A stretch of 64,000 nt of DNA, from assembly GCA_037446395.1 (NCBI GenBank), contig JBBIIP010000016.1:721-64720 (forward strand), in the 5' to 3' direction. The notes beneath the pieces were generated by a model. The model had not been told where the DNA came from. It saw nothing but the letters and a program-made list of their open reading frames with translations, and did not search any database. Below are positions 1-64,000 of this stretch, in pieces. The stretch's first letter is position 1. Each line of letters starts with the position of its first letter. This DNA is from Lentimicrobiaceae bacterium (GTDB taxonomy: Bacteria > Bacteroidota > Bacteroidia > Bacteroidales > JAAYJT01). A program made the translations under genes and the position numbers.

Positions 1-238
1 CAATTGAAACAAATTTGTAAAGTTCTTCCTGCGAACAGGCTCTGCCTGATTCGATGAATTGAATGAGGCCTTGGCTGGGAATCCTGTATCCGGCAATGAG
101 TTGCAGGAAAGTTGATTTTCCGCTGCCATTCGAACCGAGCACAGTATAGCGCTGATTAGGCCCAAACTGATAGGTTATTCCTTTAAAAATCCACCGGTTG
201 TTAAATTTCTTACCGATGTTGCTTAGGATGATGGTCAT
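1..238 (-). CDS. ABC transporter ATP-binding protein (5' part; runs off window start)
   Basis: Manual translation from ATG at 238: MTIILSNIGKKFNNRWIFKG...VLGSNGSGKSTFLQLIAG (Walker A). Confidence 0.85.
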   Translation of the reverse strand, partial: MTIILSNIGKKFNNRWIFKGITYQFGPNQRYTVLGSNGSGKSTFLQLIAGYRIPSQGLIQFIESGRACSQEELYKFVSI

Positions 239-269
239 TGGGTGAGCCGAATGGCAGGAGAAATGCATT

Positions 270-1073
270 TTAGAAATTGTCGGAGACATCGCTATTGGAT
301 GAAGCCCCCTTCATGATTCCTCGCTTTGAATGTTTCACGAAATTGATAATTTCATCTCTCAACGGTGTTGCCGGCATTTGGGTTTCAATAATTTGAAGTG
401 CATTTGAGACATTGTAATTTTTCTGAAACAGCACCCGGTAAATTTCCTGGATGTCATTCACCTGATCTGATGTAAACCCTCTTCTGCGCAAACCAATTGA
501 GTTTATTCCTGAAAATGAAAGGGGCTCCCTTGCAGCCATTGTGTAGGGAGGTACATCCTTTCTCACAAGCGATCCACCTGCAATCATGGTATGAGCCCCA
601 ATGCGAACAAATTGATGTACGGCACTCATTCCACCCAAAATGGCAAAATCATCAATCACCACGTGACCTGCCAACTGTGTACAATTGGCCAGTATTGTGT
701 TTTTCCCGATAATGCAATCATGGGCAATATGCACATAGGCCATAAGCAGGGTGTTATCGCCAACAACGGTTTCCCAGTTGGCCTTGGTGCCACGGTTTAA
801 TGTTACAAATTCCCTGATGGTGACATTGTCGCCCACCCTGACAATGGTCTGTTCTCCGGCAAATTTCAGGTCCTGAGGAATGGCAGAGATTACAGCTCCG
901 GGAAAGATGCGGCAATTTTTTCCAATCCTGGCTCCTTCCATAATTGTAACATTTGACCCAATCCATGTGCCTTCGCCGATTTCAACATTATCGTGAATGT
1001 TTACGAATGGTTCCACAATCACATTGTCGGCAAGTTTTGCTCCCTGATGTATGTTTGCCAAGGTGTGCTTCAT
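270..1073 (-). CDS. lpxA: UDP-N-acetylglucosamine O-acyltransferase
   Basis: Hexapeptide repeats, PQDLKF, YVHIAHDC, AVHQF motifs; follows lpxC/fabZ. Confidence 0.96.
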   Translation of the reverse strand: MKHTLANIHQGAKLADNVIVEPFVNIHDNVEIGEGTWIGSNVTIMEGARIGKNCRIFPGAVISAIPQDLKFAGEQTIVRVGDNVTIREFVTLNRGTKANWETVVGDNTLLMAYVHIAHDCIIGKNTILANCTQLAGHVVIDDFAILGGMSAVHQFVRIGAHTMIAGGSLVRKDVPPYTMAAREPLSFSGINSIGLRRRGFTSDQVNDIQEIYRVLFQKNYNVSNALQIIETQMPATPLRDEIINFVKHSKRGIMKGASSNSDVSDNF

Positions 1074-1090
1074 GATATAGAAATTAAAAA

Positions 1091-2488
1091 TTATTCAGCA
1101 ATTCGTACGATTTGTGCCATCAGCTCGGCTTCCGTAACTATTTTATTTCCAACCCAGGCTGTTCCTTTCATATGGCATACCCCACGGCGCAGGGGCGAAA
1201 TCAGCTCAAGTTTGAAAATGAGTGTATCGCCGGGTACTACTTTTTGCCGAAACCTGACGTTTTCAATCTTCAGGAAATAGGTGATGTAATTTTCTGGATC
1301 CGGAACACTGTTCAGAACAAATACACCTCCTGTTTGGGCAATGGCTTCTACTTGCAAAACTCCCGGCATCAGTGGTTCGTCAGGGAAATGGCCCACAAAA
1401 AATGGCTCATTCATTGTCACGCTCTTTATTCCCACAATTGAGGTATCTGTGATCTCCATGATCTTGTCAACCAACAGAAAGGGAGGGCGGTGGGGAAGTA
1501 TTCGCTTAATGTCGTTAATATTATATAGCGGCGCTTTATTTGGATCATATACAGGAACCGGGGGTGTTTTGGAAGCCTTCCGGATATGCTTTCGGATGAG
1601 CTTGGCAAACTGAACATTTGAAGAATGGCCAGGTTTGTTGGCAATAATATGGGCTTTGAGAGGGACACCTATCAATGCCAGATCGCCGATGACATCAAGC
1701 ATTTTATGGCGGGCAGGTTCATTATGAAACTGAAGTTCGAGCGTATTGAGAATCCCTTCTCGCTTTACCTCAATATGAGGTTTATTAAAAAATTTGGCTA
1801 ATCTATCAAGTTCCTCTTGGGAAACAAGACGGTCAACAAAAACGATAGCATTGTTAAGATCGCCGCCTTTGATGAGGTTGTTGTGTATCAGGTATTCGAG
1901 TTCGTGCAGGAAAACAAATGTACGGCAGGATGCGATCTCAGTTCTGAAATCCTCTATGCGGTGCAGGATCGCGTTTTGGGTTCCAAGCACTTTTGTGCCA
2001 AAATCTATCAACACCGTAGCACGGAAATGGTCTGATGGAATGGCCATCAACTCAATGTTGGAATCGGGATTGGAATAAGTGATATGCGTGTGCAGCTCAT
2101 ACCAGGTTTTTTCTTCTTTTTGTTCGAGTAGTCCTGCCTGCTCAATTGCTTCGACAAAATGTTTTGCGCTACCGTCCATGATGGGCACTTCAGGCCCGTT
2201 GAGTTCAAGAACAACATTATCAACTCCCATTCCGACACAGGCAGCAAGAACGTGTTCGGTAGTATTCACTGAAACACCGTTTTGTTCGAGGCTTGTGCTT
2301 CGGTTTGTAACGGTAACGTTTTCAATGGATGCTTCGACAATTGGATGACCTGCCAGATCGACGCGTTGGAACTTGAACCCGTGGTTTTCAGGTGCCGGTT
2401 TAAAAGTGATGGTGGCGCTTTTGCCGGTATGCAAACCAGCTCCTGTAAGCGAAATAGGATGTTTAATTGTTTTCTGTTTCTCTTTCAT
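1091..2488 (-). CDS. lpxC/fabZ: Bifunctional UDP-3-O-acyl-GlcNAc deacetylase / 3-hydroxyacyl-ACP dehydratase
   Basis: GAGLHTG, TEHVLAA, RHKMLDVIGDL (LpxC) fused to LPHRPPFLLVD, GHFP, PGVLQVEA (FabZ). Confidence 0.96.
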   Translation of the reverse strand: MKEKQKTIKHPISLTGAGLHTGKSATITFKPAPENHGFKFQRVDLAGHPIVEASIENVTVTNRSTSLEQNGVSVNTTEHVLAACVGMGVDNVVLELNGPEVPIMDGSAKHFVEAIEQAGLLEQKEEKTWYELHTHITYSNPDSNIELMAIPSDHFRATVLIDFGTKVLGTQNAILHRIEDFRTEIASCRTFVFLHELEYLIHNNLIKGGDLNNAIVFVDRLVSQEELDRLAKFFNKPHIEVKREGILNTLELQFHNEPARHKMLDVIGDLALIGVPLKAHIIANKPGHSSNVQFAKLIRKHIRKASKTPPVPVYDPNKAPLYNINDIKRILPHRPPFLLVDKIMEITDTSIVGIKSVTMNEPFFVGHFPDEPLMPGVLQVEAIAQTGGVFVLNSVPDPENYITYFLKIENVRFRQKVVPGDTLIFKLELISPLRRGVCHMKGTAWVGNKIVTEAELMAQIVRIAE

Positions 2489-2495
2489 CGTCCGG

Positions 2496-2503
2496 CAAAG
2501 ATA
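2496..2503 (-). promoter_or_regulatory. Bacteroidota -7 promoter element (TATCTTTG) just upstream of lpxC/fabZ
   Basis: Matches TAnnTTTG; TTTG 17 nt further upstream (2521-2524). Confidence 0.5.
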
Positions 2504-2540
2504 TTACTTTTTATATGTTTCAAAACATGCCCGATTATAC

Positions 2541-2568
2541 AAAAACACCCGTGCCACCGGGTGTTTTT
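2541..2568 (-). terminator. Intrinsic terminator-like hairpin after lpxD
   Basis: AAAAACACCCG-tgccac-CGGGTGTTTTT, perfect 11-bp stem including A/T tracts, 1 nt after lpxD stop. Confidence 0.65.
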
Positions 2569-2569
2569 C

Positions 2570-3598
2570 CTATTTCTTATAAACCGCTTCCTTGAGCTTC
2601 CTGATTTCATCAGCCAACGATTGCAGGTTTTTAAAATGTACAATAGCTCGCCTGAAGATTGAAGCATCAATGGCAGGAGAACCAATCAATATTGCGCCCT
2701 CTTTGGTGATGCTCGAGTTCACTCCTGCCTGAGCTCCCAGTTTCACATTGTCGGCTATGGTGATATGCCCGGCAACCCCTACCTGGCCAGCAAACATACA
2801 ATTACGGCCGATTTTAGTGCTTCCGGCTATGCCTGATTGTGCTGCGATGACAGTGTTTTCTCCAATTTCGACATTATGGGCGATTTGTATCAGGTTATCG
2901 AGTTTTACACCCCTGCGGATAATGGTAGAACCCAATGTTGCCCTGTCTATGGTAGTATTCGATCCAATTTCGACATTATCTTCAATTACAACATTGCCAA
3001 TTTGGGCGATCTTTTTATAATTGGCATCTTGTTGTTGGGCAAATCCAAAGCCATCGCTTCCGATTACGGCGCCAGCGTGAATTATGCAGGAATTACCGAT
3101 CACTGAATCGCAATAAATCTTAACACCGGCATAAATAATTGTGTTCTCTCCGATTTTGACATTATCACCGAGGTAAGTATTTGGGAAGATTTTTACGTTG
3201 TTACCGATTGTTGAGTTTTCGCCGATCACAACAAATTCGCCGATGTAGCAATTCTCTCCGATACGGGCGTTTGCCGAAATGGCTGCATTTTCGGAGATGC
3301 CAACCCGATTGAGTTTAATCTGGTTGTAAACCTCAAGCAAGCTTGCAAATGCATCATAAGGATTTTCGACCCGGATCAGTGTGCTCTTGATTGGGCTTTC
3401 TGGAACAAAATCTTTGTTAACAATAACGATTGATGCATGGGTTGAATAGATGTAATTGGTATAGAGGGGATTTGCCAGAAATGTAAGCGAACCATTTTCG
3501 CCGGCTTCAATCTTCGATAGTTTATAAACACTTACATTTGGGTCTCCTTCAAGGGTGCCTTTCAAGAGTTTGGCTATTTGCTTGGCAGTGAATCTCAT
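2570..3598 (-). CDS. lpxD: UDP-3-O-(3-hydroxyacyl)glucosamine N-acyltransferase
   Basis: Hexapeptide repeats, [24 protein letters not shown] motifs. Confidence 0.96.
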
Positions 3599-3679
3599 TT
3601 GATGATATTGGCTTTCGTAGATATTATATATTTTTATGTAAAGAAGTTGCGCAAGTTAGATAAAAAAATGAACCTACTG

Positions 3680-4933
3680 CTAATTGGATGCGCTTTTCAT
3701 TAATTCCTTAGGATAACATAAGTAATATTTTGAAATTGTTTTAGATAATATTGATATATTCAACTGATCAGATGCTTCGGCAATATCAACGGTCTTCCCA
3801 TCTTTATAAAGCATCAGAATTTTATCACAAACAGGATCGTAGGCATTGTTTGTTATGCTTCCGTTCATTACAAAATAGTTTGCATCGGCGGATTCTATAA
3901 CGTAATGTTTGACAACTTTGTTTTTGATTTCATTAATTTCTTCACTTTCAAAATCCTTATTGCGAAGGTCAACGGCCAGTAAGCGACGGTGCGTCAAGAA
4001 ATTACACAGGGTGCTAAGAATTTGGTCTTCATGGTTACACCATATTTTGATGGAGGTAAGTATATCAAAATCATCGAGTTGTGCAAACTCATCAAGCAAG
4101 GTTGGATCTGTTTGGAAACTGCCAAGACTGTAGTTACCAGTCAGGAATTTATGCAAGACTGGCGTGGCGAATAATTGATATTTTCTCTCGGCAAGCCATT
4201 TTGCGCGATTCAGGATGCTGATGATAAGCTGTTCGGCTCCTACGACGGTTTTATGATAATATACCTGCCAGTACATCAGGCGTCGGGCAATGATAAATTT
4301 TTCGACTGAATAAATGCCTTTGGCCTCGACTACCAACTCGTCGTTATGCACATTCAGCATTTTAATGATCCTGTCGGTCGAGATGACTCCCTCTGAAACA
4401 CCAGTGAAAAAACTATCGCGCTTGAGATAGTCCAACCGATCCATATCGAGTTGACTTGCAACAAGCTGGTGAAGGAATTGTTTAGGATAGGTGTTTCCAA
4501 AAATTGATAGGGCTATTGAAAGCCTATTATTAAATTGTCTATTGAGGGATTCGATAAACAACCTGGAGAGTTCTTCATGAGTAGTTTTTGCGACAATGCT
4601 CTTTTCCAAGGCATGGGAGTAAGGGCCATGCCCGATATCGTGCAGCAAAATTGCCAGGTATGCACCCGAGGCTTCCTCGCGGGTGATGTGCAATCCTTTT
4701 AGCCGTAGCGATTCGATGGCCAGTTGCATCAAATGCAATGATCCCAGGGCATGATGAAAGCGGGTGTGCAGTGCTCCCGGGTAAACGAGTTGGGTCATCC
4801 CAAGCTGCTTGATGCGCCTCAACCGCTGAAACCATGGGTGCTCAATGATGTCGAAAGTCAGCTCATCCGGAATACTGATAAATCCATAAACTGGGTCGTT
4901 GACGATTTTTCTTTTATTAAGTCCAGCGGCCAA
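3680..4933 (-). CDS. HD-domain phosphohydrolase (dNTP triphosphohydrolase-like)
   Basis: DPVYG, QRLRRIKQLG, HTRFHHALG, LLHDIGHGPYSH, DMDRLDYLKRD. Confidence 0.9.
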   Translation of the reverse strand: MAAGLNKRKIVNDPVYGFISIPDELTFDIIEHPWFQRLRRIKQLGMTQLVYPGALHTRFHHALGSLHLMQLAIESLRLKGLHITREEASGAYLAILLHDIGHGPYSHALEKSIVAKTTHEELSRLFIESLNRQFNNRLSIALSIFGNTYPKQFLHQLVASQLDMDRLDYLKRDSFFTGVSEGVISTDRIIKMLNVHNDELVVEAKGIYSVEKFIIARRLMYWQVYYHKTVVGAEQLIISILNRAKWLAERKYQLFATPVLHKFLTGNYSLGSFQTDPTLLDEFAQLDDFDILTSIKIWCNHEDQILSTLCNFLTHRRLLAVDLRNKDFESEEINEIKNKVVKHYVIESADANYFVMNGSITNNAYDPVCDKILMLYKDGKTVDIAEASDQLNISILSKTISKYYLCYPKELMKSASN

Positions 4934-5096
4934 ATGATAATTTATTAAAATGAGTATTTTCCATAGGGTTTATCAGGTGCTCTTCCTCAATCGTATTAAT
5001 TTTGAATAATCAAATAATAAGCACCTTATAAACGTTAAAGATGCAAAGTTTATTAAAAAGTTCCATAAATCTAAAAATTTAAATAAAAACAATAAA

Positions 5097-6653
5097 ATGT
5101 CGGACAAAATCAATATACTTTGGGTGGATGATGAAATAGACCTGCTAAAACCCCATATTCTGTTTCTGAATCAGAAAGGCTATGATGTAGTAACCTCCAA
5201 TAATGGAAACGATGCCCTTGATGTGCTGAAGACCAACCAGTTCGATATTGTTTTTTTGGATGAGCACATGCCTGGTCTTTCAGGAATTGAGACACTTACC
5301 ATACTTAAAGATCAATATCCGAACCTTCCGGTGGTGATGATCACAAAGAGCGAGGAAGAGCGGATTATGGAAGATGCAATCGGCTCCAATATTACCGATT
5401 ATTTGATTAAACCGGTGAATCCAAATCAAATTTTATTGGCATTGAAAAAGAGCTTCGATAACAAAAAGTTGGTTGCCGAAAAAACCACTTTTGCCTATCA
5501 GCAAGAGTTTCGCAATATTGGTATGGAAATTGCAAATAACCTCGATTATGCTGAATGGGTTGAAATTTATCGCAAACTTGTATCATGGGAGTTGAAGCTC
5601 GAGAAGTCGAAAGATGAAGGTATTTTGGATGTACTGCTGCAGCAAAAGGCCGAGGCAAATCAAGTGTTTTCCAAATTTATTGAAAAAAACTACCTGGGTT
5701 GGATTAACGGCTCTGTAAGAAACAAGCCGACACTCTCCCACACTGTTCTCAAAGAAAAATTATTTCCGCTTCTTGACGGGAGCAACCCCATATTCCTGCT
5801 GCTGATTGATAATCTGCGCTTTGACCAGTGGCGGATCATTCAACCTATAATTGAGGAATTTTTTAAGACGGAAAGCGATGACGTTTTCTATAGCATTCTG
5901 CCCAGTACGACGCAATATAGTCGCAATGCATTATTTGGAGGCCTTATGCCTTCGGAAATTGAAAAGAAATATCCACGCTGGTGGGTGAATGAAGGCGAAG
6001 AGGGGACCAAAAACCAATTCGAAGGCGAATTACTGGGTGAGTATCTTAAACGCTATGGCCGCGACATCAAATATTCTTACAACAAAGTTTTGAACCTGGT
6101 TGCAGGCCGCAAGCTGGTTGAGTCTGTACCCAACCTGATGACAAACAAGTTAAATGTAATCGTTTACAACTTTGTGGATATGCTCTCGCATGCACGCACC
6201 GAGATGGAAATTATCAAAGAGTTGGCCGATGATGAGCCGGCTTATCGTTCGCTGACCTTGTCATGGTTTATGCACAGCCCGCTGCTCGAGATCATTAAAT
6301 TGCTTGCCGAAAAAAGGGTTACCCTGGTTGTTACCACAGATCACGGATCGGTGAAGGTGCAGAACCCCGTGAAAATTGTCGGCGACAAAAATACAACTAC
6401 CAACCTGCGCTACAAAACAGGCAGAAGCCTCGACTATAATTCAAAAGAAGTGTTTGATGTGCGCAATCCATCTGATGCGTTTCTGCCCCGTGGAAACATG
6501 AGCAGCTCGTTTGTGTTTTGCCGTAAAAACGACTTTTTTGCTTACCCAAATAATTTCAACCACTATGCGAATTATTACCGCAATACATTTCAGCATGGTG
6601 GAATTTCGCTCGAAGAACTCATCATCCCTTTTTCTGTTTTAAGAAACAAGTAG
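5097..6653 (+). CDS. porX: PorX-type response regulator with C-terminal PglZ/alkaline-phosphatase domain
   Basis: Receiver (VDDE, LDEHMPG, LIKP) plus PglZ motifs IDNLR, LPSTTQYSRN, TTDHG, FQHGGIS; upstream of tsaE. Confidence 0.9.
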   Translation: MSDKINILWVDDEIDLLKPHILFLNQKGYDVVTSNNGNDALDVLKTNQFDIVFLDEHMPGLSGIETLTILKDQYPNLPVVMITKSEEERIMEDAIGSNITDYLIKPVNPNQILLALKKSFDNKKLVAEKTTFAYQQEFRNIGMEIANNLDYAEWVEIYRKLVSWELKLEKSKDEGILDVLLQQKAEANQVFSKFIEKNYLGWINGSVRNKPTLSHTVLKEKLFPLLDGSNPIFLLLIDNLRFDQWRIIQPIIEEFFKTESDDVFYSILPSTTQYSRNALFGGLMPSEIEKKYPRWWVNEGEEGTKNQFEGELLGEYLKRYGRDIKYSYNKVLNLVAGRKLVESVPNLMTNKLNVIVYNFVDMLSHARTEMEIIKELADDEPAYRSLTLSWFMHSPLLEIIKLLAEKRVTLVVTTDHGSVKVQNPVKIVGDKNTTTNLRYKTGRSLDYNSKEVFDVRNPSDAFLPRGNMSSSFVFCRKNDFFAYPNNFNHYANYYRNTFQHGGISLEELIIPFSVLRNK

Positions 6654-6693
6654 AATTTTATTAACTTGCAGGCTTCAATCAGCCTCAATATTC

Positions 6694-7119
6694 ATGAAGA
6701 CCAGAGTGTTTTCTCAATCCCCGGACGACCTGGAGGAAGCAGCAGAAACCATAATCAAATTGGCGGGCAATCGCACTGTGTTTGCATTTTATGGGGTCAT
6801 GGGCTCCGGAAAAACAACAATCATCAAAGCCTTTTGCAGGGTGCTTGGTTCGGCTGATATAGTCACAAGCCCCACATTTTCGCTGATCAACCAATACTTC
6901 GATAACAAACAAAATCCGATTTATCATTTCGATTTTTATCGCATTAATTCGCTGAACGAAGCCATGGACATAGGTTATGAGGAGTATTTTTTTAGTGGAA
7001 ATTACTGCCTGATTGAGTGGCCCGAAAAAATTGAACCCCTGCTTCCGCCTGACTGTGTAAAAGTCAGTATTTCTCGGGGGAAGGAAATTTTGCAAAGAAT
7101 CATTGATGTTAAACTCTAA
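6694..7119 (+). CDS. tsaE: tRNA threonylcarbamoyladenosine biosynthesis ATPase
   Basis: GVMGSGKTT, VTSPTFSL, YHFDFYRI, IEWPE. Confidence 0.95.
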   Translation: MKTRVFSQSPDDLEEAAETIIKLAGNRTVFAFYGVMGSGKTTIIKAFCRVLGSADIVTSPTFSLINQYFDNKQNPIYHFDFYRINSLNEAMDIGYEEYFFSGNYCLIEWPEKIEPLLPPDCVKVSISRGKEILQRIIDVKL

Positions 7120-7130
7120 AAGGAATCAAC

Positions 7131-8348
7131 ATGAATCAGGAAAATCAACCCTTTTTTCCATATAAATCCTCTTCCATGCTACTGGCTAAAGAAGAAATGC
7201 TCGAGTTGACTAAAAAATGTAAACCGCTAACCATTGGCCTGGCCGGGGATGAGACACAAATGGAAAAGCGTATTTCGTTGGTTCCAAATGCGGTAGGTTT
7301 GCTGGTGCAAAATGGCCACAAGCTATTGATTGAACGCGACTCAGGCGAGCGTGCCTGGTTCAGCAATCATGAATATGCCGAGTATGGTGGTGAGATTGTT
7401 GACAAGACGGAAGCATTCAAGGCAGACATTGTAATAAAAGTTGCCTCACTTACCCTGGCCGAAATTGAGATGCTGAAGCCAAAATCCACCATCATCACTT
7501 CTCTGCAACTTTCAACCCAAGCAGAAGAATATTTCAGGCGACTTATGTCGAAAAAAATAACGTCCCTATCTTTCGAATATATTCAGGACAAAACAAAAGC
7601 CTTCCCAATTCGGCGGGCGATGAGCGAAATGGCAGGCACTGCCTCGATAATTACAGCTGCAGAGTACCTCAGTAATCCTGAATTCGGCAAGGGGCATATC
7701 CTTGGGGGATTTTCAGGTATTTCCCCCACCGAAGTGGTGATCCTTGGTGCAGGAACGGTAGGCGAATATGCCGCCAAAGCAGCGTTGGGCATGGGGGCAA
7801 TGGTAAAAATATTCGACAATTCGATTTACAAACTTAAAGCGCTTCAAAACCACCTGATACAGCCTGTCTTCACTTCGGTGATCCAACCAAATGTTGTGCT
7901 TAAGGCATTAAAAACAGCCGATGTACTGATCGCTGCAATTTCGGCATCAAGCGGACGCACGCCTGTTTTCGTGAGCGAAGAAATGGTGAGCCAAATGAAG
8001 CCAGGTTCAGTAATTATTGATGTCAGTATTGACCAGGGTGGTTGCGTAGAAACGTCTCAACCCACCGATCATCGAAATCCTGTATTTATAAAGCATGGAG
8101 TCACCCATTATTGTGTGCCCAACATCGCTTCACGCTTTCCGCACACAGCCAGCTATGCCATCAGCAACTTCCTGGCGCCAATCTTGTTAGTGGCTGCTCA
8201 GGCAGGAGGCATTGAACCTATGCTGCATGAAAATGAAGGAATCAGGCGCGGAACCTATATGTTTAATGGATTAATCACCAACAGGCAGGTAAGCGATTAC
8301 TTCAGGCTTCCTTATCAGGAAATTGAACTGCTATTATCTGCCTTTTAA
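7131..8348 (+). CDS. Alanine dehydrogenase / transhydrogenase-alpha family protein (divergent)
   Basis: MSEMAG, ILGAGTVG, DVSIDQGGC, HYCVPNI; some canonical AlaDH catalytic residues appear substituted. Confidence 0.8.
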   Translation: MNQENQPFFPYKSSSMLLAKEEMLELTKKCKPLTIGLAGDETQMEKRISLVPNAVGLLVQNGHKLLIERDSGERAWFSNHEYAEYGGEIVDKTEAFKADIVIKVASLTLAEIEMLKPKSTIITSLQLSTQAEEYFRRLMSKKITSLSFEYIQDKTKAFPIRRAMSEMAGTASIITAAEYLSNPEFGKGHILGGFSGISPTEVVILGAGTVGEYAAKAALGMGAMVKIFDNSIYKLKALQNHLIQPVFTSVIQPNVVLKALKTADVLIAAISASSGRTPVFVSEEMVSQMKPGSVIIDVSIDQGGCVETSQPTDHRNPVFIKHGVTHYCVPNIASRFPHTASYAISNFLAPILLVAAQAGGIEPMLHENEGIRRGTYMFNGLITNRQVSDYFRLPYQEIELLLSAF

Positions 8349-9509
8349 GGCTTTTCTCCTGGTTATTTCGGTTCTGATCAAACCTAGCTCCCGGCCGGTT
8401 TGTCCGGCAATAGAGGTGTTTTCTTCGGCGCGCCTCAACAGATAAGGCAAAACAGATTTAACCGGCCCATATGGCATGTACTTTGCAACATTATATCCCT
8501 CAGCTGCCATGTTGAAGCTAATATGGTCGCTCATTCCATAAAGTTGCGAGTGCCAAATTCTCGGGTCATTGTTTTGAATACCAGCCTGATGCATAAGTTG
8601 GACGATGTATTGACAGCTTTCCTCATTGTGCGTTCCATTAAAAATGCTGATTCTATCAATGTGCCGGACAGAAAATTCAATGGCAGCATTGTAATTATGA
8701 TCTGTTGCTTCTTTGCTTTCATAAACAGGGGAGGGGTATCCCATCTTTTTTGCTCTCGCTCGCTCACGTTCCATGTAAGCGCCCCTGACAAATTTCGCCC
8801 CCAGAAAATAGCCATCCATCTCTGCTTGTTTGAGGTCGTTTTTTAACTTCTCAAGCCGGTCTGTTCGATACATTTGATATGTATTATATACGATGGCTTT
8901 TTTTTGGTTATAAGAGCGCATCATTTCAGCAGCCACGGTATCAACAATTTCCTGAAAATGAACATCTTCTGCGTCAATTAAAATGGGAATACCCGATTCA
9001 AATGCCTGAAGGCAAAGTGTATTGATACGACCTCGAAACTGTAAAAATTCACTTTGCTGGTTTTCGTTCCAAGGAAGGTTTTTACTTGCATGCTCGAGCA
9101 GGGAAGCAGTAGCAAAAGCCGTAGGCTTGAACACTGCAAAAGGAATACTGGCATCAGAGGCTGCAAATTTTATTGTTCTGAGGGTCTCGTCGAGAGCAGC
9201 CTCCATGGCAGATATCGAATGGCCCCCCTCCGCCGAGTAGTCAAGGATGGCTTTTACGTTAAATTTTTCAAGTTGCCTTACCGAAGGGATGCAGTCATCA
9301 ATGCTTTCGCCCCCCACAAATTGCTTATAAAGGGTTGGCTTTATCAACCAAGCCAATGGAATATGAAGCGCTAAAGCCATATTGGCGAAAATTTTTCCGA
9401 ATTTCACAACGATGGGGCTCGAGATAGCCCGAAATAAAAGATTCGCCCGTTGCAGGTCTTTATCTGACTGCCATCCAAATGCGACACAAGTGTTTCCAAA
9501 ATTTGCCAT
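8334..9509 (-). CDS. Monofunctional proline dehydrogenase
   Basis: QFVGGE, IDAED, KFVRGAYM, GTHNE, QLYGM, KYMPYG, YLLRRAEEN; start set at MANFGNT (ORF track starts 9539). Confidence 0.92.
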   Translation of the reverse strand: MANFGNTCVAFGWQSDKDLQRANLLFRAISSPIVVKFGKIFANMALALHIPLAWLIKPTLYKQFVGGESIDDCIPSVRQLEKFNVKAILDYSAEGGHSISAMEAALDETLRTIKFAASDASIPFAVFKPTAFATASLLEHASKNLPWNENQQSEFLQFRGRINTLCLQAFESGIPILIDAEDVHFQEIVDTVAAEMMRSYNQKKAIVYNTYQMYRTDRLEKLKNDLKQAEMDGYFLGAKFVRGAYMERERARAKKMGYPSPVYESKEATDHNYNAAIEFSVRHIDRISIFNGTHNEESCQYIVQLMHQAGIQNNDPRIWHSQLYGMSDHISFNMAAEGYNVAKYMPYGPVKSVLPYLLRRAEENTSIAGQTGRELGLIRTEITRRKALKGR

Positions 9510-9562
9510 GATGGTGATGCTTGAAAAATTATCAGTCAAAAAATTAACTGTATTTTTGTTTC

Positions 9563-10678
9563 ATGCCATTCCAAAATTACTCATTTATTAATCGGCGACA
9601 CACCTTCGTAGGCGATTTTGCGCATATGGCCCTGGCTAAATTTTTGAAAAATGGCATCCAGGGCTACTCTAAGGTTTTTGTGCTTACTGATCGAAACACC
9701 AAAAAGTACTGCCTGCCATGGTTGATGAACCATTTCAGATTGCCTGATGAGATCATTTTAGTGGAAATGGAAGCCGGTGAACTTCACAAAACCCTGGAAA
9801 CTTGCAGAGTGATATGGCGTGAATTGGCTCAAACTGGTGCTGACCGTAAGTCCCTACTGGTTTGCATCGGGGGAGGTGTGGTGTGCGACCTCGGCGGGTT
9901 TGTTGCCTCAGCCTATATGCGTGGAATCGCCTGCATTTATCTTCCAACTTCATTACTTGCCCAGATTGATGCATCTGTCGGAGGGAAAACTGGCGTTGAC
10001 CTCGATGGCTTAAAAAACTATATTGGGGCTTACTCAAAACCCAAAAAGATCTTCATTTTCCCTGAGTTTTTGAAGACCCTGCCATTTGAGCACCTGCTAT
10101 CGGGCTTTGGCGAGCTGGTAAAACATGCCCTTATCGAAGGACACGAAGAATGGGGCAGACTTAAAAACAGTTTTGCCAACATAGAAAGCTTGAAGAATTT
10201 TCCTCATTGGCAGGAACTCATCGCCCACTCAGTGGAATTGAAGCATAAAATCGTGAGCCTCGATCCAAGAGAAACAGGATCACGGAAAGTGCTAAACCTA
10301 GGCCACACCGTCGGACATGCACTTGAAACCTATTCCCTGCGCTATGACAAAAAACCGTTACTTCACGGCCATGCCATTGCGATTGGAATCATGGTTGAAC
10401 TTCAGCTTTCTGACCAAGCCATTGATTATGAAAATAGCCTAGTTCGGGAAATCACACAATATCTCATGACATTTTTCCCGAAATACAGTCTTAGATCCGA
10501 TCAGGTTGAAGCACTGATTGATTTGATGTTTTTTGATAAGAAAAACCATCGGGATCAACTTAATATGACCTTGCTGCGTGATATTGGTCAACCGGTAATA
10601 AATTGTCATTGCAGTGTTACAGAGGTTATTCATGCAATTCATAAATGCCCTGCCATCAACACAAATGCTGCAGGCTGA
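9563..10678 (+). CDS. aroB: 3-dehydroquinate synthase
   Basis: IGGGVVCDLGGF, PTSLLAQIDASVGGKTG, LNLGHTVGHALE, HGHAIAIG. Confidence 0.93.
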   Translation: MPFQNYSFINRRHTFVGDFAHMALAKFLKNGIQGYSKVFVLTDRNTKKYCLPWLMNHFRLPDEIILVEMEAGELHKTLETCRVIWRELAQTGADRKSLLVCIGGGVVCDLGGFVASAYMRGIACIYLPTSLLAQIDASVGGKTGVDLDGLKNYIGAYSKPKKIFIFPEFLKTLPFEHLLSGFGELVKHALIEGHEEWGRLKNSFANIESLKNFPHWQELIAHSVELKHKIVSLDPRETGSRKVLNLGHTVGHALETYSLRYDKKPLLHGHAIAIGIMVELQLSDQAIDYENSLVREITQYLMTFFPKYSLRSDQVEALIDLMFFDKKNHRDQLNMTLLRDIGQPVINCHCSVTEVIHAIHKCPAINTNAAG

Positions 10679-11474
10679 TCAGTCCCAACGCATTGCAAAA
10701 CAGACACATCCAACCTTAATGGTTTTTGATTTGCCTGCATCCCAGCGCATCAAAAACAAACCGATGCCTATATTATCAAAGTTTTTCGGTTGGATGCATG
10801 AGCAGAAGAAACCTTTCATCCCTACACGATACAATTTTGCAGCGCCCACGGGTTAAGATAATTTAAAACCAATAATTAATAAGTAATTCATTGGAATTGC
10901 TTGTGCTGATACCGAGAATGAAGGCATTCAGGTTTTTGCCGACATTTGTGCGTTTTCAGAAAGGGCAATACAATTCCAAGCTGCTTGTTTTCCTGTTCGG
11001 GGTGGTGGCACAGGACAAGATTGCTGGAATTATCAAGAAATCCAAGAATGTTTTTGGCTATAAAAGCTTTCTTCAACTTGGACTAATGTATAGCTTTCGC
11101 ATCACCCTGTCCCAGATGCAACACTCACAGCAATTTATGTTTTCCAGGATTTTCCTTCAAACCATTTGATTTTTTGGATATTCGCCAAACCATAATGAGT
11201 TGCAGAGTAACTGCAAATACTAAATGGAGGCAGATATGTTTGAAGAATTCAGGTTGAAGAAGACATTATTAAACTTAAGGCTAGCTAAATCAAATAGTTA
11301 GGTTTATTTGCACTTGCGGTAAAGTATTCTGGGGTTAATTTATAATTTAGCTGATTGATACAATATCCACACTCACTTTATAATTTTTGGATAGAAGAAA
11401 ATCGAAGGCAATAAATCATGAATCAATACAATATTTGAGTATTTTTGCCCTCGCTTTGGATTGGCAGCAACCAC

Positions 11475-12194
11475 ATGACCATAGACATCTTCATCCCCTG
11501 TTTTATTGACCAGTTTTATCCCGAAACTGGGTTCAATATGCTTCGTATCTTAGAAAAACTCGGGGTGGATGCCCACTACAACAAGAAACAACAGTGCTGT
11601 GGCCAGGTGGCATTTAATTCAGGATTTTGGGATGAAGCCAAAGCCATTGGGGAAAAATTTATAAGGAGCCATAGCAACAACCGCCTTGTCGTTACACCCT
11701 CGGCTTCTTGTGCAGGGATGGTGAGAAATAATTATAATGAGCTTTTCTACAATTCAGCACTCCATATCGAATACAGGCAGCTACAGAAAAATATTTTAGA
11801 ATTTACAGATTTTTTGGTGAATATTCTAAAAGTCTATGATGTCGAGGCCATCTTTAATCATGTGGTTACCTATCATGACAGCTGCTCTGCCTTACGTGAA
11901 TACGGCATTAAGACAGAACCCCGAGTATTGCTGCAGCATGTGCGTGGCCTGGAGCTTCGCGAAATGCAGCATACTGACGAATGTTGCGGATTTGGCGGAA
12001 TATTCTCTGTTAAAAACGAAGCCATAGCAGTAGCCATGGCAGAACAAAAAGTTGAGAATGCCCTTGCTACAGGTGCCGAGTATATCATTTCGACTGATGC
12101 ATCCTGTCTTATGCACCTTGACGGTTATATTAAAAAACACAAGCTCCCTCTGAAAACCGCCCACATTGTAGATGTTCTTGCTACCGGATGCTGA
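11475..12194 (+). CDS. Cysteine-rich CCG-domain Fe-S protein (LutA/YkgE-like)
   Basis: FIPCFID, QQCCGQ, SASCAGM, YHDSC, ECCGFGG, DASCLMH; TATTTTTG at 11440-11447 supports ATG 11475. Confidence 0.85.
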   Translation: MTIDIFIPCFIDQFYPETGFNMLRILEKLGVDAHYNKKQQCCGQVAFNSGFWDEAKAIGEKFIRSHSNNRLVVTPSASCAGMVRNNYNELFYNSALHIEYRQLQKNILEFTDFLVNILKVYDVEAIFNHVVTYHDSCSALREYGIKTEPRVLLQHVRGLELREMQHTDECCGFGGIFSVKNEAIAVAMAEQKVENALATGAEYIISTDASCLMHLDGYIKKHKLPLKTAHIVDVLATGC

Positions 12195-15100
12195 CCATGA
12201 CACCACTAAAATCACAAAATCCTGGCATAATGACAATTGCATTAGTGAAGACTTCCATTATGCTGTTGATTTTGGCTGTAATCTATTCGGAAAGTCTTGT
12301 GGCTCAGCATGAACCCATAGCCTCCGGCAATCGATGGTCTTTTCATGATACTGTGAATGTCGCAAATCAATTTGCTGATAAAACCTATTTTTTCGAAGAG
12401 CACACAACCCTTTTTGAAAAGATATACACGATAGACTTGTTGTTTCAGCTCGAGTATATAAAAGCCACGCTTGAAGGTATATCTCAACATTCTACCACAT
12501 TTTCTTTGCCTCTCAATCATTCGCCCGAACAATTAGAAGCTGACCTTGAAATTATCAGGAGAAAAGTTGATCACGCTTCTGCGAAATGGAACAAACAAAA
12601 TCAAGGCTTTTATATGTCAGGGTGTATTGACAGGCTTGATCAAAATTTGATGAATAGAATTATGGGGATACGCGCTGCAAATGATTCCTGTCATAAATCG
12701 TTTGCTTTCTGCACCGGAACCACTTATAATTATCCGGCAGGAGTAAATTCGGGTAGTGCACAGGCAGGCGCTGCTTATGGTTGCCTTGCTACCAGGCCAA
12801 ATCCCGCCTGGTATCACCTTCGGATCGGCAGAGGCGGAAACATACTAATAACGATGCAGAGCAATCCACTCAGGGATATTGACTACATCTGCTGGGGGCC
12901 GTTCAATTCCCCGACAGCCCCTTGCGTTGGGCAGCTCACAGCCAATAAAATTGTTTCGTGCAGCTACTCTTCTTCTGCCACTGAGGTATGTAACATTCCA
13001 AATGCACAGCTCGGAGAGTACTATATATTGCTGATAACCAACTTTTCGAACAACAACTGTAATATTAATTTTTCTCAGACCGGAGGAACCGGAGGAACCG
13101 ATTGCACCATTGTTCCACCTCCGATTTCAAACAACGGGCCTTTGTGTATAGGAGAGACCTTGCAATTAGGCGTTCAAAACCCCATACCTGGTTCAACCTA
13201 TAGTTGGACTGGGCCCAATGGATGGACTTCTACATTACCAACCCCGTCAATTTCAAATGTCAATCTGGCCCATGCCGGCACTTATACCCTTATCATTACT
13301 TTAAACACACTGCAGAGCCAGCCGGTTTCTACGCTTGTTGAAGTCGGAGTGCCACCCACCCCCAGCGTCACAGGGCCACTTCGGGCCTGTGCTGAGAGCA
13401 TTCAGAATTACACGGTTCAGGCGCCAATTCAGGGAAATACATATCAGTGGCAGGTTACAGGGGGTAATATAGATTCCGGGCAAGGAACAGCCATTGTAGC
13501 GATAAAGTGGGTAAACGCAAGCCAAGGCACCCTGAGGGTTCTTGAAAGTTCATATCATTGTAAAAATATTCCATCGCCTCAAATTCAAATAACAATAGAC
13601 CCTTTGCCGGCGATTGCTGCCACCCCGTCAGGGCCTGTTGAAGTATGCACGAACGGACAAATCACAAATTACACAGTAAGCCCGGCTGCAAATACACTTA
13701 GCTATCGGTGGGAGCTTTTACCTTCGAACGCTGGTACTATCAGTGGAACCACTACTTTAGCACAAGTACATTGGGCAACACAGTTTACGGGCCAGGCAAC
13801 AATTCGGGTAAGAGGGATTAATGATTGTGGAAACGGAGGCTTTTCTCAGCAATTGCTCATCTCTGTCAACCCATTTCCGTCTCAACCATCAGTTCCGGTT
13901 GGCATTACAGAGCGTTGCCAAAGCAGTCAGACCTCAAACTATACAATCAGTGTGGCACCCAATGCGATGACATACTCCTGGGAGTTGGCTCCTTCTGCTG
14001 CTGGCAGCATCAGCGGAACCACTACTGTGGCGCAGGTTCAATGGTCGGCCCAATTTGCAGGGCAAGCCACAATCAGAGTAAGGGGTAATAATGACTGCGG
14101 CCAGGGAATCTATTCGCAGCCGCTGCAGATTCAGGTCAATCCTCTTCCTACGCAGCCAGCCACTCCCACAGGACCTGTTCAATTTTGTCAAGGCACTCAG
14201 GTGAGCACGTATTCGGTACTACCGGCAAACAATGCCACCACCTACACATGGGAACTTAGTCCAACCAATGCAGGCACCCTCAGCGGAACAACCACACAAG
14301 CCCAGGTGCAATGGTCGGCACAATACGCAGGGCAAGCTACTGTCAGGGTAAGAGGAAATAATGATTGCGGACCGGGAGCATTTTCGCCGCAATTGCAAGT
14401 GGTGCTGAAACCAAAACCCGCGAGCAATGCCGGAACTGATATCACAATAGCACATGGCACAAACACCACACTGCAAGGAAGTGCTGCAGGAGGGTCTGCT
14501 CCGTACTCATATCAATGGCAACCCGCATCGCTACTCATTGATTCTCAGCTTCCGTCTCCCAAAACTCGTAACCTATACGCTACAACTACATTCACACTTA
14601 CCGTGACCGATGCATTTGGCTGCCAAAGTGCCGTAGATGAAGTCATCATTTTCATTACGGGAGTTGCTCTGTCGGCTAACCCTACGGCTCAAAAAGATAT
14701 CATTTGCTTGAACGACTCAACCCGGCTGTTTACGAATCCAATTGGGGGTTCAGGGCAGTATCAATCCTATGCCTGGACATCTAATCCGCCGGGGTTTACT
14801 TCAAACCTGGCTTCTCCCTGGGTAAAACCCTCAATTAATACCACCTACCTAGTAAGTATCTGGGATGGATACAACCAATCTCAGCCCAAAGGAGTATTGG
14901 TGCAGGTTACACCCTTGCCCATCATTAATCTTATTCCACCTGGTTATACACAAATCTTGCCTAATACAATAAGAACCTGTGTATTTGATTCACTAACCCT
15001 GAATGCTGGAAACCCCGGTGCTACCTATCTTTGGTCGAATGGTGCAACAACACGAACCATTAAAGTGGGCACTGCAGGAATAGTAAATGAAATACAGAGA

Positions 15101-15451
15101 CATTCGGTGAAGGTAACAAACAGCCAGGGTTGTTTCTCAGAATCCAACATAACCATATTGTTCAATTTTGCCGATTGCACCGGCGTTGGAATTGTTGACA
15201 TTGAAGGTGAAAAAGTGGTTATGTTTCCAAACCCTGCTGGCCATTTTATTCATCTTAAATTTTCATTTCCGGGTGCCTTTGATCAGTACATTATTCTTGA
15301 TTTTAGAGGAGCTACCATGCTGGCAGGTCAAATTCTTCCGGGCCAACAGGAAACAATGATTAACATTGGTTCACTCAGGAATGGAGTGTATGTTGTTCGG
15401 CTGACTTCACAGCAGCAGACTTTGAACATGAAACTCATCGTTAACAAATAG
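12188..15451 (+). CDS. Large secreted protein with Ig/PKD-like repeats and T9SS type A C-terminal sorting domain
   Basis: Signal-like N-terminus, Cys/Thr/Gly-rich beta repeats, C-terminal FPNPA...LRNGVYVVRL...MKLIVNK; true start may be a later ATG. Confidence 0.85.
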   Translation: MLTMTPLKSQNPGIMTIALVKTSIMLLILAVIYSESLVAQHEPIASGNRWSFHDTVNVANQFADKTYFFEEHTTLFEKIYTIDLLFQLEYIKATLEGISQHSTTFSLPLNHSPEQLEADLEIIRRKVDHASAKWNKQNQGFYMSGCIDRLDQNLMNRIMGIRAANDSCHKSFAFCTGTTYNYPAGVNSGSAQAGAAYGCLATRPNPAWYHLRIGRGGNILITMQSNPLRDIDYICWGPFNSPTAPCVGQLTANKIVSCSYSSSATEVCNIPNAQLGEYYILLITNFSNNNCNINFSQTGGTGGTDCTIVPPPISNNGPLCIGETLQLGVQNPIPGSTYSWTGPNGWTSTLPTPSISNVNLAHAGTYTLIITLNTLQSQPVSTLVEVGVPPTPSVTGPLRACAESIQNYTVQAPIQGNTYQWQVTGGNIDSGQGTAIVAIKWVNASQGTLRVLESSYHCKNIPSPQIQITIDPLPAIAATPSGPVEVCTNGQITNYTVSPAANTLSYRWELLPSNAGTISGTTTLAQVHWATQFTGQATIRVRGINDCGNGGFSQQLLISVNPFPSQPSVPVGITERCQSSQTSNYTISVAPNAMTYSWELAPSAAGSISGTTTVAQVQWSAQFAGQATIRVRGNNDCGQGIYSQPLQIQVNPLPTQPATPTGPVQFCQGTQVSTYSVLPANNATTYTWELSPTNAGTLSGTTTQAQVQWSAQYAGQATVRVRGNNDCGPGAFSPQLQVVLKPKPASNAGTDITIAHGTNTTLQGSAAGGSAPYSYQWQPASLLIDSQLPSPKTRNLYATTTFTLTVTDAFGCQSAVDEVIIFITGVALSANPTAQKDIICLNDSTRLFTNPIGGSGQYQSYAWTSNPPGFTSNLASPWVKPSINTTYLVSIWDGYNQSQPKGVLVQVTPLPIINLIPPGYTQILPNTIRTCVFDSLTLNAGNPGATYLWSNGATTRTIKVGTAGIVNEIQRHSVKVTNSQGCFSESNITILFNFADCTGVGIVDIEGEKVVMFPNPAGHFIHLKFSFPGAFDQYIILDFRGATMLAGQILPGQQETMINIGSLRNGVYVVRLTSQQQTLNMKLIVNK
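13601..14410 (+). repeat. Three tandem 270-bp intragenic repeats (90-aa Ig/PKD-like domains)
   Basis: Units start at 13601, 13871, 14141; shared WEL.P..AG..SGTTT.AQV.W..Q..GQAT.RVRG.NDCG. Confidence 0.9.
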
Positions 15452-15499
15452 TCCTATGCGGTTTTTGGATATTATCAGGACATCAAACAGCCATTTTGA

Positions 15500-17488
15500 A
15501 TGAAATTGTATTTCTTTCTCATATTGTGTTTTATCTTCCCTTCGTACTCTTTTTCTCAGGATTGTGTTGTTGATAAGCCCATCAGATTTGCTGATAATTG
15601 GTTATTCCAGGATCGTGCTGCCCTGAAATTTTCCGACAACGGGGTAACCTCAAATACAAGCAATACTAAACTGAATATTGGAAAAGCAAGTAGCTCCATC
15701 AGCGATGCGGATGGAACGCTTTTGCTCTTTACTGATGGGAAAAGGGTATTTAATGGCAATTTCACCGAATTAGCAAACGATTTGCATGGTAATCCCAATG
15801 CAACACAATCCTCAATCATCATTCCCAAGCCAGGATCACCCTCACGGTTTTTTATTTTTACTGTTGACCAATACCTTGCTTTCTTAGGCATACCTTTGGG
15901 AGAAAATAACGGATTTAGATATTCCGAGGTTGATATAAGTGGCGGGGGATCAGTGATTCGGAGGAATTTTGCGCTTAAACCCAGAGTTTCTGAAAAGCTT
16001 ACTGCTGTTCTGCATAATAATGGCATAGACTACTGGGTGATTACACACGACCTCATCTCTGATGAATTCTATACTTACCTCGTTAGCAAAGAAGGCGTTT
16101 CAAGCACGCCTGTGGTAAGCAAAACAGGCACAGCACATGATGGCGAAGATTTTAGCACAGATAATGCATTAGGATATTTGAAGGCCTCTCCCGATGGAAA
16201 CCGTCTTGCACTTGCAATATACGGTCAGAAAAAGATTGAAGTTTTTTCTTTCAACAACACAACAGGTGTGGTTTCGGCCCCGGTGACTAAAAGTTCTCCA
16301 GTATCGAATCTGAAACCTTATGGAATAGAATTCTCGCCCGATAGCCGCTTTCTTTACCTTACCACTTTAAACTTATCCAATCCCTCTAGTTCGGGCAGTC
16401 TTTATCAGTATGATCTTAATGATTTGAATATTAATCCAGTATGGATCAACGAAACAATGCCAAAAGATGTTATCGGCTTGCAGCTTGGGCGCGATGGGAG
16501 AATTTATGTTGCCCGATATAACCAAAACAGTTTAGGGGTTATTAATAATCCCAAACGGCCAGGGTTGGCATGTAATTATAGTGAAAATGGCATATCCCTT
16601 GGAAGCAGCAAAGCCACAATGGGGCTCCCAAACTTTGTTACATCCTATCTGCAGTCCCCTCATTTTTGGTCCGATCCCAAATGCATGCATTCGCCCACAA
16701 CCTTTACTATTTTGAATAAAACGAATGTTGACAGTGTTTCGTGGGTATTCAATGACCCGGGGCCTAATCCGTTTGTATCTGCTTCGACTCTTTATAACCA
16801 TACGTTTACTTCTTCAGGAAATTTCCAGGTTGAAGTAACCGAAGTATTTAATAATGCGCGTTTTGGGCCTTACAAGCAAACAATTACCATCAATGCCAAC
16901 CCCACAAACCTGATTCCCGGTATCCCTGATATTTTATGGCTTTATCCAGATACTCACCATACCCTGAACGGAGGAACTGATCCCTTTAGGAGGCCTTATC
17001 CAGCCTACAGTTGGTATTATTTAAAAGAATTGAATGGCCCTGCCGTTCCGATCAGTGACCAGGGCTCTATTTCCATTTTTGCAGGCAATGATGCCGAAGG
17101 GTACTACAAGTTGATAGTTGAAGACAAAAATTGTTGCAAAAACGAAAGAATTATCGAGATAAGAACCGAAGAGTTAAAAACCACAAATGCGTTTAATCCG
17201 AATAGTCATATTGCTGAAAACCAGGTATTCAGACCACATGGCGGACCTGTTTCGGACTATGTAATCCGAATATTTAACAGGCTCGGACAGTTGGTTTACA
17301 GCGAAGAGAACCCCGCAAATACGGCTCAAGGTGGTTACAAAGGAAACGGATGGAACGGGAAGATGTTGAACACCGGCTTCGACTGCCCGGCCGGAGTTTA
17401 TGTGTACCAAATTTCCTATAAAATCTTTGATAAAGATGCATATTTATCTGTACCTCCTAAATCGGGCATTGTGATGCTGGTCCGTTAA
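15500..17488 (+). CDS. Secreted beta-propeller/PKD protein with T9SS type B (gliding-motility-associated) C-terminal domain
   Basis: Signal peptide; ASPDG and FSPDS propeller blades; C-terminal NAFNPN...IFNRLGQLVY...GWNG...GVYVYQI...GIVMLVR. Confidence 0.85.
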   Translation: MKLYFFLILCFIFPSYSFSQDCVVDKPIRFADNWLFQDRAALKFSDNGVTSNTSNTKLNIGKASSSISDADGTLLLFTDGKRVFNGNFTELANDLHGNPNATQSSIIIPKPGSPSRFFIFTVDQYLAFLGIPLGENNGFRYSEVDISGGGSVIRRNFALKPRVSEKLTAVLHNNGIDYWVITHDLISDEFYTYLVSKEGVSSTPVVSKTGTAHDGEDFSTDNALGYLKASPDGNRLALAIYGQKKIEVFSFNNTTGVVSAPVTKSSPVSNLKPYGIEFSPDSRFLYLTTLNLSNPSSSGSLYQYDLNDLNINPVWINETMPKDVIGLQLGRDGRIYVARYNQNSLGVINNPKRPGLACNYSENGISLGSSKATMGLPNFVTSYLQSPHFWSDPKCMHSPTTFTILNKTNVDSVSWVFNDPGPNPFVSASTLYNHTFTSSGNFQVEVTEVFNNARFGPYKQTITINANPTNLIPGIPDILWLYPDTHHTLNGGTDPFRRPYPAYSWYYLKELNGPAVPISDQGSISIFAGNDAEGYYKLIVEDKNCCKNERIIEIRTEELKTTNAFNPNSHIAENQVFRPHGGPVSDYVIRIFNRLGQLVYSEENPANTAQGGYKGNGWNGKMLNTGFDCPAGVYVYQISYKIFDKDAYLSVPPKSGIVMLVR

Positions 17489-17512
17489 AAATTTAACCAT
17501 TTGGTAGTTGTC

Positions 17513-19654
17513 ATGGAGATGAAATTTGCAGCCACCATTGCAAGGGAACTAGGCCTTGATTTAAATGCTGTGGAAAGCACTCTTCGGTTGCTAATTTCCG
17601 GTGCTACCATTCCCTTCATTGCCCGCTATCGCAAGGAGTGGACCGGGAGCCTCGACGAAATAAAACTTGCCGCCATTCGTGACCGGGCGATTGCACTTGG
17701 AGTTATTGAAAAGAGACGCACATCCGTTCTTGAAACTATTCGAGAACAGGGAAACCTCACACCTGAATTAGAGAAGCAAATACTTGCAGCCCAAACCCTG
17801 GCCGAAATTGAAGACTTGTACCTGCCTTATCGCCCCAAAAGAAAAACCAGGGCAAGTGTGGCCATCGTCAGGGGACTGGAACCATTGGCAAAAATTATTA
17901 TATCGCAGCACGACAGAGATATACATAAAATTGCCGCGCAGTTTATAGACACTTCAAAAGAAGTAAACAATGTTGATGAGGCATTGGCCGGGGCCCGCGA
18001 TATCATTTCCGAGTGGGTGAATGAAAATGCAGTTGCACGCCAGCGCTTGCGATTGCTCTTCGGAAAGGAAGGTATAATACATTCCAAAGTGATTAAAAAT
18101 AAAGAGGCTGATGCCGCAAAATATCGCGATTACTTTTTATGGAGCGAACCGGCAAGTCGAGCCCCCTCGCACCGATTGCTGGCAATGTTTCGGGGCGAGT
18201 CCGAAAAGTTTCTTCGCCTCGATATTTGCCCACCCGAAGATATGGCGATAGCACTGCTTGAAAAGATATTTGTCAAGTCAAACAATGAATCTTCAAAACA
18301 GGTTCAACTGGCTCTGACCGACAGCTACAAAAGGCTGATTCAGCCTTCAATGGAAACCGAGGTGCGCAATCAACTCAAAGAAAAAGCTGATCGGGCGGCC
18401 ATTCAGATTTTTGCTGACAACCTGCGGCAATTGCTGCTTGCACCACCGCTTGGCCAAAAACGGGTGCTCGCCATAGACCCTGGATATAGGTCTGGGTGCA
18501 AACTTGTTTGTTTGGATGCACAAGGAAACCTGCTGCACAACGAAACCATTTATCCTCATCCGCCCCAAAGCGAAGTTGGAGCAGCAATCAAAAAAATTAT
18601 AAACCTTGTTAATGCTTACAAGATTGAAGCAATCAGCATAGGCAATGGCACTGCCAGCCGCGAAACCGAGAACCTTATCCGCCGGTTGCGGTTTGACCGC
18701 GACCTGACGGTAGTGGTTGTGAATGAATCTGGTGCTTCAGTCTACTCTGCCTCGGCAATTGCCCGAGAGGAGTTTCCCGACTACGATGTGACTGTCAGGG
18801 GGGCGGTGTCGATTGGCCGAAGGCTGATGGATCCGCTTGCAGAACTGGTAAAAATTGATCCAAAATCTGTTGGCGTTGGACAGTATCAGCACGACGTTGA
18901 CCAGAAAGAACTGATGAACAGCCTGAAAGATGTGGTCGAAAGCTGTGTGAACCAGGTAGGTGTGGATTTAAACACGGCCAGCAAGGAGTTGCTCACCTAT
19001 GTTTCGGGTGTGGGGCCTGCATTGGCCGAAGCGTTGGTTCAATTCAGGGCAAAATGCGGAGCGTTTCGAAGCCGGCAGGAGTTGATTCATGTACCCCGCT
19101 TTGGCAGCAAATCCTTCGAACAGGCTGCAGGATTCCTGCGCATAAATGGTGGCATTAACCCGTTGGATGCCAGCGCTGTACATCCGGAAAGCTATCATAT
19201 CGTAGATCGGATGGCGCAATCACTTGGAATTACTGTTCAGGAGTTAATGATAGACAAATCGCAACGCCAGAAAATTGAGCCGGCTCAATTTACAGACGAT
19301 AAGGCCGGTTTGCCCACCCTCCTCGACATAATGAAAGAACTTGAAAAGCCGGGGCGCGACCCTCGTGAAAGTTTTGATCTCTTTTCGTTCGACCCCGACG
19401 TACATTCAATTCAGGACCTAAAAGCAGGGATGGTTCTTTCGGGCATTGTTACCAATATAACTGCGTTTGGAGCGTTTGTTGATATTGGCGTGCATCAGGA
19501 CGGGCTTGTTCATGTAAGTCAACTAGCAAACCGCTTTGTTTCAGATCCGGCCGAGGTTGTTAAAATCTACCAAAAAGTGAAAGTGAAAGTGCTGGATGTG
19601 GATCTTGAACGAAAACGCATTCAACTTTCAATGAAAGAAGCATCCCAGTCCTGA
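17513..19654 (+). CDS. tex: Tex family RNA-binding transcriptional accessory protein
   Basis: GATIPFIARYRKE, EDLYLPYRPKR, IDPGYRSGCK, VNESGASVYSAS, C-terminal S1 domain. Confidence 0.95.
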   Translation: MEMKFAATIARELGLDLNAVESTLRLLISGATIPFIARYRKEWTGSLDEIKLAAIRDRAIALGVIEKRRTSVLETIREQGNLTPELEKQILAAQTLAEIEDLYLPYRPKRKTRASVAIVRGLEPLAKIIISQHDRDIHKIAAQFIDTSKEVNNVDEALAGARDIISEWVNENAVARQRLRLLFGKEGIIHSKVIKNKEADAAKYRDYFLWSEPASRAPSHRLLAMFRGESEKFLRLDICPPEDMAIALLEKIFVKSNNESSKQVQLALTDSYKRLIQPSMETEVRNQLKEKADRAAIQIFADNLRQLLLAPPLGQKRVLAIDPGYRSGCKLVCLDAQGNLLHNETIYPHPPQSEVGAAIKKIINLVNAYKIEAISIGNGTASRETENLIRRLRFDRDLTVVVVNESGASVYSASAIAREEFPDYDVTVRGAVSIGRRLMDPLAELVKIDPKSVGVGQYQHDVDQKELMNSLKDVVESCVNQVGVDLNTASKELLTYVSGVGPALAEALVQFRAKCGAFRSRQELIHVPRFGSKSFEQAAGFLRINGGINPLDASAVHPESYHIVDRMAQSLGITVQELMIDKSQRQKIEPAQFTDDKAGLPTLLDIMKELEKPGRDPRESFDLFSFDPDVHSIQDLKAGMVLSGIVTNITAFGAFVDIGVHQDGLVHVSQLANRFVSDPAEVVKIYQKVKVKVLDVDLERKRIQLSMKEASQS

Positions 19655-19689
19655 TTAAGTTTCAGAAATAATTATTAGCATTGCACTTG

Positions 19690-20505
19690 ATGAAGCAGAT
19701 CACAACAGCAAGGTCAATCGTTTTCTTTCTGACTTGCCTGGCGTTTATCTGCCAGCAAAACAGAGCCTATTCGCAATCCGGCTCAAAACTGGAAAGAAGA
19801 GCTGACCAGGGCCTCGCAAAAACAAGAAAAGTTGCTTTTGGCTTTGAGGTAAAGCCCATCATCCCGAGTGCAATTTTCAGAATCAAAACTGATGTGGTGA
19901 AGGTAGATGATGTTGTTTTTACTATTAGCCCCATGCCGGGATACACCTATGGCGCATTTCTGAGCTTCAACCTCTCTCAAAGGTTTTCGCTCGAAACTGG
20001 AATCAACTACATCAATCGCGATTTTAGCATCAGTGTTGAAGATAAGGACGTCAAAACCAGCCTGCAATTTACCGCCGATAATTATGAAATGCCTTTAATC
20101 CCCACCTACTATATACGGTTGGGAAAAAACATTTATATGGGGCACTCGGCAGGCATATCATTCCAAATTCTTCCCAGTCACCTCGCATCTATTATAAAAG
20201 AAAAAGACAGCACCGGCACGATTACCCGGTCCCTTGAGCAAATTTCCAGGCGAAAATACTGGTTAATGCCAGCCTATAGAGGAGGAATTGGCTGGGAATA
20301 CAGAACCGAAGAAAATGGATACATCTATCTGGGAACCACTTACATGCTTTTTACTGCCTTATACAAAACCCGCCTGTTCTATAACAGAGGGCAGGTTGAT
20401 ATTAAATACCTGGATGTGAAACCAATCGGTGATTTCTTTGGAATCACGGTTCGGTATGTTTTTCCTCCGACTGAAATGTTTAAAAGGGAAAAATTACGCC
20501 GATAA
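19690..20505 (+). CDS. Putative outer-membrane beta-barrel protein
   Basis: Signal peptide, alternating aromatic beta strands, terminal GITVRYVF. Confidence 0.6.
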   Translation: MKQITTARSIVFFLTCLAFICQQNRAYSQSGSKLERRADQGLAKTRKVAFGFEVKPIIPSAIFRIKTDVVKVDDVVFTISPMPGYTYGAFLSFNLSQRFSLETGINYINRDFSISVEDKDVKTSLQFTADNYEMPLIPTYYIRLGKNIYMGHSAGISFQILPSHLASIIKEKDSTGTITRSLEQISRRKYWLMPAYRGGIGWEYRTEENGYIYLGTTYMLFTALYKTRLFYNRGQVDIKYLDVKPIGDFFGITVRYVFPPTEMFKREKLRR

Positions 20506-20539
20506 GCATGTTGCAAACATGATTTTTCTACCCTTTCAG

Positions 20540-21244
20540 TTACAAATAAAAATCGCCGGTTAATTCTTTGTATTGAGGAGTGTAAGCTTTCCCTTGGGCA
20601 TGGATGATTATATCCATCAGTTCCGGTTCATTTGGCTGGTATCTGCTGACTTCAAGTAAAACCCTGGTTGGCCTTGAGCACTGGCGTGGAAACACTTTAC
20701 ACATTCGGGTATGAAAGAGGTCAGTTGTCGTAAGTTTTTTTAGAAATGAATCAATCCTATCTGCCGGCAGGATCACTGAAGCCTTGCCACGTATTGAAAG
20801 CGCCTTCGTGATGCTTTCGATAAATATTTCTTCAAAGCCCGCAGGTGCATGGCGGGCCTTATTAAGCCCGGTATGCTTTGTCTTCAAGCTGTTAATGAAA
20901 TAGGGCGGATTTGATATGATATGATCAACACTTTTTGGATGCTGAAAAGCATACTGCTCAAATTCGATTTGCAAAATAGAAAGCCTGCTTGCCCACGGAC
21001 TCGAACTAAAATTTTGTGAGGCCTGTTCGATGCTTGCTTTGTCAATGTCAATGGCGAGGACTTTGGCTCTTGTCTTTTGTGCCGCCATCAAGGCCAGGAT
21101 TCCACAACCTGTGCCTGCATCGAGTATCAATCCGTGTGTGGGTAGTTGCGCCCAGGCCCCCAGCAACACGGAGTCGGTGCCAACCCGCATGGTGCTGAGG
21201 TGGTCAAATACCTGAAACTGTTTAAACCTGAATGGCTCGGTCAT
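20540..21244 (-). CDS. tRNA1(Val) adenine(37)-N6 methyltransferase (YfiC/TrmN6 family)
   Basis: FRFKQF, MRVGTDSVLLGAW, LDAGTGCG, SNPPYF, terminal DFYL. Confidence 0.9.
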   Translation of the reverse strand: MTEPFRFKQFQVFDHLSTMRVGTDSVLLGAWAQLPTHGLILDAGTGCGILALMAAQKTRAKVLAIDIDKASIEQASQNFSSSPWASRLSILQIEFEQYAFQHPKSVDHIISNPPYFINSLKTKHTGLNKARHAPAGFEEIFIESITKALSIRGKASVILPADRIDSFLKKLTTTDLFHTRMCKVFPRQCSRPTRVLLEVSRYQPNEPELMDIIIHAQGKAYTPQYKELTGDFYL

Positions 21245-21247
21245 GGC

Positions 21248-21775
21248 TCAATTCAGATAGAGTTCAATCAGCCCCTCAGGAACATTTAAGTAAATTTCCC
21301 TCTTTTTTTTATCAACTTTCACTATGACCTCATCCACCAATGGAATAAGAATTTCCTTGCCTTGGTTTGAAACCTGCAACAATGCCTGCATCGGAAAATC
21401 AATGACGCGGTCAACTGTTCCAATATATCCAAAGGCCTCATCAAATGCCTGATAGCCAACAATTTCGTGATAGTAAAATTGATGATCGGCCAGTGGAGGA
21501 AGCGCTGAAAGTGGTAAATATAGTTCGCATCCTATCAATATTTCAGCCTGATTGGGATCATCTATATCTTTAAACCTGATTTGAACCTGATTATTTTGTC
21601 TCAATCTAAGTTCACTAATTGAGAAAGGAACCATGTTTCCACCAATGAAAACAAAAACCGACTTTAGGTTGGTATAGTCTGCTGTATTGTCAACATCGAA
21701 AAATGCCAGCAATTCTCCTTTAATTCCAAAGGATTTCAGTACCTTACCCAGGAAATAGTGCTCTTCTGTTTTCAC
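21248..21775 (-). CDS. rimM: Ribosome maturation factor
   Basis: GKVLKSFGIKGE, FYYHEIVG, EILIP, PEGLIELY; downstream of rpsP. Confidence 0.95.
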   Translation of the reverse strand: MKTEEHYFLGKVLKSFGIKGELLAFFDVDNTADYTNLKSVFVFIGGNMVPFSISELRLRQNNQVQIRFKDIDDPNQAEILIGCELYLPLSALPPLADHQFYYHEIVGYQAFDEAFGYIGTVDRVIDFPMQALLQVSNQGKEILIPLVDEVIVKVDKKKREIYLNVPEGLIELYLN

Positions 21776-21883
21776 GCGGTTGATTGTTAATCATTGCATA
21801 AAACTAAGATTTTTTAGAATGTGCCAGGAAGAAACTTATCAAAAAACTAGAGTGTTCTTTCTAAGTGCGTATCATGGTGCAAT

Positions 21884-21909
21884 AAAAAAGCTGCCCCAAG
21901 GGCAGCTTT
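21884..21909 (-). terminator. Intrinsic terminator after rpsP
   Basis: AAAGCTGCCC-caa-GGGCAGCTTT stem followed by a U-tract on the minus strand. Confidence 0.8.
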
Positions 21910-21928
21910 CTACTCATTTTGCAGTGTG

Positions 21929-22495
21929 TTATTCTGCATCCGAAACAACTTCTTCGTTCCCAGCTTCAGGTGCTTCGATGGTTTCCGGAGCGGATTGTAC
22001 CGAATGGGCCATTTTTGAAGCATGTTTCTCAGCTTCTTTTGCGTATTTTTTTGCAAGATCAGCTGCTCTTTTTTCATTCACTTTAGTCTCAGCAGCTATC
22101 CGGCTTTTTACATTGTCTTTCAGTTCCTGACCATGTGCCTTGATTTTGCTCAGAATCTTCAGTTGCTTTTCTTCGAGCCATTGATTGAACTTGTCTTCGG
22201 CTTGCTCTGGTGTGAGAGCGCCTTTCTTCACTCCTTTTTCGAGGTGATTTTTGTAGATCACCCCTTTGTAGGCTAAAATAGCGCGAACTGTATCAGTCGG
22301 CTGCGCACCGGTTTGCAACCAGTAGAGTGCGCGATCAAAATCCATGTCAATTTCGGCAGGTTTGGTCAGAGGATTGTAGGTGCCAATCTTCTCAATAAAA
22401 CGCCCATCTCGTGGTGCACGACCATCCGCAATTACAATATGATAGAAAGGCCGCCCTTTTCTACCATGACGCTGTAATCTAATCTTTGTTGGCAT
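21929..22495 (-). CDS. rpsP: 30S ribosomal protein S16 (long Bacteroidota form)
   Basis: [39 protein letters not shown]. Confidence 0.98.
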
Positions 22496-22681
22496 AATTC
22501 ATTAAGTTTAAAAAAGGTTAAAAAATTCAGGGCGCAAAGTAACGAATATTTTTCCGATTGGCGATACTGCACCGCTACTTTTTCATAATCAACCGGTTTC
22601 GGGAAAAAGCATGAATCGTATTTGCAAATTTAACCCCGAATAAATACATATCGTATTTTTGCTGATGAATCGAATGAGCCA

Positions 22682-24103
22682 ATGATGAAAAGACTTATCG
22701 TCTTCCTCCTGCTGTTATTCCCGATTTCGGCCTTCACACAGTCTAAGGATGCATTTTTATTGGAAGGCACAATCAAAGGTTATCCTGGAAAGACTCTGCT
22801 GCTCAATCGCGTGATTGGACATAAAGAACAAAAGTTCAGGGAAATATCAACAAGGAGTGATGGTTCATTTAATCTGATAATCAATTCGCTGCCTCAGGTT
22901 GGCTTTTATCGCATCCGACCCGATCAGCCTCAAAGTCGTGATGTGATTAATCTATTGCTGTCTGGCGAATCCATCGGCCTGTCTACAGTCTTCGGGCATT
23001 TTACTGATAGTGTGCGCTTTTCCGGAGCACAGCAAAACCTGGCCTTGCACGATTTTCTTAAACTAAAAGAGGATCATGACTCACGTCTTTCGATTCTTGA
23101 GCACCTTTTGAGCATTTATCCTGCAGATAAAAGATTCTACCCATTGATCATGAAAGAGATTGAGTTTTTACAGAACGAAATGGATGCTTATTTAAAAGAA
23201 ATTACTACAAAGTTTCCGGGAACATTACTGGCGTCCTACACAAAGAGCAGCCTTCCTCCACGCTTCAACCCATCCATACCCGCACCTGAACGCAAGGAGT
23301 TTGCTTTAAATAATTTTCTTAATAATATCAACTTTACCGACACCTTGCTACTTTACACGGATTTGTTTCCGAACAAAACGATCTCATTCATCATGCAGCA
23401 GCGAAATCAGTCCTTCGATCGCTCTCAGCAGGCAGCTGCATTTATCAAAAGCGTGGATAAAATACTTAGCCATGCCCTGATCGAACCCAAGGTTTTTAAC
23501 TACATCCTCGAATATCTTATCAGCGGATTCGAACAAATCGGATTCGAAGAAGTATTGACACACATAGCAAACAATTATGAGCCTCAGGAGCAGTGTATGT
23601 CAAACCACGAATCGGGAGAACTTCAGCGCCGAATCGAAGGCTATAAGCGGCTCGCTGAAGGTAACCCTGCTTTTGCGATTGAAACCAACGATATTGCAGG
23701 TAAACATTTCAACCTGGCATCCATAAAAGCAGATGACATTTTGTTGTTTTTTTATGCCACCTGGTGCCCACATTGTATGGCGATGTTGCCTAAATTAAGA
23801 GAACTCGCGATTTCTGTAAATTCAAAATCTCCCACATCGAAGCATCTGAAACTTGTAGCAGTAGCAATTTCGATTGACACAGATAAACAGGCTTATCTTG
23901 AGTTTTTAAAAAAGAATTCCCTGGATGCAAAAGAAATTGAAAAATTCTGGTTCAATCTTGCCGACTTCAAAGGATGGGATGGAAAGATTGCCAATGATTA
24001 TTACTTGTATGCAACCCCAACCATGATTTTACTTGATCATAACCTAATAATCAAGAGAAAACCATCAACTGTTGAGGAGCTACAGGTATTGTTAAAAGAA
24101 TAG
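22682..24103 (+). CDS. Exported TlpA/redoxin-family thioredoxin-domain protein
   Basis: Signal peptide; C-terminal FFYATWCPHC (CxxC) and YATPT. Confidence 0.82.
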   Translation: MMKRLIVFLLLLFPISAFTQSKDAFLLEGTIKGYPGKTLLLNRVIGHKEQKFREISTRSDGSFNLIINSLPQVGFYRIRPDQPQSRDVINLLLSGESIGLSTVFGHFTDSVRFSGAQQNLALHDFLKLKEDHDSRLSILEHLLSIYPADKRFYPLIMKEIEFLQNEMDAYLKEITTKFPGTLLASYTKSSLPPRFNPSIPAPERKEFALNNFLNNINFTDTLLLYTDLFPNKTISFIMQQRNQSFDRSQQAAAFIKSVDKILSHALIEPKVFNYILEYLISGFEQIGFEEVLTHIANNYEPQEQCMSNHESGELQRRIEGYKRLAEGNPAFAIETNDIAGKHFNLASIKADDILLFFYATWCPHCMAMLPKLRELAISVNSKSPTSKHLKLVAVAISIDTDKQAYLEFLKKNSLDAKEIEKFWFNLADFKGWDGKIANDYYLYATPTMILLDHNLIIKRKPSTVEELQVLLKE

Positions 24104-24119
24104 CAAGCGAAATTTCAGG

Positions 24120-24851
24120 CTAAAAATCTATTAGTTCCACCTCAAAAATCAGCACAGAGTTTGGCGGAATATCACCCAAATCGCGATCTCCGTAGCCAAG
24201 TTTTGGCGGAATGAAAAACATAAATTTTGCACCTTTGTTCATCAATTGTATGCCTTCGACCCAACCGGGAATGAGGCGCCCAAGTTCAAATGTTGCCGGA
24301 GCCCCGCGATCGTAGGAAGAATCGAACACTTTTCCGTTAACCAATGTGCCTCGATAGTGAACTGTCACCTTGTCGGTTGGTTTTGGATTATTACCCTCAC
24401 CTTGCCTTATTACCTTATATTGTAAGCCGGAAGGAGTTTCGGTAACACCCGGGTTTGTCTTGTTCTCATTTAGATATGCCATGCCATCTGTATTTTCTGT
24501 AAGTGAAGTTTCCGGTATTTGATCTTTTTGTCTTTTTTCGCTGAGTTCTGTAGTGAAGTTGCGAATGATTGCCTCTGCCTGTTCGATGCCGAACATGGTA
24601 TCGTTCCCCGTCATTGCGTCGCGCAAGCCTTTGATCAACGGGTCGGCTGCAAGTGCAAATCCATTGTTTTTTAATGTATATCCAATATCAGTCCCTATGA
24701 TGTAGCTCACCGTATCAATATATGTATTTAGCTTAAATACCTTTTCGGCTGCTGGAGGAGGTGCTGGCTTGGTGTTTTTCTTTTGGCTCATTGCTGGCTG
24801 GATTGCCCAGATGGTAGTAAAAAGAATAATTAGAAGGAAAAATTTTCGCAT
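24120..24851 (-). CDS. FKBP-type peptidyl-prolyl cis-trans isomerase
   Basis: SGLQYKV, VHYRGTL, FDSSY, LIPGW, IPPNSVLIFEVEL. Confidence 0.95.
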   Translation of the reverse strand: MRKFFLLIILFTTIWAIQPAMSQKKNTKPAPPPAAEKVFKLNTYIDTVSYIIGTDIGYTLKNNGFALAADPLIKGLRDAMTGNDTMFGIEQAEAIIRNFTTELSEKRQKDQIPETSLTENTDGMAYLNENKTNPGVTETPSGLQYKVIRQGEGNNPKPTDKVTVHYRGTLVNGKVFDSSYDRGAPATFELGRLIPGWVEGIQLMNKGAKFMFFIPPKLGYGDRDLGDIPPNSVLIFEVELIDF

Positions 24852-24885
24852 AAGTTATGTTTTAAGTGTATAATAAAAGGTTAAA

Positions 24886-25593
24886 TCATCCGAGCTCAAT
24901 GTCGGAATTTTCAAAGAGAGCCTCTCCTTTGTAACGCAAAAAGAGCCTGGCAATTGTAGCAACATCCTTTTCGCAGTACTTGACAATCCGCTGCAGGTTA
25001 TTCTCCTCCCAATATACCCGTGCCACATCGCTCCCGCGGATATCATCCTTTGGAGTGGGGATTTGAAAAACAGCCGCCAGCAATTCTAATGAAGTATAGC
25101 TTTTATAGTCGCCAAACCGCCAAAGATCCATGGTGTCGAGATGCGTTACTTCCCATGGTTTTTTCCCGCTTTGGTCAATTAATGCTGGGAGTTTGATGCC
25201 ATGTATCAGCATACGCCTGGCGATATAAGGAAAATCGAATTCCTTGCCATTATGAGCACAAAGGCTCCAATCCTTGTCAAACAATCGGTTGTTCAATGTT
25301 GAGGCAAAATCTTCGAGAAGCACTTTTTCATCATGCCCCGAAAAGGATTTCATCCTGAATTTGCGATCACGAAAAAATCCGACCGAAATGCAAACTATCT
25401 TACCAAACTCAGCATAAATTCCTGCCCTTGCATATATAGATTCCGGTGTTTCGGTATCACTCTGCCTTATGCGCAAGGCTTTGGTATCCCAGAGTTTTTG
25501 AAAATTTTCAGGCACATTCGGATAGGTTGGATATTGTGGAACAGTTTCAATATCGAGAAAAAGTATATTCTCTTTTTTATAGTTTTCAAGCAT
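24886..25593 (-). CDS. PolB-like DEDDy 3'-5' exonuclease
   Basis: FLDIETV (ExoI), AHNGKEFDFPY (ExoII), YCEKDV (ExoIII). Confidence 0.88.
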   Translation of the reverse strand: MLENYKKENILFLDIETVPQYPTYPNVPENFQKLWDTKALRIRQSDTETPESIYARAGIYAEFGKIVCISVGFFRDRKFRMKSFSGHDEKVLLEDFASTLNNRLFDKDWSLCAHNGKEFDFPYIARRMLIHGIKLPALIDQSGKKPWEVTHLDTMDLWRFGDYKSYTSLELLAAVFQIPTPKDDIRGSDVARVYWEENNLQRIVKYCEKDVATIARLFLRYKGEALFENSDIELG

Positions 25594-25646
25594 CAGATAA
25601 AGGTTTGTTTATATACAAAATTAATCAAAAACTGGAATTGAGGCGA

Positions 25647-28262
25647 TCATTTGAAACTGCTTTTCAAGTCGTAGGTAGCGCGAAGCCAGATGGCTCGCCC
25701 TGGTTGGGGGATGCAGGATGAAAAATAGCTTCCATCGGCCGAATAAATACCAGGATGTGAATATTTTGTATCGAGAAGGTTGTTTGCCTTCAACTGAATA
25801 TTCAGTCCGGGCAGAAGATGGGTATAGGTTATGGTGGTACTCAATAGTGCTACGGCAGGAAATTCAGCCAAGTTGCTTGCTACTGTAGTGTTTGGTCCTG
25901 TTTTTCTTTGGCCGGAATAATTTAAACGAAAATTGATGTGAACCTTTTTCGACACTTTCGTGTCGAACGAAAGATTCAAGCGATGCGAAGCAATGTCACC
26001 AATGCGCAACTTACCTGTTTCAATTTTATCTGAACCAAAAGTGTGTTGCTTCGGCAAGCACCAAGAATAATTAACCTGTAACAAAAAACGATTCCATTGA
26101 TAGCGCATGCCCGTTTGCACACCTGCCACTTTGTACATAGTGTTTGATGATTGAATGTTATCCGGTAAATTATTGGCCTTGCCCGGTTCAAAATCTTCCA
26201 TTATATAACGGAAGATGGCAATATCAGCGAAAACATTTGCGTCAAATTTATATCCGGCTGAAATTTCAAAATGATAATTCCGCTGCGGCTCTGTTTCCTG
26301 GTTACTAACCATGCGCTGCGAATACCGAAAAAATTCAAGATCGTTCATGAAGTTTTGATGGGAGGTAGCAAAAAACGCTTTTGCATTGATGCGTCCCCGA
26401 TTGGCAACGATGGCAAGCTTTGGATTAAACGTCACACCGTGGCCTTTCCCTGCTTTTATTGAATGATAATCCAAACGGCCACCAGTCTGGAACGAAAGCC
26501 ATTTGTCAATGCGATAATTGATTTGCGAAAAAATTCCTGCTTCACGAATTTCTAAAATTGATGAGCCACCTTCGGGAATATCAGCGAAATATCCGTGCTC
26601 AATAACATTTTGGTCCGCTGATGGATTGAGAAGTATGCGGTAGTTTCCGGGCAGGAAACTTTGCTTAATCTCAAAGCCAGAGATAATGCTAAGTTTAGAG
26701 CATGGGTTGTAAAGTAAGCTAGTTTCGCTACGAACCTGTTGCGACATTTGATACAGGTGGAGCATATTCCAACGCGATGACGCATTGACCATCAGGTCTG
26801 CAGCCTTGAATGCTCCATTTGAATAGTTGTCAATATAAACAAGGCGTGTCTCGTTCCCTGTGCCCCCGACACGATATGAACTTTGACTATTAAAAGAAAT
26901 TTTTTCAGAGAAAATTTTATTATACCGAATAAAAAAAGTGGCTTGTTGATGTCCCCATAGATTGCCATTAATCGCACTTGCATAAAACTGATCAGTATAA
27001 GCGTTCATCACCCCTTGCTTATATTTCCAAAACTCAAACCCGACGGTGAATCCGGAAACAAAAACCCTTGCATCAATAAACCAATGATCGAACAGGTTTG
27101 TATACCTTGGCCTATGGCTATTCACCCCTTGTAGCATCCCTGTTTTATCAAGCTCCCTCGCAATCTCCACGCCTCTTGTAGTCAGGTTAACAGCAGTTGT
27201 ATCGCCTTGTGGCGAGCGGATGAGCTGAAAGTAAGGATGATTACTGCCTGGTTTATACTGTCGAGCCCATGCGGCTGCATTCGAGGTTATACCAAGCAAT
27301 CTGGCATAGTCAACCGCATTATAAAATGAGGTATCAAAGTCGAAGGCCGAATAAGTAGCCATGGAGTGTTCATCGCTGGTGAAACGCCGTGCGGTTGCCA
27401 TAAATCCAATGTTTTTGTCCTGTGCAGCCATGGTTAATTCAGCGCTTCGGGTATTGAATGAACCATTACCCATCGAAAAAATTATTCCCGGAAAATTGTT
27501 TTGCGTCAGGTCTTCAGGTGCTTTTGTGATGATATTTACGACTCCCATCAGTGCATTTGGCCCATGGATGGACGATGCTGGTCCGTAGACCACCTCAACG
27601 CACTTCACATTGGTTATGGGGTACTGTTTTGAAATCAAAGCGGTATTACTCCATATATCATTGGCCTCGATGTTGTTGATCATGAAAAGAAAGCCCCGTG
27701 TGCTGCCCGATCGGTATCCGCGCATATAGAGGTTTGAAAGTGTTGCACTGTAGGTTCTTGATACATCGAACCCAGGCAAGTCGCTGAAAAGCTCTTCAAG
27801 ATTAGTATAACCGCGGCGATTGATATCTTCCTCGGTAATTTTGACCACACTGGCAGCGGCATTCTGAATTTTTTCTAATTTCTTTGACACAGCCATCACT
27901 GAATTCAACCTGATTTCTTTGCGGATCTCTTTAATGAGTTTAACAAACTGCTGATTTTCATCACTGAACTCCGCCCCCGATTTATTATTATTCCACAATT
28001 CTGCCCATTTTCGGGCAGCCTCAACCGAATCCTGCGCCAGGCATTTGATTGCCATAATTCTAAAAGCCTCGGATTGTTGCAAATCGTCAAAACCATCCGG
28101 TATACAAGGCAGCAGGATTGTGCTCACCATAGAAAAGTTCCCTGCGAGGAGATTTTTTAATGCTGCATTGATGGTTTGTTCGTCACAATTGCCTTGCGCA
28201 TGAACCTGAAGCATTGAAATGAGAAAGGCTGAGAAAACGAAGATACGCATTAGTTTGCTCAT
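25647..28262 (-). CDS. TonB-dependent receptor with unusual helical N-terminal domain
   Basis: Plug motifs ITEEDINRRGY...DLPGFDV, YMRG, VEVVYGPASSIHGPNALMGVVNII; barrel end NNLLD...PQPGR. Confidence 0.88.
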   Translation of the reverse strand: MSKLMRIFVFSAFLISMLQVHAQGNCDEQTINAALKNLLAGNFSMVSTILLPCIPDGFDDLQQSEAFRIMAIKCLAQDSVEAARKWAELWNNNKSGAEFSDENQQFVKLIKEIRKEIRLNSVMAVSKKLEKIQNAAASVVKITEEDINRRGYTNLEELFSDLPGFDVSRTYSATLSNLYMRGYRSGSTRGFLFMINNIEANDIWSNTALISKQYPITNVKCVEVVYGPASSIHGPNALMGVVNIITKAPEDLTQNNFPGIIFSMGNGSFNTRSAELTMAAQDKNIGFMATARRFTSDEHSMATYSAFDFDTSFYNAVDYARLLGITSNAAAWARQYKPGSNHPYFQLIRSPQGDTTAVNLTTRGVEIARELDKTGMLQGVNSHRPRYTNLFDHWFIDARVFVSGFTVGFEFWKYKQGVMNAYTDQFYASAINGNLWGHQQATFFIRYNKIFSEKISFNSQSSYRVGGTGNETRLVYIDNYSNGAFKAADLMVNASSRWNMLHLYQMSQQVRSETSLLYNPCSKLSIISGFEIKQSFLPGNYRILLNPSADQNVIEHGYFADIPEGGSSILEIREAGIFSQINYRIDKWLSFQTGGRLDYHSIKAGKGHGVTFNPKLAIVANRGRINAKAFFATSHQNFMNDLEFFRYSQRMVSNQETEPQRNYHFEISAGYKFDANVFADIAIFRYIMEDFEPGKANNLPDNIQSSNTMYKVAGVQTGMRYQWNRFLLQVNYSWCLPKQHTFGSDKIETGKLRIGDIASHRLNLSFDTKVSKKVHINFRLNYSGQRKTGPNTTVASNLAEFPAVALLSTTITYTHLLPGLNIQLKANNLLDTKYSHPGIYSADGSYFSSCIPQPGRAIWLRATYDLKSSFK

Positions 28263-29935
28263 CTTTTCAGGCTTTTTGTATCCAGACTTTCATTGCACAC
28301 AGGATTATATGGCAGTGTGTTGCCAATAAAACGATTCCATTCATCCATGCTTAAAGAGCGTTTTGCGGACAAACATACTTTTTTTACAAGCTCTTCTGAA
28401 TCAATAGGGTACAAACAAACGGCCTTGTTTTTTCCGGAGCCTGCCAGGTGTTTTCCATCAGGAGAGAAAGCAATGGCATACACCCAGGTCTTCTGATCAA
28501 TGAGCTGTAGTGGAGATGCTTGTAGTTGGTCAGTTTTGTGAAGGAGTATTATTCCGTCATAGCTGCAACTGCCAATCAATGGCCTGGTAGGATGAACAAT
28601 TATCTGGTTTATTCCGGCCCGGTGAGGCTTTTTCTTGCTCAGCAAATTGAGTGTTGGATAAGAAAAAACCATGAGCTCGCCATTAGAGGTCCCACAAAAA
28701 AACATGCTGCCGTCTGTAGAAAAACATATACTGGTCGCTGGCTTATCAAGATTCAAGCGTTTGATGGTTTCTCCACTTTCTGAGGAGAAGCTCAAAACAC
28801 CAGTGCTATTTGCCCAGGAAATAATATCAGCTTTTGGATGCGCGCAAATCGTATTGACCCTCAGCTTGCGATCCGGGAATTGCAAATGCCTGATCAGATC
28901 TCCATTCAGATTCCATTGCGATACTTGTCCATCATGGCCAGCCGAGAAGATACTATTTTTGTCAGCTGACAAACTCAAAGCGCTCACAACTCCTTTATGA
29001 GCCGAAATAATCATCGGTAAAATAATGGAGTCATTTATATCCCATTTGATAATTCTTCCATCGGCGGTGCCTGCAAAGATCATATCCGTTTGATTATCAA
29101 TTGCAATGGCTCGGATCTGTGTATCTTTAAATTCTACTTCAGCGCAGGAATAGAACCCGCCATTTTCATCCTGAGGACACCAACGCGTGATGAAGCCGTC
29201 ATCACCAGTGGCAAAAATACTGTTGCTATGATTACTCCAAACCATGGCTCTGATGACGTCAGACTTCCCACCCAGGGTCAGGGGAGCCCCTGCTTTTTCG
29301 GAAAGTGCATTGAAAATTTCATCATTATCTGCATCGCCTCCATTTTCCACATTGATCCTGTATGCCTGCAATGCCAGGAGCGCTGCCAGTTCCTGATCAC
29401 CATCAGGCCCGGTGCTTTTTGCAGTACGGGCCAACCATCGGGCAAGCTCCAGAATTTTTGTTCTTCTGGATTCAAGGAATCTATGGTCTGCTTCGTTGAG
29501 CTGGGTTTGCATAAATTGCACCTTCGCCAAAGCCGAGTCTCGTTCATTTGCCATGTTATGGCCAGATTGTAGTGCCTCGGATAAACTCTTTTCGGCAAGG
29601 AGGTGCTTTTCTTCAGTTGCTTTGTACCGAAGGTTGAAATCATTTTGATATTTAGCCTTCAATTCCTGTTGTATTTCAATCTCTTGCGCCAATTTGCGAA
29701 GATGCTCCCTTGCGCTATCCAGCAAAATCTGTTGTTCAATGCTTTCTTGCCTGAATACTTGTTCTTGCTTCATGGTGTGCGCTGTCGAAACGGAAAGTTT
29801 CCTGTTGAAATGTCGTACGATAAGGATTGATGAAAGCAGGAACAACAAAACCAACAAACAAATGGTCAGAAAAGCGGTTCTGAGGCGAATCAGGCTATTG
29901 GGTTTCAGATGTTTTGAGACAGAAGAATGATTCAT
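28259..29935 (-). CDS. Membrane-anchored coiled-coil + WD40 repeat protein
   Basis: N-terminal TM helix, coiled coil, ~7 WD blades (GDDGFITRW, GTADGRIIKWD, GHDGQVSQWN, SYDG, FSPDG); ATGA overlap with the receptor gene. Confidence 0.85.
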   Translation of the reverse strand: MNHSSVSKHLKPNSLIRLRTAFLTICLLVLLFLLSSILIVRHFNRKLSVSTAHTMKQEQVFRQESIEQQILLDSAREHLRKLAQEIEIQQELKAKYQNDFNLRYKATEEKHLLAEKSLSEALQSGHNMANERDSALAKVQFMQTQLNEADHRFLESRRTKILELARWLARTAKSTGPDGDQELAALLALQAYRINVENGGDADNDEIFNALSEKAGAPLTLGGKSDVIRAMVWSNHSNSIFATGDDGFITRWCPQDENGGFYSCAEVEFKDTQIRAIAIDNQTDMIFAGTADGRIIKWDINDSIILPMIISAHKGVVSALSLSADKNSIFSAGHDGQVSQWNLNGDLIRHLQFPDRKLRVNTICAHPKADIISWANSTGVLSFSSESGETIKRLNLDKPATSICFSTDGSMFFCGTSNGELMVFSYPTLNLLSKKKPHRAGINQIIVHPTRPLIGSCSYDGIILLHKTDQLQASPLQLIDQKTWVYAIAFSPDGKHLAGSGKNKAVCLYPIDSEELVKKVCLSAKRSLSMDEWNRFIGNTLPYNPVCNESLDTKSLKR

Positions 29936-30115
29936 CTATGAGTGTTGTGGCTTCGCATGCAAAATAACGACTATTTTGTAGTTACTGATCAACTGTGCTT
30001 TGATTTGCTGGCTGAATCTGCCCCATGATATTATATTTTTTTAGTTTGTGTAGTTTTAGAAATTCTTTAGAGATTTGTAAATTATTTCAAACATACTGAT
30101 TTTCAGAAAAACAAA

Positions 30116-31234
30116 ATGATTCTTGCCTGGCTGATTTCCTTTGCCGAATTGCTGCATCCTCAACCCGAAAGGAGCGAGAATAATTTGTTTTTCGGGCTGC
30201 AAACCCATGCCACCCGGGTTGCAGCGCACTACAAAGAAATGCGGCCCTATACCTCCGGAACAAAACCGGCTTTTGAAGTCATGGTGGGCCATCGAAAAAA
30301 CTCCTTCCAGGCATTCAATCGCATCTACAATTATCCTTCCATCGGGCTGGGCCTCTATCGGGGCAGCCCCGGCTCGCGTGATGTAATTGGCAATGCCACG
30401 GCAGCTTTCATGTTTATGGAGTTTGCCATGCTCGAGAAACCGAAATATTCATCCCGTGTGAAATATGCCTTTGGGCTGGCTCACTTTTCAAGATATTTTG
30501 ATTCGATTACAAACCCACTCAATCAGGCAGTCGGTGCTCCTATCACAGCATATGTTAATCTAAATCTCTCCACCCATTTTAATTACAATAAATCCCTCGA
30601 TCTGATTCTCGGCCTTGGCCTGACACATTTTTCGAACGGGGCCTACCAGATGCCGAACCTGGGGCTTAACCTATATGATATCAATGCCGGCATTCGCTAC
30701 CACCTTAATCCCCGAGAAACCTTGCCCCGTTTTGATAAGAAAAAAATGATGGTTATTTATAAGCCTTTATTGCGCCTTCAGGCCATTGCCACTGCCGGAA
30801 TCATGCAAATAGATTATGATCCTGCATATTATGTTGTTAGCGACCTGTCGCTGAACCTTACCGTACAGTCGCAATTCAAAACCAGGGGAGGTATTGGATT
30901 CGACCTTTTCTATAACCAGTACACAAAACGGATGCTGCAGCAAGAGGTAAATGATTATTTGCTGTTGAACTCCTTGCGGGGCGGGATATATGGCGCTTTT
31001 GAATTTGATTTTAGCCGGTTGGCAGTAGTATACAATGTTGGTTTTTATGTGTTTTATAAGGCAGACCCTGTGAAACCAATGTATCAGAAAGTAATCCTAA
31101 GGTATATGCTGAATGAACGCCTGTTTGCGACAATGGCACTCAAAGCCCATCGCAATAAAGCAGAGTACACCCAATTTGGATTGGGGTATACTATTTTGAA
31201 CCATTCGCCTAAAAAAGGAACGCAGGCTCGCTGA
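30116..31234 (+). CDS. Acyloxyacyl hydrolase / PagL-like lipid A deacylase family outer-membrane protein
   Basis: THFSNGAYQMPNLGLN motif, NYPSIGLG, beta-barrel pattern. Confidence 0.75.
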   Translation: MILAWLISFAELLHPQPERSENNLFFGLQTHATRVAAHYKEMRPYTSGTKPAFEVMVGHRKNSFQAFNRIYNYPSIGLGLYRGSPGSRDVIGNATAAFMFMEFAMLEKPKYSSRVKYAFGLAHFSRYFDSITNPLNQAVGAPITAYVNLNLSTHFNYNKSLDLILGLGLTHFSNGAYQMPNLGLNLYDINAGIRYHLNPRETLPRFDKKKMMVIYKPLLRLQAIATAGIMQIDYDPAYYVVSDLSLNLTVQSQFKTRGGIGFDLFYNQYTKRMLQQEVNDYLLLNSLRGGIYGAFEFDFSRLAVVYNVGFYVFYKADPVKPMYQKVILRYMLNERLFATMALKAHRNKAEYTQFGLGYTILNHSPKKGTQAR

Positions 31235-31242
31235 GTTGCGAA

Positions 31243-32319
31243 TTATTGTTTATAGACGATGGCGTTGATGTTCATCCCCGCGCCTACCGAAGCAAATATG
31301 ATGATGTCGCCTTTATTGATCTGATGCCCGTTCATAGATCTTTTCAGGATCATATCATACAGTGTTGGAACGGTTGCCACCGAGCTGTTGCCAAGTTTTT
31401 GGATATTCATCGGCATAACTTCCTCCGGGTTGATTCGAATTCCGAATAACTTATAGAATCTTTTGATAATTGCTTCATCCATTTTTTCGTTGGCCTGGTG
31501 GATGAGTATTTTCTTCACGTCATTGATGTGAATACCTGATTTGTCGAGTGCTGCCTTCATTGCCTCAGGCACATTTGCAAGGGAATATTCATAGACTTTC
31601 CTCCCAAACATTTTAATATAGCGCAAATTTGGATCTGCATCAGGCAGATTTGATTTGCCAAGAAAAAGATAACCTGCCTCTTCGTTTGTGTGCGAAATAG
31701 CTGCTGATGAGAGCATTCCAGTTCGTTCTTCGGTTTCAACACCTTCAACAATACATGCTCCCGCTCCATCGCTGAAAATCATCGAATCCCGGTCATAGTA
31801 ATCAATGATTCTCGATAAGGTTTCTGCCCCAATTACAAGGCACCGTTTTGCATAACCCGATCTGATAAAGGAATCGGCTTGTATCATTCCCTGAATCCAG
31901 CCCGGGCATCCAAAAACAATATCATACGGAATACATTTGGGGTTCTGAATTTGTAACCTGTGTTTCACCCTGGAGGCGATGCTTGGCACAACATCTGTTT
32001 GAAAAGTGCCAGTATGAACGTCTCCGAAGTTTTGGGCCACAATAATCTGATCAATGGATTCTCGGTCAATTCCGGCATCCATGATGGCTTTTTCAGCTGC
32101 AAGAGCTGCTATCTCCGAACAGGTTTGGCTATCCTTTGCCCACCGCCTCTCCGAAATACCGGTAATGTCCTTAAATTTTTTTATGATTACCTTACCCGGG
32201 GCTTCGATGATTGTATTGTCTTTTTCAAAAAATACCTGATCTGTAAATCTATTGTTTTTTATGATACTCTCCGGTATGTAGCTGCCTGTACCGGTTATGA
32301 CGGTGCTGATATAATTCAT
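31243..32319 (-). CDS. fabH: 3-oxoacyl-ACP synthase III family protein
   Basis: GTGSYIP, FGCPG (Cys), DGAGA, IHQAN, GNSSVAT, ASVGAG. Confidence 0.88.
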   Translation of the reverse strand: MNYISTVITGTGSYIPESIIKNNRFTDQVFFEKDNTIIEAPGKVIIKKFKDITGISERRWAKDSQTCSEIAALAAEKAIMDAGIDRESIDQIIVAQNFGDVHTGTFQTDVVPSIASRVKHRLQIQNPKCIPYDIVFGCPGWIQGMIQADSFIRSGYAKRCLVIGAETLSRIIDYYDRDSMIFSDGAGACIVEGVETEERTGMLSSAAISHTNEEAGYLFLGKSNLPDADPNLRYIKMFGRKVYEYSLANVPEAMKAALDKSGIHINDVKKILIHQANEKMDEAIIKRFYKLFGIRINPEEVMPMNIQKLGNSSVATVPTLYDMILKRSMNGHQINKGDIIIFASVGAGMNINAIVYKQ

Positions 32320-32568
32320 GCTCAAACTAGAATTTCAATAAAGCTTTTAATACTGGAACGATTATAGCCTTGTGCAATTTATTTTGCAAACAGAATATAT
32401 GCGTAAATAAGGTAATTTCGTTTTTTGGCCGGCAAAACTAATTAAAATCGGTTTATTAATTAACGCACACAACGCCGATTTGTTTTGAGGAGGCAAAAAA
32501 CCGGCTCATGCCCAATATAACAAAAGGCGTAGCTAAAAGTTAGAGAATGTAGTAAAATACTGCCAGCC

Positions 32569-33240
32569 ATGAAGTTATCGCCAAAACTCACCCATGACGG
32601 CTCCATTACCCTTTTTGATGATGCGAGATGCGAGCACTATCATTCGATACATGGTGCCATTCAGGAATCTATGTTTGTTTTTGTTGAGGCGGGGTTGAAA
32701 AAAACTACTGAAAACCACTTGAATATTCTTGAGGTCGGATTTGGCACCGGACTGAATGCTTTGTTATCGCTAATTGAAGCAGGCAAAAAGGAGGTAAGGA
32801 TTAACTATATTGCCATTGAACCGAATCCAATACCTCATGAAGTTTACACTTGTCTAAACTACCCGGCTCAGTTGAAAAATAACCGTGCTGCAGAGTTTTT
32901 CGAGATTTTACACACTTCTCCTTTTGGAGTAACTGTGGAGGTTCGTGATGGTTTTTCAATAACAAAGATCTTTGCCACACTCGAGGCCACAACACTACCC
33001 GACAGTTATTTTGATTTGATTTATTTCGATGCGTTTAGTCCGGAAATACAACCTGAACTTTGGACCATTGAAATATTTAAGAAACTCTACAACGCATCAG
33101 CCCCTGGCGCAGTAATGGTAACCTACTCGGCAAAAGGAATGGTGCGGCGCAACATGATCAGCGCAGGGTTTCAGGTAGAACGCCTTCCGGGTCCAGTGGG
33201 TAAAAGAGAAATGCTGAGGGCAAAAAAGTTAGGATTCTAA
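32569..33240 (+). CDS. mnmD: tRNA mnm5s2U34 methyltransferase (stand-alone MnmC methyltransferase domain)
   Basis: DGSITL, HYHSIHGA, LEVGFGTGLN, YFDAFSP, PELW, GKREM. Confidence 0.9.
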   Translation: MKLSPKLTHDGSITLFDDARCEHYHSIHGAIQESMFVFVEAGLKKTTENHLNILEVGFGTGLNALLSLIEAGKKEVRINYIAIEPNPIPHEVYTCLNYPAQLKNNRAAEFFEILHTSPFGVTVEVRDGFSITKIFATLEATTLPDSYFDLIYFDAFSPEIQPELWTIEIFKKLYNASAPGAVMVTYSAKGMVRRNMISAGFQVERLPGPVGKREMLRAKKLGF

Positions 33241-33506
33241 TGCACGTGAAATCCCTTGATATTTGACAGGGGGGCAGGATTGACAAGAACCTCAACCACC
33301 TCGGCCCATGGAGGACCGGTGTGACACCAGGCAACAAATTCTTTCAGATTTGCCGCTTCTCCTTCAGCCTCGATATAAACTGAGCCATCTCTTTGGTTTT
33401 TTGCCAGGCCACAGATGTCGTATCTGGTTGCTGTTTTTTGAGCATAATACCTGAATCCCACGTTTTGAACCCTACCCCTGATGATTATGTCAACACGCTG
33501 TCTCAT
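33237..33506 (-). CDS. acyP: Acylphosphatase
   Basis: GRVQNVGFR, NQRDGSVYIEAEG, GPPWA. Confidence 0.92.
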   Translation of the reverse strand: MRQRVDIIIRGRVQNVGFRYYAQKTATRYDICGLAKNQRDGSVYIEAEGEAANLKEFVAWCHTGPPWAEVVEVLVNPAPLSNIKGFHVH

Positions 33507-34090
33507 TGTGGCAGGAAGTTTTTAGAATCTAATTTTTTGGTTATCAGATGTTCCACCGCATCGAGCAATTGAGATGGTTCCATCGGGCGCCAGGCCATTA
33601 AATTTAGCATATTTCCCATTGAAACATACCTGTCAACATATATTTGCCTGAATTCGTCAATCACATGCTTGCGAAGATTAAGGATCGCAATCCAACCATC
33701 TTCAACATCATCGGCCCATTCCTGGTAATAATCATTTTCCGAGGCATGAAAATTAAGTACATTCTCGCCAATCAGAATAAATTTGCGAATTCCCTGCTCT
33801 ATTAGTAAATCAGCTACATCTCTTTTCAGAAACATAATGTCGTTATAGAGAGTGTCATTCCATTCGCCCAGCAGTTCGATGATGGAATATTGACAGAGAT
33901 AGTCAGTATAGAGAATTTTGAGATAGAGGGTGGATGAACCAAATTCGTCCCACTGGGGATGAATATAATAATTATAAATTGTATGTATGCAGCGCGAATC
34001 TTGATATTTCCGCCCGTAAAATGGTGAGAGGCGATCTGCCGTAGCATCATACAGGTGCTGCCAGGCAACAAACGGTTCAATGGTGTGCAT
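33503..34090 (-). CDS. Hypothetical protein (possible STAS-like C-terminal domain)
   Basis: 195-aa ORF co-oriented with lolA and overlapping acyP by ATGA. Confidence 0.75.
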   Translation of the reverse strand: MHTIEPFVAWQHLYDATADRLSPFYGRKYQDSRCIHTIYNYYIHPQWDEFGSSTLYLKILYTDYLCQYSIIELLGEWNDTLYNDIMFLKRDVADLLIEQGIRKFILIGENVLNFHASENDYYQEWADDVEDGWIAILNLRKHVIDEFRQIYVDRYVSMGNMLNLMAWRPMEPSQLLDAVEHLITKKLDSKNFLPQ

Positions 34091-34126
34091 TGTGTCCGAC
34101 AGTTATAAGATCAGGCTTATAGTTCG

Positions 34127-34762
34127 TTAACGCAGGTCTATAATCTCAATGCCTGGATAAGCGGATGTGTTAAAAATGAATTCTTTATCAGCGATCGGCT
34201 GGTTTGTAATATATTTTTTCACTGCATAGGTGAAGATATTGTTGCTGCTGTCAAAAAGCTTAATGGTTTTTATTTGTTTTTTTTGTGGGTTAACAAATAG
34301 TATCACTTTATTGAAGTTCGACTTCTTCCTTGGCTGCAATTCGATTTGCTGCTCATTGCTGTTTTCTTTCAATGATTTTGCTTTGTAATCATTGCTCCAG
34401 GATTGCAGGAAGCGGGTAGGCGAAAAACCATCTTCGCTGGTGTTGTTTGAATTTACCTGAACCTCGTTTACCGATTCAAGAAAAGTCCATACTGTATTAC
34501 CATCGCTGATTATAAGTTGGTCGGCTATTTCAAGACGATATTTTTCGCCCTTGGATGTAAGTACGCCTGTATATTTTTCCTTAATTTTTTGAGGTTTGTT
34601 TTCCATAAGGTAGTCAAATTCAATCCGCACAGTCGAATATGATTGTGCAATTTTTGAAACCTCATCGAGTATGGCCTGTGCCTTCTTTTCCTGGCCTGAT
34701 AAGGAGGAGGCACTGAGGATGAGATTGATCAGTATTGTTGTTGTTAGCAGTATATTTTTCAT
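34127..34762 (-). CDS. lolA: Outer-membrane lipoprotein carrier protein
   Basis: Signal peptide, KGEKYRLE, ISDGNTVW, NEVQV; directly downstream of ftsK. Confidence 0.85.
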   Translation of the reverse strand: MKNILLTTTILINLILSASSLSGQEKKAQAILDEVSKIAQSYSTVRIEFDYLMENKPQKIKEKYTGVLTSKGEKYRLEIADQLIISDGNTVWTFLESVNEVQVNSNNTSEDGFSPTRFLQSWSNDYKAKSLKENSNEQQIELQPRKKSNFNKVILFVNPQKKQIKTIKLFDSSNNIFTYAVKKYITNQPIADKEFIFNTSAYPGIEIIDLR

Positions 34763-34769
34763 TGCAGTG

Positions 34770-37253
34770 TTATTTCAAATGCATATCTCGCAAAAACTGT
34801 TCCAACGCAAATTCATTGGCAATTCTTACCTCTCTTGCTTTGCTTCCCTCAAACGGCCCTACTATTCCGGCTTTTTCAAGCTGGTCAATAATCCGGCCGG
34901 CCCTGTTATAGCCAAGTTTTAATTTTCGTTGCAGCAATGAAGTGGATCCCTGCTGGTGGGCAACGATGATGCGTGCAGCATCTTCAAAAAATTCGTCATG
35001 CTCGGAGGGGTCAAACAACTCTCCTGCCTCACTCTCTTCGTCGTTATATTCGGGCAGATAAAAAGCATCGGGATAACCTCTTTGCGATCCAATGAAATCA
35101 GTAATCCGCTCAATTTCATGCGTGTCAATAAATGCACATTGCAGGCGAATCAGATCGTTGCCGGTTGATAGCAACATATCGCCCCGTCCGATGAGCTGTT
35201 CTGCTCCCGATGAATCGAGAATCGTTCGTGAATCAATCTTTGAGATTACCCTGAAAGCAAACCGTGCAGGGAAATTCGCCTTTATGCTTCCGGTAATGAT
35301 ATTCACCGAGGGCCGCTGGGTGGCAATAATCAGGTGAATACCCGTTGCGCGCGCCAGCTGCGCAAGCCGGGTGAGAGGCACTTCTATTTCTTTTCCGGCA
35401 GTCATAATCAGGTCGGCAAACTCATCAATCACAACAATGATGTATGGGAGGAAATGATGCCCCTGAAGAGGGTTGAGCTGTCGGGCAATGAACTTGTTGT
35501 TGTATTCCTTTATATTTCTAACCTGTGCATCTTTTAAAAGGTCATACCTGGTATCCATCTCAATATTCAGGGAATTGAGTGTTCTTACTACCTTTCGTGT
35601 ATCGGTGATGATGGCTTCGTCAGAATCGGGAAGTTTGGCCAGAAAATGCCTTTCAATTTTTGAATAAAGGGTGAGTTCAACCTTTTTAGGGTCTATCATC
35701 ACAAATTTAACCTGGGCCGGATGTTTTTTATACAACAACGAAGTGATGATTGCATTCAACCCAACCGATTTGCCTTGCCCGGTAGCACCAGCCATCAGAA
35801 TGTGTGGCATCTTTGTCAGGTCGGCAACAAAACTTTCGTTTGAGATGGTCTTTCCCATGCCGAATGGCAAGTCATACTTTCCTGACTGAAACCGTTCGGA
35901 CGTGATGATTGATTTCATCGAAACATTCTCTGGATTCTGATTGGGAACTTCGATTCCGATGGTGCCTTTTCCGGGTATGGGTGCAATAATTCTGATCCCC
36001 ATTGCCGAGAGACTCAGGGCGATGTCGTCTTCAAGATTTTTTATTTTTGAAATACGAACACCGGGTGCCGGTATAATTTCATACAGTGTAACAGCAGGGC
36101 CAACGGTGGCTTTAATTTTTTCGATCCTAATTCCGTAGTTTCCAAGTGTTTGAACAATCCTGTTTTTGTTCTCCTCGTGCTCTTCCCGATTTACCTTTAT
36201 TACTTGCTCAGCAAAATCTTCGAGTAAATCTATGCTTGGAATGATATAGCTTGCAAGATCAAGGGTGGGATCGTAGGGAGTATCTGTTGTATAATGTGTT
36301 ACGTGGTTGTTAGTGCCGTTTGTTTCGTCAAATAAAACCTTGGCAGGCTGTTCAATAGTCAGCTCGATTTCATTCGATGCTTCATTGCCAATGGGTGGAT
36401 TGCCAAATGGTGTTTCAAGAAAGTCATCATTTTTTTGGTCGTTCTGCTTGAATGGGGGAGTAGTGAGCTCCCATGTATTATCTACATCATCCACAACAAA
36501 TTCGTTGGTATTATATTTGTCTTCTTTCAGATTGTTTTTGCCTTGTGGACGCATCCATGGATCAGTCACTATATTGTCTGGCAAAGGCTTTTCTTTTCGA
36601 ACGGGAATCAATGCTTTAAGCGAAAGATTCACGGTAAAAACGAGCAGCACAATGAGTATAAATATCAGTAGCATACCTGCACCAATTCGCCCCATAAAAC
36701 CCTCGAGCCACTGATATCCATAGACGCCAAAAATTCCTCCGAGAACGGAATAATCGCCCTTTGAGAAAAAGAAACCCATTGTCAAACTTAGCCAAACTGA
36801 AATAACCGAGCACAGGATCAGCGTACGCCACAATGAAAAATTGATCTTATTTAGCACCAGCCTTACCCCTAAAATAAACAGAAAAAATTGTAAAAAGAAC
36901 GCTCCAATGCCAAATCCTTCTTTAATTAATTGATTCGATAATAATCCTCCCAGCCTTCCTCCCCAATTATTCACAGTGATGCTTGGGTCAATTAACAGTT
37001 CATAAACTCCGGTATTGGTCAGCCGATAATCAGGTCTTAAAGAGAAGTAGTTAATAAGGTAAGAAACAGAGGAGATCAAAGCAAACAACGATAGCAAAAT
37101 CAGGAAAGCGCCTACAGTAGAATGGAGTTTTTCACTTTTGAAAATATTTACTCCTCCGGAATTGTTGCCAGGAGCTTTCTTAGGTTTTTTCCTGGAGTTT
37201 TCCAGTTTTTCCTGCTTCAGGACGTTTTTTCTAATGACTTTATCTTTTGTCAA
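34770..37253 (-). CDS. ftsK: DNA translocase
   Basis: N-terminal TM region, MPHILMAGATGQGKS, IDEFAD, ATQRPS, gamma domain LQRKLKLGYNRAGR; start placed at TTG 37253 below TAACTTTG (37277-37284). Confidence 0.93.
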   Translation of the reverse strand: MTKDKVIRKNVLKQEKLENSRKKPKKAPGNNSGGVNIFKSEKLHSTVGAFLILLSLFALISSVSYLINYFSLRPDYRLTNTGVYELLIDPSITVNNWGGRLGGLLSNQLIKEGFGIGAFFLQFFLFILGVRLVLNKINFSLWRTLILCSVISVWLSLTMGFFFSKGDYSVLGGIFGVYGYQWLEGFMGRIGAGMLLIFILIVLLVFTVNLSLKALIPVRKEKPLPDNIVTDPWMRPQGKNNLKEDKYNTNEFVVDDVDNTWELTTPPFKQNDQKNDDFLETPFGNPPIGNEASNEIELTIEQPAKVLFDETNGTNNHVTHYTTDTPYDPTLDLASYIIPSIDLLEDFAEQVIKVNREEHEENKNRIVQTLGNYGIRIEKIKATVGPAVTLYEIIPAPGVRISKIKNLEDDIALSLSAMGIRIIAPIPGKGTIGIEVPNQNPENVSMKSIITSERFQSGKYDLPFGMGKTISNESFVADLTKMPHILMAGATGQGKSVGLNAIITSLLYKKHPAQVKFVMIDPKKVELTLYSKIERHFLAKLPDSDEAIITDTRKVVRTLNSLNIEMDTRYDLLKDAQVRNIKEYNNKFIARQLNPLQGHHFLPYIIVVIDEFADLIMTAGKEIEVPLTRLAQLARATGIHLIIATQRPSVNIITGSIKANFPARFAFRVISKIDSRTILDSSGAEQLIGRGDMLLSTGNDLIRLQCAFIDTHEIERITDFIGSQRGYPDAFYLPEYNDEESEAGELFDPSEHDEFFEDAARIIVAHQQGSTSLLQRKLKLGYNRAGRIIDQLEKAGIVGPFEGSKAREVRIANEFALEQFLRDMHLK

Positions 37254-37296
37254 GGCTATTGAATTTTGAGCCAGTGCAAAGTTATGCAATGCCCTG

Positions 37297-38805
37297 TTAT
37301 TTAACGACTCTGAATAGCTTATTCCATCGAATTTTGCCACTGAACAGCGATTCTTTCGGGTCGAGCGACAACCAAACAAACACAGCTTTCCCAACGATAT
37401 GATCGTTGGGAACAAATCCCCAGAAGCGCGAGTCGGCAGAGTTGTGGCGATTATCGCCCATGAGCCAGAAGTAGTCGAGTTTGAAAGTATAATGCCGGGT
37501 TTCTTTTCCGTTGATCAAGATTCGATTTCCATCAACTTCAAGCTTGTTTTGTTCATACGCTGTAATAATCCTTTCATAGAGGGGCAGGTTTTGGGTAGTA
37601 AGGGCTACACTATCTCCGGCTTTCGGAATATACAGTGGGCCGAAGTTATCCACATTCCATGGAATGTCCTGACTGAATGGAAAAATGTAGTGTTGCCAGC
37701 TGCCAGCCGGTTGAACATTCCTGCGCACTTCAACCACTTCGGCATGGTTTTTCAAATCCTCAACGGAGCGCTGGCTCAATGTAAGATAAAATTCTCCGGG
37801 CCCCGCCATCATGACCTCCTCTGTAACATCGAGTTTTGTCAATAATCTGGAACTGAGCCTGTTTCCGGTGGTTTTCACATAATATCTGAATTGTGCATCG
37901 GGTGGTGGTGCTTGCTCTTTTCCATTAATATATACTACCTGGTCAATGATTTGCATGGTGTCGCCCGGCAATGCAATACATCTTTTGATATAATTTTCGC
38001 GCTTGTCAACCGGCCGTGCCACCACTTCACCAAAATTGAGTTTATCGGTCCGCACTCGTTGGCGTCCATACTCCCTGACAAGGGCGTAATAGCTCTGATT
38101 CTGAGCCTTTAGCGCCACTGTATCTCCATCAGGATAGTTGAATACAACGGCATCACCCCGTTTCACATGACCGAAACCCGGAAAACGATAAAACGGAAGT
38201 TTCAACCACTCTACATATGATTTGGTGTACTTTGTTAGCGGCAAGGTGTGGTGAACAAAAGGAAAAGCAAGGGGCGTGTTTGGTATTTTAGGCCCGTAGG
38301 CCAGTTTGCTGACAAACAAAAAATCTCCGACCAATAACGACTTCTCCATGCTTGAAGTTGGAATGGTGTAGGCCTCGAACCAAAACATACGGATGATGGT
38401 AGCAGCGATCACAGCAAACAAAATGGCATCTACCCATTCTCGCAAGGCTGTTTTTTTGATAACCGGCAATTTTGATGGATGTGTGTATGCATGTTTTTTT
38501 GAGATTCCAAGCCATGGAAGATAAATAAACGGAAACAACACCGAAAGTGCCTGTTGATGCAACCCTGTTTGCCTGTAGCATTTCAGCAATTCGACAATCA
38601 TAAGCATGATCATGAAAGCATTGATAAATGGAAGAATCAGGAAAATATACCACCACAGGGGCTTATCAATCATCTTGAGCCAGTAGAAATAATTCAACAA
38701 TGGAATTGAGGAAAGATAGCCTTTGAAACCGGCTTTTTCAAAAGAATTCCAAAGAAGAACAGGAAAGAAAACCAACAATAAAATGAATAGAATCAATAGG
38801 TTCAT
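37297..38805 (-). CDS. lepB: Signal peptidase I with N-terminal membrane extension
   Basis: IPTSSME (Ser), YIKRC (Lys), GDNRHNSADSRFWG. Confidence 0.95.
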   Translation of the reverse strand: MNLLILFILLLVFFPVLLWNSFEKAGFKGYLSSIPLLNYFYWLKMIDKPLWWYIFLILPFINAFMIMLMIVELLKCYRQTGLHQQALSVLFPFIYLPWLGISKKHAYTHPSKLPVIKKTALREWVDAILFAVIAATIIRMFWFEAYTIPTSSMEKSLLVGDFLFVSKLAYGPKIPNTPLAFPFVHHTLPLTKYTKSYVEWLKLPFYRFPGFGHVKRGDAVVFNYPDGDTVALKAQNQSYYALVREYGRQRVRTDKLNFGEVVARPVDKRENYIKRCIALPGDTMQIIDQVVYINGKEQAPPPDAQFRYYVKTTGNRLSSRLLTKLDVTEEVMMAGPGEFYLTLSQRSVEDLKNHAEVVEVRRNVQPAGSWQHYIFPFSQDIPWNVDNFGPLYIPKAGDSVALTTQNLPLYERIITAYEQNKLEVDGNRILINGKETRHYTFKLDYFWLMGDNRHNSADSRFWGFVPNDHIVGKAVFVWLSLDPKESLFSGKIRWNKLFRVVK

Positions 38806-38832
38806 GGCAAATTGTTTTAAAAATCTAATTTA

Positions 38833-39555
38833 TTAGTCTGTAGCAAAAAGCATGTCTTTCATTCCAAAGCAGCCTTGCCGGCCGACAAGCCATTCGGCTG
38901 CAAGAATCGCGCCCAGGGCAAAGCCTCGCCGGTTTTTTGCGGTATGCTTAATTTCAATAATATCAAACATGGATTCATAACTCACAATATGGGTTCCAGG
39001 CTCGGTGCCTAAGCGAATTGATTGAATTCCGATTTCTCCCATCCCGGCTTTGGCCTTATGCGCCCACCCTTTTTTGCGATTCATTTGTTTAACAATGTCT
39101 TCGGCAATTTTTATGGCTGTCCCGCTCGGTGCATCCATTTTCAGTTCGTGATGGATTTCTTCTATAGAGACTTCATATTCTGGTCGCTCATTCATTAATT
39201 GAGCCAGATGCCTGCTGATTTCAAAAAAAATATTTACACCGATGCTGAAATTTGGTGCGTAAAAAAAAGCTTGCTTTTTTTCAGCGCAGGCCTGTTTGAT
39301 TTCGTTCATCCGGCTGAGCCAGCCTGTTGTTCCGCAGACCACGGGCAAACCCCTGTCAAAACACCTTTTAATATTATTAACAACACTCGAGGCCTGATCA
39401 AAAACAATGGCCATTGTCGCCTGGTTCAAATCATCGCTGAGGGTCACCCAGTCCTCTTCGCTGTCAATTAGCACTTTAGCCGTGTGGTTTCGCTCCTGGG
39501 CAACCAACTCAATTTCTTTGCCCATCTTTCCATATCCAATAATCGCAAGGTTCAT
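38833..39555 (-). CDS. dapB: 4-hydroxy-tetrahydrodipicolinate reductase
   Basis: IIGYGKMG, GTTGW, NFSIG, EIHH..KMDAPSGTA. Confidence 0.95.
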   Translation of the reverse strand: MNLAIIGYGKMGKEIELVAQERNHTAKVLIDSEEDWVTLSDDLNQATMAIVFDQASSVVNNIKRCFDRGLPVVCGTTGWLSRMNEIKQACAEKKQAFFYAPNFSIGVNIFFEISRHLAQLMNERPEYEVSIEEIHHELKMDAPSGTAIKIAEDIVKQMNRKKGWAHKAKAGMGEIGIQSIRLGTEPGTHIVSYESMFDIIEIKHTAKNRRGFALGAILAAEWLVGRQGCFGMKDMLFATD

Positions 39556-39576
39556 TCTATTTTGGGGTTAACTTTA

Positions 39577-40215
39577 CTAAAACCGAATATTCAAGGCAAT
39601 TCCTGCTACGGATTTGCTGTTTTGCTGTTGCGATAGAATTAATGGTTCAATTCTCATCGAGAGGTTTTCTCCCACATCGAAATCAAGAAGGTGGGCATCC
39701 ACAGTGGCATCAATAATGTTAAGCAGATACCAGGCTCCGGCCAGAATATACCCAAGTTCAAGATTGCGCCTGTAATAGTCGCGCCCGATCTGCAATTGAT
39801 TGGCATTATAACGACCAATATACTTATTGACGATCGGAAATGTGTCTTTATTGATTACATATCGGTAAGCCTCTCTGAATTCCCGATATTCAGTGTTATT
39901 AAAATATATGTTGTAGCCCAATGCACCAAATCCGGCATACACGATCGGTATTTTCCAGAATTTACGGTTATAGGCTTGGCCAAGTCCCGGAAGAACTGCC
40001 GAGTAAATGGATGCTCGTTTGGGTGAATGAACTTTTTGTTTATCGGCATTTGTTTCCTGGGCGGCAACCGGAAGAGAAGAAACAAATAGAAGGAGAATCG
40101 CAGCAGCAAAAGCTAGTATTTTCATATACATCAGCACGATTGGCCTGCACTGTTGCAACCAGCCAGCATCAGGCACTCTAACCCCTAAAATACTTGTTTT
40201 AAGCATTAAATTCAT
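39577..40215 (-). CDS. DUF5683-like membrane protein
   Basis: SAVLPGLGQAYN..WKIPIVY, NIIDATVDAHL; position between parB and dapB; true start probably 40131 or 40125. Confidence 0.75.
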   Translation of the reverse strand: MNLMLKTSILGVRVPDAGWLQQCRPIVLMYMKILAFAAAILLLFVSSLPVAAQETNADKQKVHSPKRASIYSAVLPGLGQAYNRKFWKIPIVYAGFGALGYNIYFNNTEYREFREAYRYVINKDTFPIVNKYIGRYNANQLQIGRDYYRRNLELGYILAGAWYLLNIIDATVDAHLLDFDVGENLSMRIEPLILSQQQNSKSVAGIALNIRF

Positions 40216-40232
40216 TTAAGAATTTCGGTAAC

Positions 40233-41120
40233 TCACTTGAGCAAAACACTGCTGATGTGTTTCAGCTCATCATCGGAGCGAAAAGTAATAACGATGCTGC
40301 CTTTCCCTTTAGTATTCCTTTTGACCTCAACCGCGGTGCCAAAATGCTGATCGAGTGCTTGTTTAAGAGTTTGTAACACTTCGGGGAGAGAATTCGGATG
40401 GTTTTGGGCTTTCTGGATGTGTGGTCGGTTTATTGTGCGCACGACATCTTCGGTTTGTCTTACCGAAAGATCCTTTTTAAGTATTTGGGTCAAAATAGAA
40501 ATTTGTGCTTGTTCACCATCTACATTTATAAGCGCCCTGGCATGGCCCATCGAGATGGCATTGTCGCGCAGGGCTACCTGAACTGCAGCCGGAAGTTTCA
40601 GCAGCCGAATATAGTTGGCAATGGTTGAGCGATTTTTCCCTACTCGATCGCTTAGTTGCTCCTGTGTGAGACTGCATTCTTCGATAAGGCGATTGAAACT
40701 AATGGCAATGGCCAGTGGGTTGAGCTCTTGTCGCTGAATATTTTCAACCAGGGCCATTTCGAGCATTTGCTGGTCGTTGGCCACACGGATATAGGCCGGG
40801 AGTTTTAGCAACCCTGCCAGGGAAGCAGCGCGCAGGCGACGTTCGCCCGATATGAGCTGATAGCGGTCGTAGCCCATTTTGCGAACCGTTACAGGTTGTA
40901 TCAGTCCTTGTTCGGCAATACTCTCGGCCAACTCCCGGAGCGATTCCTCTTCTATAAAATCTCTGGGTTGAAAAGGGTTAGCCGAGATGTTGGCGATGGG
41001 TATTTCAGCGATGGCTCCAACCACGAATTCGCCCGAAATATCCCGGCTGGTAATGTCGGTTTCAGGACTTTGTAGAATAGCATCCAGCCCCCTGCCTAAG
41101 GCTCGCTTCTTAGAGTTCAT
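40233..41120 (-). CDS. parB: Chromosome partitioning protein
   Basis: ALGRGL, NPFQPR, LISGERRLRA, ENIQRQELN, HTH. Confidence 0.96.
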   Translation of the reverse strand: MNSKKRALGRGLDAILQSPETDITSRDISGEFVVGAIAEIPIANISANPFQPRDFIEEESLRELAESIAEQGLIQPVTVRKMGYDRYQLISGERRLRAASLAGLLKLPAYIRVANDQQMLEMALVENIQRQELNPLAIAISFNRLIEECSLTQEQLSDRVGKNRSTIANYIRLLKLPAAVQVALRDNAISMGHARALINVDGEQAQISILTQILKKDLSVRQTEDVVRTINRPHIQKAQNHPNSLPEVLQTLKQALDQHFGTAVEVKRNTKGKGSIVITFRSDDELKHISSVLLK

Positions 41121-41925
41121 CTTCTATCTGGATTTGTTTTTCTGATTGTTTGACGGGTGTCATATCGTTTTTTTGCAGAATCTCACGGGCAAGATTTAAG
41201 TAGTTGATTGCACCTGTGCTGTTTATGTCGTGAATGATTATGGTTTCTCCAAAACTAGGTGCTTCTCCTAATTTGATGTTTCGGTTGATGATTGTGTCGA
41301 AAACCATTTGCTGAAAATGGGTTTTGACTTCTTCAACCACCTGATTGGCCAGCCGAAGACGCGAATCATACATTGTAAGCAGAATGCCTTCGATAGTCAA
41401 CTCCGGATTAAGGCGTGACTGAACAATTTTAATTGTGTTTAACAGTTTTCCAAGACCTTCGAGCGCAAAATATTCGCATTGCACCGGCACAATCACTGAG
41501 TCGGCTGCCGTGAGCGCGTTCACAGTAATCAACCCCAGCGAGGGCCCGCAATCAATGATGATAAAATCATAGCCGGCTTTCACCTGATTTGTAACCCGTT
41601 GCAACATTTTCTCGCGATTGGGCCGATTAATCATTTCAATTTCGGCGCCAACCAGGTCAATGTGGGCCGGAATTATATCAAGGTTGGGTGTTTCTGTATT
41701 TAGAATGATGTTGTTAGGATTGACCTCGTCAATAATGCACTCATAAATACTTGTTTTTATGTTTTTGGGGTTGAACCCAACCCCTGAAGTTGCATTGGCC
41801 TGTGGATCTGCATCAATCAACAATGTTCTGTATTCCAACACAGCAAGGCTTGCACCGAGGTTGATAGCGGTGGTGGTTTTGCCAACACCTCCCTTCTGGT
41901 TAACGATCGTGATTACCTTTCCCAT
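41110..41925 (-). CDS. parA: Chromosome partitioning ATPase (Soj)
   Basis: NQKGGVGKTTT, DADPQAN, IDCGP, VQCEYFALEG. Confidence 0.96.
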   Translation of the reverse strand: MGKVITIVNQKGGVGKTTTAINLGASLAVLEYRTLLIDADPQANATSGVGFNPKNIKTSIYECIIDEVNPNNIILNTETPNLDIIPAHIDLVGAEIEMINRPNREKMLQRVTNQVKAGYDFIIIDCGPSLGLITVNALTAADSVIVPVQCEYFALEGLGKLLNTIKIVQSRLNPELTIEGILLTMYDSRLRLANQVVEEVKTHFQQMVFDTIINRNIKLGEAPSFGETIIIHDINSTGAINYLNLAREILQKNDMTPVKQSEKQIQIEDEL

Positions 41926-42011
41926 ATCTTCTTATTTTGCGGCAGCAGTTTACAGCTTATCGTTGATAATTAATAATTTGCCTAAAGAATACATTGATTT
42001 GTCAACGTTTG

Positions 42012-42019
42012 CAAAACTA
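42012..42019 (-). promoter_or_regulatory. -7 promoter element (TAGTTTTG) for parA operon
   Basis: Matches TAnnTTTG upstream of parA. Confidence 0.45.
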
Positions 42020-42160
42020 ATAAAATAAGACAGTCGCCCGAAACCATTCTTGTAATTGTTAAGAAAATTTGGCACTCGGGCAACCGCGGGGCAGGCATGT
42101 ATCCACATGTTTTTGATAAGAAAGATCCTTGCCTGGCTTCAGAAGAGAATCCAGCCCTGA

Positions 42161-42505
42161 TCAGGTTGCATCAGCCAGCGCATCGAAATCAAGGTCGCGG
42201 GTGTGATTTTTTTCTCCAAAATCTTCTTCTTCTTCAGGAGGAGCACTACCAGTTTCGACATACTGAATGACGGCTTTCAATCCCGACATGAACTTTTTGA
42301 AGTCTTCCTGATATAAAAACAACTTATGTTTTTCGTAGAAAAACTTCCCTTGCTCATTGTCGAATCGCCTTTTGCTCTCAGTGATTGTAAGATAAAGTTC
42401 GTCAGATTTGGTTGATTTAACATCAAAGAAATAGGTCCTCTTTCCTGCGCGCACGGCCCTGGAATATATTTCTTCTCGCTTTTCACTGTTGTCCAACTCT
42501 TCCAT
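42161..42505 (-). CDS. PUR-family nucleic-acid-binding protein (DUF3276)
   Basis: AGKRTYFFDVK, YLTITESK, KHKLFLYQEDF. Confidence 0.9.
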   Translation of the reverse strand: MEELDNSEKREEIYSRAVRAGKRTYFFDVKSTKSDELYLTITESKRRFDNEQGKFFYEKHKLFLYQEDFKKFMSGLKAVIQYVETGSAPPEEEEDFGEKNHTRDLDFDALADAT

Positions 42506-42635
42506 ATTTTTTTGAAATTATTAAACTTGACCACTTAAGATATTGGCAAAGGTATAAATATTCTAATTATCAAAGAATGTGATGTTTTTATAGAAATTTT
42601 TCCAAACCCTCGCAAATCTTCTCAGCAGAAAAGTC

Positions 42636-42668
42636 TTTGTGTCGCTGTAAAATATTTCTCTACCTTTG
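42636..42668 (+). promoter_or_regulatory. Bacteroidota sigma-A promoter for nusB
   Basis: TTTG (42636-42639), 21-nt spacer, TACCTTTG (42661-42668); a divergent TACCTTTG at 42547-42554 serves DUF3276. Confidence 0.7.
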
Positions 42669-42742
42669 CGCCCGCATCAATATTTTTGTGGCAAAACCAA
42701 ATTTGCCAATACGTGCTGATTTTTAAACAATTGTTATTTAAT

Positions 42743-43702
42743 ATGTTGAGTCGTCGGTTTATCAGGGTAAAAGTATTGCAGGCTTTATATGCATACTTCT
42801 TGGATGTTGATAACGACTTGCCTGCCGGAGAAAAGCTCTTAATAAAAAACATCCATCGAACCTTCGAATTATACATAAATGTTCTTTCGTTTCTTGTTGA
42901 ACTGCATGATTTTTACCAAAAACGTGTTGAAGAAGCCATGCAAAAACACTTTCCATCCGACGAAGAACTCAACCCAAATACAAGGTTTATCAACAACAGA
43001 GCGATCAAAATATTAATTGACAGTCGCGATTTTCAAAAAAAATGCAGAGACTTCAAGCCAACCTGGTCCGACGAAACTGAAATGCTGAGAGTACTATACT
43101 TCGAACTGAAAGCAAGCAGCGATTATCAGGATTACATGAGCTCTCCTTTAAATACTTTTAATGAAGACCGGAATTTTTTAATAAAAATTGTTCAACACTT
43201 GCTTTTTCCTTCAGCGGCACTTCAGGGTTATTTCGAAGAAAAAAACATTTATTGGGCCGACGATTACGATACTGCCCTCACGTTGGTTATCTCGACCATC
43301 AAATCCCTAAGACAAGATCAGGATAACCTCACCCCGCTTCCAGATATGTTTGGCAATGCAGAAGATGAATCAGAAGACCTGATGTTTGCAAGGGATCTGT
43401 TCCGAAAAACCATCATTCATAGTGGGGAATTTTCAGAATATATTTCCTCTAAAGCCGAAAACTGGGAAATTGACAGAATTGCACTCATTGATGTCATTCT
43501 ACTCAAAATGGCTATTGCAGAACTACTTCATATGTCATCTATACCGATTAAGGTGACACTGAATGAATACATTGAGATCGCCAAGCAGTACAGTACCCCG
43601 AAAAGTAAAATTTTTATCAACGGAATTCTTGATAAACTTATCTTGCAATTCAATGAAAAGTCCTTACTGCATAAGTCGGGCCGGGGCCTTATTAACAATT
43701 GA
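42743..43702 (+). CDS. nusB: Transcription antitermination factor (long Bacteroidota form)
   Basis: MLSRRFIRVKVLQALYA, NWEIDRIALID, VTLNEYIEIAKQYS, FINGILD. Confidence 0.93.
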   Translation: MLSRRFIRVKVLQALYAYFLDVDNDLPAGEKLLIKNIHRTFELYINVLSFLVELHDFYQKRVEEAMQKHFPSDEELNPNTRFINNRAIKILIDSRDFQKKCRDFKPTWSDETEMLRVLYFELKASSDYQDYMSSPLNTFNEDRNFLIKIVQHLLFPSAALQGYFEEKNIYWADDYDTALTLVISTIKSLRQDQDNLTPLPDMFGNAEDESEDLMFARDLFRKTIIHSGEFSEYISSKAENWEIDRIALIDVILLKMAIAELLHMSSIPIKVTLNEYIEIAKQYSTPKSKIFINGILDKLILQFNEKSLLHKSGRGLINN

Positions 43703-43778
43703 TTGTTATAGATCGGGATAGGCAGATAGGCCTGAATTTCATTCTAATTATTATTTTTGCAGAAAATATTTGCACGGA

Positions 43779-44261
43779 ATGATGTTCTACAAATGGATGA
43801 TCATGCTTGTATGTACCATATTGATAATGTGGTTGATGCAAGCATGCGAAGGCAGAAAAAATAATGCCGGCGACATTCCGGCCAGCATCATTGCAAACCC
43901 AAACACAGCATCGGGGCAAGAAGTCACGAACGAATTGCCGGAAATTACTTTCGAAAAAGAACTTTATGATTTCGGGCGACTTATCAACGGAGAAAAAGTT
44001 TCTTATTCTTTTAAATTTACCAATACAGGTAAGGGCCTATTATTGATATCAAATGTTTCAACGTCATGCGGTTGCACTGTTCCAAAGTATCCCACAAACC
44101 CTATAAAGCCGGGAGAACAGGGGGTAATATCTGTGGCATTCGATAGCAGCGGAAGAAGCGGGTTGCAAACTAAAACTGTGACAGTGATTTCAAACACGCA
44201 ACCAAACACAAGGCTGCTTACTATTACGGCAAACATCGTGGCACCAGAAACAATGCAATAA
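43779..44261 (+). CDS. DUF1573 domain lipoprotein
   Basis: Lipobox-like MQAC, YDFG, FKFTNTG, SCGCT, IKPGE. Confidence 0.85.
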   Translation: MMFYKWMIMLVCTILIMWLMQACEGRKNNAGDIPASIIANPNTASGQEVTNELPEITFEKELYDFGRLINGEKVSYSFKFTNTGKGLLLISNVSTSCGCTVPKYPTNPIKPGEQGVISVAFDSSGRSGLQTKTVTVISNTQPNTRLLTITANIVAPETMQ

Positions 44262-44301
44262 ACATAATCACTGAAAGTTTAAACACCTTAATACATAAAT
44301 C

Positions 44302-44637
44302 ATGAACATTTTAAATTCTATTTTATTGATGGCGCCTGCTTCAAAAGATGGTGGCAGCGGAGGATTTGGTTCCCTTATTTTTCTTCTTCTAATCATTGTG
44401 ATTTTCTATTTCTTCTTCATCCGCCCGCAGGTAAAGAAATCGAAAGAGCAAAAGAAATTCAGGGAAAATCTCAAGAAAGGAGATAAAATTATAACAATTG
44501 GTGGTATCCATGGCAAAATCATCGAAGTTCAGGAAACAACATTTACAATCGAGGTCGAGGGCAATATGCGCCTTAAGATTGAAAAAAGTGCCGTAGCGAT
44601 GGATGCAGCATCACAACTGCCTGCCGATACCAAGTAA
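44302..44637 (+). CDS. yajC: Preprotein translocase subunit
   Basis: FYFFFIRPQ.KK.KE, LKKGDKIITIGGIHGKI. Confidence 0.95.
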   Translation: MNILNSILLMAPASKDGGSGGFGSLIFLLLIIVIFYFFFIRPQVKKSKEQKKFRENLKKGDKIITIGGIHGKIIEVQETTFTIEVEGNMRLKIEKSAVAMDAASQLPADTK

Positions 44638-44646
44638 AATTTATTT

Positions 44647-45654
44647 TTGAAATTGAAAACTGGCAACGAAAATAAACCAGCAGCCTTTAAAACTGCGGCC
44701 CAAAAGCTAAGAAGCCAGTTTCTTGTTTTTCTTTTTTTTCTCGCTGTTTCGGCCTCCATTTGGATGGTTCTGAAGCTCTCTGATGAATTTACTAGCCCGG
44801 TTGTTTACCGATTAGATTATATAAATCAGCCGCGCGGAAAAATACTTATATCAGCAAGCGACACAACACTGACATTGGGATTGGGCATATCAGGATTTGA
44901 ATTTATACGCTTTAAATTTTGGGAAAAAACGCCAAGGCTCATCATTGATCTTGCAAACCTGCCGTCTTTGGCTGACACCGGCAGCCTTACGACCAGGTTG
45001 CCCACGGGCTATCTGCTCAGGAAACTAAGCAGCCAAGGCATACAAAACGATGAAATCAGATTTGCATCTCCCGACACACTTATACTGGAATTTGCACCCG
45101 TTTACAGGAAAAGGCTGCCTGTGGTTGCAGATATTTCCTATACGATTCGGCAGCAATTCAACCTGTATGAACCGCTCAGAATTATTCCCGATAGTGTCGA
45201 AATTGCTGGTGTTTATAGCGACATAAAATTACTGGAATTAGTTACTACCAAACCTGCGGTGTTGCATGACATTTACCATGACCAAACACTGACTCTACCT
45301 ATTCAAACTCCTCGAACCAATTATCCGGTAAGTATTTCGGTGAATGAGGTGGCGGCAGTTTTCAATGTCGAACAATATACTGAAGCCACAATAGATGTGC
45401 CTATAGAAATCAATTATCTAAAGCCGGAATACACCCTGAGAATTTTTCCAAACACAGTGAAAGTTACTTACCTGGTCGCACTTTCTGATTATAAACGAGT
45501 TGACCCGGCATTATTCCGGGCCGTAGTTCAGTATGGCGATGATAAATCTTTGTTGGCCTCAAGGCTGAAGATCGAAATTGCCTATGCTCCGGATTATGTT
45601 GAAGTTACCAGGCTTGAGCCCGACAGGGTTGAATTCATCAGGATAAAAAACTAA
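44647..45654 (+). CDS. YbbR/CdaR-like domain membrane protein
   Basis: Single N-terminal TM, PDSVEIAG and IFPNTVKV units; yajC-ybbR-coaE order. Confidence 0.75.
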   Translation: MKLKTGNENKPAAFKTAAQKLRSQFLVFLFFLAVSASIWMVLKLSDEFTSPVVYRLDYINQPRGKILISASDTTLTLGLGISGFEFIRFKFWEKTPRLIIDLANLPSLADTGSLTTRLPTGYLLRKLSSQGIQNDEIRFASPDTLILEFAPVYRKRLPVVADISYTIRQQFNLYEPLRIIPDSVEIAGVYSDIKLLELVTTKPAVLHDIYHDQTLTLPIQTPRTNYPVSISVNEVAAVFNVEQYTEATIDVPIEINYLKPEYTLRIFPNTVKVTYLVALSDYKRVDPALFRAVVQYGDDKSLLASRLKIEIAYAPDYVEVTRLEPDRVEFIRIKN

Positions 45655-45661
45655 GAATCAA

Positions 45662-46276
45662 ATGCTTAAAGTTGGCCTCACTGGCAATATTGGCAGCGGA
45701 AAAACGCTGATGGCCAACATTTTCGAAGCCCTGGGTGCGCCAGTATTCAATGCCGATGAACAAGCCAGGTGGCTGATGAACCAGGAACCAATAAAAGATC
45801 AGTTACGTTCAAAATTTGGTCAGGAAATATTCGACCTCCACGGAATGTTGAACCGTAAGGCATTGGCGGATATCATTTTTACCAACCCGGCCGAAATGGA
45901 TTATGTCAACGCGTTGGTTCATCCCGCTGTAATGGAACGGTTCCACGAATGGTGCAGCCAGGTTGCTACTCCCACGTTGGTAATCTTTGAGGCAGCTATC
46001 CTGATAGAATCCGGCCTCTTCGAACAGTTTGATAAAATCATTCTTGTTTCGGCACCTTCAAACATACGCATGCAACGCATAGTCAGCCGCGACCAGGTGA
46101 AGCCCGAAAAGGTTCTATCAAGAATGCAAAATCAATGGCCTGAAGAAGATAAACTGGAGTATGCCGATTATATCGTCTGCAACGATGGTTGTACACCTCT
46201 AATCGCACAATGCCTCAATATTCATTCAGGGTTGTTGGAATGGGTTTGTGGGTCGAAAGCGCGAGAAAAAGTGTAA
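45662..46276 (+). CDS. coaE: Dephospho-CoA kinase
   Basis: VGLTGNIGSGKT, LVHPAV, EAAILIE, RMQNQW. Confidence 0.95.
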   Translation: MLKVGLTGNIGSGKTLMANIFEALGAPVFNADEQARWLMNQEPIKDQLRSKFGQEIFDLHGMLNRKALADIIFTNPAEMDYVNALVHPAVMERFHEWCSQVATPTLVIFEAAILIESGLFEQFDKIILVSAPSNIRMQRIVSRDQVKPEKVLSRMQNQWPEEDKLEYADYIVCNDGCTPLIAQCLNIHSGLLEWVCGSKAREKV

Positions 46277-46311
46277 AACAAGACTTAATGGTTCCCTAAA
46301 GCATAATAAAA

Positions 46312-46406
46312 AAGAGGCTGCCAAAGAAGAAATTTAAAATTCGAATCACCATGGAATGACAAATGTCTTTCACAAGCGATCAATCTGTTCTTTATGGCTG
46401 CCTCTT
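46312..46406. repeat. Imperfect inverted repeat between convergent coaE and DUF4332 (terminator or MITE-like remnant)
   Basis: AAGAGGCTGCCAAAGAA ... TTCTTTATGGCTGCCTCTT around a ~60-nt loop. Confidence 0.55.
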
Positions 46407-46443
46407 GTCGAAGAAAAAGGATTTCTTCCGGTAGAGTTTAAAC

Positions 46444-46851
46444 TTAGTAAGTTACCACCGGAGGCAATTGCTTGGCTTGTTCGATGAATTTTTCAACCAT
46501 CTTCAAGGCCGGCACTGCTCGGGTGACTTTCTTTTCGGCCTGCACCTGAACCAGCTTTTCGTACAGGTTGGCTGCATTCCTGTTTCTGAGTTCTTTCACT
46601 GTATCCACACCTGCTGCTTCCAGCAGTTCAGAAAACTGTGGGCCGATGCCTTTTATTCTAAACAAATCGGCCATATTCACCCACTCAAGAATTTTCCCTT
46701 CGTCAATCCCCGATTTTTCAGCAATTTCTTTTCGTCCGCCACGCGATGCGCCTTTTTCGAGTAAGCACTCCACAGTGGTAATGCCGGCAGCCTGAAGCTT
46801 TGCGCCATACACAGGGCCGATGCCTTCAATTTCAATCACTTTCTTTGCCAT
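46444..46851 (-). CDS. DUF4332 / helix-hairpin-helix domain protein
   Basis: IEGIGPVY, WVNMADLFRIKGIG, LLEAAGVDTVKEL. Confidence 0.85.
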   Translation of the reverse strand: MAKKVIEIEGIGPVYGAKLQAAGITTVECLLEKGASRGGRKEIAEKSGIDEGKILEWVNMADLFRIKGIGPQFSELLEAAGVDTVKELRNRNAANLYEKLVQVQAEKKVTRAVPALKMVEKFIEQAKQLPPVVTY

Positions 46852-47083
46852 AATTTCAGATTTAGGTTAATACTAGGTTTTGCTTTTTTGTGAAAAAGAG
46901 AAACAAATATACGAACAAAGCTAAACATTTTTTTAATCAAAAAATAAAAGTTTTTAAGATGATTTCTTGCCCTTTTGTTGAACAATATAAAAATAATAGT
47001 ATACCGGTTTAAAATTATACCATTTGGGGGTTAAATATACGCTCGAAATCAAATTTCAGCCCAGATTGATTTTGTTTTTATAA

Positions 47084-47104
47084 ATGAGTAATTTTGTTGC
47101 TCAT
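47084..47104 (+). promoter_or_regulatory. Palindromic operator overlapping -7 promoter element
   Basis: ATGAGTAA-TTTTG-TTGCTCAT (7/8 inverted match) contains TAATTTTG at 47089-47096, 18 nt before the regulator ATG. Confidence 0.6.
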
Positions 47105-47122
47105 TTCGAATGGTGACCATCA

Positions 47123-47665
47123 ATGTTACAATCCATCATTACATCGAAGACCAGGATAAAACTTTTGCTCAAGTTTTTTTTAAATAGCAGGAACACCAGC
47201 CATTTGAGAGACCTTGCATTGGAGTATGGCGAATCAACAAACGCCATCCGCCTTGAACTTAACCACCTCGAAAAAGCCCAGTTGCTTCTATCTGTGAAGC
47301 AAGGAAACAAGAAAGTGTTTCAGGCCAATACCATGCATCCGTTCTACGGGATTATTCACCAGCTATTAATGAAGCACACCGGCATAGACCAGATCATTGA
47401 TAACGTGGTGCGCAACCTACGTGGTGTGCAAAGTGCCTATGTGACGGGAAGCTTTGCCAAAGGCAATGACAATCCGGTGGTTGATCTGCTCCTGTTGGGA
47501 AAAGATATTGAAATCAACTACCTGATTCACACGATCACGAAAGCCGAAATACTCATCCATCGAAAGATCCGCTACACATTGATTCATCCCGATGAGGCTG
47601 AAAAATATTTAAGCATGCATCCAGAAGCATTTCTGTTGTGGCAAGAAAATGAAATTCAGTTGTAA
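47123..47665 (+). CDS. Winged-helix (ArsR-like) regulator fused to nucleotidyltransferase-like domain
   Basis: SKTRIKLL...LRDLA.EYGESTNAIRLELNHL (wHTH); YVTGSFAKG...VDLLLLG (MNT-like). Confidence 0.8.
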   Translation: MLQSIITSKTRIKLLLKFFLNSRNTSHLRDLALEYGESTNAIRLELNHLEKAQLLLSVKQGNKKVFQANTMHPFYGIIHQLLMKHTGIDQIIDNVVRNLRGVQSAYVTGSFAKGNDNPVVDLLLLGKDIEINYLIHTITKAEILIHRKIRYTLIHPDEAEKYLSMHPEAFLLWQENEIQL

Positions 47666-47830
47666 AAAACTGATTATATGTATGATAGTTTTCCTCATAG
47701 GTCTTGTATCTGGGACTGAAAGAGCGGAGCCATCAATAGGAGTAAGTAATTATAGACACAAAAAATCAATAAGAAAACTACAAGTGCGTTCGTGTTCAAG
47801 GCATTTAACAATTCTAAAATTACAAACACA

Positions 47831-48886
47831 ATGACGAAAACCGCCCTTATTTCAGGAATAACCGGCCAGGATGGAAGCTACCTTGCCGAACTGCTGCTCG
47901 AAAAAGGTTATACGGTTCATGGAATCATTCGCCGAAGCAGTTCTTTCAATACCTTCAGAATTGATCATTTGTTTGACAATCCGGAGGTGGGCAACCAACG
48001 CTTGTTTCTGCACTTTGGCGACCTTTCCGATTCGAGCAACATAAACCGGTTGGTCGAAAAAACCCAGCCCGACGAAATCTATAACCTTGGAGCCCAAAGC
48101 CATGTGAAAGTAAGTTTTGAAGTTCCAGAATATACGGCCGAGGTGGACGGTTTGGGAACGCTACGGTTTCTGGATGCCATTAAAGAAACCGGAATAAAAA
48201 CCAGGTTTTATCAGGCATCTACCTCCGAATTGTTTGGATTAGCACAGGAGGTTCCCCAAACAGAGAAAACGCCGTTCTACCCCCGCAGCCCCTATGCAGC
48301 AGCCAAGCTATACGCCTATTGGATTGTGGTGAATTATCGCGAGGCCTACAATCTTTTTGCAAGCAACGGAATTCTATTCAACCACGAAAGCGAACGCCGC
48401 GGAAAAACATTTGTAACACGAAAAATAACCGTGGCTGTGGCAAAGATTCTCAATGGGCTGCAGGACCGCCTCCTTTTAGGAAATCTGGATGCAAGGCGCG
48501 ACTGGGGTTATGCTCCGGAATTCGTGGATGGCATGTGGCGCATGCTTCAGGTGGATGAGCCGGACGACTTTGTGTTGGCAACGAACGAAACACATACGGT
48601 AAAAGAATTTGTTGAAGCGGCATTCGGTGTGATGGGCGAGGAGATTGTCTGGAAAGGCGAAGGAGTGGATGAAAAAGGCTTTCTGAAATCAAATGGCAAA
48701 GAAGTCGTGGCCATTGACCCGCGCTATTTCAGGCCAACCGAAGTAGAACTTCTCATTGGCGATTATACCAAAGCCAAAGAAAAATTAGGCTGGCAACCCA
48801 AAACTACATTCAAAGACCTGGTCAGGATTATGGTTGAAGGAGATTTTAAAAAAGTGGTCGAGAAAGGCAAAACCTTGATAAAATGA
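47831..48886 (+). CDS. gmd: GDP-mannose 4,6-dehydratase
   Basis: [44 protein letters not shown]. Confidence 0.97.
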
Positions 48887-48980
48887 TAATCACTGATCTA
48901 TCGCAGTACGGCTTTTCAAAATTATTAAAATCGGTTGTTTAGTGCGATTTCGTCTTCTTTAATTAAATGATGGTGCAAAA

Positions 48981-50087
48981 ATGAACAAAAACAGCAAGAT
49001 TTACATTGCCGGCCATCAGGGCATGGTTGGATCAGCATTGTGGAAAAACCTCAATGCCAAAGGATATAAAAATCTTATCGGGAAAAGCTTCGAGGAATTG
49101 GACCTGACCGACCAGGAGGCCACCGCAAATTATTTCGAAACCGAAAAGCCAGAATATGTTTTCTTAGCTGCCGCCAAGGTGGGTGGAATCGTTGCTAACA
49201 ATACTTATCGGGCTGAATTTATCTTTAGCAACCTCATGATACAAAACAATGTCATACACCTGGCATACTTGAATGGCGTTAAGAAACTCCTCTTTCTTGG
49301 CAGCACCTGCATCTATCCACGCGATTGCCCACAGCCCATGAAAGAGAAATACCTGCTCACCAGCCCCCTCGAGTATACAAACGAACCTTATGCAGTTGCC
49401 AAAATAGCTGGGATCAAAATGTGTGAAAGCTACAATCTTCAATATGGCACCAACTTTATTTCCGTGATGCCTACCAACCTCTATGGTCCAAACGAATCCT
49501 ACGATCTCGAAAAAAGCCATGTGCTTCCTGCATTGCTTCGCAAGATTCATTTGGGCAAATGCCTGGAGGAAAACAAATGGGATGAAATTCGCGCAGATCT
49601 GAACAAACGCCCAATTGAAGGGGTTAGTGGCGCTTTTAGCGATTTTAAAATTCTTCAGGTATTAAGTAAATATGGGGTAAGGCAAAAAGCTACCAGCCAA
49701 AAAAATGATGTTATGGTGGAAATTTGGGGAACCGGCAATGCAATGCGAGAGTTTATGTGGTCGGAAGACATGGCCGATGCCTGTATTTTTATTATGCAGA
49801 ATGTCAATTTCAGCGACCTCATTTTGCCCGGTAACGAAATTAGAAATACACATATAAATATTGGAACCGGAAAAGAAATTTCCATCCGCGATTTGTCCCA
49901 TATGGTAAGAACTGTGGTTGGATTCAAAGGCAGTCTTTATTTCAACACCGAAAAACCCGATGGCACATTGCGCAAACTCACCGATCCTTCAAAACTTCAC
50001 AGCCTTGGCTGGAAACATACCGTTGAACTCGATGAGGGGATAAGAAAGATGTATGATTGGTATCGGGTAGGTTTAACCTTGCCTTAA
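48981..50087 (+). CDS. fcl: GDP-L-fucose synthase
   Basis: IAGHQGMVGSA, AAAKVGGI, LGSTCIYP, YAVAKIAG, MPTNLYGP; follows gmd. Confidence 0.95.
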   Translation: MNKNSKIYIAGHQGMVGSALWKNLNAKGYKNLIGKSFEELDLTDQEATANYFETEKPEYVFLAAAKVGGIVANNTYRAEFIFSNLMIQNNVIHLAYLNGVKKLLFLGSTCIYPRDCPQPMKEKYLLTSPLEYTNEPYAVAKIAGIKMCESYNLQYGTNFISVMPTNLYGPNESYDLEKSHVLPALLRKIHLGKCLEENKWDEIRADLNKRPIEGVSGAFSDFKILQVLSKYGVRQKATSQKNDVMVEIWGTGNAMREFMWSEDMADACIFIMQNVNFSDLILPGNEIRNTHINIGTGKEISIRDLSHMVRTVVGFKGSLYFNTEKPDGTLRKLTDPSKLHSLGWKHTVELDEGIRKMYDWYRVGLTLP

Positions 50088-50157
50088 ACAAAAAATTTAC
50101 TTCCCAGCCTCCCATTATCTTAAAATTTTTTCGACCCACCTTAAATCAATTTGTTAA

Positions 50158-51960
50158 ATGGAATCCAGCACTTCAATCCGTAGCTCGTTGAGAAAACTCT
50201 ACAGTCTTTTCAGCCGGCGCGAGAAAATCAAATCTGTCGGGTTATTGTTTTTATTGGTTTTGAATGCCCTAATGGAAATGATCGGGATCGGCGCAATTCC
50301 GGCATTTATTCTCGTGGTTTCTTCTCCGGAGAAGGTGCTGACACATCCTGTTTCGGGTGCCCTTGCTGCCTGGTTGGGCATCGAAACAGCCAGGGAGCTG
50401 TTGGTAATTGGATCTGTTGGGTTAATAGGACTATTTGTTGCAAAAGGGCTGCTGGTTGCCTTCATCGGATATATTCGTACTAGGTTCGTCCAATATAAGT
50501 ACATTGACCTTTCGAGCCGTTTGTTTACCGGTTATATGTTCGCACCTTATGCTTTTCATTTGAACCGAAATTCGGCGGAACTTCTGCGAAACCTGGGCAC
50601 CGAAGCCCATATAGTGGTTTACCTTGTTTTTCTACCGTTGATGGGGATTGCATTAAATATGATAACAATTGTTTTTGTGCTGGCTTTACTAATTACTGTC
50701 CAGCCTTTGTTTTCGATGGTGGCGCTTTTAAGTCTCGGCGGAACTACCTGGGCAATGATGAAAATTGTTCAAAAAAAATCCGAAAAGCATGGAAAAATAG
50801 AAGTATTGCATCGCCAAATCAGCAATCAAACAATCATTGAGGGATTATCGGGGTTTAAAGAAGCACGGGTGCTAGGAAGAGAAATCAATTTTCTAAATCG
50901 TTACAATACAAGTATTTGGCTAAGGTCGAAAGCCCAGTTTTTTCTTGAGATGATGCAGACAATTCAGCGCCCGGTTTATGAAACCATCACGGTAATTGGG
51001 GTTCTTGGCCTTGCCCTTGCGCTTACCGCTCACGAGGAGTCAATGGAACGGATTATTGCCGTGCTGGCTTTATTTGCAGCGGCAACCTACCGTTTGATGC
51101 CGACGTTTAAAGAGCTCATGACACAACTCAATTATTTCAGGTATTATATTCATTCGGTTGATCCGGTTTATCAGGACATCCAGTTGCTTAGCAAATATGC
51201 AGCTTCGGAAAAACAAACTGCCGAACCGGCCTTGCCATTTCAATCGGAAATTGAAATCGAAGCACTTGACTATTATTACCCGGGAACAACTGAGGCGGCG
51301 TTGAAAGAAATCAGTTTAAAGATAAAACGAGGTACTGCCATTGCCCTGGTGGGTGAATCGGGTGCCGGAAAAACAACACTCGTGGATGCTTTGCTGGGGC
51401 TTTTACAGATAGAAAAAGGTAAAATAAGTGTTGATGGTGTTGATATTAGTAACTGTTCCCGTGCATGGCAACGCAATATCGGCTACGTGCCTCAGAATAT
51501 ATTTCTGAGCGACGAATCGCTCAAACGCAATGTGGCCTTTGGATTGAACGACGAAGAAATTGATGATGAAAAATTCAGGCTCGCTGTTGCGGCAGCACAA
51601 CTTAACGAGCTAATAAGCCGGCTGCCCGAAAAAGAAAATACAATGATTGGCGAACGCGGCATAAGGCTCTCAGGAGGGCAGCGCCAGCGCATCGGCATTG
51701 CCCGTGCATTGTATCACAACCCGCAACTGCTCATCATGGACGAAGGCACCTCGGCCCTCGACAACATTACCGAAAAATACGTGATTGAAGCCATTGAGCG
51801 CCTCAAAGGCGACCGCACCATCATCATGATTGCCCACCGCCTCTCCACGGTGAAGAAATGTGATCATATATTCCTGATGAAAGAGGGAAAAATTATTGAC
51901 TCGGGCACCTACGCTGAACTGATGAGCCAAAGCAAGGAATTCAGGTTGATGAATCAATAA
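50158..51960 (+). CDS. ABC transporter permease/ATPase, PglK/MsbA-like glycan flippase
   Basis: TM domain plus GESGAGKTT, LSGGQRQRIGIARA, MDEGTSALD; inside glycan locus. Confidence 0.88.
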   Translation: MESSTSIRSSLRKLYSLFSRREKIKSVGLLFLLVLNALMEMIGIGAIPAFILVVSSPEKVLTHPVSGALAAWLGIETARELLVIGSVGLIGLFVAKGLLVAFIGYIRTRFVQYKYIDLSSRLFTGYMFAPYAFHLNRNSAELLRNLGTEAHIVVYLVFLPLMGIALNMITIVFVLALLITVQPLFSMVALLSLGGTTWAMMKIVQKKSEKHGKIEVLHRQISNQTIIEGLSGFKEARVLGREINFLNRYNTSIWLRSKAQFFLEMMQTIQRPVYETITVIGVLGLALALTAHEESMERIIAVLALFAAATYRLMPTFKELMTQLNYFRYYIHSVDPVYQDIQLLSKYAASEKQTAEPALPFQSEIEIEALDYYYPGTTEAALKEISLKIKRGTAIALVGESGAGKTTLVDALLGLLQIEKGKISVDGVDISNCSRAWQRNIGYVPQNIFLSDESLKRNVAFGLNDEEIDDEKFRLAVAAAQLNELISRLPEKENTMIGERGIRLSGGQRQRIGIARALYHNPQLLIMDEGTSALDNITEKYVIEAIERLKGDRTIIMIAHRLSTVKKCDHIFLMKEGKIIDSGTYAELMSQSKEFRLMNQ

Positions 51961-52097
51961 CTTTTCTGCCCCATAGAAAGAATTAACGCATAGCACAGCC
52001 ATTACACTCGGCAAAAAAACACAACATGCCAAACGAATACAATCTATGGGATGCGCTAAGTAAACCGCACGGCGGTCTGACCAAGTACGCAGATTAC

Positions 52098-52191
52098 TGT
52101 CCACAGATTACACAGATTATACGGATTATTGTCCACAGATTACACAGATTACACGGGTTATTGTCCACAGATTACACAGATTACACAGATT
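52098..52191 (+). repeat. Three tandem 32-bp repeats with internal 9-nt period
   Basis: Units at 52098, 52130, 52162, consensus TGTCC-ACAGATT-AC-ACAGATT-AC-ACRGATT-AT. Confidence 0.95.
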
Positions 52192-52213
52192 GTAAAGACT
52201 AAATACTGATGGT

Positions 52214-52591
52214 ATGGAGGAGAGCTTATTATATAAGGAAGAAACGTATAAGATCATTGGGGCGTTGATGGAGGTTCACAAAACGTTAGGCTGTGGATTT
52301 CTTGAAGCCGTTTACCAGGAGGCAATTGAGCTTGAATTTAGACTGCAAAATATCCCCTTCGAAACCGAAAAGCGGATCAATATCAGCTACAAGGGAATTC
52401 AACTCGAAAAGTCATATATCGCTGATTTCGTTTGCTTCGACTCGATCATCATCGAAATAAAAGCACTCTCAGCCCTGACCACCGACCACGAAGCTCAAAT
52501 TATGAATTACCTGAAAGCAACCGGCCTGAAGGTAGGAATTCTTGTTAATTTCGGTGAGAAAAGCCTGAAATACAAACGCTTTATATATTAA
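52214..52591 (+). CDS. GxxExxY protein (PD-(D/E)xK nuclease superfamily)
   Basis: LGCGFLEAVYQEA motif, YIADFV...IIIEIKA, EAQIMNYLKAT...GILVNFG. Confidence 0.93.
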   Translation: MEESLLYKEETYKIIGALMEVHKTLGCGFLEAVYQEAIELEFRLQNIPFETEKRINISYKGIQLEKSYIADFVCFDSIIIEIKALSALTTDHEAQIMNYLKATGLKVGILVNFGEKSLKYKRFIY

Positions 52592-52595
52592 TCCT

Positions 52596-52625
52596 TGTCC
52601 ACAAAATACACAGATTACACAGATT
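52596..52625 (+). repeat. Fourth direct copy of the repeat, 4 nt after GxxExxY stop
   Basis: TGTCC-ACAAAAT-AC-ACAGATT-AC-ACAGATT. Confidence 0.9.
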
Positions 52626-52745
52626 GCCAAGATACATTATCAATTTTATACAGAAATATACATTGCCTGAAAACCATTGGCTGATGACCATAAGACCTGG
52701 CAATCTCAGAGCGCTGAACCAAAAGTACCAGAACATAGCATTTAA

Positions 52746-52775
52746 AATCTGTGTAATCCGTGAAATCTGTGGACA
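52746..52775 (-). repeat. Inverted copy of the repeat
   Basis: Reverse complement reads TGTCC-ACAGATT-TC-ACGGATT-AC-ACAGATT. Confidence 0.92.
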
Positions 52776-52985
52776 CTGCATTTGACCTATCTACCCATGT
52801 AAACGTATTAGAAAATTTAAACTGATAATCCGACAGTTTATTCGACCGGTATATAATTATGCGTTTAATTCATAAGCATATTACTTTCAGATGTAGCAGC
52901 ATCAAAAAATATTGCAAACAGAACATTTGCTGTATAAATAGACACAAATGCAGGCTCCTTTCTGTTTAATTTAGTAAAAAGAAAT

Positions 52986-54119
52986 ATGGATAAAATAAAG
53001 ATATTGTTTATTATAGGAACCAGGCCTGAGGCGATTAAGATTGCTCCAATAATCATAGAGTTGTACAAATATCCTCAGTATTTTCAACCTTTGATTTGTG
53101 TTACCGGTCAGCATCGGCAAATGCTCGATCAAGTTTTGGATTTTTTTCAGATAACACCTGATTTCGATCTCAACATAATGAAGCACATTCAGACATTATC
53201 TGATGTTACTGCAGCGTGCGTTAAGGGTATCGAAAAAGTTCTAAGAGATTGCGCTCCTAACATTGTTTGCGTTCAAGGAGATACGACCTCTGCATTTGCT
53301 GGAGCACTATCTGCTTTTTATTATAAGATCATCGTAGCGCATGTTGAGGCAGGTTTAAGAAGCGGAAACAAATATTCCCCATACCCTGAAGAATTGAACA
53401 GGGTTCTTATAAGCAGACTTGCGGATCTGCATTTCGCCCCAACAGAAAAAGCCAGGGCTAATCTGGTTCACGAAGGGATAGATGAAAACATTCATGTTGT
53501 CGGCAATACAGTCATTGATGCATTGTATCTTGGTTTAAAATTAATTGAACAATCACACGTTGAAAAATATTGTTCTTTCTTTAGGATGATCGATTTCAAT
53601 AAACGCATCATATTAATCACCGGTCATCGGCGAGAAAGCTTTGGCGAAGGTTGTATGAATATTTGTCATGCCATTAAACAAATTTCGAGCGATTATCCCG
53701 ATGTTGAAATCGTTTATCCCGTTCATCTAAACCCAAATGTTCGTGAGCCAGTAACAAGAATTCTCAATAATGTTTCCAATATTCATCTTATCGAACCCTT
53801 AGAATATGGATATTTCATTTGGCTCTTAAATAAATGTTTTATGGTGTTGACAGATTCTGGCGGCATACAAGAAGAGGCCCCTTCATTGGGAAAACCCGTT
53901 TTGGTCATGCGTGATGTAACCGAACGCATGGAAGGGATAGAATCCGGCACTGCAAAACTTGTTGGGACTTCAATCGATGCGATATACAATGAAACAAAAT
54001 TGATACTTACCAGCGAACACGTATATAAGAAAATGTCAAAAGCTCACAATCCTTATGGCGATGGATTAGCTTCAAGCAGAATCGTACAGGTCATATCTAA
54101 TTTCCGCATTGCTAAATAA
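52986..54119 (+). CDS. wecB: UDP-N-acetylglucosamine 2-epimerase (non-hydrolysing)
   Basis: GTRPEAIK, TGQHRQM, VQGDT, HVEAGLRS, TDSGGIQEEAP, NPYGDG. Confidence 0.95.
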   Translation: MDKIKILFIIGTRPEAIKIAPIIIELYKYPQYFQPLICVTGQHRQMLDQVLDFFQITPDFDLNIMKHIQTLSDVTAACVKGIEKVLRDCAPNIVCVQGDTTSAFAGALSAFYYKIIVAHVEAGLRSGNKYSPYPEELNRVLISRLADLHFAPTEKARANLVHEGIDENIHVVGNTVIDALYLGLKLIEQSHVEKYCSFFRMIDFNKRIILITGHRRESFGEGCMNICHAIKQISSDYPDVEIVYPVHLNPNVREPVTRILNNVSNIHLIEPLEYGYFIWLLNKCFMVLTDSGGIQEEAPSLGKPVLVMRDVTERMEGIESGTAKLVGTSIDAIYNETKLILTSEHVYKKMSKAHNPYGDGLASSRIVQVISNFRIAK

Positions 54120-54126
54120 AACAAAT

Positions 54127-54858
54127 ATGATACCTAAGAGAATTCACTACTGTTGGTTCGGAAGAGGATCAATGCCAAAACTCGCTCAAAGATGCCTTGA
54201 GTCCTGGCACAAACATTTGTCAGATTATGAATTCATACTTTGGAATGAGAATAATTTTGACATTAATTCCAATATTTATACTTGTGAGGCATACAAGGCT
54301 AAGAAGTATGCATTTGTAACTGATTTCGTTCGATTGTATGCCTTATACCACTACGGAGGGATTTATATGGATACTGATGTTGAAGTATTAAGAAATTTCG
54401 ATGACTTATTGAAATTGACTGCCTTTTCCGGTTTCGAGTCAGATACTCACGTTCCGACCGGAATTATGGCTAGTGAACAACATGGTAAATGGGTAGAAGA
54501 ACTACTTGAATATTACGATGACCTACATTTTATAAAACCTGACGGTACTACCGATACAACGACAAATGTTATGATAATCTCGCAAATCATGGAACAGGGT
54601 GGCTTTACGTTGGATAATACTCGTCGCGATTATAAAGGAATAGCAACATTGTTTCCTACAGAATATTTTTGCCCCAAAAAACTTGCAACAGGAGAAAGAC
54701 TAATAACAGTGAATACATATTGCATTCATCATTTCGCTGGTTCATGGGTGGATCACAGTGTGATATGGAATAACAAATGGAAAAAAAGGATTAAAATCTT
54801 CATAGGCCCGCGTAATACAAAGTTAATTGTCGACCTAAAACGAAAATATTTGAAATAG
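54127..54858 (+). CDS. Glycosyltransferase, GT32 / DXD sugar-binding family
   Basis: MIPKRIHYCWFG, AFVTDFVRL, GGIYMDTDVE, HHFAGSW. Confidence 0.9.
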   Translation: MIPKRIHYCWFGRGSMPKLAQRCLESWHKHLSDYEFILWNENNFDINSNIYTCEAYKAKKYAFVTDFVRLYALYHYGGIYMDTDVEVLRNFDDLLKLTAFSGFESDTHVPTGIMASEQHGKWVEELLEYYDDLHFIKPDGTTDTTTNVMIISQIMEQGGFTLDNTRRDYKGIATLFPTEYFCPKKLATGERLITVNTYCIHHFAGSWVDHSVIWNNKWKKRIKIFIGPRNTKLIVDLKRKYLK

Positions 54859-55201
54859 TTGATATTTAATTAAATATTCCCTATGATCTAGTTTTTATTT
54901 ACTATATGTTCTTTTTAAAATTGCACTATTTTAACGACCTGATAAATTACATTTGTGCTTATATTCATCCTACCCTATCACCAAATCGATGGAGCTGAAA
55001 AGGTGCACATTAATATTATCAGGATAATAAAACTTCTGTTTGATTACTGTTCGAGTTTTCTAGATTAAGGTTTACCGGAGTCAAAGAGTGTGTTCATTAC
55101 CTTGCTTAAAATTGAACCTAAGATCTAATCCATCAACACAGGATTTTAAAAAGTGAACAGCTCAGCTGAATCACACTAGTTTATACTAATAATCTTCACA
55201 A

Positions 55202-56110
55202 ATGCTACAAACGCCTGTTCTATTTATTATTTTCAACCGTCCTGACACCACTAAAAGGGTGTTTGATGAATTACGGAAAGCTAAACCCGGCAAACTATAT
55301 ATTGCAGCCGACGGCCCACGTGAAGATAAAGATGGGGAAGAAGAGAAAGTAATGGAAGTTCGATCAATAGCAACCAAGGTTGATTGGGTTTGTGAGGTAA
55401 AAACACTTTTTAGAGAAAAGAACCTTGGGTGTAAAAATGCTGTCAGTAGCGCTATCTCCTGGTTCTTTGAGAATGAACCCATGGGTATCATTCTCGAGGA
55501 CGATTGCCTTCCTGATCCCTCATTCTTTGGGTTTTGTGAAGAAATGCTGGTAAAGTATAAAGATGATGAAACCATCGCAGGTATTACCGGGGCGTTTCAT
55601 ATGTTAAAAAACACAACTCCCAAGCCTGCGGGGGCCTATGGCCGGATTTCTTTTCCTATTATATGGGGCTGGGCAAGCTGGCAAAGGGTTTGGAAAGAGT
55701 ATGACACGGAATTAAAGGAAGTCAGCAAATCCTCAATAAAATTAGGTTCTTTATCTAAAAAAAGGGCGGAGACTCAACGATATTTTCTTCATCATTTTAA
55801 TAAAGTCAGCAAAGGTGAACTGGATACCTGGGATTATCAATTTGCATACCTTGCCTTAAAAAAATCAATGTCATTCATTCACCCCTATCGCAATCTAATC
55901 AGTAATATTGGTTTTGGAGTAATGGCTACGCATACTAGAAGCAATGCCGATTACTTCTCACTGTTGCCAACCCATCCTGTAGAGCCACCATTCATCGAAA
56001 TCGCCTCGAGTGAATATGATGGTTGGCTCGAACGTAATCTGTTCTCTATGCCTGGCCTGGGAAAAAGAATCGTTTATAAGATCATAAGAATACTTCGCGG
56101 AAGTCTTTAA
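55202..56110 (+). CDS. Nucleotide-diphospho-sugar transferase (GT-A fold)
   Basis: FIIFNRPD, AADGPR, NLGCK, IILEDDC, WGWASW, NIGFG. Confidence 0.85.
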   Translation: MLQTPVLFIIFNRPDTTKRVFDELRKAKPGKLYIAADGPREDKDGEEEKVMEVRSIATKVDWVCEVKTLFREKNLGCKNAVSSAISWFFENEPMGIILEDDCLPDPSFFGFCEEMLVKYKDDETIAGITGAFHMLKNTTPKPAGAYGRISFPIIWGWASWQRVWKEYDTELKEVSKSSIKLGSLSKKRAETQRYFLHHFNKVSKGELDTWDYQFAYLALKKSMSFIHPYRNLISNIGFGVMATHTRSNADYFSLLPTHPVEPPFIEIASSEYDGWLERNLFSMPGLGKRIVYKIIRILRGSL

Positions 56111-56112
56111 TC

Positions 56113-57363
56113 ATGAAAATCCTTCACCTATGTTATTCAGACACTGAGGGTGGCGCTGCCCGCGCCGCCTATCGTCTCCACCTCGCGCTGCTCAAAAAAG
56201 ATGCGGAAAGCATTATGCTGGTACAAACCAAAAGCTCTGGCAACTATACTGTGATTGGGCCGGGCAATACCCTGGGCAGGTTAAAGGTTATAATACGCTT
56301 CTTGCTTGACTCCCTCCGGGTAAGAATCTACCGTGGCCGTAATAAAACGCTTTTCAGTGCTCCCTGGCTGCCTTCTGCAGGTCTGATGAAACAGATTAAA
56401 CGTCTGAACCCCGATATCGTTCACCTGCATTGGGTTCATTTTGGCATGCTGGCATTGAAGGACCTAAAAAAAATTACGGCTCCGATTGTTTGGACGATGC
56501 ACGACAATTGGGTGTTTACTGGTGGGTGTCATATAAAATGGGATTGCAAAAAGTTTACCCGGCAATGTGGCGCCTGCCCTGTGCTGGGTTCACACAGGGA
56601 GAATGATCTGAGTCGAAAAACATTCATGAAGAAGCGCCGTTTTTTTTCGAAAAAAAATAACATTGCCTTTGTCGGGGTCAGCCGGTGGATGGCAAATGAA
56701 GCCCGCAACAGTACCTTGCTCAAGGGGGCTGACATTTTTCACCTTCCAAATACCATTGACACCAGGGCATATAAAATGATTGACCAGCAAACCTCACGTG
56801 CGCTCTGGAACCTGAATCCCAACAACAAACTGATTCTTTTTGGGGCATTTGATGCAATAAACGACATCAACAAGGGCTTTCATTTATTAAGGGAAGCATG
56901 TTCGTTTTTACCTGATCAAAACGTGGAACTGGTGATTTTCGGGTGCAGCGAGCCCAAGCAAAAAATAGAAGGCCGAACTAAAATGACGTTTGTCGGCAGG
57001 GTTGTTGATGATACCAGCCTGGCAACGTTGTATAGTGCTGCTAATGTGGTAGTTGTTCCCAGTTTGCAGGAAAATCTCTCCAATTGCATTCTGGAAGCTA
57101 TTGCGTGTTGTACCCCTGTGGTAGCTTTCGATGTTGGCGGAAGCAGTGATCTTGTTGATCACAAGAAAAACGGGTATCTGGCAAGACCTTTTGATACGAA
57201 GGATCTGGCATCCGGTATCGAATGGATATTATCATCAGAAAACACGCACAGTCTAAACAAGGCTGCCAGACAAAAAGCAGTTGATACCTTCGATTATGAG
57301 GTAGTGGCCACACAGTATCTGCAATTGTACACCTCAATTTTGTCAAAACGGAATCTGCCATGA
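56113..57363 (+). CDS. Glycosyltransferase family 4 (WcaC-like)
   Basis: GGAARAAYRLH, DIVHLHW, WTMHD.W.FTGGCH, PSLQENL...EAIAC. Confidence 0.9.
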   Translation: MKILHLCYSDTEGGAARAAYRLHLALLKKDAESIMLVQTKSSGNYTVIGPGNTLGRLKVIIRFLLDSLRVRIYRGRNKTLFSAPWLPSAGLMKQIKRLNPDIVHLHWVHFGMLALKDLKKITAPIVWTMHDNWVFTGGCHIKWDCKKFTRQCGACPVLGSHRENDLSRKTFMKKRRFFSKKNNIAFVGVSRWMANEARNSTLLKGADIFHLPNTIDTRAYKMIDQQTSRALWNLNPNNKLILFGAFDAINDINKGFHLLREACSFLPDQNVELVIFGCSEPKQKIEGRTKMTFVGRVVDDTSLATLYSAANVVVVPSLQENLSNCILEAIACCTPVVAFDVGGSSDLVDHKKNGYLARPFDTKDLASGIEWILSSENTHSLNKAARQKAVDTFDYEVVATQYLQLYTSILSKRNLP

Positions 57364-57376
57364 AAATTACAAGAAT

Positions 57377-58258
57377 ATGAGTTCAGCCCAGAGAAAATGC
57401 AGAGTAGCGGCCTTGTTGACTTGCCATAACCGTAAGGCGTTGACGCTTGCATGCCTCGAATCCTTGTTCGAGGCGGAGAGGTCGTATGCTTCGGCCATTG
57501 ATCTGAAGGTTTTTTTGGTAGATGATGGATCAACAGACGGAACCGCGGGGGCTATAGAGGAAAGATTTAGCCATGTCAGGATAATTCCGGGTACCGGCGG
57601 CCTTTTTTGGGCTGGCGGTATGCGACTAGCATGGAATACGGCCAGATCAGAGGTATTTGATTACTACCTTTTGCTAAATGACGATACCAGGGTGTTTCCA
57701 AATCTTTTCGATGAATTGTTTGCCGCTCAAAAATACTCGCATGATACTTGGGGGCAGGAAGGCATCATTGTTGGTTCTACGATGGATCCTGCGACAGGAG
57801 AATTGTCGTATGGCGGAGCGGTGATTACCAACAGATTTTGGATCAAATATTCATTCCTCCCTCCTGATGGAAGCTTTCAAAGTTGCGATCTAGGCAATGC
57901 CAACATTATGTTTGTTCATAGCCGGGTAGTTGCCAAAATTGGAATTTTACCCTTGGGATACATTCACTACGGTGCTGATTATGATTATACCCTTTTGGCT
58001 GTGAAAAAAAAAATACCTGTTGTGGTTGCTCCCGCTTTTCTAGGGTATTGCATCGATGATCATCCTGATAGATATGATAAATTCAAACAAATGAGCCTTA
58101 GGGAGAGGATTAAGTTCTATTTCAGTCCCAAAGGTTTTGCATTCGATGACCACCTTAGGCTGAGATACAGGCATTTCCCTTTCAGGTTACCCTTTGTAAT
58201 TGCTTCGGTATTCATAAAGATTCTGACAGGTAAATTAAATTTAATTAAAAGGAAATGA
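57377..58258 (+). CDS. Glycosyltransferase family 2
   Basis: LTCHNR, VDDGSTDGT, LFWAGGM, LLNDD, GADYDY. Confidence 0.9.
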   Translation: MSSAQRKCRVAALLTCHNRKALTLACLESLFEAERSYASAIDLKVFLVDDGSTDGTAGAIEERFSHVRIIPGTGGLFWAGGMRLAWNTARSEVFDYYLLLNDDTRVFPNLFDELFAAQKYSHDTWGQEGIIVGSTMDPATGELSYGGAVITNRFWIKYSFLPPDGSFQSCDLGNANIMFVHSRVVAKIGILPLGYIHYGADYDYTLLAVKKKIPVVVAPAFLGYCIDDHPDRYDKFKQMSLRERIKFYFSPKGFAFDDHLRLRYRHFPFRLPFVIASVFIKILTGKLNLIKRK

Positions 58259-58409
58259 ATGATCTGGCAAACCAGTGTTCACAATGCCGACCTATTCTTT
58301 TCGGCGAAATCAATAATGGCTTTAAATTGAAACCTCAAAGTAATTTCGAGCTTGGTTCGATATCTTAAATATTTTTGCACTGAGTTATCAATTATTTTCA
58401 GGATAAATT

Positions 58410-59393
58410 ATGAATAATAACGGTCTTCACTTTTCAGTAGTCATTCCATTATACAATAAGAAATGGTCGGTGATGAAATCAGTGGAGTCAGTCCTGATGC
58501 AGACTTGCCGGAACCTAGAACTTATAGTTGTTGATGATGGCTCAAATGATGGCAGCGCAGAAACCGTACAGAATATTCCGGATGGGCGTATCCGGCTCAT
58601 AAGGCAGTCAAATGCCGGAGTTTCTGCTGCACGCAACCGGGGTATAGAAGAAGCAAAATACAATCATATTGCGTTACTTGATGCAGATGATTTCTGGGAA
58701 CCCCAATTATTAGATGAAATGGCAGGATTAATACGGGACTTTCCTGAGGCTGGTTTGTATGGATGTGCATTCGACCGGATATATCATCAGAAACCAATCT
58801 CAGTAAATTTTTTCCTACCCAAACTCCACAGAAATTATATTGACGAATATTTTGATCAGGCCAGTAAGCATCATCTTTTCTGGTCATCAGCAGTAGTGAT
58901 TAATAAAGATATACTGCTGCCTGAAATTAAATTTGACCCCAAGATTGCCATTGGTGAAGACCTTGATTTTTGGTTCAGGATAGCTTTGCATCATAGAGTT
59001 GTGTTTTATAACAAAGTACTGGCTCATTATAATGAAGATGCCGATAACCGTGCCATGCGTAAGAGGCATGCATATGCAAAGAGCATTCATTGCTATCTGG
59101 GGAAATACCTGGAAACAGAAACCCACAATGAATCATTCAGAATATTTATCAATCAGTTCAGGATCAGGAAATTACCTGAAGTTAAAATTATTTTTGGTGC
59201 TAGACCGGAAGAAATCAAAAAGTATCGCGCATTGATAGATGTGAAAGGGCAGCCTTTAGTAAATAAAATCTATTTGCACCTTCCCCTACCACTGATTAAA
59301 TTGATGCTTAAAAGCCGAGAACGTATTCGCAACACGAAGTATTGGTTTTCTCGGGTAGCAGAGCAATTTTATTCAAAGAAGAGTTCTGGCTAG
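58410..59393 (+). CDS. Glycosyltransferase family 2
   Basis: SVVIPLYNK, VDDGSND, GVSAARNRG, LDADD, GEDLD. Confidence 0.92.
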   Translation: MNNNGLHFSVVIPLYNKKWSVMKSVESVLMQTCRNLELIVVDDGSNDGSAETVQNIPDGRIRLIRQSNAGVSAARNRGIEEAKYNHIALLDADDFWEPQLLDEMAGLIRDFPEAGLYGCAFDRIYHQKPISVNFFLPKLHRNYIDEYFDQASKHHLFWSSAVVINKDILLPEIKFDPKIAIGEDLDFWFRIALHHRVVFYNKVLAHYNEDADNRAMRKRHAYAKSIHCYLGKYLETETHNESFRIFINQFRIRKLPEVKIIFGARPEEIKKYRALIDVKGQPLVNKIYLHLPLPLIKLMLKSRERIRNTKYWFSRVAEQFYSKKSSG

Positions 59394-59394
59394 T

Positions 59395-60282
59395 ATGAAA
59401 ATCTGCATTATTCATCAGGGTAAGGCCTACCTGCCTGAAACGAAGGTTTATACAGACTATCTTGGCGGCAAAGGGATAGAGGCAGAAATATTTACCTCAG
59501 GATCCGGTTGTCCGGATGCCGATATCTTCATATGTTTCATGGGCTTTGACCCTATTTGGGCCCGGCAGGCAATATTTGATAAAAAGAAAATTATTCATGA
59601 ATATGTAAGCCTTTCAACCCCCCCTTTTGCCAGGTGTAAGGATTATTTGAAAAAACACCTGAATAAACAACCTGCCGGACGCATCTATCTTAATGAAGAG
59701 GTTAGAAAGCGCCTCGCATTCAGCGATAGCATCCCATGGATTTACAGAGAAATGGGTGTCAATCGGTCATTTTTTCAACAACCGACTTCTAAACCTGAGT
59801 TCGACCTTGTATATGCCGGTGCAGACCGTTCCGGTTTGAGGCAGACAATCAGACATTTAGCAGGTCTAGGTATAAAAATCCTGCTCATTGGCGAATTCAC
59901 TTTAGATTTTAGAGGATTTGTTAATATTCCCGGGTACGTATTTTTTACAGGCAGAGTAGGCTACTATGAAATACCAGCTCTGTATTATAAGTGTCGGACT
60001 GGACTAAACTACACCCCTGACAAGTATCCGTATAATATACAAACCAGTACGAAAACTCTTGAATACTGTGCAGCCGGCTTAGGGGTAGTCTCGAATCGGT
60101 ATGCATGGATCGAAAATTTTGCTGTATCACGAAATGCACGATTATTTTGGCTCGAGGATTTAAAGGCAAAGGAGCAGCTCGATGCCTTTAGGTTTCGTAT
60201 TCCCGATTTAAGTGATCTGGAATGGAACCAGGTGCTTGACCGGGCAGGGATAATACCCTTTTTACATTCGTTGTTGGAATAA
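59395..60282 (+). CDS. Putative glycosyltransferase (GT-B fold)
   Basis: AYLPE, LVYAG, FTGRV, QTSTKTLEYCAAGLGVVS. Confidence 0.75.
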   Translation: MKICIIHQGKAYLPETKVYTDYLGGKGIEAEIFTSGSGCPDADIFICFMGFDPIWARQAIFDKKKIIHEYVSLSTPPFARCKDYLKKHLNKQPAGRIYLNEEVRKRLAFSDSIPWIYREMGVNRSFFQQPTSKPEFDLVYAGADRSGLRQTIRHLAGLGIKILLIGEFTLDFRGFVNIPGYVFFTGRVGYYEIPALYYKCRTGLNYTPDKYPYNIQTSTKTLEYCAAGLGVVSNRYAWIENFAVSRNARLFWLEDLKAKEQLDAFRFRIPDLSDLEWNQVLDRAGIIPFLHSLLE

Positions 60283-60327
60283 ACGGTTTGACGTGTACTT
60301 AAAGTCAATGATTAATGTTTTATTTCT

Positions 60328-61485
60328 ATGAACATTTCTCCTATGAAAAAGATTATTCTTTCATCCAACATGCTCTGGACAATCACGCAATTCAGGTTAG
60401 GATTGATAAAAGCGTTGGTAAAAGCCGGATATGAAGTAGTTTGCATTGCCAACACCGACAATTTCTCTGATATTTCAGAAAAGAAAGTTGAAGATGCCGG
60501 CGCGAGATTCTCGAGGGTGGAACTGAACCGCAAAGGCATTAATCCCATACAGGATATCAGGTATCTTTTTGGGTTAATTAATAATTTCAGAAAAGAACGC
60601 CCTGCCCTGGTCATTAATTATTCAATAAAACCGATTATTTATGGCTCAATGGCTGCCTGGTTGTGCAAGGTTCCATCTTTGGCCGTAACTACCGGCCTTG
60701 GGTTTTCTTTTATCAGCAATAACCTGCTAACCCGCACAACAAGGTTTCTATATAAGTTAGGTCTTCTTTTCACGAAAAAGGTGTATTTCTTGAATGCCGA
60801 AGATCGCGATATTTTCCTCAAACATAAATTGGTAAAAGCAAGCAAAACTGCTCTCCTGCCAAGCGAAGGGGTTGATACTGATTACTATCATCCTGTGCCA
60901 CAGCCATCAGAAAAAAATGACTTTTCGTTTATATTGATTGCCAGGCTTCTTTGGGAAAAAGGAATTGGTGAATATGTTGAATCTGCCAGATTAATCAGAG
61001 CCAACGAGAATATCCGCACCCGTTTTCGTTTGGCAGGATATATAGATACGGATAATCCCGGAGCCATCAGCCGTGAACAGATTCAGCAATGGGTTGACGA
61101 AGGAATAATCATTTACGAAGGTACAACCGACGACGTCAGGCCGTTACTCATCAGTTCGGATTGCCTGGTGCTGCCTTCTTATTATCGCGAAGGAGTTCCC
61201 CGCACGCTTCTCGAAGCCGCTGCAATGCAACTACCCCTCATTGCCAGTAATAATGTTGGCTGCCGCGAGGTAGTAGATCATGGCATCAATGGATTGATGT
61301 GCGAACCCAGAAACCACCTCGACCTATCTGAGAAAATGGCAATGATGATTCATCTGACTTCGGCCGAAAGGGAAAAGATGGGGAAGGCAGGGCGCCAGAA
61401 AGTGATGGCGCAATTTGATGAGAAAATTGTGATTGATATCTACTTCAGGGAGATCGAACGAATCTTGGGCACCCATAAAAGTTAG
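60328..61485 (+). CDS. Glycosyltransferase family 4 (PglA-like)
   Basis: QFRLGLI, IKPIIYG, TGLG, ARLLWEKG, PSYYREGVPRTLLEAAAM. Confidence 0.9.
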   Translation: MNISPMKKIILSSNMLWTITQFRLGLIKALVKAGYEVVCIANTDNFSDISEKKVEDAGARFSRVELNRKGINPIQDIRYLFGLINNFRKERPALVINYSIKPIIYGSMAAWLCKVPSLAVTTGLGFSFISNNLLTRTTRFLYKLGLLFTKKVYFLNAEDRDIFLKHKLVKASKTALLPSEGVDTDYYHPVPQPSEKNDFSFILIARLLWEKGIGEYVESARLIRANENIRTRFRLAGYIDTDNPGAISREQIQQWVDEGIIIYEGTTDDVRPLLISSDCLVLPSYYREGVPRTLLEAAAMQLPLIASNNVGCREVVDHGINGLMCEPRNHLDLSEKMAMMIHLTSAEREKMGKAGRQKVMAQFDEKIVIDIYFREIERILGTHKS

Positions 61486-61580
61486 AAACAAAAAAGCCTG
61501 TTCCATCTATCTTTTAGGAGTACAATAATGGTCATTGATCGGAATATGTTTGTAAGATCAAAGAGGGTAAGGTTTCGAAT

Positions 61581-62471
61581 TCAATCAAATAATCGCCGAT
61601 AATTGTTCAGCTCATTGAGTTTAGATTCCTTCAATTTCCTGAAGGCAGAGAGTTGTCGGGCTGTTTTGATTGTTTTAAGTTTTTCAACAAAAAAGTAAAC
61701 CAATTTGCGAATAGCGGGTGGAAGGGTAGCGACGATTAAATTGTAGAGGCGATGTTTTTTCCAAAAACTGGTCAGTTTTGCCACACCGGGATATTTATCC
61801 ATTTTTGCAAAAAGTTCAATCGCGTTTTGGTAGCGTTTAGCCATGATAACACTGTCTCGCTTGCCCGATAGTGTATCGGGATTAGAGTTCATGATAGTCA
61901 GAATCTCATCAATATACACCAATTTTGAAGGGTCCAGCCTGCCTTCTGCGATGGCTATCTCGAGTCTGGCAGCGATGATTCCGTCTTCGATACCCAAGTA
62001 CTTATTATCTTCTTCTGGCAAAGGAAAAAGAAGGCTTGCGCAACTACCACTAAAGGCCAAACAAGACAGATTTGATAGATGTAGTTTGGTAAATTTTCGT
62101 TTTTTCTCATCATAAATGATGGCGGCACAAATGCAAATATTTGCCCCATGGCTTAAGGCTGAAGTTTGTATTTCTAGTTTTTTGGGCAGCCAGATATCAT
62201 CGTGCTCCAGGATATAAATATATTCTCCTTTGGCTTCTTTAATGCCACAATTTAATGCTGCTGCTAATCCAAGGTTTTTTGGTTGGTCAATCAGGCGAAT
62301 ACGATCATTCTGATCGGAAAAGCTTTGCACTACTTTAACTGTATGGTCTTGTGAACCATCATTAACAACCATTACCTCCCAATCAGAAAAAGTCTGCCTG
62401 AGCACGCTGGGCAGAGAGTATCTCCTCAAAGCTTCGGCATTGTTATAGGTTGGCAGGATAATTGAGACCAT
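61581..62471 (-). CDS. Glycosyltransferase family 2 (opposite strand to the locus)
   Basis: SIILPTYN, VNDGSQD, NLGLAAALN, LEHDDIW. Confidence 0.85.
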   Translation of the reverse strand: MVSIILPTYNNAEALRRYSLPSVLRQTFSDWEVMVVNDGSQDHTVKVVQSFSDQNDRIRLIDQPKNLGLAAALNCGIKEAKGEYIYILEHDDIWLPKKLEIQTSALSHGANICICAAIIYDEKKRKFTKLHLSNLSCLAFSGSCASLLFPLPEEDNKYLGIEDGIIAARLEIAIAEGRLDPSKLVYIDEILTIMNSNPDTLSGKRDSVIMAKRYQNAIELFAKMDKYPGVAKLTSFWKKHRLYNLIVATLPPAIRKLVYFFVEKLKTIKTARQLSAFRKLKESKLNELNNYRRLFD

Positions 62472-62904
62472 AAAAAATTATTTGATCATTGAAGCCATGT
62501 TTTATTGAACAAAACATAATCAAAGTTTTATTATTGATCAGTATAGAGTATCAGCGGGCTTCAAAAGAATTTGTTTACTAGCTTTTAGACAAAAGTAGGC
62601 ATTTCTTTTGAAATTATATTTCGTGCGCCGTGATTGTATAAAGCCTACTTAGCTTTTGATGCTGTAATTCCAAATCAGATGCTTTGCCAGTCGACGGAAA
62701 GTAACAAGAAGTCCTTCATCCCCCGGAGTTTGTATTGCGTACAGGCACTTTCCACACATTCCTCAATGATATTTGACCTGGCCTCGTTAAGGTTAAAAAA
62801 CAGGTGCAATGATTGTGCCCAAACCGGACAGTGGCTCCAAATGAATCATTGCCGGTGGAGGCCTTAATAAACATCCATATCTTTGTGCAAAACTTTTCTT
62901 GTCC

Positions 62905-64000
62905 ATGACTTCAAAATACTCAATCAATCCAGATACAAATAGACAATATTTGATCCCCTCCATCATTGACGACAGAAAAAATATTGACAATTTCCTCAGC
63001 CGCTTTCCGAACCGGAAAGTGGTGGTGGTGCAGGGCCTGGGTTTTGTTGGCGCAGTCATGTCAATAGTATGTGCCAACGCAGAGGGCGAAGATTATGCCG
63101 TCGTAGGGATAGACCTTCCGACTCCCGGCTCTTACTGGAAGATATGCGAAATCAATGCAGGCAAATTTCCAATCCGAAGCAGTGACCCCAACGTGGATAT
63201 CTACTTTGAGAAAGCCAGCAGGCAGGGAAATTTATATGCCACCTGCGACCCATATGCCTACAGCAAGGCCGATATTATAATAGTGGACATAAACCTTGAT
63301 GTTGACAAAACCAACGGTGATATCAACGAACTGGTGCATTATGACGTTGACCTGGGGGGCTTTCGTAATGCAATGGAATCCATTGGGAAGCAGTGCAGGG
63401 AAGATGTGCTGGTGATTGTCGAAAGCACCGTTCCCCCAGGCACCTGCCAGCAAATTGTGTTTCCGGAAATAAGTAAGTGTCTGGCCGAAAGAGGCTTGGC
63501 CAACGATAAATTATTGGTTGGACATTCGTACGAGCGAGTGATGCCAGGTCCCGATTACATTGATTCGATCAGAAACTTCTATCGCGTATATTCGGGCATT
63601 GACAAGCCAAGCGCCCTGGCAACCGAACAATTCCTCAGAACCATTATCTCTACCGATAAATATCCCCTCACCCGACTTTGCAACACCAATGCCACAGAGA
63701 TGGCCAAGGTGCTCGAAAATTCCTATCGGGCAATGAATATAGCCTTCATCGTTGAGTGGTCGCGCTTCGCCGAAGAAGCAGGGGTCAATCTATATGAAGT
63801 GGTGAACGCCATCCGGATGCGACCTACCCATTCCAACATCATGTTTCCGGGAATCGGAGTCGGAGGGTATTGCCTGACCAAGGACGCTTTGTTGGCTTCA
63901 TGGTCGCGGGTGAATATGTTTAAAGGGGAAAATATACTGGAGCAGAGCGAAAAAGGCATTGCAATAAACGACCTGATGCCCTGGTATGCATTCAACTTCA
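62905..64000 (+). CDS. UDP-glucose/GDP-mannose dehydrogenase family protein (runs off window end)
   Basis: Manual translation: VVVQGLGFVGAVM, VESTVPPGT, EMAKVLENSYR, PGIGVGGYCLTKD; missing from the ORF track because it has no stop in the window. Confidence 0.92.
   Translation, partial: MTSKYSINPDTNRQYLIPSIIDDRKNIDNFLSRFPNRKVVVVQGLGFVGAVMSIVCANAEGEDYAVVGIDLPTPGSYWKICEINAGKFPIRSSDPNVDIYFEKASRQGNLYATCDPYAYSKADIIIVDINLDVDKTNGDINELVHYDVDLGGFRNAMESIGKQCREDVLVIVESTVPPGTCQQIVFPEISKCLAERGLANDKLLVGHSYERVMPGPDYIDSIRNFYRVYSGIDKPSALATEQFLRTIISTDKYPLTRLCNTNATEMAKVLENSYRAMNIAFIVEWSRFAEEAGVNLYEVVNAIRMRPTHSNIMFPGIGVGGYCLTKDALLASWSRVNMFKGENILEQSEKGIAINDLMPWYAFNF

What the first reader, a model, noticed from the sequence alone, without database searches (positions are those of the whole stretch)
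52087..52775. GxxExxY nuclease gene bracketed by direct and inverted 9-nt-periodic repeats: candidate nuclease-plus-repeat mobile cassette
Seen: a 125-aa GxxExxY gene unrelated to glycan synthesis interrupts the glycan locus between the ABC flippase and wecB. It is preceded by three tandem 32-bp units (52098, 52130, 52162), followed 4 nt after its stop by a fourth copy (52596-52625), and closed by an inverted copy (52746-52775). Each unit is TGTCC plus three ACAGATT heptamers at 9-nt spacing, so the cassette reads TGTCC...GGACA end to end. I saw no such array elsewhere in the window, no transposase and no target-site duplication. Known: GxxExxY proteins are PD-(D/E)xK-fold putative nucleases, sporadically distributed and without established function; RAYT transposases are flanked by their cognate REP repeats. 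Inference: the repeats are cis-acting recognition or recombination sites for the enclosed nuclease, defining a minimal mobile or selfish element with a PD-(D/E)xK enzyme in place of a HUH or DDE transposase, and possibly a recombination hotspot for glycan-locus shuffling.
Basis: partly seen in the sequence, partly recalled or inferred. Interest (0 to 1): 0.85.

Follow-up and report, generated by a model that had tools for sequence, protein, structure and literature searches.

The report
Nuclease gene cassette with matching repeat ends
A small nuclease gene sits between inverted arrays of a short repeated DNA word, and the same layout, with a different word for each branch of the protein family, recurs around its relatives in many bacteria, which points to a widespread, so far undescribed kind of selfish gene cassette.

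Summary
Window 52214-52591 encodes a 125-aa GxxExxY protein (PF13366/TIGR04256). Three tandem 32-nt units precede it, a fourth lies 4 nt after the stop, and an inverted unit lies at 52746-52775. This repeat occurs nowhere else in the 2.65-Mb genome.

The pattern is family-wide. 79 of 106 homologues have a phased heptamer array (spacing mostly 9-11 nt) within 300 nt. 48 of 104 have the same heptamer at least 3 times upstream and 3 times inverted downstream, against 3 of 300 control windows. The heptamer follows the protein subfamily, even among divergent paralogues in one genome.

In Flavobacterium one operon junction (map | methyltransferase) is empty (TAATG overlap), holds either of two different GxxExxY cassettes, or holds decay forms. 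Gene-less hairpins of the same arrays are dispersed, up to 309 pattern hits per genome.

Best reading (about 0.5): a hairpin-ended selfish cassette whose arrays are the cognate cis-sites of its own nuclease, with MITE-like derivatives. Binding, cleavage and movement are not shown. No target duplication was established.

Four-helix-bundle (23S-IVS family) genes have an analogous layout with about 7-nt arrays. My literature searches found no description of this.

The parts
50158..51960 (+). Upstream neighbour: ABC transporter (membrane + ATPase domains), co-directional with the cassette
   Evidence: Pfam ABC_tran E 7.4e-33 and ABC_membrane E 7.9e-9
52024..52080 (+). Orphan 5' end (about 18 codons) of an ABC-2 type permease (wzm-like) gene, cut off at the repeat boundary
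   Evidence: Aligns to the start of the gene that follows the ABC transporter orthologue in relative G008. That gene hits ABC2_membrane at E 6.3e-5, 23 bits, below the 26.9-bit cut-off.
52086..52191 (+). Upstream forward array: a partial unit, then three 32-nt units (52098, 52130, 52162). Each is TGTCC plus three ACAGATT-type heptamers at 9-nt spacing.
52214..52591 (+). GxxExxY gene, 125 aa, PD-(D/E)XK nuclease fold with E31, D71, E81 and K83 conserved
   Evidence: HMMs; invariant columns; pLDDT 94; Foldseek best matches: Cas4 SSO0001, lambda exonuclease
52596..52625 (+). Fourth forward unit, 4 nt after the stop codon; left arm of a downstream hairpin
52626..52745 (.). 120-nt spacer between the downstream forward and reverse units (the loop of the downstream hairpin). 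Its content is unexplained.
   Evidence: I4: arms 120 nt apart. Other contigs in the same metagenome join the same arms with only 25 nt between them.
52746..52775 (-). Inverted unit that closes the cassette (..AATCTGTGGACA)
52986..54119 (+). Downstream neighbour: UDP-N-acetylglucosamine 2-epimerase (wecB), co-directional
   Evidence: Pfam Epimerase_2 E 2.5e-117

Best explanation
The gene and its repeats form one evolutionary unit: a small, promoterless-looking cassette that sits co-directionally at junctions inside operons. Its ends are arrays of 3-4 heptamers phased about one helical turn apart (9-11 nt). The array is forward before the start codon and inverted after the stop, so the two ends can pair as a hairpin or cruciform.

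Each branch of the GxxExxY family carries its own heptamer. I infer that the encoded PD-(D/E)XK nuclease recognises these iterated words, probably as several subunits on a folded or synapsed pair of ends. I also infer that this recognition underlies the cassette's insertion, replacement or retention. Gene-less forward-loop-reverse hairpins would then be non-autonomous (MITE-like) derivatives or landing sites. Some of them may have been co-opted as terminator-like stems.

Shown: the anatomy, the family-wide association, the protein/heptamer co-variation, presence/absence and replacement at a conserved site, decay series, dispersed gene-less copies, and arms kept complementary.

Inferred: that the protein binds and cuts the arrays, and that this moves the element.

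In the window the cassette is an atypical, array-rich copy (F F F gene F...R). It lies at a breakpoint that removed most of a permease gene.
For: **Family-wide association.** Of 106 GxxExxY genes with usable flanks, from 110 loci held (30 from 40 relatives; 80 from a species-wide genome collection), 79 have a chain of at least 3 like heptamers at 8-12-nt spacing within 300 nt. That is 54 upstream, 64 downstream and 39 both. Own-genome controls give 309 of 5556 windows (5.6%) for any and 3 of 5556 for both. Array density is 2.9 per kb near the genes against 0.10 per kb genome-wide.

**Stricter test.** The same heptamer at least 3 times upstream and at least 3 times inverted downstream within 160 nt occurs in 48 of 104 genes, against 3 of 300 random windows.

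**Geometry.** Spacings are 9 (147), 10 (112), 11 (66), 8 (25) and 12 (37). Arrays have 3 units (114) or 4 units (53). The upstream array ends a median 43 nt before the aligned start. The first downstream array begins a median 18.5 nt after the stop.

**Orientation.** Heptamer-class matches in the forward-upstream/inverted-downstream sense total 608, against 180 in the opposite sense.

**Co-variation.** GPGLLE-type proteins go with CRCNRAG heptamers in 79 cases, with CRCRRAT in 2 and with neither in 18. G.GF(L/Q)E-type proteins go with CRCRRAT in 12, with CRCNRAG in 0 and with neither in 9 (rows are not independent).

**Within one genome.** Paralogues are only 29-64% identical (G043 9 copies, G037 5, G029 6). 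By eye, most carry their own matching word on both flanks, though a few do not (for example L197, L201). This argues against a single host factor.

**Heptamers conserved, spacers not.** Forward versus inverted arrays are 86% identical in the heptamers and 34% in the spacers, in the 12 cassettes that could be paired.

**Other phyla.** Arrays flank the gene in Sphingomonas (between fabD and fabG) and follow it as a downstream hairpin in Gemmatirosa. Fusobacteria has direct repeats on both sides. Treponema has a single inverted CACGGATT-type pair beside a protein 58.5% identical to the window's.

**Flavobacterium map | methyltransferase site.** It was probed in 201 genomes, and 20 junctions were fetched.
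- Five have the stop and start overlapping as TAATG (empty).
- The reference locus L077 and the contiguous matches (L120-L130) hold a type-A cassette.
- Six fetched junctions hold a different-subfamily type-B cassette with CACGAAT or CACAGAT arrays, starting at or within about 55 nt after the map stop codon.
- Decay forms: two internal gene deletions, one arrays-only, one with two leftover units.
- One has remnants of one type beside the other. One has a 2-kb ATPase insert behind a type-A array.

**Gene-less arrays are dispersed.** The type-B pattern gives 0-309 hits per genome, at least 1 hit in 149 of 201 genomes, and 3 hits in all for the reversed-pattern control.

**Genome-level link.** Arrays are present in 26 of 29 GxxExxY-positive relatives and in 3 of 12 negative ones.

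**Arms stay complementary.** An orthologous gene-less hairpin shows CACGAAT/ATTCGTG, CACTAAT/ATTAGTG and CACAAAT/ATTTGTG in unit 2 across four genomes.

**Neighbours.** Both are co-directional in 70 of 88 loci, against 134 of 300 random ORFs.

**Protein.** It has an intact PD-(D/E)XK site and a Cas4/lambda-exonuclease-like core.
Against: - No tool result shows binding, cleavage or movement.
- No target-site duplication could be established. TTAA-like flanks appear at 2 of 6 type-B junctions only and may belong to the inverted ends.
- Paralogues within a genome are old (at most 64% identical). There is no sign of recent copy-and-paste of the gene.
- Arrays outnumber genes by far. Several array-rich Flavobacterium genomes (for example G046, G053; also, by absence from the list of matching genomes, G189, G235, G043) have no type-B-like gene at E <= 1e-30.
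- Two GxxExxY-free relatives carry 35 and 42 arrays.
- Compensatory changes that make unit 2 differ from units 1 and 3 in a gene-less hairpin fit a pairing constraint better than uniform protein sites.
- Four-helix-bundle genes, which are not nucleases, show an analogous bracket. The bracket therefore need not depend on a nuclease.
- A bare PD-(D/E)XK hydrolase cannot by itself carry out strand transfer (general knowledge).
- 27 of 106 genes have no array by the first detector.
- The window copy (F F F gene F...R) and L011 and L013 (hairpin-gene-hairpin) depart from the canonical forward-gene-reverse order.
Confidence: 0.5

Rival explanations
1. RNA-level bracket. The forward and inverted arrays pair in the operon transcript as a long-range stem, as in 23S rRNA intervening sequences. 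The stem would insulate, process (for example by RNase III) or stabilise the cassette mRNA, or restore coupling between the flanking genes. The nuclease would then have an unrelated job, and the arrays would track the protein only because they are linked.
For: - Arrays abut the start and stop codons.
- Cassettes sit co-directionally inside operons: 70 of 88 against 134 of 300. In some cases they sit right between a stop codon and the next start, where empty alleles have TAATG.
- Flank-to-flank pairing is stronger within a locus than between loci: mean -39.6 against -29.8 kcal/mol, p 1e-7.
- Compensatory arm changes occur in a gene-less hairpin followed by a T-run.
- Four-helix-bundle genes of the rRNA-IVS family have the same kind of bracket.
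Against: - There is no sense-strand advantage. The antisense duplex is the more stable one in 67 of 108 loci, so G-U pairs are not favoured on the mRNA strand.
- A mere stem does not need all units of one arm to share one heptamer, nor spacers that drift (86% against 34% identity).
- It does not explain why different subfamilies occupy the same site, nor the dispersed gene-less copies.
- No Rfam family matches.
Confidence: 0.2
2. Landing-pad model. The forward-loop-reverse hairpins are the primary, independently spreading repeats (REP-, MITE- or terminator-like). GxxExxY genes are secondary residents that home into hairpins of matching sequence. For example, the nuclease cuts the hairpin centre and the gene is copied in, using the arms as homology.
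For: - Gene-less hairpins far outnumber the genes and exist in genomes without a close cognate gene.
- The gene lies exactly between a forward and a reverse arm in the canonical form.
- In L011, L013 and the window, whole hairpins flank the gene.
- Contigs in the window's own metagenome carry the same arms joined by 25 nt in another context.
- Perfectly palindromic gene-less copies exist (L185).
Against: - It does not say what spreads the hairpins.
- In the window's genome no free hairpin of this type exists.
- It overlaps the best explanation, because the nuclease is still cognate to the arrays.
Confidence: 0.15
3. Operator or addiction model. GxxExxY is a sequence-specific DNA-binding protein that represses or protects its own locus through the arrays (self-regulation or anti-loss). 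No transposition is involved, and cassettes spread only by ordinary horizontal transfer and flanking homologous recombination.
For: - Phased iterated sites are typical of cooperative binding (general knowledge).
- Heptamer and protein co-vary.
- Copies are old and vertically inherited: the Flavobacterium type-A cassette is 67-88% identical across species together with its flanks.
Against: - It does not account for the inverted downstream array, the dispersed gene-less hairpins, or two unrelated subfamilies occupying one site.
- The intact catalytic residues suggest a working nuclease.
Confidence: 0.1
4. Chance or local slippage: an ordinary tandem repeat that happens to lie beside an unrelated gene.
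For: The repeat occurs only at this locus in the genome. Unit numbers vary between loci, as slippage would produce.
Against: The same architecture recurs in 79 of 106 homologues, against 5.6% of control windows. The window pattern gave 0 of 100 shuffles.
Confidence: 0.01

Closest known systems
REP elements with their RAYT transposase (REPtrons)
   Same: An enzyme gene is flanked, in inverted orientation, by the short hairpin-forming repeats it is thought to act on. The repeats outnumber the gene and are dispersed in some genomes. Different enzyme lineages go with different repeat sequences.
   Different: The enzyme here is a 125-aa PD-(D/E)XK protein, not an HUH/Y1 transposase. The repeats are arrays of 3-4 phased heptamers ending in ..CCAC/GTGG.., not single 20-40-nt palindromes with a GTAG or CGTC head (that head is known to me only from the listing of PMC3733652). 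In the window's genome the repeat is not dispersed.
Terminal-inverted-repeat transposons with several binding sites per end (Tn7, Mu) and their MITEs
   Same: Inverted ends are built of iterated sites. Gene-less end-to-end derivatives occur in high copy. Filled and empty sites exist. Tn7 also uses a PD-(D/E)XK nuclease, TnsA (recalled).
   Different: There is no DDE or other strand-transfer enzyme in the cassette. No target duplication is established. Gene copies within a genome are old and divergent.
Free-standing homing endonuclease genes
   Same: A small nuclease gene lies between conserved genes with presence/absence polymorphism, and different variants occupy the same site. PD-(D/E)XK homing enzymes are known (recalled; I-Bth0305I appears at rank 28).
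   Different: Homing genes are not known to carry iterated inverted arrays at both ends. These cassettes are chromosomal: the window protein found 0 matches in 50,697 phage records.
23S rRNA intervening sequences and their four-helix-bundle ORFs (PF05635/TIGR02436; the DGR Avd protein belongs to this family, PMC10053308 by search listing only)
   Same: A small ORF is bracketed by inverted repeats. In the relatives, 26 of 29 such genes have arrays, 17 on both sides, against 29 and 0 of 300 controls.
   Different: The protein fold differs. The arrays are contiguous, with a period of about 7 nt rather than spaced at 9-11 nt. The window cassette is not in an rRNA gene.
Unexplained heptamer direct repeats (TAACTGA repeats of Beggiatoaceae, Cyanobacteria and Bacteroidetes; cyanobacterial STRR)
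   Same: [quoted passage not shown]
   Different: That paper proposes a post-transcriptional regulator. By text search it has no occurrence of 'nuclease', 'four helix' or 'S23'. Its repeats are contiguous and mostly one-sided. STRR is recalled and appears only in listings.
Integron gene cassettes (attC) and pdif modules
   Same: Promoterless-looking, co-oriented small genes are bounded by imperfect hairpin sites. The hairpin-gene-hairpin form (L011, L013, the window) is what recombination between hairpin sites would give.
   Different: No integrase or Xer-type site was identified. The sites lie on both sides and consist of heptamer arrays. Both comparisons are from recall, not from a test here.

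Membership tests
GxxExxY / PDDEXK_3 (TIGR04256, PF13366) | Scores above the curated cut-offs of the family models | tested here: met
   PF13366: 143.4 bits against a cut-off of 22. TIGR04256: 152 bits against a cut-off of 35.
GxxExxY / PDDEXK_3 (TIGR04256, PF13366) | PD-(D/E)XK core with catalytic E, D and ExK, plus the G-x-x-E-x-x-Y motif | tested here: met
   G28, E31, Y34, D71, E81 and K83 are invariant in 20 sequences. The model has pLDDT 94 with an alpha-beta core. Foldseek best matches are Cas4 SSO0001 (E 1.4e-4) and lambda exonuclease. No sequence match to any solved structure.
REP/RAYT (REPtron) | HUH/Y1 (IS200/IS605-like) transposase | tested here: not met
   The only Pfam and NCBIfam hits are PD-(D/E)XK families.
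REP/RAYT (REPtron) | Cognate palindromic repeats flank the enzyme gene in inverted orientation | tested here: met
   Forward arrays lie upstream and inverted arrays downstream: 48 of 104 by the strict test against 3 of 300 controls. They are heptamer arrays, though, not REP units.
REP/RAYT (REPtron) | High-copy dispersal of the repeat in the same genome | tested here: inconclusive
   Not met in the window's genome: 10 of 11 hits are at the locus. Met in many Flavobacterium genomes, with up to 309 hits.
TIR transposon with MITE derivatives | Terminal inverted repeats and gene-less end-to-end copies | tested here: met
   (L185 is a perfect forward-loop-reverse copy)
TIR transposon with MITE derivatives | Transposase able to carry out strand transfer | tested here: not met
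   The cassette holds only the 125-aa PD-(D/E)XK ORF.
TIR transposon with MITE derivatives | Target-site duplication | tested here: inconclusive
   TTAA-like flanks appear in L143 and L150 but not in L144-L147, and may be part of the ends. No clean recent insertion was found.
TIR transposon with MITE derivatives | Several near-identical autonomous copies per genome | tested here: not met
   The highest paralogue identities are 64%, 59% and 64% in G043, G037 and G029.
Free-standing homing endonuclease gene | Nuclease gene polymorphic (present or absent) between conserved genes | tested here: met
   Flavobacterium map | methyltransferase site. Not shown for the window's own site.
Free-standing homing endonuclease gene | The enzyme cleaves the empty allele near the insertion point | not testable with these tools
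   Needs a biochemical assay.
Integron gene cassette | One attC site downstream of the ORF, and an integron integrase with attI | not tested
   No integrase search was run. Arrays lie on both sides and are heptamer arrays.
23S rRNA intervening-sequence cassette | ORF of the four-helix-bundle family (PF05635/TIGR02436) | tested here: not met
   The window ORF is PF13366 only.
23S rRNA intervening-sequence cassette | Inverted repeats bracket the ORF | tested here: met
   The same holds for TIGR02436 genes in the relatives.

The most novel reading that the evidence does not exclude
GxxExxY proteins are the sequence-specific enzymes of a very widespread, unrecognised class of minimal mobile cassettes. 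The family has 17,531 clusters at 50% identity. The cassette ends are hairpin-forming arrays of phased heptamers, and each protein lineage reads its own word.

Four-helix-bundle (23S-IVS/Avd-like) genes would form a sister class with contiguous 7-nt arrays. Together the two classes would explain the long-unexplained heptamer repeats of Bacteroidota, Cyanobacteria and Beggiatoaceae. They would also constitute a mobilome that colonises operon junctions (fabD|fabG, map|methyltransferase, hsdM|hsdS, glycan loci) and seeds terminator-like hairpins.
Probability: 0.3. Interest if true: 0.9.

Novelty: new variant of a known kind. Interest (0 to 1): 0.8.

Why it matters
GxxExxY/PDDEXK_3 is a very large family that the 2012 PD-(D/E)XK survey lists with function 'Unknown' (PMC3424549, passage read).

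A cognate cis-element that co-varies with the protein gives a concrete, cheap biochemical test: each protein against its own and a foreign array. It also supplies a natural panel of protein/DNA-word pairs for working out a recognition code.

If the cassettes move, they would add a nuclease-based element to the short list of enzyme-plus-repeat systems such as REP/RAYT. They would also explain dispersed hairpin repeats in Bacteroidota.

The result matters for annotation too. Many database ORF calls of this family are extended through the arrays (QITQI, TDYTDY and PITPIT N-termini), and the arrays break assemblies.

For the glycan locus itself, the cassette marks a junction where a permease gene was lost. 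This is relevant to how surface-polysaccharide loci are reshuffled.

Tried and rejected
**Translated repeats.** Rejected, because the spacings are 9, 10 and 11 nt mixed, not multiples of 3. The 58-aa ORF at 52026-52202 is a gene remnant read on through the array.

**Sense-strand RNA stem.** Tested by comparing duplex energies of the two strands. Sense was lower in 41 loci and antisense in 67 of 108, so there is no support. The test is weak because the arrays are skewed in composition.

**Known RNA family.** None in 51900-53000 at E <= 1.

**Defence or phage family.** PADLOC 0 and PHROGs 0. Phage records 0 of 50,697 at E <= 1e-5. Plasmid records 8, all typed non-mobilizable and mostly very large.

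**Solved structure by sequence.** None at E <= 1.

**Homodimer prediction.** The verdict was 'no answer', so it is not used either way.

**RNA evidence.** No RNA holder is listed for this stretch. Only contigs of three DNA runs from one study could be laid, one of them a possible source of the window.

**Empty allele of the window's own site.** Not found in 20 relatives. The one orthologous junction (G008) carries a different insert, an AbiEii gene bounded by a duplicated ABC 3' end.

**Target-site duplication.** Inspected at the Flavobacterium junctions and gene-less hairpins, and inconclusive. The gene-less hairpin after the methyltransferase gene proved to be orthologous in the close relatives, so it gave no empty site.

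**BrickBuilt MITE of Porphyromonas.** Passages read in PMC4596501. It has IS5-type ends and 23-nt repeats, so it is unrelated.

**Literature.** Searches for 'GxxExxY' (3 papers), 'PDDEXK_3' or 'PF13366' (2 papers), STRR and heptanucleotide terms, four-helix/IVS protein names, and MITE/Flavobacterium/nuclease terms found no description of these arrays beside GxxExxY genes. Papers outside the held library were not searched. Supplements are closed. MacGregor's supplementary tables of ORFs next to TAACTGA repeats could bear on the four-helix-bundle link, and I could not see them.

**Detector limits.** The first detector misses arrays with two units, with more than one mismatch, or with periods outside 8-12 nt. 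The class-by-class table includes orthologous and duplicate rows (L116 duplicates L013; L120-L130 are orthologues of L077). L111 and L119 were dropped as copies of L001 and L077. Genes with flanks shorter than the stated limits, or with stops inside, were also dropped.
Full report
**1. The observation.**

The sequence is as described. Window 52214-52591 (+) encodes a 125-aa protein. It matches PF13366 PDDEXK_3 (E 4.9e-42) and TIGR04256 GxxExxY (E 7.9e-45) and nothing else.

- Upstream, Tandem Repeats Finder reports a 32-nt period array at 52092-52191 (3.1 copies, 92% matches, score 172) with an inner 9-nt period.
- The 21-mer TGTCCACAGATTACACAGATT matches exactly at 52098, 52130 and 52162. It matches with two mismatches at 52596 (4 nt after the stop) and, on the minus strand, at 52755-52775.
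- None of 100 dinucleotide-preserving shuffles gave any match.
- The arms 52098-52127 and 52746-52775 are 87% complementary.
- The neighbours are an ABC transporter and a UDP-GlcNAc 2-epimerase, within a run of sugar-nucleotide and glycosyltransferase genes.
- In the whole 2.65-Mb assembly (59 contigs, 99.9% complete) the core repeat occurs only here: 10 of 11 hits at up to 2 mismatches. There is a single GxxExxY gene.

One new detail: 52024-52080 is the start of an ABC-2 permease gene. In relative G008 the orthologous ABC transporter is followed by an intact such gene. Homology to the window stops just before the first repeat. The cassette therefore lies at a breakpoint that removed the rest of that gene.

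**2. The pattern belongs to the family, not to this locus.**

I collected 30 loci from 40 relatives and 80 loci from a one-genome-per-species collection. The second set is mostly Bacteroidota, plus Anaerolineales, Acidobacteriota, Ignavibacteria, Chlorobiaceae and others. Reading the flanks showed that nearly every homologue is bracketed by arrays of a heptamer repeated every 9-11 nt. The word differs from locus to locus: CACAGAG, CACAAAG, CGCAGAT, CACGAAT, CAGAATT, AATCAAG and more.

| Test | GxxExxY genes | Control |
|---|---|---|
| At least 3 like heptamers at 8-12-nt spacing within 300 nt (any side) | 79 of 106 (54 upstream, 64 downstream) | 309 of 5556 own-genome windows (5.6%) |
| Same, on both sides | 39 of 106 | 3 of 5556 |
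| Same word at least 3 times upstream and 3 times inverted downstream within 160 nt | 48 of 104 | 3 of 300 |

- The usual order is forward array, gene, inverted array. Matches in that sense outnumber the opposite sense 608 to 180.
- Arrays have 3 or 4 units and the spacings are mixed (9, 10, 11), so they are not a coding periodicity. They end about at the start codon and resume a median 18.5 nt after the stop.
- Outside Bacteroidota, arrays also occur in a Sphingomonas fabD|GxxExxY|fabG operon and downstream of a Gemmatirosa copy. A Fusobacteria copy has direct repeats on both sides. A Treponema copy has a reduced, single-pair form.

**3. The word follows the protein.**

- GPGLLE-type proteins go with CRCNRAG words in 79 cases, with CRCRRAT in 2 and with neither in 18.
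- G.GF(L/Q)E-type proteins, the window's kind, go with CRCRRAT in 12, with CRCNRAG in 0 and with neither in 9. These rows are not phylogenetically independent.
- More telling are three genomes with 9, 5 and 6 copies. The paralogues are only 29-64% identical, and by eye most have their own word on both flanks, though a few do not. One host therefore harbours many different words, each paired with one protein lineage. This argues against a host factor and for recognition encoded by the cassette.
- Between the two ends of a cassette the heptamers are 86% identical and the spacers 34% identical, in the 12 cassettes that could be paired.
- In a library of 1.84 billion representatives the family has 17,531 clusters at E <= 1e-3. 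Among 28 extended ORF calls close to the window protein, at least 6 carry translated CAGAT-type or similar arrays at their termini (QITQISQIS, TDYTDYT, PITPITPIS).

**4. Presence, absence and replacement.**

The window's own junction has no clean empty allele in 20 relatives. A conserved Flavobacterium junction does. It lies between methionine aminopeptidase (map) and a methyltransferase and was probed in 201 genomes. I fetched 20 junctions and read them.

- Five are empty, with the stop and start overlapping as TAATG. Two more have 2-20-nt spacers.
- The reference locus and the contiguous matches hold a type-A cassette, 67-88% identical together with its flanks.
- Two have internal deletions of the gene. 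One keeps only the two arrays. One keeps two leftover units.
- Six hold a cassette of a different subfamily (type B, the window's kind), with CACGAAT or CACAGAT arrays that begin at or within about 55 nt after the map stop codon.
- One of these also has a type-A remnant. The type-A reference has a type-B-like remnant.
- One has a type-A forward array followed by a 2-kb ATPase-plus-small-gene insert.

Two subfamilies in one site, plus a decay series, are hard to explain without insertion or site-directed replacement. No target duplication could be fixed.

**5. Gene-less copies.**

- The type-B double-unit pattern gives 0-309 hits per Flavobacterium genome. At least one hit occurs in 149 of 201 genomes, and the reversed-pattern control gives 3 hits in total.
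- Many of those I read are forward-loop-reverse hairpins. Some are perfect palindromes followed by a T-run, and some are parts of larger composite repeats.
- Genes are far fewer: type-B-like genes occur in 100 of 201 genomes, 1-3 each, at E <= 1e-30. Several array-rich genomes have none at that threshold.
- In the window's order, arrays are present in 26 of 29 GxxExxY-positive genomes and in 3 of 12 negative ones. Two of those three have 35 and 42 arrays.
- An orthologous gene-less hairpin kept its arms complementary through different double changes in four genomes. Pairing, or arm-to-arm conversion, is therefore maintained.
- In the window's own metagenome, other contigs join the same forward and reverse units with 25 nt between them, in a different context.

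**6. The protein and its setting.**

- The model is confident (pLDDT 94). Its nearest solved folds are Cas4 SSO0001, lambda exonuclease and relatives (E down to 1.4e-4, TM about 0.55).
- E31, D71, E81 and K83 are invariant.
- Both neighbours are co-directional in 70 of 88 loci, against 134 of 300 random ORFs. This suggests reliance on, or tolerance of, read-through transcription in operons.
- There are no hits in phage records, PADLOC or PHROGs.

**7. How it most likely works.**

I commit, at about 0.5, to a selfish cassette whose hairpin-forming heptamer arrays are the cognate cis-sites of its own nuclease. Gene-less hairpins would be derivatives or landing sites.

The evidence fits this reading better than three alternatives:
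- a pure RNA stem, because there is no sense-strand bias, the words are uniform within an arm, and the spacers drift;
- a host-factor site, because one genome holds many different words;
- chance.

Points against are stated in full in the Against line. Nothing shows binding or cutting. There is no target duplication. The gene copies are old. Arrays occur without genes. The four-helix-bundle genes have an analogous bracket without being nucleases.

**8. Comparison with what is known.**

The closest analogy is REP/RAYT, but the enzyme and the repeat anatomy differ, so it is not a member. It also resembles multi-site transposon ends with MITEs, free-standing homing genes, and rRNA intervening sequences.

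The heptamer direct repeats described by MacGregor (PMC4679880: abstract, section 10 and passages read) are a related unexplained phenomenon. By text search that paper has no occurrence of 'nuclease', 'four helix' or 'S23'. The 2012 PD-(D/E)XK survey lists PDDEXK_3 as 'Unknown'. My searches found no description of the arrays beside GxxExxY genes.

**9. A wider pattern seen in passing.**

Four-helix-bundle (TIGR02436) genes are common in these genomes: 34 of 41, with three in the window's own genome. They are bracketed by arrays with a period of about 7 nt.
- 26 of 29 have an array, 17 on both sides, and 12 have inverted copies on the other side.
- The controls give 29, 0 and 0 of 300.

**10. 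Verdict.**

This is a new variant of the enzyme-plus-cognate-repeat kind, of high interest. The mechanism is open and directly testable.

Noticed in passing
L151-L180 (relatives); own genome G000:C9:114-437 (L168): Four-helix-bundle genes (TIGR02436, the 23S rRNA-IVS protein family) are bracketed by arrays of a contiguous word of about 7 nt, purine-rich upstream and its complement downstream. Examples are AGTGACC/GGTCACT, AACTGAA/TCAGTTA and GAAAATT/AATTTTC. 26 of 29 have an array and 17 have arrays on both sides, against 29 and 0 of 300 control windows. Some words resemble the TAACTGA repeats of PMC4679880.
   Followed up: partly
L112 (G008:C163), about 390-1500 on the minus strand: In relative G008 the junction after the orthologous ABC transporter holds an AbiEii-family nucleotidyltransferase gene (Pfam E 1.7e-8). 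It is bounded by a duplicate of the last 60 nt or so of the ABC gene, and an intact ABC-2 permease gene follows. The same junction is therefore a repeated insertion point.
   Followed up: partly
L148 (G148:C1:1896625-1898869): At the Flavobacterium map | methyltransferase site, a type-A forward array is followed not by a GxxExxY gene but by a 431-aa P-loop ATPase ORF and a 119-aa ORF (about 2 kb). There is no inverted array at the far end.
   Followed up: no
L183 (G079:C1:2400200-2400800; pattern hits run to 2401734): A long tandem array of units of about 54 nt. Each unit contains two inverted-type CACAGAT heptamers plus a conserved tail (about 28 pattern hits in 1.5 kb). It looks like a satellite built from one arm of the hairpin.
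   Followed up: no
L182, L186, L187 (G079:C1): A composite dispersed repeat of about 290 nt. It contains both a type-B hairpin (GCCACAGATT...AATCTGTGGC) and a perfect type-A hairpin with an 8-nt period (CGCAGAGA CGCGAAGA CGCAAAGA ... inverted). In L182 it is repeated in tandem.
   Followed up: no
G030 and G039 (relatives without a GxxExxY match): These genomes carry 42 and 35 triple-heptamer arrays (in G030 CGCAAAGG at an 8-nt period, clustered on short contigs) although no GxxExxY gene was found. Each does have four-helix-bundle genes (1 and 3).
   Followed up: no
window 52100-52775 as laid in runs X1 and X2: Contigs of the same subsurface metagenome join the forward unit to the inverted unit with 25 other letters between them and with different outer flanks. 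This is a gene-less hairpin of the same repeat type, from another place or organism in the community.
   Followed up: partly
P0016, P0017, P0058, P0071, P0075, P0124 (library representatives): Database ORF calls of GxxExxY proteins are often extended through the arrays. This gives artefactual termini such as QITQISQIS, TDYTDYT and PITPITPIS, and C-terminal IGVIGVIGG or SAKSAKSA.
   Followed up: partly
L192 (Sphingomonas parapaucimobilis plasmid NZ_CP155749.1, 482837-483265): A GxxExxY gene with CGCGAAG arrays sits between fabD and fabG of the fatty-acid synthesis operon. The annotated ORF runs on through the inverted array.
   Followed up: partly
L188 (G008:C2:8200-9200): A forward array 94% identical to the window's unit lies beside a four-helix-bundle gene that has its own, different (GTAGTCG-type) arrays. 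It is an orphan array of the window's type in a congener.
   Followed up: no
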